A stretch of 63,972 nucleotides of DNA, filler included, from Klebsormidium nitens (taxonomy: Eukaryota; Plantae; Klebsormidiophyceae), in assembly GCA_000708835.1 (NCBI GenBank). It is 9 parts of 9 records of this genome, joined end to end, with 100 filler letters (N's around TTAATTAATTAA, not from the genome) between each part and the next. Parts side by side here need not be neighbours in the genome. Positions count along the whole stretch, not along the records: positions 51,466 to 59,815 come from DF238126.1; 8 more parts are not named here. One strand, 5' to 3'. The notes beneath the pieces were generated by a model. The model was given only the letters and a program-made list of their open reading frames with translations. It made no database searches and had not been told where the DNA came from. Shown piece after piece: positions 1 to 63,972 of the stretch (position 1 is the stretch's first letter; each line of letters starts with the position of its first letter). The translations under genes and the position numbers were made by a program.

Positions 1-782
1 GGCAGCGTGTGAACCCTGTCCAACCGTCACATCTCTGCTCTCCTGAAAGGTACCTCCGAGCTCGCACACGCTAGGCCTTACAATTGCAAACGAGCAGCCT
101 GACTTGGAAGCAGGACGGAGAAATCGAAGAAGCGAAAGCAGAATCTGTTCAGCAAAATCCTGCCAGAGAGAGGCAACTGTTATCTCACCTCCTGGTAAGC
201 GGCTCCACCCCTGGCGCAGGCTTCGAAGACCGCCTCCGACTGGAGTGTCTCCAGAATGACGTCAGCGTTGATGGGGCTAATGGGCTCGCCTAGGACACGA
301 TCAGACTCCTGTTGATGGAAAGTGGACGTTAGTATGTGCGGACAAGGCCCTGATCCGCATGCTAGTGCTTTGCTTATCGTTGTTGTACCCATGAATCAGA
401 CAATATAAATCCCAACACGCATGCAAACATGGTGAGAAAGTCGCGGACAGAGATCATTTAACGGACGCTGTGCAATGCTTGAGCAATGCTTGGGCACCCG
501 AAGCTTGACCATCAGAAGCAACCAAAGTTGACCGTTGAGAGCGGTAGGGCAGCGAAGTCGAACCGAGGCCGTTGAGCTTTCTAAGAAGTCATAGCAAACT
601 TGCAGCATCGCAGGGGGCTAGAAGCGTTGCTTATGACTACTCCTTTTCTTAAGTGTAAGTAATATGGATGAATCGGACATCATTGTATAAAATTTCAAAA
701 CAATCTAGATGACGAGAATGGTGGGGTGTTGAGCCCGGAGGATTTTTTGACAGGGGGAGTTGCACAAGAAGAGACACCACAC

Positions 783-2378
783 CTCTAGTTCTCGTCGCCG
801 TGCCTGTGCCCGCTCCCCCGTCTCTCCAAGCCGCCTATCCAACTCGTGCATTCTCTTCTTCACTCCGCCCCCGCTCTCTCTCCCATTCCGCTTGTCTCCA
901 GCCCCCTTGCATGACGCTGGCGCCACTCCGTCAATTCCCCTCGAATCAGCAGCTCTCCGCAAGCCCCAAGGAAGCAAACCGCCATTCCCGTTCGCTCCGC
1001 TGTCCAACAACGCCCCCCTCTTTTCGTCCATACTCGGCGCAAAGGTTCCGTCCGCCGCTCTCAACGTCACTGCCTCAAGCTCTCCTGCCAGCGAGTCAAC
1101 GTCTGCCCTCAAGTCTTCAAAAGAGCTCTCGCTGCTTAGCTCCTTCTTGTAGTCTAACCCGCTTCCAACCTGACCTTTCATCAAGCTCCCCTTGGAAAGC
1201 CCCTCTGTTTTACCCCACGTCTCATCCAGCGGCCCATCCTCAAAGCCTTCCTTTGAGCAACTTTCCAAATCTTCGTCCACTTCAAACCCACGGGCAACTC
1301 GTGCCAGTTTCTGGGTCAACGGCCCAGGCCCTTTCTCTAAACCCGCTTTCGGCGCCTTCGCCTCAGCCAACCCTCTCAGCACAGAATCAGCCTCAGGTGA
1401 CGTGGCAACCGTTGCCGGATACATCCTCAACACGTTTTCCTGGAAACCATACCCCCCTGCTGCACGCCCCTGGTCAAAAGCTGCCCCACGCAAGCCAAGG
1501 GGGTCCTCCCCAAGTTCGACGCTGACGTCAGTAGGGCGCTTGCGCGCCCGCCCCCTGATCTGGCAGGAGCCGCCGCTCGCAGCCCCGCTGAGGCCAGCAC
1601 GGCCCGCGCCGACCTCAGCAGAGCTCCTGCCCACGTCAAAGCTCACGCCGACATCACCGATGCTTCCCCTGACATCCGTAGAGCTCCCGCCGAAGTTTGC
1701 CAAGCTTACGCTTACATCAGCGGGCCTCGCCTCCGGGCCACCGCTGACGTCATCCATCTCAAAGTCCATTAGGAAGGTCTCGACGGGGTCTCCTTGGCGG
1801 CTCCAGTCCTCCTCCCCCAAGTCCCCAGACTCAAGGGAGCCCAGACTGCGACCCCCCTCCAGGGAACCAAAATCGCCGAGCTCATCTAGCATCTCAAGCC
1901 CCTCGCCCGCAAAAGGATCGCTCGGAGACAGCAGAGGGGATGCTCCGTTTCGGGGGGGTAGCTGCGACACCGACGAGCTTGAGGAGAGGCTCCCGACGGG
2001 GGTGGTGAGGTCCCCCCCGAATTGGAGTCCGCTCAAGGGGGGGGATGGGGCGGCGTTGAAAGAGGCCGTGAGAGGGATCCCCCCACGGCGTGCAGCTGGG
2101 GAGGGGGGAGCAACTCCGGCCCTCGCGGGGGGGGCGCTCACACGGGGCAGTTCCGAGGCCAGAAGGTCGAAGTAGGCGTGAATCGCGGCGCGCGCAAACA
2201 TGCTCGTGTGGTTCTTGAAGAAGTGGACGTTGGCGTCGGTGCGGAGCGCCGCGATTTTGTCGGGGTGGTGTCGGACGTGCGCAAAGATGGCGTCGAGGAC
2301 AGCGTAGAGCTCGGGAAGGTCGAACGACTGGGCGCGAAGCTTGTACTTGTCGAAGGGTAGGGGGAACCAGTCAGGCAT
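783..2378 (-). CDS. Large internal exon of a multi-exon hypothetical protein (Ser/Gly/acidic low-complexity middle, coiled-coil-like end)
   Basis: Long open frame within ORF 705..2465. Acceptor (tctctttacAG) precedes MPDWFPLPF at 2378; GT donor follows ...RRRELE at 782. Further small minus-strand exon candidates lie at ~2572-2750. Family not recognised. Confidence 0.7.
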
Positions 2379-3220
2379 CTGTAAAGAGAGCGGAGTAGAA
2401 CTTGCAAATAAGTGTGATGGCGGAGAAAAGACAAGGGGGGCTTTGCTGGAGAAAGCGGAGACCAATCTACAGATGTGAACAGAGGGATATGATTTGGAGA
2501 AGCAGTAAACAATGAAAGAGGATGTGAGAAGAAGTGTTCAGACCGTTTTTCACAGACTGAAGCTCACCCTACCTGTACTTTTGAACAATCCGAGAGTTGC
2601 ATGCAGTAAGTAGTAGAATAATATCTAACCTGCTGGGATCAAAGCCGAACCTTTGGACTTGAAAATTGCTGAAGATACTCAGCAACAGCACAACGCCAGG
2701 ATTGGACGGACCTCAAGAAACATTGATATATCAATGGGAGGCCGTACTACGCTGCACAGTTTACAGGGGAGCGTTTACATTGGCAGCAGTTGCCTGTGAC
2801 CGCGGGATCTTGTACTTGTTGACCTTGTTCACACCAACAATCAGGGCAGCCACCAAAGGGTGAAGACGGTTCCACGTGCTTGACTTGTCCCAAAACGTCT
2901 GCAGAGGGCAGCAGCCTCCCCTCGCTCCATACCACGAGAGGCCTGCACAATCCAGGGGGGTTCTGCGTCAAGAGGATGACTGTGGAGGGTTTGGCAGTTG
3001 TTACATCCATTCTGTGCTGGGGGGTGAGAGTATATGGCTGTGCTTGTGTCCAGGACAGCTGCTCAATGCTAGCTTGCTGTGAGGAGGATTTCCAGCTCTC
3101 TGTCTATCGTGTTAGTAGGAGGCGTGACTTTCTTCACTTATGCCAAATGCAAGAGCCTGATTGAGCCAGGAAACAGACTTTGCTGTTTGAAGAGTGTATG
3201 CATTTCATAGGGCTAGGAGA

Positions 3221-3310
3221 TAATACACAGACTCTACTAAGCATCCCCCAATAATATACAGACTCTACTAAGCATCCCCGAATAGTATACAGACTCTACT
3301 AAGCATCCCC
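3221..3310. repeat. 31-bp minisatellite, 3 copies (core CAGACTCTACTAAGCATCCCC)
   Basis: Core starts at 3228, 3259 and 3290. Confidence 0.9.
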
Positions 3311-5179
3311 TAACGCATTGTCCATGCTGGATGGAGTAATCTGAAAATCACCACAAAAGAATGTTGACAGTGAGGGTCAACTGCAGCACATTGCACTTGT
3401 CTCTGACAACCTTGAACATCCAGGCACGCCTCAGACTTCAATTGTTAGCAATCTGACTTTGCAGAGAAAAGTGCAACACTTTGAATTGGGACAGTCTCCC
3501 AACCTTCTGCCATTCGGTCAGATTCCTCTTGCTCAGTTGACAATTCCCAAGGGTAACATGAATTTGCATGTTGTGAGTCAAGTTTGAAGTAGAACTGTGA
3601 AGTGGACTTCATTAACAGGACATCAGGCTGAGCACGGTCAATTGTCCCCTTCCAGCATGTTCTTTACTTGTTTTCGTCCAAGCGCAGTCGACCATGTGCG
3701 CACCCTGAAAACTCTGTTGCTACAAAGGTTGCGGATTGACAGCTTTTGGCCAGAAGGTCCTTCAATCCAAGAATCCTTCAATTCAAACCTCCTCCGGTCT
3801 TTCAGCTGAAACTTTCAAAGAAATCCACATGCCAGAATACCAGACTGAGCGAAGCCAATGATATAAACTCCAAGTCACTGAGGTAGATGCTCTGTCAGTG
3901 ACATAGAACCAGCTAGAATCCACCTTGGCGCCACCAGTTCATAGGGCCGTCTGATTGTACAACCTATGACTCAATGTTTGCATCTCCATCGTACTCCATA
4001 AAGCAACGTGCCTACAAGTGGAATAACAAGGTTTGAGATATCAAGGTATAAGGTTTGTGGTACAAGGTATAAGGAATAAGGTAGAAGGCATAAGTGCTCA
4101 CCTTGCTGCGGCCCTCTCCACATCAAGCATCAGCGCCGGCCCATACTGCACCACTGAGGCTCTGTGAGAAACCTCCGAACGCCTGCCCCTCCTCTGGAAC
4201 AACAATCCAGATGAAACCCCTTGCGTTCTTCTCGTGCGCAAGCGTTTCGATGCTGGCTCTCGTGATTGCATACAAGTCCATGGTGCTCGTACTTGCACCT
4301 TCCATTGCAACGTGGTTTAAGATCAGTACCACAAGTGATGCCGGCGCAGCAAACTGAACAAAGACATGATACAAACACTGTATAGAAGACCTGGAAAGGA
4401 CTTTCAAAAGCTGTGAACCTTGGGCAGGAAACCCAATGGAGTGCCTGCAGAAACGCTTTCTCTTGCTTTCAACCCTCTTCCTTTTGGTGCTGCAAAGCTT
4501 CACACAAGAAATCTGCACAGGTTGGTTGTCCAAAGGAATGGCGCCTTCCAATTTCACTGTTCACAGATTTTCCTAATTGTTGATACCGAAGTTGTAAGCA
4601 TAAAGACTTAGTTGCAATCGCTTGCAGGGCAGCGGCATTTCTCACTCTTCCTCGACTGTCACGACACCCAGAGTGGCTGTGGAAGGTTACCAAAATTACA
4701 GAATGTGAAAAGGCCCCCTGCTACGGAATCTTTTTGGGAGAATCTCGCCGGGGGTCCCCCAACCCGCAGCTGACCTCCTGCTGACGTCAGAATCTTTCGC
4801 AAAGCTTTTGAGCGCGAGCATATGTGCTGCCATGGCGCCCTGATGAGGGGCATTGCCTCGTGCAAAAGTTATGAGATCAGAGAAGAATGGTGAACAACTT
4901 GCCAATGCTACCTAGGTCCTAGGACCTAGGTTCTAGAACTTTTCAGCAGCAGAACGAATTGCTGCATGCAAAGCTGTGTCCTCCTTTCAGCCTCCTTTCA
5001 GCTCGTATCAGGGGTTGATTTCTAGCTCCGATTTCGCTCAGACTTGCTCGCTTTCTAATATCGCCACTAACATTGCTGAGCCCCACATTTTAAGTTTCTC
5101 GCCTGGTGACAGCTGCTTGCAGCATTTTGAATCCCTTCAAAGGAAGTCTCTGTCCGCATCCGATCTCTTACCTAGCAGA

Positions 5180-7843
5180 ATGGTGTGCAAGGAGTGCGTT
5201 GACGTCGGGTTCACTTGGGATGGAGAGCCAGTGGGGAAGGAAGTGGACCTGAATGGGATCAAGGCCTATGTGGCTATGCCAGCAAAGGAGACCAACAAGG
5301 CTGTGATTCTGGCAAGTGGTGAGTATCATTAAGTACTATGAGTTCTACAAAGCACAATTTGGACTGGGTTTGGACACATTGAGAGGATCTTACGAATGCT
5401 GCTCACAATTAGCACTAGCAGTATTCAGACGTGGTCAGGGAAGTGATGTAGCTTTTGCGCACGTCAGTACAGGCAGAAAGATCCTTCTGTCTAAGTGGTA
5501 AGCCTGATGGAGAACTGTCAGATATTTCAGCAGCGACACATATGCCTTTGAATCAAAGAGCAAAGCAGTCCTAAATCAGCGTGTCTGCATTGCGTTAGGG
5601 TGCTACTTGGATCGATCTTAAATATGAGTGTCAGATCTGCGTTTGGAACCATAGTCGCCACTGGTCAAAGTACTCTCCGGGTGGAGCAAGCTCCGTCTGG
5701 CTAGTTAGTCAATCACAGCTGAAAGCCTTTGAAGGACCTTCAAGCTGTGCTTGCTCCGTTCTTCTCTGGACAAAGTTTCCAGCTTTCACCATTAAACATG
5801 GGCTTCTCACCATGAGGGTTCAAGTAGGCAGCTGCTCCTTTAGATCACCACCTGCACTAGCACGCCTTTGACAGATTCTTTTCATGTCCAATCACTTACA
5901 ACCTGGTCAGCTATGCCAGCCATCTCACAGACTTGGACACTTTCCAAACGTAGCTGTTCTTCAATACATGTGGTCTTCACTGAAGTTTCTTTTCCATATT
6001 TGTTTGCATAAGAAGTTTTTATTTGTCATCGGTGTCAGATGCATCTTGCCATGCCCTCCTCCAGGACTGAGCGCGAACTGTGTTGCATACTTGTCGCTAT
6101 GAGGTGACGTATGATCGCCTCTGCCTGCTCAGTGCTATGGCAGTACTCAGATCATAGATGTGTGGAGGCTCAGAGCTACAGAGACAGCAGCAGGTTCATC
6201 TTGTTGGGTCTGACCAGCTTGGCTTGATACCACACTCTTCTGACATGTGCATACTGTCATCCTTGGGAGACATTCTCAGAATATCCTGTTCCCATAAGCC
6301 TCTTGTCAAATTACCCTGACAAGCAAGACACAACCAAGAGCTTCAAACCTACTCACTGACGTATCTGAGCGTCTGCCTCAGCACTTGTTTTTAAACATGT
6401 TAAACGGACCGTATATTGCAAACTTGTGAAACCTGGGGGAGTGTCCTGTCTCCACTTTGAAGGTTGAAAGATTGATGCGGTTTGATACTCTTTTCGCCCT
6501 CAGCTCAATGAAACTTTCTAGAGCTCGGAGCAATGTCCTTTCCTCAGCCCCGCAACTGTGCAGCGTATCTCAAGTAAAAGCAGGAGCTTCAAACATACTC
6601 GTTGCCTTTTTTCTTCTATGCCAAGATTTGGAACCTGATCAGAAGCCTGCTTACTACTTTGGCTGTCCCTTCTGCTTTGAGCCCTCGAAGTTCTACAGCA
6701 GTCCTGTTTGCCGAAGACCTTCTTTTGCCATGTTTGAGCCGTCCCTCATGCCATAAGGCTGCCGAACTACTGATTTCGTCCTCTCGTTCTGCGTTGCGTG
6801 TTTCGTACTCCTTATAATCTGTCATTCTCCCCTGTTATTCCCTGCTCTCTTTGCTTGAGAGAAACATTCGTTCTCGCTACTTGAGAAGTCCTTGTTTTCT
6901 TCGGCCTTCCCTTTCAGCACTCTTTGGATCGGACCTACTGAGTCCCGTTTCCACTCTTCGACAACAGAGACAGCACCATCCTTGTCTCCAAGGGTTTTCC
7001 GATCTGTCCTCTATCCTAGAACACGCAGCTCCGAGATGGAACTGATTTCATCTGTTTGCGGGACGGTTCTTATGGTTTCAAGAAGAGATCATGATCAGTC
7101 ATACGAAAAGAAACTGACAGCAACTTCTATCATTCTCTGCAGACGTGTTCGGTTACATCATCAAGAACCTCTGCTCATCGGTCTGTTAGAGATCCTTTCC
7201 TTACAAGATACCGACGTTCCTTCCATCTCGACGAATTATCAAACGAAAGCTTTGATTGTTTTTCGCAGATGTCTTCGGGTACGACAAGAAGAACCCCCGC
7301 CTGTATGCCGACCGCCTCGCTGAAGCGGGTTTCCTCGCGGTCCTCCCTGACCTCATTAAGGGCGACCCGATGACCAACTTCGCGGAGAAGGACGCGTGGC
7401 TCGCACGTCACCCCTTTGACGAAGTCGAGTCGATGCTGACGTCAGTCCTGGAGGCCGTGGCGAAGGACCACGGGGCGACGTCGTTCGGCGTCGTCGGGTT
7501 CTGCTGGGGGGGGCACTTCGCCGCGAAGCTGGCGGCGACCGATAATGTCAAGGCGGTGGTTATCAACCACGGTTCGATGCTGAAGCAGGAGCATATCGAC
7601 GCGCTGAAGCAGCCCGCGCTGTTCAACTGCAACGAGAACGACCCGCAGATCCCGGACGAGTTCCGCGCGAGGATCTGGGAGACGCTCAAGGCGAAGGACA
7701 ACGGCAGCGCGGTGAACCTGTTCCTCGGCAAGGGCGTGACGCACGGGTTCTCGCTGCGGGGAGACGATAAGGACCCGGTCGTGTCGCAGGCGGCGAAGGC
7801 GGCGTTTGTCGCTGGGGCGGACTTCTTCAGTCACTACTTATGA
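5180..7843 (+). CDS. Dienelactone hydrolase family protein (alpha/beta hydrolase), 2 exons (5180-5318, 7269-7843), ~237 aa
   Basis: Exon 1 MVCKECVDVGFTWDGEPVG...KAVILAS|GTGAGT splices in phase to ttcgcAG|DVFGY. Nucleophile motif GFCWGG and C-terminal HGF motif are present. Confidence 0.92.
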
Positions 7844-9704
7844 AGGTCGGAGCTGAGCAGTAGCCAGAGCAGGTTATAGAGGCATGCAATGGAAAAGCAG
7901 TAAGGAGGTATCCGCACAGTCAAACAAAGGTCAGAAGAGTCCGGTCAATCGACAATTCTAGTAGGTAGGTGTAGAATATCATATGCATGCTTAGATGAAC
8001 TTGGAGGGATCAGCAGCAGGACGTGCAGAATTCCCCGTTATTCTTGAAAAAATGTCGACTAGCTCTGGTAATTGGGGAGGATCAACATTTTATTGTTAGT
8101 GATCATGCGGCCTGTTCCGGTGGCAACATAACTTCATGATCTAGCTTTGGATGCGATTGCCCTCATTCGTTCCTCAAGTAGAAACATGTGTGCTGCACTA
8201 TGCATGGAAGGCCATGCAGGCGCGCATTGTGACTCGGATCAATCATGAAGTGGGAGAACGTATCACTCGTGAAACTCAATGATTCATGCACTGGTTGTCA
8301 GCTAGTGATATGGAACCAAACCCTCGCCGAGCTTGCTGTCTGCCCGGCGCCCCTTTTACAGAAATGTCCAGCAGCATCTCCTAGGTTGCCTCGTAGCTTA
8401 CTCACTGCAGCGCAGCATGGAGTGAAACGGCATACGCACCTGCAGCTTAATTGCTCAGTCTATGAGACCTGCCGGCAAATTGCAAATCAGGGCGGCGGCC
8501 ACCTTCGCATGGATGTATGGCACGTTGCGCAGCACAACCATGCGACCATGATTGACTCAGGGTAGTGAGTTCGACTGCCATGCCATCTTTAGCCTGTGCA
8601 ACTTACAGCCAATGTCTGCGACATTTGCGTCTGTCCATGCCTGACCAGCAGATTCGGTCCTATAGCGCATGACCTTAAAGGCTCCCATGGTTCCAGTTGG
8701 TCGACGCGTGCTGCCGCATATTAGTGTGATATAAGTCCATGCATATCAGTCTGAAGCTAGCTGGCTTGCGGGCCTCATCATTGGAATCGTTGGCATACGC
8801 GACTTCAAATCATGGCTGCTAGCATCCATGAAGCATTAAACAAAATGCATCAGCTTTCTATCAAGGGTTTGCTCATGCCAAGCACAGCTGTACAGAAGTA
8901 CTGTACAGAAGTACTAAATGCGAGAGAAGAGTGAATGCAGCTCGGAGGGCTTCATCAAGCGCTTTCTCACCAAAGTGCAACCATCACTCAAAACCAGACC
9001 AAAGTGACTCAAAAAAGGGCTGTTTCTGATGGATCGCATGAGGGCGGCCAAATCTTCTCTAAAGGCTCAGTTTCGTCTTCGTACTGCTGCAGTAAGAATG
9101 TAATGTCTCCACTATCTCCAGATAGCGCAAAAATATCCCCGGCGCAAAGCTCAAGCCAGGCAAGTGCGAATCAGCACGTCACACGGACAGCGGGTGGCGG
9201 TTTGAGGAGCATGGCAATGCAATAGACTTTTCGCAAAGAAGATATGACAAAGTGAACAAGACAAAATGAACGGAGATTAGATAAGCCATGCAAACCTATG
9301 GATGCAGGATGGAACGTAAGCGAGAACAGGCAGAGTACTTTATTGCGTTTATTCCATGGACCAGGACTGTTCAATGTCAGATGTGTCAGTAAAACCCCAG
9401 AGTTACAACCGCATTTGCGGCACTTGCTGGATTCAAAACCCTGCCTGTCAAAACTGCCAGCTCTCTTTTGCTAATGGCCTCCCTACTCAAGGCTGTGGTA
9501 CCGACGTCCGCACATCAAGAAGCCAACCTCCCTTTTCCACGCCCCTTGCATGCTGATGCCCCACATTGCGCACCCCAACAGCTCTCATTGCTGCATTCTG
9601 GCCTCCTCCATCCCTCCGTCCCTTACCTAGATCTGCTCAGCCCTTTTACCCCTCCCCTTCTCCAACACAGATCTGCTCTGACTCAACACCGTACCTAACC
9701 AGAT

Positions 9705-10160
9705 CTACGAGCTTGGCTTCAGGAGACCGCTGACTACTGAAGAAGCAACCAGCAGCGCGACCACGTCAGCAACAACGACCGCCCCCGCCTTCGTCAACTT
9801 GTCCTCTGGCGTTGACACCTTTACGCTGGGAGCCGAGAAAGAGGGAGCAGAGAAAGAGTCGAAGAAGTTTCCGGACGCCTCCTTTGCATTTTCTACCGCA
9901 TTGTCTACAGCCTTAGTAGCCTTCTTTTTGAGCCCGAAGAGGGGGATGTCCTTTGCCTGGGCGGGTTCAACAACGGGCCCTGCTGCAAGGAAAGCGACAG
10001 CCGCGGCGGCGGCAATGCTGACTGCTACCTTCCTGCGCTCCTCAGAGCTGCAGGTAACTTTGCAGGCGGTGGCGCGCCTGTGAGAGGCTGAGGGAGCGCT
10101 GGCGAGAGGTGCCGCAAGGAAGGTAGAGGCAGAGGAAGCGAGAACCACCGCGGACGCCAT
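9705..10160 (-). CDS. Chloroplast/thylakoid-targeted small protein resembling the plant YCF37-like protein (At2g23670 type)
   Basis: Ser/Ala-rich transit peptide, RR plus hydrophobic stretch and AQA cleavage motif, then KDIPLFGLKKK and a C-terminal hydrophobic segment (AGAVVVADVVALLVASSVVSGLL). Family assignment is from memory of the plant sequence. Confidence 0.7.
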   Translation of the reverse strand: MASAVVLASSASTFLAAPLASAPSASHRRATACKVTCSSEERRKVAVSIAAAAAVAFLAAGPVVEPAQAKDIPLFGLKKKATKAVDNAVENAKEASGNFFDSFSAPSFSAPSVKVSTPEDKLTKAGAVVVADVVALLVASSVVSGLLKPSS

Positions 10161-10383
10161 TGTTGCAGGTCTGTAAAGACGCGACTAATACTACTAGGTA
10201 ATAGGTACAATGTGGCGCCTTCAGCTTGAAGTTGAGCTGCGCTTCTCAGCATTGCAATGCTGTCCCTGGGCTTTGAAGTTTGAATATCGTGAAACCTGTA
10301 GATTTTGAGTGATATTCGGCGACGTTTTGGCCTGCGTCCGTGCTAAACTTCCGCCGAACTCCATTAACGCCTATAAACCTATG

Positions 10384-10454
10384 AAACCCTACCTATCACC
10401 AATTATGCAAACAATCGGTGAAGCACAGCATTCCAAAACCCTAGTACCTAGGTA
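10384..10454 (+). promoter_or_regulatory. Two telo-box motifs (AAACCCTA at 10384-10391 and 10436-10443) plus a TACCTAGGTA palindrome in the divergent YCF37-like/RPL10 promoter
   Basis: Exact motifs seen between the head-to-head ATGs at 10160 (-) and 10762 (+). Telo-boxes are established elements of plant ribosomal-protein promoters. Confidence 0.55.
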
Positions 10455-10761
10455 TGTAAAGGTGTACGAAAAGTTCGACACATCGACTTTCGAAGGATCG
10501 AACCGCTTCCAGCTGGCGCCGCGGGGCCTCTTCGTCGCTGCTTCCGTCACCCCTCCAGAAACCGCTCCCGAGTCTGTGCTGGACGTTTCTGGAAGGGCCC
10601 CGTGGCCGCAAAACTCTCTGCTCAAAGTTTCGGCGTGTATTTGAGTGAGCAAATTGAGAAGGGGGATCATTTCTCAGCCGCGCGTTGCGGCTTCTTCCTC
10701 TTTCTTGTGCACAGCTTGGATAGGAAGGGCGCCAGCCAGGAACGCAAGGGAGTGGAGCAAG

Positions 10762-14623
<3,862 letters not shown>

Positions 14624-17600
14624 GGGCAAACTGCTCTTTTAGCTGATCGCCTGGACTTCGTAGACACAAACGATGTTCGGAAGTTGTGGATTGAGTTTGG
14701 TCCACGCCTGTAAAGGTTTTGCCAAGGAGTGTGTTCAGCTGGTTTACCTGGATACATATGCGTCATGTCGAAAGTTCCTTGTATGTCACACGAGCAGTTC
14801 CTGACGGGGTTGCCATGTAATGCACTGGACATGAATCTTCTAGATATTTGTGTGTCATGGTGCGCCGGCTCTGTTCCGACCAGTTGTGATGCTAGTGTTG
14901 GATTGGTCCGCCCACATAATACATATCTGGAATAGCCGTCTGTATTCGCGTCGAAATTGTGCAAAGGCCGGCCAAGAAGCTCGGTTAGGTAAGAGCATGT
15001 ATTGAATGAGGTCCTTTTCTAAGCATCACTCATCATTGAGTGCATCCATGTCATGGTCGATTGGCACGAGAATTCCCATTATATGGAGCTATATTGCATG
15101 CCAGCCTGTAATGGCAAATTTACGAAGTTGCCTAGAGCGATGTTATCAGATCAAATGCGCGCGAGATATTTTGTGATTTGTTGAATATTAGAGTGAATTT
15201 TCGAAATTTCTCCTTCGAGCTAGCTAGCCTAGTAGCGCAGTAATTCCGAATGTGTGAATCTTAACAACCCAGTGGTGCATGCATGAACCCCGAGCCGCCC
15301 ACGTAATCTGCAGCGCATGGCGTCAGCCTGGCGAGACGTTGAAGCCGATGCTCCTGTTGATCAAAATCATGCAACCGGTTAGGGTATCTTGTGGCGCAAC
15401 TTTCCTGCGGCTGCCGCCATTAACCGCGCATGTCACCATTGAGGCCCGGGCCGGTCGGACCGATGCACACTAACAAAAAAGGTGGCCTTGATACGTACTT
15501 GTAGCACGGTCCAGAAATAATATTCAGTGCGGCCCATTGCTTTTCTATACTGACACGTCAATATGGGTATTGAGGGTTTAATAGCGTCCAAGGAGGTCTT
15601 GCACATGGCATCGTGTCAGAACAATTCTGCAGGGGCGTCTGGAACCGTCTCCGAAAATAAAACCGGCCACCAGCCCCCCCCTCTCCTAGCTAGAATGCTT
15701 GATTTCCCTAGGGGTAAATGTTGCCCCTATATGTTGCCCCCACTGGCCTCCAGCACCCCCCCCACGAGGGCCAATTTGATTTGGAGTTCGATTCGGACGC
15801 CCTTGCACATATGTGTTGGGCATGTGTTATGACACCATGCCCATCAAGCGCACTCTTGCCGCCTCTCATCTTTTGAAGCTCGAGTCGGAAGTAGGTAAAT
15901 CTCTCTCAAAGCTCTTGAATGATGAAAAAAGTCTTCTATCAGGACGCGGCCTCGTCTCAAACATTTTGTCATCTCCGCTTGCACTGGCTCATCGCGATCC
16001 AAGCTAGAGAAGCTCTGAAGTCGTCTGTCGTGGTAATTTGCGATTTTGAAGGCCGCCCTGGAACAAACGCGGCTACGAGTGAAGTCCTTGAGAGAATGGT
16101 CTTTTGTAATTTTGCTCGACCGGTTTATTCGCGTCTATAAGATGGTTACCGCCCTGTTTAAAGAATACTCCAGACACCCTCGTGTAATTCAAGTCTATAA
16201 TAGGACTTGCCAACGCAGTTTCGCATTCCGTTTGTTCAGATTTCCTGTGTAGTGTGACAGTTGCCGAGTCCTTTCAAGCCTTCGTCTGCTGCCTAGATCA
16301 TCCACAAGCTAGACCGCTTACAGAGAGGTTTTTTTCCCCCCCCTTAACCATGGATGGTATGGGATGGTTATGGTTGGTCAGAGAATGGTTGTGTGTCCAG
16401 TAACCAGACTTGGGCTCTAACCAGCTCCAGAACAAGGTTAAAGTCCAGTTTTGTCCCCTGACTGAGACTGAGTCTGGTAATCAGGCTGGTTTAAGCCAAA
16501 ACGTGCTATGAAATCAACCTACAAGCGTACCTTTTATATCTTTCTTACAGATCGGGTCAGGGAGGAGGACCGGCTAGCGTACCACTCCTATTTGGCAAAA
16601 CAAGCTGCGGCTGACAATGTTCCACAATCGTGGAGAGACCGGTGGCTGCAAATGGCCGCGAAGATTGGTGAGTAGAATCTTTGCCGGCCTGTAGATATAG
16701 GCTTCGGATTCAATGGTCATGCATTTGTTCACACAATTGCTTTTAGAACGTATGCTTCGATAGGGATCAAGCGATTAAATTGCTTCACGCTCAATGTCAT
16801 TAAACCAACGCGGCCAGGATGCACCAGTCGAGATTGGCCGGTTTTCTGAGCATGTAATCTTGAAACCAGCGCCGAGAAACGGAACGCTCGTTTGACGCTC
16901 GTAGCTGGGATATGTTGTGCTGGTCATCTCGCAAGCCCAGTGCACGTAGGTTCAAGCCGGTTCTACTCGTCCCTCCTCACACGCTTGATTATGAGGTCGA
17001 TCGCGAGGTAGTTCAGAGTTTGCCAAAGGGAAAAGCCCCTTCTCCAATTCGGGCAGAATCTGACTGAACAGAATCAAGTCGAGGTGCCATGAGGAGACTT
17101 CCATGCGGTCCCAATCACGGCACAAACAATGGCACTGCGTCTTAGAACCGATTCCGATTTTGGCGCAGATGCACACCTGGCGGGCTTGAAAGCAGATACG
17201 GAGGCCGAGAACGTGACGCCACCTCCGAACTGTACTGCAGCAAACCAAGTCTTCCAAGGCTCGCCACCGGGACACGTCAAGACCTCCGTCAGCCCTGCGA
17301 GACTGTAGAAAGTCCCGGAGAATTGTACCATTAAGGCTTGATTCATGATCGGCGAATCGACGAGGTTGAACAGTTTAGGATACTCATGCAAGCTGAGGTT
17401 TACAGGCATGATGAAGCAGGCAAAGAGGCACCGAGAACTCGATGATCGCGTGCATACTTTGAGAATGTTTTTCGTTGAATATTGTGAAGCTCCTCTGCAT
17501 GGTGCGAGCCTTACACATGCCGTCTCTCTGCATACACATGATTTTCGTATGTGAAAGCTCGTTCAAGACACACTGTGCGAGTTGGCCTCGGACATTATGT

Positions 17601-20600
17601 TCGCCACTTCTCTCGCGAGTTGACTCTCCTCGTACCAATCTTCGTTGAGCAAAGCTCTTCGGAAGCTTTCTGACTGCCCCCTTTAGTCAATACACAGAAG
17701 CTGCCTGTGAGCACCACTCATCAGGTTCTTCGAGATGCATTAGGAAACGATTGGGATGAGAAACCCTTGTCGGCAAGCCCTGGTCGATCACCCGCGGCGG
17801 CCGCGACTTTGTGCGGCCGCGGGCCTCAGATGGGGGCGGCCGCGCGGCCGCACGCCTCGCGGCCGCGACTAGCGGGACGGTGCCTAAAAACTCGGGCGGC
17901 GCACGGCCCCCCGGGAGGTTTCCTGCCCATCCAGCGAACATTCCTGCGTCTCCCGGGGCCGCAGCGAAAGGGCAGGGGCAGCTTGGAGCCTCAGGCCGGA
18001 TAGGAGTGCAGGAGCGCCCCCTGGCCAGTTGAAGTCACCGGGGCGGGCGCTTTAAAGTGGCCGGGGGCTGGCGCCCACGCACGAGGCCTGCGCTGTTCGA
18101 GGCGGAGTCCCCGGACGCAAAGGCGCCTCGGCGCGAAACCTGCCCGCACCACACTGAGAAGATAACGGCTCACTTAACGCATGCTGTTCAAAGTCGATAA
18201 GCACTGATTCGACGCGCAGAACTGCGCCCGAATTGGCCGCCGCTCATCAAGCTCCTCCGAAAACCCGGGAAAGGTAACAGTTGTTTTGTTCTGGATGGCG
18301 CTATCCAGGTTTAACGAGGACCGCACACCTCAAGCTAGAATCGTGTGGTCGCCAGAGAACCCAGATTCAGAAGGGCCCGGTTACATTCGTGAGAGTGACG
18401 TTGACCTTTCTTGCTCGATTTTGTTTTGTTCAAGGTTGATACTGCGGGGCAATCCCGTCATTGAACTGCAAACAGAATTACTAGGAGGACTTTGGAATCT
18501 TGCAAGGGTGACATGTCATGTGGAATGAAATTACACAAGTGTCTCTGCTCCGGGTCCTCTCATCCTCTGGCAACGGTAATCTGACGTGGCTACAAATCTG
18601 ATGCAAGTGGACATGTCCTCCTCGAAAGCTCGTCCGACTCGATCCTTGCGTGCCAAACGCCTTGACGTGCCGCCCCTTTTTTGTGAGGCTCAGAAAGAGA
18701 GTCCTACCCTTTTCCTACCAGGTTTAGTTCTGCGACTGTATTCTATTTTGTAATCTCCACTTTCCGACCTTGATCGTAATATTGGAGGCCGTTTGGGCAA
18801 TTGATCCACATGCAAGTTGATCCGCTGAATAGCCGGCCACTGTATCTAGACTTGACAACGTATCCATCTTTCAGACACCGTCAGGAAAGAAGACCTGCAC
18901 GCCTTCACCTCCCATTATTTGAAGAAAGCGGCCGCTTCTAGTTGGCCACAGTCGTGGAGAAAGCAATTGCTCGAGACAGCCGCAAGAATCGGTGAGGGTC
19001 GTCTGTATGATGCCTTGTCTTGCACTGCAACATTATAGACCGCATCTGACATTCAAAAGTGCTGCAAATCCTTGAACAAGCCTTTCTTTTGTAAATATTG
19101 TGGGGCACAGTAGTCACAGGCTTCCAAGTTACGAGCTTGAGCTTTTCAATTTTGTTCACAGTATTATGTGCGTTTTCACTTATCCTTCGAACTTGGACAA
19201 ATACAACTCGTGCTTTCGGTCTGATCCCCTCATATGCACACTCCAGGAAGGTTGGCTGGTTTCCGGCGTGTTATGCACTCCTGGAACGTCAAAAGACGCC
19301 ACCTTCGACGTCTATGCCGTCACGTATTGCGCTTGACCAAGTTGTGCTTGATTTCGTCTAGCGACTCGGACCCCAGCGGAGCTGAAGCTGATTTGAATTT
19401 TCAAGATTCGACGACTCGGTTCTGAAGCCACCCAAATCAAACTTCGTGAGTTGCTCAGGCAGATATTGTTCTCGCGGAGCAATGCCCTAGATCAAGAGCG
19501 ATAACGGACGAAAGCTTTATCTGCCATCTCATGCGCACGTGGTCCCGTTTTGGAAAGAGCCTCTCGTGCTTCAACCTTTACATCTAATCGCAGTGCACAC
19601 GACTGCATCTCAATTTTCCGGCCCAAACTCTCATCTCCTCGTTCTGATCCTGGCGCAGATGCAAAACACGGCTTGAAAACCAGTCCAAGAAATGAAGGCG
19701 CCGCCGCAACTCCACATCCTAAGGCTGACACAAATCAATTTCCGGGGGGCCTGGAAGACGGCAAAACCTTACCCCCTGCGAAGTTGTAGAAAGCCCAGAA
19801 GGCTTTAAACGCCTGAAAAGGAGATCTGTGATAACGGCAAGGATCGAATAAAGTAGCGTTGTGCAACCTGTGGTTGATAGGCACAGCTGTGAACCAGGAA
19901 ACGTGACACAGCACTTAGTGATACTGCGCGCACACTTATCACTTATTTTAGAACAACTTTTACAGCCCTGGTTCGTCTTAACCGGCGGCTTATAGCATTC
20001 TTCCTCCCGTATCGGATCTGTTCGTTATCCAGAAGCTTTAAGTCTATCGCTCGGAGTCTGACGGAACGATTCCAGTGAAGAGCAAGAGTCTCGCGCCTCT
20101 CTGCATGTACACCCAATTTGCCAATCTCATGCCCGCTTGGTTGAAGGGACTGACTCAAGCCCGCTGTAGGATGCAATTGATCAAGGAAATTTGAACTTTG
20201 CTTGTCCTTCCCCCGTGAAACGTTTTGCGCCTGCCCGGGGCATCATTTCGCTGCAGTTACAGCTGCCGAGACGTTCCGCTTAAGCGACGTCTTCCGATCC
20301 GTTCCGTTCTGCTGGTGCCTGCGGACCCCTGTTTGTTTGCCCTCGTTTGCCCTCGAGTGGATATCACTGTCAACTGTCGAGCTTCGAGCCGGCAAACTGC
20401 TAAGCGACAGAAAGCATGCGATCTGCCATTAAATAATCGCCGCTCAGTGGCGTAAGGATGACGTAATTGGAACTACCTGTTTAAGTACCCCGTTTCAGTT
20501 GCGCTGCAGCGCGCCCCGGGCTGAATTGTGCCAACGTCGCCCCCCCGAATGAGATTCGCGCGCGCGGGCGCACTACGACCGCGCTCCAATGGTAAGCCGT

Positions 20601-23273
20601 TCCGGTTGGCATGGCCGCCGTTCCGCTCTAGTTTTCCGACGGTTTTGGGATTCGTACCACGAGACGCCCAGCCGGGCCGTATTAAGTTGGAAGTTTGTTC
20701 CTTCACACAATCTCGTTGCAGGCTTTGGGCGGATCTGTTTCTTTACAGCTCGGTCTTTTCTATTTGCGGGGCCTCAGATCCATCACACCCAGCAGCTTTC
20801 TGAAAATCTGTGAGGGAGAAAACGAATCACTGCAGTCGGTGTCCAAAGTGAAAGTCCTGGTTCCGACCTCTCCCTCGCTGGTCATAGTTCTCTCTCTTGC
20901 GCTTCGTCACGCCTAATCGCAACAAGACGCAGTCATTCCGTTCTGTCGCGTGGGTTGTTTAGTTTTTTACTCAGTAGTAGGCGCGCTTTTAGCGCTTTTT
21001 TACTGCACTACCCACCGGTCGCGCCGTTCAGCTGCTCATGGGCAGCCCATATCTCGTTCCGTTCCGTTCTGTTGCGCTGGCGCTGGCAATCATATCCACT
21101 GGTACGCGTCAACTTGAAGGGCGCGCCTTTCCGGTTTTGACTTGCCATCGGCCCATTCGCCTCCGAATGTTGCGCCTTACTTGCATCAAACCATTGCAAA
21201 AACAGTTTTAGATCGGTGCCGCACTCCGCAGCCCTCTTCGTTCCGCTGCTGGGCTGCCACAAATCCGGTACACTAATCCTCTGCAACGAGCCAAAAGCAT
21301 CGTTCCGCTGAAGCGAAGCCTGAATCGTTCCATTCCGTTCGGAACGGGGTCCGCTTCCACGGCAGTGCGCATCAGTCCGCCAGTCTGCTGCACGCTCGAT
21401 CTTCGCGTTTTGTTGCGCGCACTTCTTTTACATGCGCGTTGAGCGGCTCACTTTTAACTCCCCATTCTGCCGGGTCCGCCGGTCGCCGGTCACGCTGCAT
21501 AGGGAATACCATCAGAGAGATCTGATTCGCCTTTACGCTTAAGGTCAAAAGGACAATGCTTATAATCTCCCGCATCATTTCCATACCAATTTGCCACCAT
21601 CAACCTTTCGCGAACGTCGCCGTTTTCTTCACGCAGGGCCAACGCTGCCACGAGAACATTGTTCCCCATCTCGTCTTCCGTTGTCTTCGAAGGGACTCTG
21701 GTCCCTGCCGCCAGAACCGCCAGAACTCACCACGTTCACGGTATCTTTCCCACCGATGTCAGGCGACGCTTACGCTGAATAAACGTGGACTGCCGCTCGC
21801 CCGAACCCGCCCGGTTAAGCACGTGACCCAAGATTCAAATCTAATCGCGAAGGTCAAAGCGACGTAGACGATTGCGGTTTGTCCTCTACGCGATACTCCT
21901 AGCGGCCGCGACGCGCTCCGCGCTCATGCCGACCCGGCCGCGGCGCCCGGCCGCCGGAGAGCGTACAGGTCACTCAAACCCTGAGCAGGTTACGAAGTAA
22001 CCGGTAGTGGCCCCGAGTGTCGCCAGGCAGCGCCGACACCGTTTTCAACTTTGCGGCGGCCGGCACAGCGCCAACGGGGCGCCCCGGAGTCGGGCCAATG
22101 ATATTGCGTGCGCGCGCGCGCCTATGATTAGGATCGCGAGCGGCCGCCTCGCCTTGCGCCTACCTCGCGAGGAGCCGCGCGCGCAGGCCGACCAGACGCT
22201 TGCTGCTGCAGAGTCAGCTGACTCCAAGGAGCATGAAGGAGTTGCATTACTCCATGACAGTTACTGATAACGTTTCTTCTATCGAGAAGCTCAGAAAAGT
22301 CACAATTAAGGGTGTCGGAAATTGGAACGCCCAGGACGCAATAAGCCGATTAACTTTGTGAGAGGCGTGGGACATTGGCCTAGCGGCCAAAGTCCTCCGC
22401 TGCTGAAAAATGAATATCAGGGATACATATTCTCTGTATGTCGTATAATGGCACTTGTCGAAGCTACCTTTACGCCTGGCGTTTTCCAAAATGCTGGCGA
22501 ATCAGGCTAGACGGGGCGGCGCTCCGCTCCGCGCACGATGATACTGCTCGCGCACATTTCCCTACGTTATATTGACCAGTTGGAGTGTGGTGCTAGCGCG
22601 CAGCTCGCCGGACGGCACACGGGTGACGGTACCTACTTTCCGTCAGTGAAATCTAACGTCCACAGACTGCCGACCATCCAAAGTGAAGTTCCTACTCTTT
22701 ATAACTGTCGAATTGTTATAGTTTGAAGTCAGAACTTCATCGACGACTCCCGGAGCTTTAAAAGTGCGGGCGGGTGCAGTAACAATTTCCTTAACTACGT
22801 GTATGTACGCACGAGCTGCGATAGATTCTGGGTGACAGTGCAAACAAAATCAGGCTATATGCCCGTGGATAGGACCGGAGTTGAGATCTGCCCGTATGAC
22901 TCTTTGCGTTCCTAAGATTGCCAAACGCGCTTTATTACTCTCAGGCTTGTTAGTGACGGGTTCTATCTCGTGTAGTTCACCGAGGTGATCTGTTACTTGC
23001 TCAGAGACGACGAAGCGAGCAGACACTCAAATTACAGACGCCTTGAAAAATACTCGTATACGGTTCTAAAAGTTTCAAAAGTCCGATCCGCTGGACGGAG
23101 CTGAAAGGCAAGTGCAGTGTTTGTTCAGCCCTTTCTGCATTCAACTCCTCCTCCCTCCAATCATGTGGAACTCTTTCACTCCTGGAGCGGCTTTTGCTCA
23201 CCCGCAGACCCGGATCTCTAACAAGATCTACGCACCTTTTCAATCACTCCACTTCTCAAGTCGACGCTGGAAG

Positions 23274-26200
23274 ATGGATGACGACACGGCGTCAGAAACT
23301 AGCGACTTCTCAGCGGAAGAGGAGCTGATATGGACGTGCGAAGACCTAGAAAAGGAGCTGGAGATCCTGGTGGGCCTGGATGAGCTGAAGTCTCACCTGC
23401 GGCGATGGTGCAAGGGACTGCTCCTAGATCGACAACGCCAGAAGCTAGGTCTGTCCAAAAGCGAAGACAAATCTGATGCCTCGTCTGCACTGCTAAATGC
23501 TTCCGCATGTGGGAATTCTCAAAGAACGCTTGCAAAGAAGGGACTGCTCCTAGATTGACAACGCCAGAAGCTAGGTCTGTCCAAAGCTAGTTTTGATGCC
23601 ACGACTGCATTCCTAGATGCTTTCGCCTGTGGGATTCTTAAAGAACGCTTGCAAAGCGAAGTGTCTACCAAAGTTCAAAACGGAGCTTTGTGAAACAGTT
23701 GTCCTGTTGAAGCAGCCCCAGGTAACCGTCAGGAAATGGACGCATTTGAAGGAGCTCATCTCCTCTCTGTGTTGTTTACTCCTTAGTGACAAGTCTGGTT
23801 AGGACCGTTGCTTTTGTTCAAAGGAGGTCTTCAGGGTTATAAAGTATACTATTCTATTTGAGGACAAGATTTATACTTTCACATGTGTGAAAGGAATTGT
23901 ACCTGTTGCCATAATGGTTTCCGAGATGCGCGCCTTCGACGCAGCTTTCAAAAGCTCAAGTTCTGTTTGAATGCTTCGCTCTTTGCGGGTCCTACAAAAT
24001 GGTCTGTAAGGTACGTTTGAACCTCATGTATTCGAGAAGGGTACTGAAAAGCAATCTTTCTGTCTAACGCGGGAAGCATTTTGTTTACTGTGCATGCAAG
24101 AGGGGTTGATCAACCGACATAATCAGCCACAGAATCGAGCTCTCAAAAGTGACGTAAAAATATGCGGCCTAAGCTTATCAAAAATCATACGAACGAGTTA
24201 TTTAACTATGGGTTAAAGATTACTGAGTAGCGCTCACTTCACTAATGGTTGAAGTTCTGATACTTGTTCAGGCGCGAGGGTGGAGAAGCGGATGGCTCCA
24301 AACATGGTCTTCCTTGGAAATCCTGGCACCGGGAAAACTAGTGTGGCGAGGATGCTGGCCAGAATCCTGCACAAGCTGGGGGTGCTCCGCCGGAACGTGG
24401 TGGTCGAGGTGCAGCGGACGGATCTCGTGGCGCAATACATCGGACAGACGGGGCCAAAAACTAGAGAAGCCGTAAGTCCTGGCGTAGTCACCCAACATTC
24501 AATGACTGTGTTTGTTTTCAGCAACATCTCCCCGTCGGCAATGATCCACGACTGTTTTACTTCGAAGGGTCCAAAATTTTATGTATGATCTGCCTGCATA
24601 GTTTCTTGAACGGATGGTGATCAAAGGTCCTCGAGAGGAATCATTTGCAAAAGGGTCTGGGACCTCTCTCGGGCTTGCGTGTCTTCTAGAAATGCTTATA
24701 CTGTAGACACAAACCTTTCTTAGCAATAATTTCTGCTTTTGCTCTTCGTCAGCCTGGGAGCGTCTGAGTGTGCGAATCAAGACTTGATGGTTTTGATCAA
24801 CACCTTGTACGGAAGAGTTGCACCGGTGCAAATCGTGGCTTATTTGTTGACATTTTCGAGAGCCACAATACTCCTTGAAGAATCAAAGAGATCGAAATCC
24901 TGACCTTTGTTCGCCCTCCCCGCACCCAGCCCGCACCCTAACTCACCCTGACCCCCTTTAAACACTCGCCTTATCGGCGCGAGCCAGTGACCTTGTTATT
25001 CCTCAATTGCCCACGATCCTGTTTTTCTTGTACCACTATACACGCTCATGCGATTCAACTTCGAACAAGGACCTTGAATTACAATGTCTTGATTTGTTTC
25101 GCCCTAACGGCACACTTCAAGATCGTTTCGATTGGAACGTTGCATCCTAAAACTTTAAGGACGATCTTTAAGCGGCCTGACGTCTTCAAAGTGTCTTGGC
25201 CCTGCAGCTGGAAAAAGCGCAGGGGGGAGTGCTCTTCGTGGACGAAGCTTACCGCCTTGTAGTCCCCGGCGTGACAAACGACTTTGGAACAGAAGCGCTG
25301 GAAGAGATTATGAGCCAAATGGACAGCGGCAAGCTCATGTGCATCTTCGCAGGTCAGATGCTTTTCAAAGCAGTAGGATTTCGGACGCTGCCGTCCGATC
25401 GGTTCCTGATTGATTGGATCCCTGTAGCACTGGAAAAAATAAACGACCTGGAGAGACACTCCGACTCCAAAAGGAACGTAAACGGCACTTCTTGCTAAGA
25501 GCGGCCCTCGAAAATTTTCTTGCTTCGGCTTGTATTGAGCTGGGCATTGTGGCGGACTCGGAGTTTTGTTATGACGTTAAAGCTGAACTTCTTGAGGTTT
25601 CGCATGTATCTTAAATTTCGCCTTACCGGGCCTTTGTACGTTTCCAGTGCATCGTAAAGTACCCACGACAGGAGCGCTTTCCTTCTTTGAGACAGGGTCT
25701 TGGTACATTCTACCCCGATTGCAGAAGATTTGAAACTTCGAGCTATCGTCCACTTTTGGTCCAGGTTACGAAGCGCCAATGAAGAAAGTGCTGGACTGCA
25801 ACGAAGGGTTCCGCAGGCGTTTTGGGAAGCAATTCGTCTTCAAGGACTACACACCCGCCCAAATTGCTGACATCATACTGATCAAGATGACGGGGCCGGA
25901 GACCGCCCGCTCCATACCCGGCTTCGCGCTCGCGCCTGACTGCACGCGCGCGTGCCTGGAGCGGCTGATCGACGAGCGGATTCCGGTGGCGGAGCGGCGG
26001 CAGCGGAACGGCGGCCTGGCTATGACGCTGCTGCAGGAAGCACGCGAGCGCCTGGACGAGCGCCTGGATGTGCAGTGCGCGGACCTGGCCGTGTTGCTGA
26101 CGTTGACACTGTCGGACTTTGAGGCCGCCGCTGACGGCATGATTCCGGTTGAGGCCGTTCCGGTGGCGGAACCAACAGCGGATCCAATGGACCTCATGTG

Positions 26201-26390
26201 CCAACTGAGCCGCCACATGGGCTCGGTGCTGAATCATGCGTCCCAAAGAGTCGAGATCCACAGTTCAAAAATAAATCCGGTCTCAGATTGCGAAGTTATA
26301 TCACTTGGTGACTTAGGACAGGTGTCTCTGGGCAAATACTTTTTTGATGATTATTTGAAACCCAAGCCCGGACGCGTGGTTCGCATTTGA
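23274..26390 (+). CDS. CbbX/SpoVK-family AAA+ ATPase related to the plant ankyrin-AAA protein, exons 23274-23448, 24272-24471, 25208-25352, 25765-26390
   Basis: LVGLDELK, Walker [17 protein letters not shown], Walker [21 protein letters not shown]. Splice junctions are GT-AG and in phase. Confidence 0.88.
23412..23656 (+). repeat. ~126-bp tandem duplication of the exon-1 3' end and donor site of the AAA ATPase gene
   Basis: AAGGGACTGCTCCTAGAT(C/T)GACAACGCCAGAAGCTAGGTCTGTCCAAA at 23412 and 23538; both copies end in AAGAACGCTTGCAAAG. Confidence 0.9.
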
Positions 26391-27404
26391 AGTCAAAGCA
26401 GAGCTGAAGCACACCGTTAGTGGTCAGACAGGCAACAGCAGTCAAGCTCCAGTGCCGGTCCGATTGATATATCGAAGTCTTCACGAGGAGCAGTATGTGT
26501 CAGGCAGCTACATGTAGGACTGACTCTCACAACGAATCTTGCAAATATGGTAAGGTTTCTTTCCTCGGCTTCAACTACGCGGCACGCGAGCGCCAGCATG
26601 AATTGCGCTTGAAAGTGTCTTCAGTGTCTTCTACAATATGCATTGAATCGTGTATATACACTTCAGATGATGATATAATAGAAAAATGCTTAACTGTCCA
26701 TCAGCCTTGTATGCAATCGCAAGCCCGATAGCAATCGCAATCCTTTCGCATCATTGAGACTCGGCATGACTTCAGCAGTGAATAAGGAGCAGTGATCTCA
26801 GCAATTTGAGCGCTATGATATATACAAGCGAGGGACAAGCGCTGCAGACTGAGGTGAACAAAAAGAGCAAGCGCGCCGGTCGGCCCCGGGGGGTCAGCCG
26901 TGCTGACTCCGGCGGAGGCTCCGGCTCAACCGGTTGCGCTATAGAGCGGTGCTGATGAAGAGGGAGGAGGCATCAGAGACGTAAGCAAAATCAGAGCGCG
27001 ACAGACGACGCTAGCAACTTGGAGCAGGGCTGGCGTCAGGAGAACAGGGGCGGCGGAAGCGACAAAGCGAAGTCATGAAGACGTCATCGAGATAGCCTTT
27101 CAAGCGCCCAGAGCAAGGAATGTCCACGTCAGAGTTTCAGGTCACGTAGCAAACAGTGAGCGGCTCCTCGAGAAACTGGCCGGGGTGCGCTTTTTCACGT
27201 CTGACGTTCACAGCGGGTCGGGACTGAGCGGGTCTCAGCGGGTCTTCTGATCTTATTATGAAGGCTCATGTGTAGATTACATCGGAAAGATGTTGGACCG
27301 ACCCCAATGCGTCTCCGGAATGTATCCGTGATTTTATTATAGCGGATGTGTTAAAAGAATTCAACTCCGAGGTCTTTTGGAAGTGTTTCGGCGACAATTC
27401 TCCC

Positions 27405-27504
27405 NNNNNNNNNNNNNNNNNNNNNNNNNNNNNNNNNNNNNNNNNNNNTTAATTAATTAANNNNNNNNNNNNNNNNNNNNNNNNNNNNNNNNNNNNNNNN
27501 NNNN
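27405..27504. other. Artificial scaffold linker (44 N + TTAATTAATTAA + 44 N); identical linkers at 34673, 38792, 41553, 47039, 51366, 59816 and 62277, and a 20-N gap at 31683-31702
   Basis: Identical 100-bp structure each time; the 12-mer has stop codons in all six frames. Confidence 0.97.
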
Positions 27505-28152
27505 CACATTGTCGTCGGTTTCGACAACCCACTTCACAGAATTTCGAAATTGTACAGCGCACTCGACGTGGCTGGAAACAAAACTCGAGGGCTCTCAACC
27601 GTTTCAGCACTGTCAGTGGACACATTATGTCATTGCGCTAATTTAAACTACACGCGTTTCAATCAAACCTACTCCCAATCTCTCTCCCTCCGTGTTGAAG
27701 GGGGTAAATGTTGTACCGGTGCAGCAACCCGACTAGCTAGCACTAGCACTTCACGCCGTTAGGGTAACTAGTATGAGCGACACAACTATTATCTTTCCAC
27801 TTTGCCGCAACCACTGAAGTAGTCACCGTTGGACACATCACGTTGTTGGTCGCGCTCTCCGTTATGGTCGCGGTTGTTGCGCCCACGGCCTTGGCCACGT
27901 CCTCTGCCGTGCTACCCGCCGCGTCCGCATTGGTTGTCCGAACGGCCGTTCCAACGGCAATCGTTCCGCGGCGGTCTTTGCTACGATCCTAGCGGCGCTC
28001 CTTCTAGCGTCCGTCACCTCAACCCACACAGGGGATAAAATGCGTCAGAACCTAGACAAGTTTGATCGGCGAACTCACTTTGAATGCTGAAACAAGATTT
28101 CGGCTAACCTAAAATTTAACCGGATCCGGCAACGCGCTTCTATAAAGCAGGG

Positions 28153-29660
28153 TCAGCACATTGTGGGCGAACTCACAACAAAGGGTTCAGCACATGACCG
28201 CAAATCGTCCCAAAGGAGTTCAACATTGTCACGGCGGTACGCAGAGCGTGTTTGCCCGCTTGGAGTTACAAGGAGGTGCAAACGGACCGGGGCAGGAAGA
28301 AGGTCAAGGAGGTGCAAACGGACCGGGGCAGGAAGTTCGTCAACAAAGGAATGACGGCCCTCCTCGGGAAGAGAGGGATGGTACACTGCACCACGGCGAG
28401 GCACTCTTCCGGACAAAACGGTTTCACATACCGGTTGCATGGACGCTCGAGGGAAGAGCGCGGGCTTTGCTAGAAGACACGAGGTTGGAGCCGGAATTGT
28501 GGGCGGAAACGATGGTACTGACCAACTACAACCGGGGTTCCTCGAGCGGGCACGGCAAGACGCCGTGGGAGATGTTCTACGCTCCAACGTGGAGAAAGCC
28601 AAACCTTAGCCACTTGTGGAGGGTGTTTGGAGCGCAGGCCAACATCCACGTGCCCAAGGGAAATCGGAAGAAGATGGAGCCGGTGAGCGAGCGAGGGGTG
28701 TTCTTGGGGTTTGATCTCAACTTCAAATCGTACCGAGTTCTCCGCGAGCGGGATGGAAGGTTGTTGACTTTCCGTGACATCATCGGGATGAGCGCGGGCC
28801 TTCTATGATTGTTGAGCTTGGCTCCGATCCGGGAAGGAGGAGGGAGTTGCTCGTGGCCTTGGTTGCGTGAGCTCTCCGACTTGGATGGGTGTAGCGGCTA
28901 TCTCTTCGGGGGACGCCGACATTCAGCTCGGTGTAGTTGCAACCGTTATGGGGGGGAAGCAACACCGGAAGTGAGGATTCCGTTGAGGGGACGAGTCCCG
29001 GACGAGGCTCCAAAAGAGACGGCGAAAAGATACCCCGCACGCAAAAGACGGGCGCCTGGAGAATGATACCGAGCGATTTTATTCGGCCAAAGCGCGGGAG
29101 CATTCCCAACGGATTGGGGGAGCATCCGGAGCCGCAAACGTGTTGATAAGTTGCATGGAGAGAAGAGAGCGAGCTTTGGCGGAAGTCCATGGCCGAGGAA
29201 AAGCGGTCCTTGTTGGAGAACGGCACGTGGGAGCTTGTCGAAAGACCGGAGGGGGTGAAGCCGGTTTTTATGAAGTGGGGCAACAACATTAAGCGAGATG
29301 CGCTTGAGAACGTGGAGAGCTACAAATTGCGACTCATTGGGTAATTTGCAAGAGCAAGGGATAGACTTCAGGATTTTCCCCGTGAGCGAGCACACCACCT
29401 TGCAGGTGCTCCTCGCGGTGGTCGCGGATCGCGATTTTGGAGCTGCACGAGTTGGACGTCAAGACAGCGGATCCCAACCGTAAGCTCGAGGAGGAAATCT
29501 ACAAGCAACAACCGCAAGGGTATGAGCAAGGCGGGCCCAACGTGGTTTGCCACCTCAAGCGCACCTTGAGCGGGTTTGCGCTAAGCGCCGCGTGCATGGC
29601 ACATGCGTTTGAACTACAAGCTCGGGAACTTTGAGTTCGTGGCGTCCTTGGGCAAGATTG
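28153..29660 (+). mobile_element. Degenerate Ty1/copia retrotransposon pol (integrase then reverse transcriptase), truncated
   Basis: VKEVQTDRGRKF, RTLEGRARALLED, KTPWEMFY, VFGAQANIHVPK...RGVFLGF (integrase); SMAEEKRSLLENGTWELV, ELDVKTA, LEEEIYKQQPQGY (RT). Multiple frameshifts. INT before RT is the copia order. Confidence 0.9.
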
Positions 29661-32430
29661 TGTGTAGTGGTATCACTCGTCATTGGGGTCTTCTCGTGGT
29701 GCCCGGCACTCATGCACTCAATGATGGCAGCCATGCATCTGAAGAGGAACACACGAAGCGTTTCACAAGCGGCTTTCTTCTCTCCACAAACTTAGGCTAA
29801 GAATGATATATGACAATAGTGTTTTTCTTCACTATTGTCTCACGGGTCTCTCCTTCCACTAGGTTCACTGGCCTAAGTCACACTCTCCTAGGCTCAGTAG
29901 CCTAGATCATAGTAAAATGTCTGTTCTCTACGATTACTCGTATACGTTTCACACTGACGGTCCTCGCAACCGTCTGAAATCCTTGCACGCATGTCGGCGT
30001 TCATTGTGTCGAAACCTAAATCGGTCCAAACCCTAATCACAACAATTCGGCTGACCATAATCACCGCATTCCTACACTCCCACTCAGACGACTTACTCTC
30101 ACCCGTCTTCATGTTCTTCATGCAAGCCGCCTTCTTCTTCTCCAGCGTCATCCATTCGCCTCCAGAGTCGCCACTCCTGCTTTCTGGGTAGGTAGTTGCG
30201 TCGCCCTTTCCTCACGACGTCTTCTCCGCTACGTGCTCTAAGTTTTCAGCTACCACGGCTTGTGCTATTGCTCCCACTAACTGCACGATACCACTCGGCA
30301 GACTTTCGTCTAACCCTCGCGAGATGTCTCACCCCTTCTGGCGACTCCACAGGCTTTCTAGCCTCTTGGCGCTCCATCTTCGACTTTTCCACTTCTAGAA
30401 TTATTATTGAAAACGCTCGCGCCGAACTCCTTTAAGCCTCCGCACCCTACTTCCGATACATACCCATGCACGTCGTTGATCGGATTCTGCGCGTCAGCAC
30501 CTTCGCGGGTCTTATCCGGCTGTTCGGTGCTCTCAATCTCGTTTGCCGACTCCTTGAAGTCGAGCTTCACGACCTTCACCATCTATTTCACCATGCTTTG
30601 CTCTCACCGGCCTCTTTGCCGCGGCGGTCACCTGGTCCTTCGAGACCGTTTCTCTCGCACGGATGCTCGCTGCTTCCCCATGCTCTCGATCTCCCACAAT
30701 CCTCCACGTTTGGCTGCTTGTATCTGCAGCACGCCGTCCGTCGTGACTTGCGCGTTTCCCCCTTGAAGCACCACCCGTGCCCTTGCGTTCGTCCCTCTTG
30801 TAGCAAACAAATTCGCTCGTACCCTAGGAGCGTGTCGGACCTTCCGCAAGGTTACCCGTGATTACACCGCTTCGGGTTTTACACCTTTGCTCAAATTCTC
30901 CAAATCCCACAACATTTAGGGACTCGCTATAAATCCCCATAATCTCCTCCTCACGCATAAGCTTCCTATAGCTCGTGAATTGGCTATGATCAGCCGGGAC
31001 CTGCTGGGTGCTGCCAGAATCGACCATTCACACCCTTTCCTGTATAACCTCGTTGTTCTTCCATGCCGTGACGGCTGCTTTTAAAACCACTTGCTCCCGG
31101 CTCAACGCCGTCTTATGCATCCGTAGGCTGCCGGCACATCACTTCCATGTGCCCTCTTCCGCCGCACTTGCGACACTCCGCATCGCGCAAGCTGCACGAC
31201 GCCCTCTTGTGGCCCATGTTGCCACAACAATAGCACGTTGGCAGATTTGAGCTTCCGCCTCTTACCTTCGAGCTTCAACTTCCGAGCTCGTTTGAGCTTC
31301 CCCGGCTTTTCCCTGAGCTCGGATAGCCCCTCTGCTTGGCTTCAAATGCCGATGCCAGCTTGACATCTCCACCCTCCGCCTGCGGGGCCTTGCTCTTTGC
31401 CTGCAGCGCTTGCTCCCGCTACATGAACTTATGTTGAACCGTGTCTAGGCTCGGTTCATCAACCCCGGCTTCTGGAAACTCTCATAGGGTCTCATATCCC
31501 TTTCGCAATCCCCTCAATGCACGCACTGCAAGCTGCAAATCAGACACGCTTTGACCCGTTGCGTCCAAGTCTATCTTGATTTGACGACAATTTCCAAAAT
31601 ACTTTTCGATGCTTTGCTTCTCTTGGAGCCTCATAATGGTCAGCTTATCCGTGAGATGACCAATCCAATCCTTGCATTGCTCNNNNNNNNNNNNNNNNNN
31701 NNAGTGCGCAAATACTTCTAACAGCTCGTCTCCTCAAAGACCCGCATTAACTTTACTCATGCCTTTGCTGCGGTAAGCTTTCCTACAATCAGCTTCACGA
31801 AGGCATCTTGAGTAGGCCGGATTATCAGCGCCTTTGCTTGCCCTGACACTTTCCTCCCAACCCCAGACTTCGGTTGCTCAACGGCCACAAGGCCCTTGTA
31901 TTCCGTAAGTGCCTGAATCTTGGCCTTCCATACCGACCAATTCTCTCCCCTCAATTGCGGGATTGAGATTCTTTATCTCCGTGGTTGTGGGACTATAATG
32001 TGTTGAGATCGGGCTCAATTGTGTAGTGGTCACTCGGCATCGGGTCTTCCCGTGGTGCCCAACACTCATGCGCATCACTCATTGATGGCAGCCATGCATC
32101 ATAGAAAAGAACAAAGAAGGGCCTTACAAGCGGCTTCCTTCTCTCCACAAATCTCTCTTAGAATGATATGTGACAATACTCTTTTTCCTCACTATTGTCT
32201 CACGGATCTCCCCCTTCCACTAGACTCACTAGCCTACTAGGCTCACCGTCTAAGTCACTCAAAAGTACTCCATCAATGCCATACGATTTCTCATTCAAGG
32301 CTCACACTGACGGTTCTTTCAACCGCTTCACCTCGTTGCACGCGCGCCGGCGCTCACAAAATCGAAACCCTAACTCGGTCCGAACCCTATTCACAGTAAT
32401 TCGGCTGACCTTAATCACCAATCTCTAACA
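29661..32430 (-). mobile_element. Second copia-like element with two diverged ~410-bp LTRs (29661-30076 and 32020-32430), internally deleted
   Basis: Two similar direct repeats with TG...CA ends on the minus strand. Polypurine tract TGAGTGGGAG precedes the 3' LTR. gag remnant NWSVWKAKIQAL...AAKA (31757-31954) and protease motif VDSGST (~31020). No exact target-site duplication found. Confidence 0.8.
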
Positions 32431-32959
32431 ATTATGATCCCGCAGAACCTCCATCTCGAAAGCAGGGCCGCCAACGGGGCAACTGAAGAGCTTGCCTCTA
32501 TCCGCTTGCAGAACGACATGCAGGATAAGATTCTCAATTGAAATATGTAGTAAGGGCAAAATTGTTGCGGTCAGGCGCTCTTTTATGATTAATGGAGACC
32601 ATAACGAGAAGCGGTATTTGAAGGCGACCTTTCCTTCTAATGCTCGGCTACGTCTTTATTGCCCACAATCTGATCGGCCGACTTTACGGAAATAGGTTTG
32701 AATCGACGTTAAAAAAGCGTGCGTCAAGGCCTAATTATGTTGGGCTCTTTCGAAATTATTGCGTTGCAACCTTATAGCTTACATGCGACATGTTTGCTCC
32801 AATGAAGGTCCCAAGCTTTGACTTTTCTTGACGCCGCTCCTCTAGCCCGCCTCAAACGTACTTCGAAAAACGTCACCGGTGTCTTATTTCACGGGGATGG
32901 ATGTTGTAGCGACCGCACTAAAATATCATAAGTTTGATGTGTGGAATTGAGCGACATTG

Positions 32960-34294
32960 TTGTTGAAAGCACGCGCCTTTCATTGCAAGATCAAGACTAG
33001 TAGGATTGATGGCCATATCGTAAGTAGGTGTACCTAGGGTTACTAGCCTCGTTGACCTCTACCAGGCAGTACCAATACAACTATATCACTTCTAATCAAA
33101 TAATCGGGGCATTATGCGGCTTACTCGGGTCACTATACCCTTCAAATTAACGCCGCTCAGCCGAAATCCAAGAGCAAAGGCATCGGGTCTGTCTAAATTT
33201 AAGGTCGCTTCGCGTTATTTAGTCGAACGTGGGACAAATCTTGGCGGGATCCACAGATGGGCCACTCCAGCAGCCCGTCGCACGTTGTACAGTCCGCAAA
33301 ATAAAGTAAAATTACAATCTATTGTCTACTACGGAAAATATGGGGAAAGCCAATATGGGTTGAACACTTTTTGGACTTGTGGTCGGTCCCAATGTTACAC
33401 CTTGGTAATCATATTACATTAGATGGGCCCTACTACTGTGACGGTCCTGCTGGCATACCGGGCCTAGTCATATGTTATGGAGCTGATTCGGCTCAAACTT
33501 CACGATATAATTAGTTGGGTTGTCGTAAATTGACATCGTGGTGCACCTTTTTGACGGCGCAACACAGGGTATTGCGGTCAACCGTTTACATTGGTATCAT
33601 AGGTTGTGACGTTAGCATGACGTCACTTTCCTTCGAACAAAGGGTCGTGGATTGAACTCCAGTTGGCAGCGAATCGGTCGCACGGACCTAGCCCACCCGT
33701 GTGCTTGTCAGTAGAAAATCCTCACGGCTCAAAGTAGGAGCGTGGGGTGTCGGTCCAGACAAATGTGACAGTCTTTCTAGCATACCAGGCCTAGTCACGT
33801 CATGGAGCTAAGTTCGGCTCGAACTTCACTACATAAGTAGTGGGGTTGTCGTAAAGTGACATCGTAGAGCACCATTTTGACGCCGCAGCACAGTGGTAGT
33901 GCGGTCGACCGTTACAACTACACGCTATCGATTGGGGCTCCTTAATCGCTCAACTCGACCACGATAGGATGGTCGATATTAGGTATATAACCCATTGGAT
34001 AATCTACCATCCTACGGTCGATATTGGGCCTAACAACTCCTCGATTGACGGGGACGAATTGTCTAGATTATTAGGGCGTATTGTTGAAAGCAAGCGCCTT
34101 TCAAGTTCACAAGTACTAGGAATGAGTATCCATTACATGGCAATGTCCAAGGCATTCTGGCATTCCAAATCCGTAGGTAGGTGTACCCTAGCCTTACTAG
34201 CCTCGTCCACCTCTACCGGGCACTAGTCGGTTCAACTATATGAAGTCCTATGCAAGTGACCGGGTCACTATATGACGCACTCGGGTCACTATAC
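32960..34294. repeat. Diverged direct repeats in an A-B-B-A arrangement (A ~32960-33139 and ~34081-34294; B ~33436-33590 and ~33763-33915), probably a non-autonomous repeat element
   Basis: Shared blocks such as TTGTTGAAAGCA.GCGCCTTT, GTAGGTGTACC, CGGGTCACTATA (A) and GGCCTAGTCA, GGGTTGTCGTAAA.TGACATCGT (B). Confidence 0.7.
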
Positions 34295-34971
34295 GACTCG
34301 CTATATGAGCTAATTACCACTCGGACTTGTTGTGACGGTTGGAGAGGGTTCACACGCTGCCTGTCTACTTCACATGTGCGGAAACCATGCGAAGCTTTTC
34401 AGCACGCCTTGGGATCACCTCAGCAAGAGCGCCTCTCAGAAAAATTGCGTCTTCTTGCCTTCTTCCCAAAGACTGATTAGTTAGGACTCACGAAGAGGCT
34501 CCATATTCAGTCAAAGAGTCTCGAGACTCGCACCTCGCAAGGCACTTGCTTCTTTACGCTTGATGAAATCACAAGAGCCATGTCGAGAAGACGTCTCAAC
34601 GTCTCTGCCCTCGATATGGGTTGATCACGTCTCATCCACGATCAGAAAGCCATGTCAAGAGATAAGACAATTNNNNNNNNNNNNNNNNNNNNNNNNNNNN
34701 NNNNNNNNNNNNNNNNTTAATTAATTAANNNNNNNNNNNNNNNNNNNNNNNNNNNNNNNNNNNNNNNNNNNNGATACCGAATATCCGTGTTCATGTTTGT
34801 TTGCACCGTCTTGGTGCGCCTAGGAGCTTTTCATGGTTATCTCACACGCAAAAGCTTCTAAAACCCGATATGGGGCCTTTGACGCTCATCAGATATCTCG
34901 AGATATCTGACTATAGCCAGATACACGAATATGGATGTACAGAATTTCTAAAACGGGGCCTTTTCAGCAAT

Positions 34972-35529
34972 TCAATCTCTGGGAGAGGCGTTGTGTGGGG
35001 ATTCGGTGGCATAGCGAACCTTGTTAGGATTTGCAAGCGCCTCTAATTCCAAGATGGGTGCCTCACTCCACACCATGCTAGGGGCATATTTGGCACTCGA
35101 TGGAGAAGGGGCGTTGATACTTGTGTAACGGGCTGGAGTGATCGACTCTTGGTCATGAGAGTGAGCTGTGAGCAGAGATTCTTTTGATCGCAGCTTCTTT
35201 GCTTTACTTCGAGCCCGAGACGCGTTTTTCAGAGCAACTCGCCAGCTCACTTTGACAGCAAATGGTCCGTGGATGCCGCTTCGATCCCAGTACGAGTGGA
35301 AACCTTCAGCATTTAGCGATCGCACAAGCGCTCGAGTGATGTGGCGTAGATTAAACGGTTCTGCAAGAGAACGGATTCCTGCTAGGGCTGCCGGGTCAAG
35401 AATTGTTTCAAGCATCCCAAATTCTCTGTAAGAACGCACTATCGAAGTTGTTGCACTCTCTAGAACGGCTCGATCCATCTGCTCAATTGCGAAAGTGGTT
35501 GGAAGACGATAGCCCAAGATTGCGTCCAT
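34972..35529 (-). CDS. Hypothetical protein (~185 aa, MDAILGYRLP...)
   Basis: Open frame with ATG at 35529 just outside the repeat array; protein-like composition with a basic patch. No family recognised. Confidence 0.4.
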   Translation of the reverse strand: MDAILGYRLPTTFAIEQMDRAVLESATTSIVRSYREFGMLETILDPAALAGIRSLAEPFNLRHITRALVRSLNAEGFHSYWDRSGIHGPFAVKVSWRVALKNASRARSKAKKLRSKESLLTAHSHDQESITPARYTSINAPSPSSAKYAPSMVWSEAPILELEALANPNKVRYATESPHNASPRD

Positions 35530-35589
35530 CGTATGGCTATAGTACGGTTGACAAAAGAAAGCATAAGAGAATTGTAACATGGTGTGAGT

Positions 35590-36400
35590 TGGCTGGTCCA
35601 CACCTTGCATGCGAATTTGAAGAGGAATCGTGGAGCTCTTATTAACTATCGGCCATGTCACGATGTGGACCAGCGGAGTGGGAACTTGCCATTTGCCTCT
35701 TTACTTCATGGGGTGGATGGCCGGCCCCGCTTGGCTGGTCCACACCGTGCATGCCGCTTTGAAGAAAACAACGTGCAGCTGTTATCAACCATCGGCAACG
35801 TGTGGACCAGCACATTGGGGACTGCATGCCATTTGCTTCTTTTGTTTATGGGGTGGATGGCTGACCCGATCGGGTGGATGGCCAACCCGATCGGGCTGGT
35901 CCACACCTTGCATGCGGCTTTGAAGAGGAAAAAACGTGGAGCTCCATTTAACTATCGGCAACATGTGGACCAGCAGAGCGGAAATTGCATGCCATTCGCT
36001 TCTTTGGTTTACGGGGTGGATGGCCGACCCGATCTGGCTAAACCACACCTTGCATGCCGCTTTGAAGAGGAAAATCGTGGAGCTCTTATCAACCATCGGC
36101 AACGTGTGAAACAGCCGAGCGGAAACCGCCTGCCATTCGCTTCTTTTGTTTATGGGGTGGATGGCCGACCCGATTGGGGGGATGGCCAACTTGATCGGGC
36201 TGGTCCACACCTTGCATGCGGCTTTGAAGAGGAAAAACGTGGAGCTCCATTCAACTATCGGCAACATGTGGACCAGCAGAGCGGAAACTGCCTGCCACTT
36301 GCTTCTTTAGTTTATGGGGTGGATGGCCGACCCGATTCGGCTGGAAAACACCTTGCTTGCATGTGGTTGGGCCGAGGGGTCTTATAAACCATCGGCAACA
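35590..36400. repeat. Tandem array of ~140-160-bp units (~5.5 copies), most with internal 11-bp inverted arms GCTGGTCCACA...TGTGGACCAGC
   Basis: Units start near 35590, 35733, 35894, 36035, 36198 and 36339. Shared GCTTTGAAGAGGAAAA and TATGGGGTGGATGGCCGACCCGAT; arms are degenerate in some units. Confidence 0.9.
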
Positions 36401-36581
36401 TATGGACAAGCAAAACGGAAATTGACCGCCACTTGTTCAGTGGTGCGTGACGGACACGTGCAAAGTACGAATCCGAAAGCATGCAATCAATCATCACACT
36501 CGAGCACAATCCCAGATTTTCTCACTACCTCTTGAATCTAACAGCAAGAAGTGCCTCCTCGAGGTTATCAGGAATACCCCG

Positions 36582-38750
36582 CTACGATCTGACATCTCTC
36601 ACTACAACCTGACAACCCTCTTCCTGGACCATCATTGCCGGCCACCTGAAGCAAACCCTCTCAAGGTACTCTCTAAGAGCGACAGGGATCCGCGCCCTCA
36701 GGGCGACTGAATCTTGGATTCGTAACTTCAAGAGCTGGGCCATGAGATCCACCCCCACAGGCCCAACAACCGGCCGCTCCCGACTCCTTGGCGTCCGCAA
36801 CAGCTTCCACCCCCCATACTCCCGAGCACGCCCTTTCTTGTCCACGCTCCGTGGCGCTCGGCCGATTTGAGTCGCCTCGAGCTGCAGCCCGAGCTCCGAA
36901 AACACGTGGTTGAGAGCAATCGTGGCCGACTTCTGCTCTGCCAAGACATTTTCGTTTCCGCGAGCACGCTTTTGGAATAGTTTTACGGTCTCAGAGTAGT
37001 CACGGAAGTAAGTGGTGGCCGCTAGCACCCCTCTCAACTCTTCAAGAGTGCCCGTGACGTGCTCATGGAAGAGGGGATGCGGAAAGCCAAGCGTCGTTAG
37101 CAGCTCCCTGGCAATGTCAGACTTCTGACGGGGGTACCTATGCCGCCCAATCTCCGTTGTGTCGAACTCATATCGAGGGTCTACGACTTGCAGCACGAAC
37201 TCGACCGCAGAGATCTTGTAGGGTCCAAAGATCCTGATGAAATTTGCGTCCAGGTGCCGCACACAATAGAATCGTGCCAGCTGGTACTTTTCGAGCTGCA
37301 CCCTCTCCCCTGGGTAGTCCTCAATCTTGCGGACGCGTGCTTCGATGGCGGCAAATTGACCAGGAGTGATGTGGGGGGCATGGACCATCTGCTCGAGCAG
37401 AATCTTGCCCCTCGCGAGATCCGTTCCGCCAAACCCCTCTTCTTCGGCCGCATCTATGATCCGCACTCCCCTCACGACGTGCCCATCGCTCACGAGCAGC
37501 TCAGTGAACTCTTCGTAGAAGTGCGTTCGGCCATTGAAGGCCTCCTTCTCATTGTGAGCAAGCAAGCGCGTGACCGGGGCCTCGCAAAACATCCCTGCGC
37601 CCACCCTCCCGTCCCGATTGAGGAACCACTGGTACGTTTCCTCGACCCCAAGCCTCGGGACCCGTCCGGCATTCTTCCCCATGATTGTCCTGTACCCGCT
37701 TCCCTCCTCCCCCTCTGTTGGCATTTTGATGCCCTTCCTAACAAAGCACATTACCAACGGGTTGACTAGCTGCCGGACTCGGCCCTTCATCTGGTCAAGG
37801 CCCCGCGGGTGCGTGCTTTCCATGCAGATATACAGGAACATCCGGTGGAACCATGGCCGGTTGAAATCGACCCCCGCCTCCACCGTGGGGCTGATTATCA
37901 CGAGCCGCTTCTTCCAGCTGCGGTTCACATCCCCGAGGCCCCGCTTCACCTCCCCATCAGAATGGCGCGTGATGACAAGAATGTCCTTCTCCTCTAAAAG
38001 GCCCTCCTCTGCCATAGCGCTCCCCAAGCCCTGGGCTCTGTCCGACGACATGCTTACAACAAACACGTTTTGGCCGGCCTTGAGCGCGTCGGAAATTTCG
38101 CTCTCCCACAGCTGGAGCCCTGCTCGCCCCTCGAGGAACTCGAACTCGAGAGGCCGCTCTGGCACGTGCTTGTTGATGATTACTGGGGAGCAGCGAATCT
38201 TGTGCATCGTCACAAAGTCGAAGGTCCGTTGGCCGAGATGTCCGTCCAGGCAGATGACTCGGCGTGCACGCCGAAGCAGATCGACGACAAGCCGGATGAC
38301 GATGTGCCTGGAAGAGAGGGTGTCGGCCGAAAGGTGCGCGAGTATCGATTCGCTCTCATCGAGAATGACCAGGTCGAATGACGGAATGCGCCCGTCGTTG
38401 CCAAGCAGCCCGGGCAGGCTGTCGACCTGGCAGATGACGCGGGGGTAGAGCTCTCTATCGGCAAGGGGCTCAATCACGAGATCGCCGAGTGAGCGCCCAT
38501 GTCTCGTCTTCAGATCGCGATAGTGTGCAAAGTCTGGGTTCTTGCCGGCCGCATCGCTGGCTTGTGTCTGCCGATAGGTGATCGCAAGGGCCGTCTCTGG
38601 TTGGGGAGGCTCTTGAAGGATGGCCCGGGTGGTCGTTGACTTTGCGGTGTCCATGGGGCTTCTGATTAGGGCCACCTTGTAACGGCCAGCCTGCCACCTG
38701 CAAAGAGGAAGTGCTGCAGCATGAGCGAATCGAAGGATCGACTTTCGCAT
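36582..38750 (-). CDS. Replication origin-binding protein (herpesvirus UL9-like / giant-virus type SF2 helicase), intronless, 722 aa
   Basis: IRSPMDTAKS (motif I, degenerate), ICQVDSL, DLVILDESESIL (motif II), VICLDGH, ISPTVEAGVDF, QMKGRVR (motif VI). Confidence 0.82.
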   Translation of the reverse strand: MRKSILRFAHAAALPLCRWQAGRYKVALIRSPMDTAKSTTTRAILQEPPQPETALAITYRQTQASDAAGKNPDFAHYRDLKTRHGRSLGDLVIEPLADRELYPRVICQVDSLPGLLGNDGRIPSFDLVILDESESILAHLSADTLSSRHIVIRLVVDLLRRARRVICLDGHLGQRTFDFVTMHKIRCSPVIINKHVPERPLEFEFLEGRAGLQLWESEISDALKAGQNVFVVSMSSDRAQGLGSAMAEEGLLEEKDILVITRHSDGEVKRGLGDVNRSWKKRLVIISPTVEAGVDFNRPWFHRMFLYICMESTHPRGLDQMKGRVRQLVNPLVMCFVRKGIKMPTEGEEGSGYRTIMGKNAGRVPRLGVEETYQWFLNRDGRVGAGMFCEAPVTRLLAHNEKEAFNGRTHFYEEFTELLVSDGHVVRGVRIIDAAEEEGFGGTDLARGKILLEQMVHAPHITPGQFAAIEARVRKIEDYPGERVQLEKYQLARFYCVRHLDANFIRIFGPYKISAVEFVLQVVDPRYEFDTTEIGRHRYPRQKSDIARELLTTLGFPHPLFHEHVTGTLEELRGVLAATTYFRDYSETVKLFQKRARGNENVLAEQKSATIALNHVFSELGLQLEATQIGRAPRSVDKKGRAREYGGWKLLRTPRSRERPVVGPVGVDLMAQLLKLRIQDSVALRARIPVALREYLERVCFRWPAMMVQEEGCQVVVRDVRS

Positions 38751-39011
38751 GCAAGATTCTGCTGATTCGCTGCAGCCTCGTGATTGGTTGANNNNNNNNN
38801 NNNNNNNNNNNNNNNNNNNNNNNNNNNNNNNNNNNTTAATTAATTAANNNNNNNNNNNNNNNNNNNNNNNNNNNNNNNNNNNNNNNNNNNNATATACTGG
38901 GACGAGTTCGATATGAAGATTCATAGACTCAAATCGTCACACCAGTTGACCATGTACTCGTGCATCTTCGCCACCAGGTCCGGAAGAGGTAGAGCTGGAG
39001 AAAACGACAAA

Positions 39012-40586
39012 CTAGATGAGTGATTTTAGGAGTAAATGGCGGCCATTTTCCCAATCATTAAGGAGGGCCGTAAACCGGGTAGTATCGCCGCGAGATAGGG
39101 CATCTGCAAGAGAATTATTGGCCGAGGAGATATATGTGCTGGTTAATCGAAAGTTATGCTCTGCGGACAGCCAAAAAATTTCGCGCACATATTCCATCAT
39201 GCGAGGGCCCGTGGCCCCTTTCGCCGTACCTTTATTAATTATCGAAACGACAATAGTGTTATCGATATTTAGGCGAATGTACAAACCACTTAGGGCGGCC
39301 GAAAATAGTCGGCACAAGATAAGCACAACAAAGAGCTCATGTACGTGAATGGGTTCGGAGGGTGTGGGAGCATCGGGAAATATGTCACGAGCTTCATTGA
39401 ATGAGAAGGAGAAATAACCCCCCATAAGAAAAGCACCATAGCCATAGCTTGAGGATGCATCGGTCGAAATATCGTCAAAAGATACCGGCATGCTTGGAAT
39501 GAGATTAGTGTGGCCGTTGAATTGCCAATTCATCAGTGATACAAAAATCGGGCCCACCATTGTAGGTCTAACCGAAGGCCCGCCGTGATACGAACATGGT
39601 GATGCAGTCTTTGGACACTCCATTGAGCGTCGATGAGGCGGCGCAAAAATGTGCGGCCACCATAGACTACTTTACAAATCCAATTTAATTTACCGTTAAC
39701 TTTGTCAAGTTCCCGGCGCGTGATACTAGTGCGTTGCAAGAGATCGGCCACCATTGTGGAAGCCTGCGGCCAATTTGGCGGGACTCAATCGAGCTTGCAT
39801 AGCCACGGAATCAAGAGTAATCCCAAGGAATTCGATGATTTGGCATGGAGCGATACATTTGTGAGCGCGCATGTTGACTTGAAACCCAAGTTTGATTAAG
39901 AGGATTCGAAGAGCCCAATACGCATACCAAGCCATTGCTTGCGTGGGGCAGATTATGATAAAATCGTCTACATAAACGATAATGCACTTAAAGCCGCGGC
40001 GAGCCATCATCCTAACAATGGCTAGGCTCCCTATGCGATTAAAAACTTCAGAAGCATTTTTGAGTCCAAATTGTAAGTGGCCGTCGAAGTATAAATCTTC
40101 TAACGAGTCCGTTGGCCAACAAAAGGCCGTGAGGCTCCAGTCGTATGGGTCGATGGAAACGTGGCGGTACGCCGCTTCGATGTCGACCTTGGCCATATAA
40201 CAGTTGCGGCCCATTAGCCGGATTGCGTCGTCGACAGACTGGAAGGAGAAATTAGATTGAGTAAGTTGGGAGTTAATCGAGCGACCCATTGATCTCGAGT
40301 GATCGTGAATGACCCGTACACTTGATTCAGTCTTTGGTACCGCCCCTAGTGCATGCACGAATGACGAAGTTTGACCGTCGTACGGTCGAAAGATGCGACG
40401 CGCGCGAATGTCAGGAATTAAAGCATCATTGACCTGCGCAGAAGCTGCGTAAGCAGATTTGTAGTTATTGCACTTGAACGGTGGGATTTTCTGGTGCGTA
40501 CCGGTCGTCAGACTCAAGCCGTGTTCAACCAAATATAACAAGAAATGTTTATCTTCGTCATACGAAGTTCCGACTGCCATGCACAT
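39012..40586 (-). pseudogene. DIRS/Ngaro-type (tyrosine-recombinase retrotransposon) reverse transcriptase-RNase H, broken by two frameshifts
   Basis: MAKVDIEAAYRHV, LQFGL, IVYVDDF, EFLGI (RT, 39726-40586); RTFLRRL...LQWW (39533-39754); TDASS, ELF, IDNT, NSLADALSR (RNase H, 39012-39623). Confidence 0.88.
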
Positions 40587-40670
40587 AAGCGCAGAGGTCG
40601 AAGAGCAATTAAAGATTCAATCCATGATACCTGGGCCGGCGGGAATGCCCGCCAGCGGCCGGGGCACCGG

Positions 40671-41534
40671 TTATCCTGTGTGGTTGGGAGCCCCGGCTGC
40701 GCCCCCGGTTGTTCCGGCGGCGCGGGTGGTGTTATTGGGGCAGGTGCTCGGGGCGTGCTCCCGAGTGTCGCCGCAGGGGCACGGCTTGTGTCCCTTGGCA
40801 AACCTGCAATCTGCGCCGTCGGCGCAGCGCCCGGTGTTCCACCATGTAAAACACCGTGGCTGGCCTTTGCCTCGCATTGCGCCCCCGGTGCGCCGCGCCC
40901 CGGTGCCTGCTTCTGGAAAAGAATGGGCGGGTTTGACATTTTTGGCGGCGGCCATTGCCGCGAAATTGGCCATACGAAGAGGGCAAATGGCATCAAACGC
41001 TGCGCCCGTCGACCACTGCTGGAGGCGATGAGCCTGATCAAATTCTAAAAGGACATCTAAAGCCCACCCGTGGCCCCCACATTTGGGGTCGAGCATGAGT
41101 GTAAGACACGACTCCCGGTACCGGTCGTAATCAGGGCCCTGAATGGCGCCGAGCTGGAGCAACGCTGTTTGAATTCGCTGAGATGCCTTAATATATGCTG
41201 GAATATCGGGGCATTTTATCTTTTTCGCTGACACTCCCAACATATCGGGTTGGACTGTAACTGACCCCGTGTGAGTGTCAACCAGCAGCTTTTGAGGGGC
41301 CCCCCTGAGGGCATTTACAGCATTAACACTCAGAAAATCTGAAATAAGCAAGGGCTTGGCAGGTTGTACCGGTACAAAAGTCGAGGGGTACGTACTCTGT
41401 CGAGGGCCCTGGGGTACCGCCGGTACCGCCTGCAGGCGCGATGGGTCGAAGCCGGTCCGTACCAGGGGGACTGGTGCCGGTGGGGGGGGTCCGTATGCGG
41501 CCGGGGAGGCAAACGCCGCCTGCTGGAACCCCAC
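40671..41534 (-). CDS. Gag-like ORF of the DIRS/Ngaro element with C-terminal Cys/His zinc fingers (5' end runs into gap)
   Basis: CFTWWNTGRC..GADCRF..GHKPCPCG..EH..STC immediately upstream of the RT frame. Confidence 0.7.
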   Translation of the reverse strand: MGFQQAAFASPAAYGPPPPAPVPLVRTGFDPSRLQAVPAVPQGPRQSTYPSTFVPVQPAKPLLISDFLSVNAVNALRGAPQKLLVDTHTGSVTVQPDMLGVSAKKIKCPDIPAYIKASQRIQTALLQLGAIQGPDYDRYRESCLTLMLDPKCGGHGWALDVLLEFDQAHRLQQWSTGAAFDAICPLRMANFAAMAAAKNVKPAHSFPEAGTGARRTGGAMRGKGQPRCFTWWNTGRCADGADCRFAKGHKPCPCGDTREHAPSTCPNNTTRAAGTTGGAAGAPNHTG

Positions 41535-41652
41535 CTGTGGGCCTCCCCAAATNNNNNNNNNNNNNNNNNNNNNNNNNNNNNNNNNNNNNNNNNNNNTTAA
41601 TTAATTAANNNNNNNNNNNNNNNNNNNNNNNNNNNNNNNNNNNNNNNNNNNN

Positions 41653-42900
41653 TTGAACATCCTTAAATTGCCACGTGTCACTTTTTTGACTCTTGAGACA
41701 GTTTGCGCAAAAGCTTGAACACCCCGAACATCTTTGAAACTGCCACGTGTCAGGGAAACTTTGTCTCTTGAGAAAGTTTGCGCAAAAGCCTGAACAGCCT
41801 GAACATCTTGAACGTGCTGAAACTGCCATGTGTCACTTTTTTGACTCTTGAGAAAGTTTGGGCAAAAGCCTGAACATCCTGAACATCTTGAACATCTTGA
41901 AACAGCCACGTGTCACTTTTTCGCCCGATGAGAAAGTTTGGGCAAAAGCTTGAACACCCTGAACATGGCCGGCGGGCCGCCGAGAAAAATCATGGAATGT
42001 GTTACAAGTTTGCGCAAATCCCTGAACACCCTGAACACGCCATGGAGATCTGTGGAGAGGAGAACTCACCTGCCACACAAAGCGTACATCTGATCGACTA
42101 AATGGCTGCCCCCCATGTCGCCTTGGAAGGCCCAGTAGTCCACGAACCGCTTGTCCAGCGTGCGGCAGACGCTGAGATCATCGGGGGCCACCGGAGCCGT
42201 CTCACCGCCCAGCATGCTCTCGAAGCGAGTCAGCTTCCCGATCTGCCGCATGGGACGGGCCTCCGAGCACTCGCCGCTGCTGCAGTGGTACAGAAGAGCG
42301 CGGTCCCGCACGAGCACCGCAAAAGTGTTGCTCCCGCTGTGGTCGGCCCCATAGGGGCATCGGCGCTCCCCGTCGACTCGGAAGACGTACATCGAACCGG
42401 CGGCGGAGCGCTTCATCTTGTCAAAGCGGGAAGTCGTGTCCCCGTGCTTTGCAAGGCATGCTTTGATCCGCTCCAGCACGGCCGGTTCCGGAGCAACCTC
42501 CGCCTCTCCGGTGCTCGTCGAGGCCGGTGCAGTCCAGAAGGGATCGTGCCGAACCGATTCTCTGAGAGAAAGGACGACTTCTTTCAGACTTGGGCGCAAT
42601 CTTGAAACGAGCTCAGCTCTCAAGGTCGACCCATTGTAGGAATGTCACATTGATAAAAAAATGCCACGTGTCTTTTTGTGCACGCAAGAAGTTTGGGCAA
42701 AAGCCTGAACATGCTGAACATGGCTGGCCACCAACCCCCTGGAAAATCCAACTTGCCACTTTCGTGCCCTGTGAGAAAGTTTGGGCAAAAGCCTGAACAT
42801 CTTGAACAAGCCCCTCGATAGCAGATAGATTCCTCGACAGGGATCGAAGCCGTAAGAAATTTTGGGCAAAACCCTGAACACCCTGAACACGCCGTGGAGA
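41653..42900 (-). repeat. 65-80-bp minisatellite family (TTTG[C/G]GCAAA, CACGTG, tandem TGTTCA[A/G]G), arrays at 41653-42040 and 42650-42900
   Basis: Repeated GAGAAAGTTTG(G/C)GCAAAAGC(C/T)TGAACA...GCCACGTGTC on the + strand. Confidence 0.9.
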
Positions 42901-43658
42901 ATTGTGGAGAGCAAGTAGATGGCAACGACGAGTCCATGAGACATAGGGAACGGAGCTTGGGAAAATCTCTCTCACCTGGCGGCCGCGCCTTCCCCGTTGA
43001 TGAATGAGATCAACCACTGGGGCATGGACCGCAGATTCGACCGGTCGGGCTTGATCTCCTCCAGCCAAGTGTACGCCAGCTGGGCGCCGTCTGCGGCAGC
43101 ATAGCAGCTCGGGGCGCAATAGAGCATGCCACCATCTCCGCGAGTATCTATCCCGACCCTCTTCGGACCCTCTGACCCTGTGTCCCTCTGACCCTTCCAC
43201 TTGAGTTTGTTCCTGCATCCTCCGCTGATCAGCCCTACGTCTAGAGAGGCTCTGAGCGAGAAGAGCAAGTGCACGCCGCCGCTCCCCGTCCGTTCCTTGG
43301 GTGTATCGCTCGGCAGGCACCCGTTCTCCTCGAGCATCTCCTGAAAAGCTGCAGCTCCGTTGTCCTTTAGATCTACATCGACCGCGTACACATCCGAGGC
43401 GGATCCGGTGATCATGGCGAGCGAGTTGTGTCTCGGCTTGACGTACTCTTTCAGGCAGTTGTCCAAGCGGCATGCGCCCCATCTCGAGGGCAATCCGCGC
43501 GGCGTCTTGACCCCCATCGAGTTGACGGAGAGGTCCACGGACAGCGTAGGCACCCCCATACTATGGAAGTGCCGCGCTGCGTCCAAGCACGGGTCCTGGT
43601 CTGCGGCGGCAGGGGCTGGGGGCACCTCCAACGGCTCGTCGGGCTTCTCAACGTCCAT
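42070..43658 (-). CDS. Intron-split Prim-Pol (bifunctional primase/polymerase) plus Cys/His domain protein, paralog of the 53-56 kb primase-helicase; exons 42976-43658 and ~42070-42618; 3' part not in this contig
   Basis: LAMITG, AVDVD, RTGSGGVHLLF, IDTRGDGG (Prim-Pol). RRCPYGADHSGSN...YHCSSGECSE aligns by eye with RTCIHGHQHDGSN...YRCFGIECSE. GT donors at 42975 and 42069; the acceptor at 42618 is weak (GAG). Confidence 0.75.
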
Positions 43659-44279
43659 CTACGCAGGTTGGGACTTACAGAGTTCAATATGCTGCTTCAA
43701 GGCATCACATGGGCCAACCGGTGCATCTCGCTGAATGAGCAAGATTGTGAGCAGGACCTAGACGCCCACAGATACACGCATTGCAGGAGGAATCCAAAGG
43801 TTTTCACTGTACTTTTGCAATCCTTTGGCCAAGGGTTTGGATCTTCTGTGTAACGTGGGTGTCTATAAATTGCCTTGTGACCGTTCAATCACCTGGGCCC
43901 AAGCAAGACCACCATGGTGTAGGACCGACCTGCACCTTGTTCAACGTGTTCAGGCTTTTGCCTAAACTTTTCCAAAATCGTTGTAGCGGGCCAAGAAGAG
44001 TTCATCTTGCTCACATGGTCCGGCAAGGGTGCCATACGGGCTTCGACTTCTTGCTCTGTGCTCATAGCCACGGGCGGTGTGACTTCCCTTAGTGGAGCTC
44101 GGATCTATAAAATGAGAATAAGGTCGTGAAGATTTGGGCGATTGGGTCATCATTGGAGGGGCTTAAGAAATGGCAGAGCCTGAATGTTGCAGGCTTCTGG
44201 CACGCGGCCGCTCCTAGAGTTGAACCAGGGATTGCGAGGCTCCGTCAGCACCAACAGCCACAAAAAACGATTGCCTTAC

Positions 44280-45268
44280 CTTTTTTGGAATATCAATCCG
44301 GCAAACGTCCCCAAAGTACTGCAGCATTGCATCGTCATCCGACTTTTGATCCTCCGTAAAAGGGGGACCATCGAGCTCGGGTTGGGAGAGATCCACAGGG
44401 GCCTCGTTGCCAATTGCCTCCGTCTGCACCTCCTCTGTCTCTGGGGCCGTTTTCGGTTCCGATACTCGGGAGGTCTCCAGCTGATATGACCTGCGTCTTG
44501 ACGGTGCAGCATGGCTTGCCTCACCCACAGGCAACCGGCGCTTTGCGATGCGGTTTGCGAGCTCGTCTTCCTTCATCTCTGCGTCCATCTGCGCATAAGC
44601 TATGAGAGGGTCGACCGGTTCTTGGGTCGAGTTGTCCATCATGTCCTGGTCCTGGGAGGTCTCCTCATCCTCGGACTCCTCCTGACGATCGAATTCGACC
44701 CCTTCGTTATCCTCCCTATCCGGCTCCGGAACCTGCTTCTCTTCTTCCGACTCTGTTTCGTCCTCCTGCACAAAGTTGCGGAGAGGTGGTGACATTAGAT
44801 GCATGTCTAACCCTTGCAAACGTTCCACATGCTTCACATGTCGTCGGTGCTCGACGAAAGGCACAGACTTTCTAAGATGCACGCGTTCTTTTGAGTCTTG
44901 AAAGAAGAGTCCGGATACCACGAGAAAACACCAAAGACTCGTTGCCTCAGTGCATTGAGAGACTCTGTCGTGAAAACTTTCCATAAAATGATTTGATTCT
45001 CTGCTCAGGTTCTCCTCCGGGTGGAGCGTTTGCGAAGCCACCTCGTCCACGGGAGCTTGCTTAGGCGGTTGCAGCTCTCCACCAGGAGGCTTCATTGACA
45101 GCTGGGCTTGCAAACCAGCGGTGGCTCCTTCCAGTCCCGCAGTCGTGCGGTGAGCCTTTTGCGCCTTTTTTTTTTTTGCTGGTCGTCTCAGCTCAGCGAT
45201 GGGAGCGTCGTCATCTGACGAGCAGCCTGCTGGTCTATCTGACGAACTGTTCACCTCTTCGATAGCCT
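44280..45268 (-). CDS. Acidic low-complexity hypothetical protein exon(s)
   Basis: 353-aa open frame with an acceptor (ttgcAG) near 45268 and a GTAAGG donor at 44279. Exon structure downstream is unresolved. Confidence 0.45.
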
Positions 45269-45488
45269 GCAACATGAAACATTGGACGTAACGTTAGCAA
45301 GCCTATTGTGTGTTTCTTCCCCTCGAGAGAGGTGAGGCATGTTAATATGCAGAGGGGTTGGAAGAGGAAAAACCTAGGAGCTGGCGCCCTGGAGCACGGG
45401 ACTCGGAGCTCAGCAGACCAAACACCGCTGGAGGTTGGCGCAACCTAAGATGTGTCAAGCGGGCTGGCGCCATGTGCAGCCTGGAGTC

Positions 45489-45850
45489 AAACTTCTGCGC
45501 AAACTTTCTCCCGGGGCAGAAAGAAACACGTGGCAGAACTTTTAGGATGTTTAAGGTGTTCAAGCTTTTGCGCAAACTTTCCACCGAGGCGGAAATAAAA
45601 CATGTGGCAGTTTCAGGATGTTCAAGGTGTTCCGAAGTTCAAGCTTTTGCGCAAATTTCTACCAGGGCGAAAAGAAACACGTGGCAGTTTCTGGATGTTC
45701 AAGCTGCTCAAGCTCTGCGCAAACTTTCTCCACGGTGCAAAAAGAGCGGCACGGTGGCAGTTCTAGAGAGGGCATCCTGGCATGTTCAGGCTGTTCAGAC
45801 TTTTGCCCGGACTTTCTCCCGGAGCGAAAAGAGCACTTGGCAGTGGCAAT
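45489..45850 (+). repeat. Same minisatellite family as 41.6-42.9 kb, ~5 units, opposite orientation (a single copy also at ~43943-43970)
   Basis: GTTCAAGCTTTTGCGCAAACTTTC...AAACACGTGGCAGTTTC repeated on the + strand. Confidence 0.88.
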
Positions 45851-47282
45851 TTTATGTCGGATGTGTAGGCTTTTGTGCATTTGTTTCTAGACCTCGTTCT
45901 CAAGCACCTCTGTGTGTCATTCACACAAGCAATCTGGTTCTAAGGAAATTCTGGCCTTACGGTGTGCTCTTGCAACTCACCTGCTGGTTTTTCAAGAGGC
46001 GAGCGCTCGGTCCTTCAGCAGCTTCATGCTGAGCCTCTACGGTTGGAATCACAGATAGGCGCAGATTTCTTTGGAACTCTGCAAATTTTTCCATGGATTG
46101 CAGGCCATGAAGCGGTCGCGATGCCATGCTTTGCACCGTGCGCTGAGATGTAAAGCTTTGAGCCGGCAGTGCTGCACGCACTGGTCCTGCACATCTAGCG
46201 CTCCTGAGCGGCTGGTCGGCAGCGAGTTTGAAAGAAAAGACGAAGGAGAGTGCCGATTTGGAGCAGAGTTCCTCGCCAATCGGAGCTTCTGGAACGTGTT
46301 GGCTGCCCGCCGAGCGTGCCAAGTCAGCTTCGGCGGCCCGCCGGGAAGCAAACCGCAACCGCTTTTAGCAAAAACGTCGGCGCGCGATCAGACGGTTGGA
46401 ATTCGACGCGGTCTGCAGCGGACGGTCCCGAAGCATGCAGTCACTCAGTGCTAGGCTAGGGATCCCAGCGGAAAACCGCCTCGGGGCACGGAAAGACCCG
46501 AGACCCCGCTCCAAGCAAAGGACCCGGCTGACTGGCCCCAAGACTCGCACTTTCGGGCCGGGGGGTCCCATTCGAACCTTTCAATACCCGGTGGCATCTA
46601 CCGGCTAGATCCCTGCGGAAAAATACCTCGGGGCAGGCCGCGGACATGCATTCCGAACCGGTCGCTGCCCCGACGTCCCACACTGCGCCAATCCCGAGAG
46701 AAAAGGTGCGCGGTCATGCTCGCGCACCTCAACACGTGCCCTGCCCTTCCAGCACACTGCGCTATAACACACTTTATCTTGAAGTCTAGATATATGGTAT
46801 TGCTCTTGCTCTGGTGTTGTGGTGAAGTGGTGTCGGAGTTGGTGAGGATCCGGATCCGGGATTCGGATCCCGAACGCAATCTCTTTGGGCCAACATGCCA
46901 TTATGTTTTTTTCCCGTGACGTCACGGGGCACCTTGACTGACGTGGGAAAAACATTATTCTGAGGATGTAAGGGATTTGGGGTTCAGATTTTTCCAGCAA
47001 GCCAAATGAAGTTCGGTGTTAAATTTGAGCCACTCAAANNNNNNNNNNNNNNNNNNNNNNNNNNNNNNNNNNNNNNNNNNNNTTAATTAATTAANNNNNN
47101 NNNNNNNNNNNNNNNNNNNNNNNNNNNNNNNNNNNNNNAGCAGGGGGCCGGAGAAGGGGCCAGGCGAGGGGGCAGCAGAGAGTGGCAAGGAAGCCAATGG
47201 AAGACAGGAGAAGGGGCCACCAGAGAACAGCAAGGAACAGCAGGGAACAGCAGGGGGTTGGGCTGAGACACTTCTGAGAGAC

Positions 47283-48833
47283 GTGATAATGGAAAATCAG
47301 AGGATCCTCTCCGCAAAGATAATGGGGGACTTGGAAGCGACCAAGGCTACCAAGAATGTGGAAGCGGAACAGTTAAAAGTGAAGGCGAAAGAGTTGGCAG
47401 TACGGAACACGCTCATAAAGCGCACATGGGGATATTACAATGACGAGGTCTGCCCCCAGATCGTGAAGAGACTTCGAGAAAGGAGGGAGAAGAAAGGTGG
47501 TGATCTCACTGTTGAAGAGGAGGACGCCGTGAGGAGAGAGACGCTGAGGAGATTCATGACTTCGGAACAGATCAACTTCATCTTCCCTCAGGCAGGTAAC
47601 ACAAACTGTCTCTAGCATCTCTGTGCGATATAGGCCCCTGACTGTCTCTAGCACCTCTATGCGATATAGGCTCCTGATGTCCATCATACTTGCTGTCGTC
47701 TTGCTTTGCTTAGTCGGTTCTTGCTCTGTCTACAGGCGCCACTCACGCTGGGACATAGAGACATTCTCTTCGTCGAAGCACCGCGCCCGCAGCAACTTCT
47801 AATCAGGGTACGTAGGTTGTTCCAGAACACCCCTACTCCATGCAGATAGACCTTAGCTGGCATCTAAAGTGTGGAAATATGTCATTCAAATCAGTGAATC
47901 TGTCTTGAACCTCTATTTTCGTCTTCCGACTTATCTCATTGCTTATGGATGCAGGAGATGACGCCGGAAGTACACGGTGAGCAGGCGGCGGAGCAGGATG
48001 TTCAGAATGAGCAGGAGGCGGAGCAGGGTGAGCAGGGTGAGCAGGAGGGTGAGCAGGAGGCGGAGCAGGGTGAGCAGGGTGAGCAGGAGGGTGAGCAGGA
48101 GGCGGAGCAGGGTGAGCAGGGTGAGCAGGGTGAGCAGGAGCAGGGTGAGCAGGGTGAGCAGGAGGCGGAGCAGGCGGCGGAGCAGGGGGAGGAGGCGGCG
48201 GAGCAGGGTGAGCAGGAGGCGGAGCAGGATGTTCAGGGTGAGCAGGAGGCGGAGCAGGGAGTGCAGGATGTTCAGGGTGAGCAGGCGGCGGAGGAGGGTG
48301 AGCAGGCGGTGGAGCAGGGTGAGCAGGGTGAGCAGGAAGGTGAGCAGGAGGGTGAGCAGGGTGAGCAGGAGGCGGAGCGTGAAGTACCCACTGAGTTCAA
48401 GTCGGCGGGGTCAGGATACGATTTTTCAGCAGTGCAATCAGAGACATCTACGGGGGCTAGAGCAGAGCAGACACTTTTACCAGTAGAGGACGTAGAGCGA
48501 GAGGTCAGATCGGAGCAGCAACTGGAACATCGATTGGAGGGTGACGAGCAGAGGAAAGAGAGAGAGGTTGCGGAGGCGATCCAGTCACTGGGTGATAGAC
48601 AAGTGGATCGTTCACGTCTGTTGCGTTTGGTAGAAGAGTACAAGGCGAGGGCTTGTGGTGGTGAAGTCACATGCCCTGCAGAGTGTCCGCCTGGAACGAT
48701 AGGCAAACAGGCGACCAAACATAATAAAACACAGATGCATAGATTCTTTGTGTACAAAAAATTGGAAAGTCAATATCCCTTTTGGAAGGAAGAATTTCTT
48801 CAAGTCTTAGGAATAACGAAGAATGGGTTGTAA
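47283..48833 (+). CDS. Multi-exon hypothetical protein with a Glu/Gln/Gly repeat tract (EQG/EQE; 9-bp GAGCAGGGT repeats ~47983-48380)
   Basis: Open frames 47283-47594 and ~47963-48833 with GT/AG sites and a candidate small exon at ~47736-47807. Confidence 0.55.
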
Positions 48834-49080
48834 AAACAAGAATATTAGTGCCCATCCGTCACAATAACATTGACCAGTCTTCTTTCATCATCTACAGAGT
48901 GAGAATGACGTAGCCATGTACTGCATGAGAGCAAAGCATCTTTTAGCGTCCGTGATTTTTACGCATGGTAGCGAATGGAGAACATGATGCAGAATGCGAT
49001 GGTATTTCCATTGATGGGATACTCTAGGAGCGGTATTTACCCGGCCGGCTCGGGCATCATGTATGCGAACGTGTTGAACA

Positions 49081-50077
49081 TCAAGCGCTGCGTAACTTCC
49101 ATATCAGACCCGCTGAGCAAGCACACAGATTGACCAGGACGAAATTGCTCGTCTTACTTCCTTCGCGTATGTCCATCAACATGTCAAAGACAGACAATGC
49201 GAACAGGAACATGAGTCCCCTCGGATACGCATGGTAGAGGATGGCGAACACTATGCAGAATGCGATGGCATGTCCGTTGATGGGATACTCTATGAGCGGT
49301 ATCTGCCCGGCCGGCTCGGACATCATGTATGCGAACGTGGTGCCCTGTTCGTTCATGGGGATGCGATCGAACAGTACGTTCAAGAGATAGGGCGGCTTGG
49401 CTGCTATCTGCGATACGGAGACGCGTTGATCTTGAAACACTATGGGCGGATTTGCAGAGTACACTCGCATGTCTCCCCTATCCAGCGTCAGGGCTATATC
49501 TACGTGGAAGCTCGCTCTCTCGAACCTGTCCAGAAGTATCTCAGCTCCCTTCCTGGACAGGACGTATGCGTGGAGGCCCGTGGTGAATCCAGGGATGCTG
49601 AGGTGCTCGGAGAAATGTACCGCCCGATCTGGCCAACCTCGCGAGAGGACGGTCGCCCATCCGGTCTCGAACGCCGTGACCGAGTCGTCCGGGTTGCAGA
49701 ACTGAAAGCATCCCAATAGCAGCATGTCGAAGTCTTCCGGCAATTCCAGGGTTATGTCTTTGATGATGTCGCGAAAGTCTGGCCCGAATTCGGCGTCGTC
49801 TTCCAGGATGAGGGCGCTACTCAGGTCTCTCTCCACGATCTGCCTCTTAAGCGTTGCGGTGCGACAAGAAGCACCCTATGGTGGCGGGGGTACAGAAGGC
49901 CGCGCACATGCCAGTCGAGTCGCGTCGGACGAGCCCCGCTGACATCTCGGACCCGTCCACCCCATCCAGCCGGCGCGCCGACATGCCCATCTTACCCAGC
50001 TTGGAGCGCATGTCGGCCCATCTATCTCTGGAACGCCGGAGGTTCAGGACGAAGACCTCTTCCCATGGTACGTTCAT
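49081..50077 (-). pseudogene. Glycosyltransferase family 25 (giant-virus type) with C-terminal membrane segments; stop and frameshift at ~49847-49850
   Basis: VFVLNL..SRDRW, DGVDG, IGCFLSH (first frame); ALILEDD, DMLLLG, HAYVLSRKGA, HVD (second frame). The junction reads GCT TAAG AGG where a Trp codon is expected. Confidence 0.82.
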
Positions 50078-50152
50078 GCTGTTGCTATTGAGTCTTGGAA
50101 ATTTTTGTCGCAATATAGGCAGCGATCTGAGCTCGATCGTGGGCATATCGAG

Positions 50153-50920
50153 ATGTCTTCTCCGTGGCCCCTTAGAAGCGACGCCGCGTGTTGGTGGTGT
50201 TGTCACCAGTTCGACACCATACCGATACCCCTGCCGGTACACTACGACGAAGCGCGGAACGTCTTTCAATGCATGGGGACCTTTTGCTCGTTCGGCTGTG
50301 CAAAGGCTTTCAATCTCAGTCGAAACAGCGTCAAGAGAGACAGGACGTGTACCCTACTCACGTTGTTTCGTAACAAGGTTATCAAGAAAGATGCCTCCTA
50401 CCCGTTGTGGAATTCACCTGACTCTTTCGGCATAAGGGCGGCGGGTGACAGATACTCGCTGCGCTTGTTTGGGGGGCCGAAGAGCATAGAAGAGTTCCGC
50501 GAGGGGATGGACGTGCTGGTCCACGAGTCCGAGGCAGACGCCCTCTCGAACGTTTCCGTGCAGAGATCTAGAGAGGTGGGCGTCATCTATCAGCCGGATC
50601 TGGGCCTCGAGAATCGCCAAAAGTCCTTCCTCGAAGGTCACGACGAGTACGACACGACGGAAGCTTTCGAGACCATCACGAGCGAAGGTCATACTAGAAG
50701 AGGTAGAAAACGAAAGGGCGAAGCTCCGGAAGCTAGCACTAAGAGGGGTACTGCGCTGCTCGCTATAGACGAGAAGAAGGAAGCTCAGATACTGTCTGAT
50801 ATCAGGGAGGGTACGGCCATAAAGAACCAGCCTTACAAGTTGAAGAGATCCCTGCCGCTCCCCAGAGAGAACAGCACTCTCTTCTCGACGATGAAGATCG
50901 AGATCCAACCGAGACCATGA
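50153..50920 (+). CDS. VLTF2: Viral late transcription factor 2-like protein (poxvirus A1L / Nucleocytoviricota VLTF2), intronless, ~255 aa
   Basis: CWWCCHQF..P.PLP..Y....F...GTFCSFGCAKAF zinc-finger signature near the N-terminus. Confidence 0.82.
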   Translation: MSSPWPLRSDAACWWCCHQFDTIPIPLPVHYDEARNVFQCMGTFCSFGCAKAFNLSRNSVKRDRTCTLLTLFRNKVIKKDASYPLWNSPDSFGIRAAGDRYSLRLFGGPKSIEEFREGMDVLVHESEADALSNVSVQRSREVGVIYQPDLGLENRQKSFLEGHDEYDTTEAFETITSEGHTRRGRKRKGEAPEASTKRGTALLAIDEKKEAQILSDIREGTAIKNQPYKLKRSLPLPRENSTLFSTMKIEIQPRP

Positions 50921-51069
50921 CCATCCATTGCCAATAGTTGTCGAGACCTAAGCAATCCGTTCCAAGATTTGCCACCGCCTTTACAACAAATCTCGCTGCG
51001 GATCAGGACCCCAAGAGATGGTGCGTCGACTTAGGGCACCCATCGAATACGTAGAAATCAAACCACGGC

Positions 51070-51365
51070 ATGATGATGCTCACGGCGAGCTCCGAGCGCG
51101 TTCGGCAAGCAGCGGCGAGATGCTCGCGCGATCTATGGCCGCATCAGCTTGCGATTATACACCGCTGTATGAAGCTCGAGTATGAGGGGTGCGTGTTTGG
51201 GACCCTATGCGACTCGCCTGGAGTTGGTAAGACGCATGCCGTACTAGGGCTGGTGGCCGCGTCGTCCGGCAAAGGCTTGACCGTGATCACAGTACCACAT
51301 AACTTGTTCTCGCAGTGGTTACTCGCGCTAGCAGAATTTGAGCTAAAGGCGCTGACCATCGTGAA
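51070..51365 (+). CDS. N-terminus of an SNF2/RAD5-like SF2 helicase (giant-virus type), cut by a gap
   Basis: LWPHQL (Q motif), GTLCDSPGVGKT (motif I), VITVPHNLFSQW (motif Ia). Confidence 0.75.
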
Positions 51366-51465
51366 NNNNNNNNNNNNNNNNNNNNNNNNNNNNNNNNNNN
51401 NNNNNNNNNTTAATTAATTAANNNNNNNNNNNNNNNNNNNNNNNNNNNNNNNNNNNNNNNNNNNN

Positions 51466-52620
51466 GGGCCCCTTCCCCCGGATCATCCCTAATGCCGTGA
51501 GCAACGAGAGCTAGGCTGCTACCCGCTTCCAGGATGGGAGCAGAAACGGCCCCTCCCGCAATACGAACCGTTCGAAGACGACCTCGGTAGGTCTCGCGAG
51601 TGCGACGAGGAGCACCGGTGTCGGAGCGGGCTCACCGTCGGGGAATTCGATGCCAAGGTCGCTCTGGAAAGCGGGATTAAGAAGAACAAGCGCCTGCAAT
51701 GGCACACGAAGGGCGGCTTCGTCTTCTGCTGTGGGCACCGCGTGATATACGGGTTTCACGTCATGCTCCGGGGGGAGTCGCCGCGAGACCCCTTCACCGT
51801 CCTCTACACCCGACTCAATCGGAAAAATCTTCCCCTGATCCTCGTCCACGACAACGCCTGCAAGCTGCGCGCCTACGCGATGCGGAGAGAGCCGGCGTTC
51901 TTTGCGGACGTTCGGTTCCTGGTCGATAGGTAAGATCCGAAGATTTGCGCAAACCAAGGGGCGGCTCTTGTTGAAAGCAACTCTGGTGATACTCCGTGCT
52001 GTTGCCATACAGCATTGCGCCTTTCTTCAGCTGTGCCTCGTTGTACCTTTTAGATTCTCATCTCGTGCTTGATCCTCGCAGATTCCACTTCCACCACACA
52101 ACCGCCGAGGCACACAAGTGTGGTTCATCATACAACACAGGTGAGAGACTGATGCATTTGCAAGGCACATGTGCTCTGACTCGTCTCATCCAGAGTGTGT
52201 ATGCAAAGAACGGCGGGTTTAGAATGAATCAGTCAAAAATGCCCTCTCTCTTCTATAGAATAGGGAGGCAAGTTCTGACTGCCTTTCAGAAGTGCATGTC
52301 TATGCAGCATTATTCCTCTACAAACGCCATGTCTCAAGGCTTTCCTATGATGAACTAATTAAATCCCCGTATTACGTGCAGACTACTACGACTCTGTGCG
52401 ATGGGTGAATACGTCGGCAGTGGAGTCGTGCAACGCATTCCTCGTCACCTTCAAGACGCAGGCGTGGTATAGCAGTCTCGTAGCGTTCATGATCATTCTC
52501 GCTAATCTAGTCAGCGGAAGGAATAGCGATCTAGCACGGGTTGACGAACCAAAGCTGCGCATTGCGGGCAGAGCGGACACATGGAGTCCGGCTGTACGGC
52601 AACGACTCTTGATGTACTGA
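51466..52620 (+). mobile_element. KDZ (Kyakuja-Dileera-Zisupton)-type transposase C-terminal region with introns (exons ..51929, 52082-52140, 52382-52620)
   Basis: Spliced frame: GGFVFCCGH...GESPRDPF...HDNACKL..Y...REP.FF...FLVDR|FHF....HKC...YN..|..NTSAVESCN. An in-frame TAA at 51490-51492 suggests decay or an exon boundary. Confidence 0.75.
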
Positions 52621-52808
52621 TGACCCTATTGAAACAAAGACATTCATCGAGAAGTCACTACGACTCGTACTTTTCATCAGATGCTGCATACATTCCACCA
52701 GCATCGATGTGCATAATGGATGGTCGTTATCATCAGCTGAAGATATGCCACTTCGGTGCAAACGAAAAAGATACTTGTGCTAGTGGCATGCCGTGCTAAG
52801 ATGGGGGC

Positions 52809-53200
52809 GCAGACCAGAAGCCCAGAAGACCCGGATTCTAGATCTTTTCTATTACAGCACTCATGGTCCTTGGAAAATTCTGAAATCAAAAATACTTGAA
52901 ATCGTGGTCTTATAGACTTTTGGTCTGCAGACCAGGTGCCCAGAAGACCCGGATTCCAGATCTTTTCTATTACAGCACTCATGGTCCCTGGAGAAATCGA
53001 AAATACTTGAAATCGTGGTCTTATAGACTTTTGGTCTGCAGACCAGAAGCCCAGAAGACCCGGATTCCAGATTTTTTATATTACAGCACTCATGGTCCCT
53101 GGAGAATTTTGAAATCGAAAATACTTGAAATCGTGGTCTTATAGACTTTTGGTCTGCAGACCTTTAGACCAGAACTCAGACCTGGAAGATAAATCTTACC
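52809..53200. repeat. Tandem array, ~111-118-bp unit, ~3.3 copies, with palindromic TGGTCTGCAGACCA junctions
   Basis: GCAGACC starts at 52809, 52927, 53038 and 53156. 14-bp perfect palindromes at 52921-52934 and 53032-53045; 12-bp palindrome at 53151-53162. Confidence 0.92.
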
Positions 53201-53271
53201 AACCACCAGCTTGCAAGCTCTATAGCTCTCCTCTGCGTGCAAACGCTTGCTCTGACCGTCGTCACCTACTC

Positions 53272-56112
53272 TTACGCATGAGATTCGAAGCCAGATTTCA
53301 GTCGAACCCCCGAAAGGCCTTTAAACTGTCCTCGAGATTGTACCTGGCTGTCTGTAAATCGACCGTCTGCAACCACCCGATTCTTGCCTTCAGCATACTC
53401 CAAGATGCGCTTTTTCAGCGCCTTTGCCGACAAAGAGCTAGTCAAGTCTTCTTCTTTCAACCAAGCTCGGAACGCCTCTCCAAGCCGTTCGCCGACAGCT
53501 AGGTGCCATGTCGGTCTGGCCCCCGGTCTGATGTCTTCGAAATCGAGACAGTCTTCGATCCATCGTCTAGCAATGTCCGAATCATTTATGTAGGCTTTAA
53601 CAGATTCCTCCATGACGCGAGGACGGCGCATCAATGGTAGACTGTCTGGATTTGCACGCTTCAGCTCGTGATACCGTTTGGCCCCCTCTGCGTACCAGGA
53701 AAGACCCTCTTCTCGCCCTTGGTCGCTTTGCAGATACGTTTCAAGCGTAGTATCAATGAGCTTTTGGCGGGGTTTGCTCGGATCGAGTTTCTCAGGTGGG
53801 AGAAAAGTGACCAACATCGGGAGGAGTGCCAAACGCCTGGTTACACAGTAGGATACGTTATGAAGAATAGGCCGATAGTTCGTGTTGAGAACAGTTTTCA
53901 CGGTGATCTGGAACGTTTCTTGTTTGGTGTGCAGTTCGCGCCCAGTAGTCGTGCCAGACCCCGAGAGCGCTTTCATTGCGGCCTCGTTCAAGACGGCCTT
54001 CTCACCTGACTCGTCGGTCTCCGCTAGCCTTCCGCTGCGAAGCGCCATAATATGACTCGATGCAGATCCGGCCGCCGGTTTGCCGGCCTCGATAATGCAG
54101 TCCTGAGACATAACGACAGCATAGCTACCTAGAACCTCAGAATTCGCTAGTTTTGTCAATGATTTACCATTAGCCCCAGCACCTTGCTTGATTAAGAACA
54201 ACTGTTCGCTAGTATCTGTACTCATACAGTAGCCGCAGAAAAGTTGATACCATTCGAGCACTTCTCTGTCTTCGTTGAAGCAATCGAGCAGAAACTTTTC
54301 GAATCGGCTTCCAGCTTGTGGCATTCCACGAAAAGCTGCCTTTGACGCACGCGAACATAGATGAGAAGGATGAAATGCGAGCAAGGTTCCCGTCTGGGTG
54401 TTGATTATTCCGTTCGCGCATGCAAACAGATACGGATTGGCAATATCCATCAAGTCACTGAGAGATTGGGGGGCTTGTAGTGCATTCGTAACAAATTCGA
54501 GGCAAACACGGACCTCAGATCCCCGCGTTAGGTCTACAAGGTCACGCTTCTCGAGATATGGGTAGTTCTGATTGACTACTTCCCATACGGCGGTGCATAT
54601 TTTTCGCTCTTCCTCAGTTCTTGGGTTCAATGCCCAATCCGGAAGAGCCGATTCCGGGGTTAGGGATGCGTTTTGCCATGTTGCAGCGTCTCTCATATGT
54701 GCAAGGAGTTTTTGCTTGAAAGCATTGAGTCTCTGCTTCGCATACCAGGACATGATACGGGACATGTGGCAACTAAATACACTTTGTATATGGAACGCAT
54801 CGTCAATGATCCATCGGCAACCGTTCCAGTATTGAAATGTTTTACCCTCAGCAATAATGCGTCCGTCAACGAGATACACAGCCGAGAAAATGGCTGCCAT
54901 TCCCCGATAGCGCTGCGTCACATTACGCCGGATAAGATTCATGTGTGCTTCCACAGCATCCTGCGACATCGTTCTTATGTTATTCGAAAAGGTACTCCAG
55001 TCATGAGTTGGGTGCAGACGTACGGGATTGGCATCCAACAACGACACTGGAAGAGGGATATTGCCGAGCAACGCAAGAGGCTTTTCTGAGCATTCGATGC
55101 CAAAGCATCGATAGAAAACCGTCCAACCTCGCTTTACGAGCGTCAGATTATTGCTACCATCGTGTTGATGGCCATGTATGCACGTTCGTGGACCATCACA
55201 TATGAATGAGTAGAGCATACCGTATGGACCACGGAAGGTCACGTTGCCAGAGAATCGAACGTTCGTATCGAGTCCGTTGTTTCGCAACAAAGCCATCATT
55301 GCATCGGCAATTCTTTCGTGCTCGATTGATCTTGTCTCGTGTAAAATCTCGGTGTCCTTTTCCGTTTGTATGTTTTCTTCAGTGTTTGGCGCTTCGAGCC
55401 CGCTTGCGTGCTCGATATCAGCACCGTTTGCTGAAATCTCTTGGATTCGATCGCTCGAAGTCGACACAAGGCCCTTCTTTGCGGATCTTCCAGCAGAATT
55501 GTTGAGGAATCGGATCAACCATGATGGAGCTGGTCGGATGTTTGTCCTTGAGGGATGTGCGCACCAAGTGTGATTCAACTTAATCTCGGGTGAGCCTGGC
55601 GGGGCCAGAACGATGCCTCCGTCTCCGCGCCCATCGAGACCATAATACTGGCCCTCGTAGTCCACCCCAGCAAAACACTTTCCCGATTGCAGTCCGTCTT
55701 TGAGTGATTCACCATATGAGAAGTAGTAATGAAGGCCTCCGCTGGCAGAAGTGGCTTTTAAGGTGTCTGGTTCTCCATGTTCCGGAATCAATCTATTCCA
55801 AAGAGGCATGCCAGCTCGGAGATCTTGTTCCGGTTTGTCTCGTGTGTCTATATCGAGCACGAAGATGTCTGAAATGGTTCCTGTCTTTATCGCCAGAAAG
55901 TTGAATCGTTCTTTTTCAATCTTCTTCATGATTCGATCCCTTGCCATCCTCCAATCGGACACTGTTCGTATAGCGTGATTGCCTTTCGTATGTGGCATCG
56001 TTGCCAGAATATCTTTCGATCCTTCATCCGTTGCTCTAACTTTTGCCGGAATAGCATACAGTCCTTCTTGTGCATACGCTTCCAACACGCTCGCGATCGA
56101 GTTTGTTGCCAT
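53272..56112 (-). CDS. Prim-Pol + Cys/His domain + D5-like SF3 helicase (primase-helicase), intronless, 946 aa
   Basis: LAIKTG, VLDID, SASGGLHYYF, LDGRGDGG (Prim-Pol); ACANGIINTQTG (D5_N); Walker A GAGANGKS; AETDE; NEAAMKALSG...GRELH; LNTNYRP; RRL. Confidence 0.92.
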   Translation of the reverse strand: MATNSIASVLEAYAQEGLYAIPAKVRATDEGSKDILATMPHTKGNHAIRTVSDWRMARDRIMKKIEKERFNFLAIKTGTISDIFVLDIDTRDKPEQDLRAGMPLWNRLIPEHGEPDTLKATSASGGLHYYFSYGESLKDGLQSGKCFAGVDYEGQYYGLDGRGDGGIVLAPPGSPEIKLNHTWCAHPSRTNIRPAPSWLIRFLNNSAGRSAKKGLVSTSSDRIQEISANGADIEHASGLEAPNTEENIQTEKDTEILHETRSIEHERIADAMMALLRNNGLDTNVRFSGNVTFRGPYGMLYSFICDGPRTCIHGHQHDGSNNLTLVKRGWTVFYRCFGIECSEKPLALLGNIPLPVSLLDANPVRLHPTHDWSTFSNNIRTMSQDAVEAHMNLIRRNVTQRYRGMAAIFSAVYLVDGRIIAEGKTFQYWNGCRWIIDDAFHIQSVFSCHMSRIMSWYAKQRLNAFKQKLLAHMRDAATWQNASLTPESALPDWALNPRTEEERKICTAVWEVVNQNYPYLEKRDLVDLTRGSEVRVCLEFVTNALQAPQSLSDLMDIANPYLFACANGIINTQTGTLLAFHPSHLCSRASKAAFRGMPQAGSRFEKFLLDCFNEDREVLEWYQLFCGYCMSTDTSEQLFLIKQGAGANGKSLTKLANSEVLGSYAVVMSQDCIIEAGKPAAGSASSHIMALRSGRLAETDESGEKAVLNEAAMKALSGSGTTTGRELHTKQETFQITVKTVLNTNYRPILHNVSYCVTRRLALLPMLVTFLPPEKLDPSKPRQKLIDTTLETYLQSDQGREEGLSWYAEGAKRYHELKRANPDSLPLMRRPRVMEESVKAYINDSDIARRWIEDCLDFEDIRPGARPTWHLAVGERLGEAFRAWLKEEDLTSSLSAKALKKRILEYAEGKNRVVADGRFTDSQVQSRGQFKGLSGVRLKSGFESHA

Positions 56113-56226
56113 GGTTTTCCACAGACCAAAGGAGGTCTGGAGCCCCCTGTAGTTTCAACCCCAGAAAATTTTGTTTAACATAGAACGCGGGATTCGACGA
56201 AGCCCACACGTGCAAAGACGTGTTGG

Positions 56227-56472
56227 TTAGTACGATCGAATCCAGGGAATAGCGATCTGTACCTGATAAAGTCGCTGCCTCGTCCGTCTGCTTGTCTTGC
56301 TTCCTTTCGCAATTCGTTCAAGAGCCTTCTTTAAGAGAATCTCGTCCTTGTGTACTTGATAGTAACTCTTCGAATATTCTCTTTTCTTGGCTTGATGCTC
56401 GTCTTTATAGATGCTCGCCTCCAAACAAGCAGCACACGCATTCGATCCATGATTGTGATTCGTGGATTCCAT
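56227..56472 (-). CDS. Small basic protein (~81 aa) with H-x-H...CxxC and REYSKSYYQVHKDEI motif
   Basis: Open frame; ATG in strong context (ACTATGG) at 56472 (alternative ATG at 56511). Lys/Arg-rich, virus-like small DNA-binding protein pattern. Confidence 0.6.
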   Translation of the reverse strand: MESTNHNHGSNACAACLEASIYKDEHQAKKREYSKSYYQVHKDEILLKKALERIAKGSKTSRRTRQRLYQVQIAIPWIRSY

Positions 56473-56568
56473 AGTTGGAGTGCAATTGATGCCTCCTAAT
56501 AATTCTAACATAGAAAAATTGCTCCTCAGAGAACGCACACAAAGTGCAGAAAGAAGAAAATTGCCCAC

Positions 56569-57612
56569 TCATTCGAATCGTCTATTGTAGAGTTCATCCG
56601 CAGTCCTCATGCTATGGCCCATGTATTGTGCCTTTGCTCTCACTTCACCACGGGACATCAGCTTCGGACTCTGTTCAGTATGTGAGATGTGTCGAAGCAG
56701 AGTGCAGCTAAGATTTCGACCGAAATGGCGTTGACCAAGGTCGTTGAGAACCACGGTGAAATTCGATATCGGTTCATCTTTCCAGACGAGGTAATGCCTC
56801 TTAAGGATCAAATGTTTTCTAGGAATCAGATTGAAGGATCTCAGTATAACCTTTACGAGATCCTCGGGAATCTCAAGGCGCCGAACTCCATCCTTTTCGA
56901 GGGTCTTGTGTCGACCGATGTGAAAGAAACACTGCTTGGGATCTTTGTTCAACTCGACGACGTTGATATCACCCGGTTCGATCGCAACACGATCATTCCC
57001 GTGATCCCTCATGAAAAAGATGCATTCAGCATATTCATTTCGCAAAGGTCCCAGCGGCATCGTGTACAATGAGAGAATCAGATGATCCATCACCAACTGC
57101 TTATCATGGCGATCCAAGCGTTCCTTGTTATGGAATCTCGGCACGACATAGCGGTTGATCTGATCGTCGAGTTCCGATCGCCTTTGCAAGAGCTCGGCCC
57201 AAGGAACCCAGTTGTCGACTTCCTTTGGCGTCTTCCTCTGCATAGAATGATCGAGCTCCTCCTCGGTTGGCTTCACCCTCTGCATGTACTTCGAGTAAGC
57301 CGATTGCGTCTCTCCAGCAGCAAGAATAGCAAAAGGGGCTGCATAATTACTCTTCGTCAATGATTTAAGAAGCTTGCCATCACGCGACGTTGGACTCTCG
57401 ATGGTCGAAATCACCTGCTCGTAATCCTCGATCCAGCCGAGACTATTCATCACGTCCGGCCCAAAGTCTCCAGCCGCATATACGGTCTTAAGTTGCCTGA
57501 TGTAGACAGACACCGTCGAATCTGATCTGGTCGGCGGAGCTCCGCGGAGAACCTTTTCAGGAGATTGAATCTTCAGCTTCCTGCGAATCTCTGCTTCGAA
57601 GTTAGAATCCAT
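56569..57612 (-). CDS. Tyrosine recombinase/integrase of the Polinton-like virus/virophage type, 347 aa
   Basis: Catalytic set in order: R (LSLYT...PLRNEY), K (RHKT), R (TLLRHI), H (MGHS), C-terminal Y (ELY). Confidence 0.85.
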   Translation of the reverse strand: MDSNFEAEIRRKLKIQSPEKVLRGAPPTRSDSTVSVYIRQLKTVYAAGDFGPDVMNSLGWIEDYEQVISTIESPTSRDGKLLKSLTKSNYAAPFAILAAGETQSAYSKYMQRVKPTEEELDHSMQRKTPKEVDNWVPWAELLQRRSELDDQINRYVVPRFHNKERLDRHDKQLVMDHLILSLYTMPLGPLRNEYAECIFFMRDHGNDRVAIEPGDINVVELNKDPKQCFFHIGRHKTLEKDGVRRLEIPEDLVKVILRSFNLIPRKHLILKRHYLVWKDEPISNFTVVLNDLGQRHFGRNLSCTLLRHISHTEQSPKLMSRGEVRAKAQYMGHSMRTADELYNRRFE

Positions 57613-57674
57613 TGCCGTGAAAGCGCATCGTCGTTACTAATCTTTATAGATATTTTTTGTAAGATACAGACGTC

Positions 57675-58490
57675 TCACATTCGATCTGGATTGAAGCGCT
57701 TTCCATTGTACTGAATCTTACTCAAGAACATTGACCAGTTGCTAGCGGTCATAGCCGTCTGCGGGTTGGTGACAGAAGTCAAGAAGTAATCTCGAGGTAT
57801 CAATAGAAGGGTTCGATGGAGATACTTGCTCAGCATCTTGGTTAGAGGAATCCGATCTCCGTCTTCGAAGACGAGTTTGTAATCTCCCTTGCGTCGTGAG
57901 GTCTGCAGCAAATAACTCGCACCTTCGAGCTGTTGGCCCTTCCGCAGGATTGGAAGCTCGTGCAATTTTACACGACGACGATGCTCCTTACTCAGAAGCA
58001 TATGCCATTGGAGGACGAGATGCCACATGCAGATCTTTACCTCCTTAGGAGTGAGATCTCGATCCATGTCTTCGAGACTCAGCTGTCTGACCTTGCGTGC
58101 GAGCTTCTTTCCAAAAGTTTCGACCTCTTCAACGGTCATCTCTGATGCGGCGTCCGAGGCCTTCGTCTCAATCTTTCGTTGAGCGGTCTCCTTCAGAGCC
58201 TTATTTTCCTTCCGGAACGGCTCATAGTAAGTCTGATAAGCCTCCGCATAGCCCAGTTTGCGACAAATAGCAAGAAAAGGGGCTATGCGAGTACGCCTGG
58301 ATCCAGGGTTATCATAGCGCTCTAGAACAGCTGCAACAATCTTCTGAGCCTTACTCTTTATCCACGAGGGATCCTCGGGCATTTTATCCTCAAAGACCAT
58401 GTTCCATAGGAGCTGAATCCCCTTGAGATACTGCTCTGTGGAACTCTCGGTCCTAATCCCATCAGCTAAGACCTTCCGTAGAGCATCCAT
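57675..58490 (-). CDS. Tyrosine-recombinase paralog lacking catalytic residues (~271 aa)
   Basis: Collinear similarity to the adjacent YR (RTESSTEQY/RSDSTVSVY, SWI/GWI, APF/APF, AYQTY/AYSKY, HLVL/HLIL, IPRDY/IPRKH). It stops before the RH, GH and Y motifs. Confidence 0.72.
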   Translation of the reverse strand: MDALRKVLADGIRTESSTEQYLKGIQLLWNMVFEDKMPEDPSWIKSKAQKIVAAVLERYDNPGSRRTRIAPFLAICRKLGYAEAYQTYYEPFRKENKALKETAQRKIETKASDAASEMTVEEVETFGKKLARKVRQLSLEDMDRDLTPKEVKICMWHLVLQWHMLLSKEHRRRVKLHELPILRKGQQLEGASYLLQTSRRKGDYKLVFEDGDRIPLTKMLSKYLHRTLLLIPRDYFLTSVTNPQTAMTASNWSMFLSKIQYNGKRFNPDRM

Positions 58491-58859
58491 AGTTATCACC
58501 CGTCTACGATGACGCAAGAAAATAATTTTATAACGTCTCCCATTTCGCAACAAGTTATTTAAAAAAGGTCGGTCACAATAAAATGACATCGAAACCTCTC
58601 CTAAACGCTTATTTTCTTGAAACTGCGTGCGGGGGCCTGAAAAATGTTTATAAATCCCGGGATTTTTAAAGAGAATAACTAGTTATTTAAAATGCACTTG
58701 TCACTTTTTCACGGTCTCTCCGCATGCGGTTCACACCATATGCACTATATATTATCGCTTGCAACGGGGTTTGTTGACTCCGCATAGTCGAATATGCATT
58801 AGGGGGCAGCATTATTTTCTACGATCTATCATCATAGACAGTGCACCAGGCCATCCGAT

Positions 58860-59360
58860 ATGGAATCTGCGAAACGAAGCTTTCGGGTGATTGCTGCCTA
58901 CGACGCGAAGGGGAATGATGTTCTTGCTCTGCTGAAGAATACGCGACTTGAGATCGACGCGAAGAAGGGGCGCGTCTGTCAAGCGGGGGCCCGAGCTGGT
59001 TCTCAACTATTTCGGACACAGAAATGTCAAGGGAAAAAGGTTTCTCTTCCACAGAATGTAGTTGTCCTCATACAAGAGACTACAAGAGGTTCAACGAACA
59101 AGAAGTACGGGTACTCGGTCGAGATCGGTCCGGTGAAGAAAAGTAATCGCCCGACAGGTTTGCCATTCGAGGGCACCTTTCAGAGTATAGCTACAAAGAT
59201 GGAAGTCGAAGACATCGAAAGTATGAGTTCTTCGAAGAAGGTTTCGAAGTCGATTAAAGCCACTCATAAGCCCAAGCCGATTATTGCTAGAAAGAAGTCT
59301 GCTCCGGCAAAGAAAGCGGCAGAATCGGTTGATTCTAATTCCGATTCAGACTCGGAATGA
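58860..59360 (+). CDS. MC1-like DNA-architecture protein with Lys/Ala-rich tail and acidic end, 166 aa
   Basis: QAGARAGSQLF...VLIQETTRGSTNKKYGY resembles the giant-virus MC1-like signature (AA.KA...ETT.GS.KK.Y.Y). Tail includes RKKSAPAKKAA. Confidence 0.65.
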   Translation: MESAKRSFRVIAAYDAKGNDVLALLKNTRLEIDAKKGRVCQAGARAGSQLFRTQKCQGKKVSLPQNVVVLIQETTRGSTNKKYGYSVEIGPVKKSNRPTGLPFEGTFQSIATKMEVEDIESMSSSKKVSKSIKATHKPKPIIARKKSAPAKKAAESVDSNSDSDSE

Positions 59361-59423
59361 TTGCGTTGAGGAAATCCGGTCACGAGTCTACCGGTCGATA
59401 GTGCCATGTAACGATCACAACGT

Positions 59424-59807
59424 TTGGCACATCTGGCCTGGGGGGACGACATCCTCGTTTTTGAGCGCTACCATGAATCCCGCGTCATCGCGGAGTTGCT
59501 CCTGGAGTCACTACCTCAAGCGGCGTTCCAGACGGGTCTCTACATCGTCGGCAGCTCGAGGGCGACCCGCATCTACATTGACGAGCGCATATTCGTGCAG
59601 TCTATCGTAGTCTCGCTGCTTAGTCTGTCAATGCAATACTGCACTCTGCTCTGGGAGGCGGTGTACGAGGGCAAGAGGTTGTCGAGGGTGTTTCTGGACC
59701 GGTTCCATAGCGCAGGGCAGCCGATTCTCGTGATAGCAAAGTCTACGCCGAATGTGGATAAGGAGGAAATGGGAGAGGTCAGTCTGAAGTCGGATATGAC
59801 GATTTAG
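59424..59807 (+). CDS. Membrane-protein fragment with ESLPQ..FQ motif (XK-related-like), host-like composition
   Basis: 127-aa ORF with hydrophobic helices and ELLLESLPQAAFQT. Confidence 0.4.
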   Translation: MAHLAWGDDILVFERYHESRVIAELLLESLPQAAFQTGLYIVGSSRATRIYIDERIFVQSIVVSLLSLSMQYCTLLWEAVYEGKRLSRVFLDRFHSAGQPILVIAKSTPNVDKEEMGEVSLKSDMTI

Positions 59808-62379
59808 GTCTGAAGNNNNNNNNNNNNNNNNNNNNNNNNNNNNNNNNNNNNNNNNNNNNTTAATTAATTAANNNNNNNNNNNNNNNNNNNNNNNNNNNNN
59901 NNNNNNNNNNNNNNNCATTACGACTTCCATGTGCATCCGTCACGCCAAATCTGTACCACCAAGCCTTATTCAACTTTGTCTACCACAACCTGAACATTGA
60001 CACTCCGGCACCTGATAAGGCCACTACTTCGCCGTAGTTTATGTTATCTGCTACGACTACGGGCCACTCTCATGTACGCCGCGGTGGATGGCTCATCACC
60101 ATTGCGGGCGCCCACGTGCGACACTATGTGGATTGGGCTGGCCCTAAATCAGTTTCATACACAGGGCGTTGTGAGGAATTCAAAGCGAAATACCGATCAG
60201 ACATATAGGGCAAATCTAGTTTGACCCTTAACAGTGGCCAGGCAATGAAGAATTATGTTATCTGGGCAATGCAGTGGAGTGTCAAATAGCACGACTGCAT
60301 GCATGTTGTCGTTCATGAGTTTACACAATGGCATGTGCGTCTCTTGGTGCATAATCTATGCAATTTTACGACTTCTCAACCAAGAAAGTTCTCTATTTGA
60401 AGTGACTGCGAAGATGTCGGAAGGGACACCGCGAGAAATCCTCCACGACCCAGGTGGTAGGTTTCTACAAGTATGTAGTTGAGAAACTTCTCGTGATGTG
60501 ACCCGTTCGATTCAGTCAACCCCAACACTGGCACTCATCACGGGCCAGAACAAGTTGCCAGCAAATAGACCACGTAGATTACCTGGCGAAGTCGGTCTGG
60601 GAAACATAGAGTCGGGCTTTTCTCAACGGATAGAGGCCAATCAAACAGCATACTGGAAGATGCTTCCAGAGATGCGTGCCTTCGTCGACACCTTTCCCAA
60701 CGAAACTGCGCAATTCTTTATGCCAAATGTGAAGAAAAGCGTAATCGCCCCTAAGAGCCCTTCCTACTAGCTATGTGGAAGCCTTGCGGAAAGCCTCCTT
60801 CTATAAACCTGGTCAGTGTGGATATGAACGAGTATATGCTCATGCTATGGGAAGAATTCGATCCGCCCAAGCAAAGCCATTCAGGAGCGAGTCGTGAATC
60901 ACACAATTGGACACAACGAGGTTTATGCTTATGTTCTGCAGCTTGCAGGAAAATCTCCAGAGTTTTACGTTCAATGCTCCTAGTCACACCCACCCCCAGA
61001 TCTAGCTCATAAGCTCTTTCCACAACCTCAGTGACATGGGCCCAGATCATTTCGGCTTCGAAACTAGACGCTGACTTCCCTTCCCAGAGCCCCTTGCCCG
61101 CTCCCTTCATCAATGTGGGCACTAAAGGGGTGGCTCCCGCCATTGCAGCGCCCCCAAGATGCCGATTCTTACAGTGCTGGTGCCGGTGTCAAGCTAGCAA
61201 GGGCCACCAAAGAGCACAACCTCCAATGCATAACCCTGACATTGTGTACTGGCATTGTCTTAATGTGCTGCTAGCTTTTGAGAAATGCGTCACTTTCAGC
61301 TGTTGAAAAATGCAGAGCTCATTGGGTTTCTGGGATGAGGTGCTGTTTTCCTAGGCGCCTCTTGCCTTCTCAGCTGCACCTTTCAAAACCCCTGAAGTTG
61401 GCTTTTGTCTTCCCTTCGCAGTCTATCGAGACTTTAAGGGTTCATATCCTTTTAGATCCGGAATTCGGGTTCATTTTACGCGGAAATGTACAGCTTGCGG
61501 AGTCGCGGAATTTGAATAATTAGCACCCAATTTCGAAGTCTGCTCCTTGAAGAGGCAGCTCGGCAATAGCCTGCGAGAAGAGGTACGCTCCGGTCAACCA
61601 TTTTAGTCCCATGCAGATACCCTCAGCTGAGCATTGCAGAAGCGACGACGTCTCTAAAGAGCTATCAAGCTCTCAACAACGTTTACAATGCCCCATGACC
61701 CGGAAGCAACCACAATTGTGCACAAACAGAGGACCGGAGCACTGGCCATCAACTTTTGGAATGAGGTCAGGAGCTCACCACGGTCTCAAGCGCATGATGA
61801 CTCTCATGAGGAACCAGGAAAGGAGACTTCAGCGCCAAACCAGCTGCGCCTGCAATTACATGAGAAGAAACATCACTGAATACCTGATTACACTATGACA
61901 CTAGAACCGTAACTGTCATAAAATCTCATAAAATGAGGGCTTCGCCCGATGACATGTACAAACATCATTTGATGTTTTAAACATCATTGTCGATATTTAT
62001 AAAACTCTCTCGTGGGCAGATTTCAAAACGAAGTATGTTTTTGGAAAGCTCTCAACGAGCTCGTATTGAAATCAAGAATGAATATGTTAGAATATGCAGT
62101 GATAACGAGATAAACATTATTTCATCTCAAGAACATTGCTCGGGTTTAAGAGGGCCCTAGTGTAGTGCCCCGTGAACGCCACTTATTGGTCAGCACCACC
62201 GGTAACGATTTGCAGTTAGTCCGCGAGTGGGCGCGCGAGTGATACTTAGCGCGGCCACCACGAGTGAGTCCGACTTNNNNNNNNNNNNNNNNNNNNNNNN
62301 NNNNNNNNNNNNNNNNNNNNTTAATTAATTAANNNNNNNNNNNNNNNNNNNNNNNNNNNNNNNNNNNNNNNNNNNNAAG

Positions 62380-63555
62380 ATGGCGAGCCGTGATCAGGCA
62401 GCAGAGCCCGCTTTTGCAGAGCAAGCCCTCTCCAGGATGCGCTTGGGGGTGGCTGCTGCGGCAAAGGGCTCCCTTGGGTTCTCGAAGAGGGGTCATCGAG
62501 CCTTCCGCAAGCACGCAGGCAGCGTGTGCCGGAGTGTCAGGGAGCAACTGGGTTCCGCAGGCCTGTGCTGGACACGAGCTGCATGGGACGGTAGCTTAGC
62601 GGCAGCCATGACTGGCCTGCAGTTGCTGGTGAACGAACAGGATAGGAACTTGCTGGATGGGTACGACCGGGTACTCGCTGCAATTGAGCGCGCTCACCTG
62701 GAGGGGTTGAAGCAGCCAGCAGAGGCCCCCAAGACTCCAAAGCCGCCTGCCTGCTCAAGGGGCAATCCCTGGGTGTCCAAGGAGGCCGCGGGCGGTGCAG
62801 ATCAGCAGACCATCCGCTGCTCTGTGAAAATTCCCCAAGGCCGGTTGCTGCAGCTTCAGATGCCCCGCAGCGCCGACGTGAAGACCTTGAAGGGGGCAAT
62901 CTCTGCGCGCACCGCAATCCCTACCTTGGAGCAGAAGCTGGTGGCAGGAGGGAAGCCGCTTCGCGACGCCACTCAGCTTGGGGAGGCGAGCGCGGGGGAG
63001 GAGCTCAATGTGGTGGTGAACTTCGGCCTTGCTGGAGGGGCAGGTGGAGCAGACGCTGCAGGTTCCCGAGCCTTGGTAAGTCACATAACTGTGGTCGGAA
63101 CGGTGGAAGTGTCGCCCCTTGGTACTGACCGACCATCTTGATCCCGCCAGCGTCGTACCAGAAGAGGTTGTGGCAGGTGGTCGTTCAGGAAGGGTTTTGC
63201 AAGAGAGTGCTGGATGCTGGCGAGTTGCAGCTCAAAGGTGCGCTGCGTTTACTGCATGCGAGTGCAGCATCTAGTACAGTATAATTTCGCCGCATCGCTT
63301 AGCTGGTGGAATCCACTGTCATACAGGCCATGGAGGTTAGCGTTTCCCCCCGGATCAGGATCAGAAATCACAACACCGGAGAGACCTGCACACTCCGCAA
63401 CCCGCCACGTCTCTGCAAGGATGTCTTGGAACACCTCGACACGACGGAAGGCTGGGGCAGGGGAAAGCTAACGGAGACGATGGAGGGAGAGGTGATCTCC
63501 ATACCCGTCAACGACCAGGTGCCCGCTGGCAGTTACATCTTCAAGGAAGTGCAGG
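62380..63555 (+). CDS. Ubiquitin-like-domain protein (partial), exons ..62380-63075 and 63327-63555, continuing downstream
   Basis: IRCSVKIPQGR...VKTLK..I....IP..EQKLV.GGKPL.D...L...GLAGG is a ubiquitin fold. GTAAGT donor at 63076 joins in phase to catacAG at 63326. Confidence 0.7.
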
Positions 63556-63972
63556 GTGAGATACGTCTTGAGTCTCTTTCAGGCTGGACGATATTTCTGC
63601 ATCTTCATTGCATGAGCATGATCAAGCTGTCTCCAGAAAATTGGCATAAGGGAGAACCGCATTAGCGACTCTGAACACGAGTTGCCTGAGGCCCTTTCTC
63701 TGCCCTCTTTCAAAAGCATCGGACCACCTTTTCTTTCAACCATTACAAGTTGTTTCGACCACAATGGGACAGGGAGGAGCAGGTTCAGCCATCAGGTAGT
63801 CCACGTCACTTGCTTTGCGTATCTGGGAGTCTGGGAGTCGAAGGTAGCAGAATGTTGCGTGAGGCATTAGAGCAGCATTCACTGAGATTTTCACCAAAGT
63901 CAGACCCGTGCGGTTGCTTTCGTGCATGCCTGCGGTTGGGCAGAGTGCGGGAGCTTTCTGGTTGACGGTAGA

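Follow-up and report, generated by a model that had tools for sequence, protein, structure and literature searches.

Among kinases, proteases and some transposases, the steering of active enzymes by catalytically inactive paralogues is a familiar phenomenon; for tyrosine recombinases (YRs) it is, to our knowledge, hardly documented. A literature search for a dead YR paralogue steering an active YR in eukaryotic mobile DNA found none. Adjacent paralogous YR genes are used together on one site by XerC/XerD (at dif), TnpA/TnpB of Tn554 and the RIT ('recombinase in trio') elements, the last with three YRs in a fixed order, and in all these systems each partner is catalytically complete and cleaves one strand pair. 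The resolution modules of the Tn3 family (TnpR/res; TnpI/IRS; TnpS with the accessory TnpT) combine a separate transposase with a site-specific recombinase, whose site lies in a divergent promoter beside its gene and whose reaction is controlled by accessory, non-cutting protein-DNA contacts. MrpR (YopR) of the Bacillus phage SPbeta has the fold of a YR, has lost catalysis and is now a DNA-binding regulator (PMC10516654). Among elements of eukaryotes, polinton-like viruses (PLVs) frequently pair a YR with an AEP primase-S3H helicase (PMC12220804), and the section cited here on the Plavaka (KDZ) 'giant repeats' of Amoebidium describes a KDZ-superfamily transposase with intron-poor cargo genes that include YRs (PMC11244446).

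Here, we describe two adjacent YR-related genes, A and B, from the alga Klebsormidium nitens. They lie in a window of 63,972 nucleotides, which is the whole stretch of DNA that was analysed, joined from nine parts of the genome; positions 51,466 to 59,815 come from DF238126.1. Gene A has a complete catalytic set and gene B is a truncated paralogue from which most of the active site is missing.

A recombinase tandem in a composite element

The genes of the element follow in the order o166, B, A, s113, primase-helicase and then a probable KDZ transposase (Table 1). The gene o166 diverges from B and borders the YR slot throughout the related elements, also where that slot contains one YR only. 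The transposase fragment in the window matches the 413-aa gene of locus L013 at 92% in tblastn, and the 165-aa minus-strand ORF that overlaps it is taken as a shadow ORF. Pfam gives no match for the 413-aa protein of the element itself; the homologue P0236, with 71% identity to it, scores above the PF18758 threshold (33.3 bits versus a cut-off of 26.6), six other homologues match the same region below threshold, and P0211 has CxC4. As the element carries this transposase, the YR pair need not be its integrase.

Table 1. Positions of the genes and DNA features in the window
Feature	Positions	Strand	Basis or remarks
KDZ-family (Kyakuja-Dileera-Zisupton) transposase gene, C-terminal 155 codons, cut by piece edge	51466..51933	+	tblastn
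118-bp tandem repeat, 3.1 copies, each with palindrome TGGTCTGCAGACCA	52809..53162	.	just downstream of primase-helicase gene
Prim-Pol + D5_N + superfamily-3 helicase, 946 aa	53272..56112	-	Pfam PF09250, PF08706; PHROG DNA primase families
s113, small conserved ORF between A and primase-helicase	56227..56568	-	ORF; dN/dS about 0.24
Gene A, complete YR, 347 aa	56569..57612	-	ORF, motif conservation, AF2 + Foldseek, dN/dS
B-A spacer, 62 nt here; conserved motif gtctgtatcttacaaaaaatat	57613..57674	-
Gene B, truncated YR paralogue, 271 aa	57675..58490	-	ORF, profile comparison, shared stop position, dN/dS
24-bp palindrome TTTAAAAATCCC/GGGATTTATAAA, one arm mismatch	58647..58670	.	o166/B divergent intergenic region; shuffle test
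Second palindrome AATAACTAGTTATT, adjoining the first	58674..58687	.
o166, 166 aa, basic/acidic tail, no assigned function	58860..59360	+	ORF

The element resides in Klebsormidium nuclear DNA. One copy lies on the K. nitens scaffold DF237348.1, next to genes of the SufBD and FrhB types, and another has a TIR-NB-ARC-LRR gene on one side and a G-patch/SURP gene on the other; these host genes agree with an earlier note on this DNA, which had assigned the pair to a eukaryotic element. The copy with host genes on both sides measures about 14-16 kb. Among the ORFs between the host genes no capsid or packaging ATPase was recognised by Pfam or by PDB sequence search, which remote capsid homologues could escape. 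No terminal repeats were found, the two flanks of the L001/L013 copy showing no repeat in common, and homology between copies fades past about window position 59,430 with no sharp edge. Integration into a tRNA gene was rejected, as no such gene was found in any locus; Rfam gave no match.

Genes A and B are co-oriented, with A downstream of B. The spacer between them is 62-79 nt in the compact copies (lengths of 62, 63, 66, 71, 75 and 79 were seen), and the order B-then-A holds in every examined copy of this element lineage, that is, in the window, L001, L002/L003, L004, L007, L008, L009 and L010, and in degraded form in L011. Scans of metagenome and viral contigs revealed no further loci bearing B. 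The profile of A detected only two loci in the viral contigs, both distant and with a single YR, and small virus-like contigs (L005, L006) carry distant relatives. Many copies show decay, with a frameshifted B in L002/L003 and L004 and a broken A in L004, L007, L009 and L010, and the primase is also among the genes with frameshifts or stops (in B, A or primase, L002-L004, L007 and L009). Present-day activity of the element is therefore only putative.

One complete recombinase and one truncated paralogue

The catalytic set of gene A comprises R191 (LRNE), K236 (HKT), R307 (LLRH), H334 (MGHS) and Y343, and these four motifs and the final Tyr are kept among its relatives. In 50 distant family members the equivalent residues R149, K186, R257 and Y289 are invariant and H281 is nearly so. 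His I of the HxxR box is replaced by Thr in gene A (CTLLRH) and by Ser in the wider family (SSMLRH); since some active YRs also lack this His, its absence alone does not exclude activity. The AlphaFold (AF2) model of A (pLDDT 67) has the two-domain YR fold, with a helical core-binding domain and a catalytic domain. Almost all of its best 40 Foldseek matches in the PDB are YRs, among them XerA (E 5e-4), Cre/Tre (TM 0.43-0.49), Tn1549 Int, XerH and lambda Int, and the structures of YopR and SroF also appear. In BFVD the model matches YR-like proteins of giant viruses and virophages down to E 5e-8, the best viral matches coming from Aureococcus anophagefferens virus, Heterosigma akashiwo virus, Tetraselmis virus and Qinghai Lake virophage. 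Sequence-based family searches gave less: Pfam and PHROGs assigned neither A nor B to a recombinase family, Phage_integrase (PF00589) was matched neither by A nor by ten family members, two of which show sub-threshold Phage_int_SAM only, and PDB sequence searches returned nothing meaningful, whether the query was A, B, the profile of the A clade or that of the wide family. From its fold and full R-K-R-H-Y set, gene A is apparently a working tyrosine recombinase; its dN/dS is 0.05-0.18.

The ORF containing B spans 57675-58589. The start was placed at the conserved ATG at 58490, because the 33-codon upstream extension has stops in L001 and L003. B retains the N-terminal domain, the linker helix, in which KLARKVR is invariant, and the first half of the catalytic domain, where its 'EHRRR' aligns with the Arg-I box; this box is present in the close B copies and lost in the L011 clade. 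In the alignment against 50 distant family members, the eight residues of the YKT/HKT hairpin, with its Lys, are missing. If the alignment of B to A's clade is used instead, the Lys-equivalent position varies between K and E among B copies. B terminates a few residues ahead of the MLRH box of the family, so that Arg II, His and Tyr are absent. We infer from these losses that B no longer cuts DNA.

Plain BLASTP finds a weak match between B and A, with 23% identity over 124 aa and E 0.005. With profiles, B aligns to the A clade at 94.6% and E 7e-8, and to the 50 distant family members with hhalign at 98.4% and E 9.7e-15 over 244 columns covering both domains. Judged by profile comparison, B is clearly a member of the same large YR family as A. 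The AlphaFold model of B is poor (pLDDT 52), and a fold search with it placed Cre at the top, not significantly (E 0.36). The earlier note had described two co-oriented, diverged and collinear ORFs about 60 bp apart, the downstream one with R-K-R-H-Y and the upstream one with EHRRR, without an HKT loop and ending before RH, GH and Y. This description is upheld throughout, the arrangement by the 62-nt spacer and the profile homology, the complete set by motif conservation in A, and the truncation by the hhalign alignment. The same tandem pair, for which the note had proposed a search elsewhere, was found in every examined copy of this lineage.

The full-length YR P0055 is a far closer relative of B (BLASTP 28% identity, E 3e-26, versus 0.005 against A) than A is, and the pair is therefore not a plain tandem duplicate, an origin that can be ruled out. 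In the tree, B groups with full-length YRs of the P0055 type with an SH-aLRT of 96, a placement for which the long stem branch of B (1.67) calls for caution. P0055 and the YR of L015, the nearest kin of B, are full length, and each occupies this slot in a sister element that has no other YR. Comparison of these sequences suggests that B derives from the original, P0055-type YR of the element, and that A would represent a second YR lineage placed downstream.

The stop codon of B lies at the identical aligned position in all copies, as TGA, TAA or TAG, and this extends to a clade in which A is only 36% identical. The dN/dS of B is 0.09-0.23 overall at dS values up to about 1.5, that of the catalytic-domain remnant is 0.07-0.32, and each of three segments of B stays below 0.42. 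On this sequence evidence the truncation of B is ancient and maintained under selection. The low ratios, in the remnant as well, support the earlier note's reading of the clean frame of B as a sign of selection. Two findings that the note had named as contrary to its view did not arise: the stop position common to all copies leaves none with a full-length upstream gene, and B does have HMM homology to A.

The divergent intergenic region and the proposed role of the pair

The intergenic region between o166 and B contains a palindrome of 22-28 bp, centred 168 nt upstream of the ATG of B. It is centred at -168 in seven loci (-167 in L004), occurs in four different sequences across lineages with paired substitutions that preserve symmetry, and in the shuffle test of these 7 loci only 0-10 of 2000 shuffles attained the observed arm length. 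A half-site resembling the adjoining second palindrome is also present at 58549-58564. The -168 palindrome is a candidate binding site, tied to the pair by its position only; it could equally be a bidirectional promoter element, or a replication origin for the primase-helicase or for the UL9-like helicase of some copies. Full symmetry including the centre is untypical of YR crossover sites, and a role as integration crossover site is ruled out, since copies with host genes on their flanks contain an unbroken palindrome. Downstream of the primase-helicase gene, L007 and L003 have repeat arrays at the same spot as the 118-bp repeats of the window, and the exact 14-bp palindrome of these repeats is not conserved beyond the window and L007.

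Our best explanation, to which we give an even chance of being right, is that the B-A pair serves as the module for site-specific recombination in a composite mobile element of Klebsormidium nuclear genomes, in which A would cut and B would serve as a non-catalytic accessory or regulatory subunit at the ancestral site. A second YR lineage (A) would have arrived beside the original recombinase (B), after which the Lys hairpin of B would have disappeared together with its C-terminal part, the one with Arg II, His and the Tyr nucleophile; the N-terminal domain, linker helix and half catalytic domain of B remain under purifying selection. B may still bind the ancestral recognition site, most likely the palindrome upstream of its own start, and may act with or on A, either by assembling or orienting the synapse or by limiting recombination and transcription. 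The reaction would more likely resolve or process copies that have been replicated or transposed than bring about chromosomal integration, since a transposase is encoded by the element itself and integrated copies retain an unbroken palindrome; Tn3 res/resolvase and dif/Xer would be its models. DNA binding by B, its contact with A and the reaction catalysed are all presumptive parts of this explanation.

A narrower version, which we consider improbable, makes the pair a split two-component recombinase: B, as the relic of the ancestral enzyme, would recognise a perfectly symmetric site, A would do the chemistry, and jointly they would resolve or process replicated copies of the element at the -168 palindrome. 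This might happen by Tn3- or dif-like resolution of cointegrates or multimers, or by a protelomerase-like opening of the palindrome, which would yield hairpin ends and an extrachromosomal linear form. If true, eukaryotes would have their first analogue of a transposon resolution system, and a dead YR paralogue would for the first time be seen as a targeting subunit.

The regulator MrpR sets a precedent (PMC10516654) for B as a stand-alone, YR-derived repressor of the element, which would bind a palindromic operator in its own divergent promoter and regulate o166, A and its own gene, neither taking part in recombination nor contacting A. Selection on B despite the loss of all catalytic parts, and symmetric palindromes in a divergent promoter at fixed distance from the start of B, speak for such a repressor; moreover, the integrase of SPbeta is a different enzyme, and here the KDZ transposase and A are available for DNA reactions. 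However, a palindrome is also found upstream of the single full-length YR of L015, a sister element, so the site is older than the catalytic loss of B and may be a recombination site, and the unbroken adjacency of B and A across deep divergence suggests a shared function. Present evidence fits both a repressor and an accessory subunit, and we regard the repressor as possible, if rather doubtful. The visible decay of many copies, with their frameshifts and stops, could be taken to mean that B too is a decaying pseudogene, a recently truncated and functionless copy of a recombinase. Against this stand the stop shared by all copies in three different codons, also in the clade with an A only 36% identical, the low dN/dS at high dS with constraint on the C-terminal remnant, and a 62-nt spacer in which nothing of the lost C-terminal coding region is seen; the shared stop and the low ratios rule out recent truncation, and the chance that B is a pseudogene is very small. 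Smaller still is the chance that B and A yield one product by splicing, read-through or frameshifting, either a B-A fusion or a protein in which the N-terminal part of B gains the catalytic C-terminus of A. The end of B in the window (ATG TGAGAC) does contain a donor-like GTGAGA, and an AG just before the LLRH of A would be in frame, but other copies have no such donor (CTT TAA, TTC TGA, ATA TAA, GTG TAG), which rules out this splice. The spacer contains stops and its length modulo 3 differs between copies, so that a read-through fusion is impossible and one by frameshifting was likewise rejected.

Significance and relation to known systems

The recombination module proposed here belongs to an evolutionary series that leads from elements with a single full-length YR to those with a truncated descendant and a second complete YR, together with a co-located symmetric site of which the sequence changes and the position and symmetry never do. 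With this series and this site, the question of what a recombinase becomes when it no longer cuts is directly testable, using two small proteins and a 24-bp site. The locus also points to a largely undescribed composite element, with KDZ transposase, archaeo-eukaryotic primase-helicase and YR module, in a streptophyte alga close to land plants, and it exposes a YR family outside the coverage of Pfam, with about 3,000 cluster representatives.

In systems of the XerC/XerD type both partners are competent, whereas B is without the nucleophile and most of the active site. Unlike the RIT elements, the locus has two YR-related genes only, and the neighbouring o166 and s113 are unrelated to YRs. The YRs ('YREC') of polinton-like viruses, virophages and giant viruses of algae belong to the same broad, Pfam-unannotated family as A and B, but these viruses have a single YR, and the element has a KDZ transposase and no capsid or packaging gene recognised in its 14-16 kb. 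The Amoebidium giant repeats share with the element the association of a KDZ transposase with YR genes in a eukaryotic genome; they differ in being tandem clusters of up to 50 kb in a distant eukaryote, and the cited section describes neither a dead/live YR pair nor a primase-helicase for them (PMC11244446).

The YR-fold repressors MrpR (YopR of SPbeta) and SroF (phi3T), of a type that binds repeated operator DNA, resemble B in their YR ancestry, in having no recombinase activity and in being kept by a mobile element; as with B, another enzyme performs the DNA rearrangement in the case of MrpR. MrpR differs in that its whole fold is kept and only catalytic residues are lost, while B is without the C-terminal segment and the Lys hairpin; furthermore, MrpR is bacterial and has no active YR paralogue as partner, and DNA binding by B is only predicted. 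The Tn3-family modules differ in that they are bacterial, that TnpR is a serine recombinase, that TnpT is no YR derivative, and that recombination at the palindrome of the Klebsormidium element is only putative. By analogy, the Klebsormidium element would repeat the layout of the Tn3 modules with its KDZ transposase, its YR pair and the palindrome in the promoter region between the divergent genes o166 and B.

Layout of the pair and identity of gene A

ORF analysis of the piece 51466-59815 places the two genes where the earlier note had them and in the same arrangement, with 62 nt between the stop of the upstream gene (B) and the start of the downstream gene (A). The ATG at 58490 is the real start of B, giving a protein of 271 aa, since stop codons occur within 33 codons upstream of it in two element copies (L001 and L003) and gene calls in relatives begin at the same Met. 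All genes wholly inside the piece are intact in the window copy. Within the B-A spacer (57613-57674), the window, L001, L007, L010 and, in part, L008 share a conserved motif, gtctgtatcttacaaaaaatat; this conservation does not extend to the TATAAAG found after it in the window.

Coordinates of features in the window and in compared loci
Feature	Position	Strand	Remarks
B ORF	57675-58589	minus	ORF call
A	56569-57612	minus	347 aa
s113	56227-56568	minus	113-aa ORF; ORF call
Prim-Pol/D5_N primase-helicase	53272-56112	minus	946 aa; Pfam and PHROGs
o166	58860-59360	plus	166 aa; divergent from B
First palindrome	58647-58670		window variant ..TAAAAATCCC/GGGATTTATA..
Second palindrome	58674-58687		AATAACTAGTTATT; adjoins the first
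Tandem array	52809-53162; L007 8403-8642; L003 14614-14879		just downstream of the primase-helicase gene
C-terminus of KDZ-family transposase (413-aa gene)	51466-51933	plus	left edge of the piece
413-aa and 529-aa genes	L013 13785-15026 and 10753-12342		KDZ-family region
UL9-like helicase/DUF8368 region	L002/L003 4544-5305; L004 3758-4288, 6480-7070; L010 6763-8585; L014 2132-2713

A is not recognised by Pfam, PHROGs or PDB sequence searches, and its assignment as a tyrosine recombinase (YR) is structural and comparative. The PDB fold matches of its AlphaFold model (built on 16 relatives; pLDDT 67) are nearly all YRs, including XerA (E 5e-4), Cre/Tre (TM 0.43-0.49), Tn1549 integrase, XerH and lambda Int, and more weakly the protelomerase TelA. 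Its closest counterparts in a viral structure library are YR-like proteins from algal giant viruses and from a virophage (to E 5e-8). By profile search the family of A comprises 2,958 cluster representatives at E<=0.001 (handles including P0033-P0176); none of 10 scanned members reaches a Pfam recombinase model. Arg I, the hairpin Lys, Arg II and Tyr do not vary among 50 distant members, the GHS His hardly does, and A carries the full set (R191, K236, R307, H334, Y343), as the earlier note had read it. The usual HxxR-box His position holds Thr in A and Ser (or Thr) across the family. Distant members in L005 (5923-6864) and L006 (2290-3231) lie on small virus-like contigs, adjoining an FtsK/A32-like ATPase and a fibre protein.

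Truncation, conservation and origin of gene B

A and B match only weakly by direct BLASTP (E 0.005, within the N-terminal 124 residues). Profile comparisons, which we consider decisive for the homology of B to the family, gave 94.6% (E 7e-8) against the clade of A and 98.4% (E 9.7e-15, 244 columns) against the 50 distant members. B residues 1-266 align collinearly with the family: 'EHRRR' aligns with the Arg-I box, an 8-residue gap falls at the YKT/HKT hairpin position, and the protein terminates just a few residues short of the MLRH (Arg II) box and so is without Arg II, His and Tyr. The alignments identify B as a truncated member of the family of A, predicted to be catalytically dead. The Arg-I box is also lost in the B-like gene of L011, which is more distant. 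The AlphaFold model of B (pLDDT 52) is unusable.

Other loci conserve the tandem. A directly follows B in the window, L001, L002/L003, L004, L007, L008 and L010; in L009 the order is unchanged but about 1 kb separates B from A, and L011 has the tandem in degraded form, with an A that is only 36% identical. The B stop, whether TGA, TAA or TAG, occupies the same aligned position everywhere. Pairwise dN/dS (Nei-Gojobori) is 0.09-0.23 for B, 0.05-0.18 for A and 0.15 for the primase-helicase; within B it is 0.05-0.15 in the N-terminal domain, 0.13-0.41 in the linker and 0.07-0.32 in the catalytic-domain remnant. The shared stop and low dN/dS exclude pseudogene decay as the cause of B's shape and indicate a truncation that is old and selected. 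What had been proposed from the single sequence holds in part: the two ORFs are homologous and collinear despite their divergence, the upstream one is without the HKT loop, RH, GH and Y, its clean frame reflects selection, the same tandem recurs elsewhere, and none of the B-A copies examined has a full-length upstream gene. Single copies are decaying, with B frameshifted in L002/L003 and L004 and A broken in L004, L007 and L009 and ending after 59 codons in L010. Splicing or read-through joining B and A was rejected from comparison of the copies. At 10001-14327 of L010 (K. nitens DF237348.1), public annotation has a 247-aa gene model, KFL_003990120, covering 4.3 kb with predicted introns, while B is an intact single 271-codon ORF (10001-10813); the annotation seems to stitch B to unrelated downstream sequence.

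B is not merely a duplicate of A. A tree of both clades and 31 distant members groups B with the full-length YR P0055 (SH-aLRT 96) and places the clade of A as sister to both; given the long stem branch of B, this grouping is to be read with caution. By BLASTP, B matches P0055 (E 3e-26, 28% identity) far better than it matches A. P0055 has the entire catalytic set and lies on L014; its L015 relative is frameshifted, otherwise full length. In both of these loci the YR is the only one and occupies the slot that B and A fill elsewhere: an opposite-strand o166-like gene comes first, followed by the YR, an s113-like gene, the primase-helicase and a KDZ-like gene. The JGI sample that yielded L015 also yielded several B-A copies. 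In the simplest history, an ancestral element with one YR would have received a second YR lineage (A) just downstream, after which the original gene (B) would have shed its catalytic parts, yet been retained.

The host element

The closest database match of B is the K. nitens protein KFL_013000010 (99%), and the L010 copy adjoins SufBD and FrhB-type host genes. Host genes on both sides, TIR-NB-ARC-LRR on one and G-patch/SURP on the other, bound the L001/L013 element and put its size at about 14-16 kb. In L001 (1-2421) the copy is about 2.3 kb from the TIR-NB-ARC-LRR (plant-type immune receptor) gene, from which we conclude that streptophyte-alga nuclear DNA makes up most of the JGI 'metagenome' contigs from samples 3300060284 and 3300060285.

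Downstream of the primase-helicase, two proteins are conserved in all copies, one of 413 aa and a Cys-rich one of 529 aa. The former has dozens of K. nitens paralogues, of which P0236 passes the Pfam KDZ transposase model, six others match the same region below threshold and one has a CxC4 cluster; at least 12 annotated K. nitens genes belong to the family. The 529-aa ORF (CxC...CxH motifs) and the neighbouring transposase may form one spliced gene. GC at the left edge of the piece is 0.61 vs about 0.48 elsewhere, and a 165-aa minus-strand ORF there is a shadow of the transposase C-terminus. Pfam and PDB sequence searches of the ORFs lying between the host genes recognised no capsid or packaging gene.

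Upstream of o166, some copies hold a UL9-like (Herpes_ori_bp) SF2 helicase and a DUF8368 gene, where the window, L001, L007 and L008 diverge; either longer and shorter forms exist or the element inserted beside another one. L008 retains o166, B, A and the KDZ gene, and its primase-helicase is replaced by another Prim-Pol/DUF5906 gene on the opposite strand (3174-5672; 26% identity), a swap of the replication module. o166 is a small protein whose tail is first Lys-rich, then Ser/Asp-rich; it matches no family and is always divergent from the YR slot, single-YR sister elements included (L014 7105-7452, L015 7133-7513; 39-43% identity). The recombinase module may have an additional partner in o166.

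The tandem array has 3.1 copies of 118 bp in the window, each with the palindrome TGGTCTGCAGACCA. L007 has 2.1 copies of 116 bp, L003 has 1.9 copies of an unrelated 139-bp sequence and L001 has one copy; L004 lacks the array. Its conserved position and variable sequence suggest that it could represent iterons or an origin.

Possible function of the pair and related systems

Conservation is unusually high between o166 and B (84% column identity over the intergenic region). The centre of a palindrome of 22-28 bp lies upstream of the B ATG, at a distance of exactly 168 nt in the window, L001, L007, L010, L008 and L003 and of 167 nt in L004; in L015 and L011, palindromes of their own precede the YR start by 260 and 282 nt. 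The changes between lineages (..GAGAAATCTC/GAGATTTCTC.., ..TAAAAATGTC/GACATTTTTA.. and ..GAGAAAAGTG/CACTTTTCTC.. beside the window variant) are paired, so that symmetry is kept, and the observed arm length was reached in 0-10 of 2,000 shuffles. The palindrome is intact inside integrated copies, which rules it out as the chromosomal integration crossover. Tied to the pair by position only, it may be bound by the YR proteins and serve either in resolution or as an operator. Other candidate roles are those of a replication origin and of a hairpin-forming site.

Our favoured reading, to which we give an even chance, is a joint system in which A would be the catalytic recombinase and B, a remnant of the element's first recombinase, would bind DNA without cutting it. 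Acting together with A or upon it at the element's own site, B would be an accessory or a regulatory subunit. Since a transposase is present, such a system would serve copy resolution or processing rather than integration. The main rival, that B is a stand-alone repressor, has a precedent in MrpR (PMC10516654), and we hold it to be rather improbable.

A literature search turned up neither this combination of genes nor a live/dead YR pair. Giant-virus inserts are known in K. nitens (PMC5294986), and KDZ (Plavaka) transposases are associated with YR genes in Amoebidium (PMC11244446).
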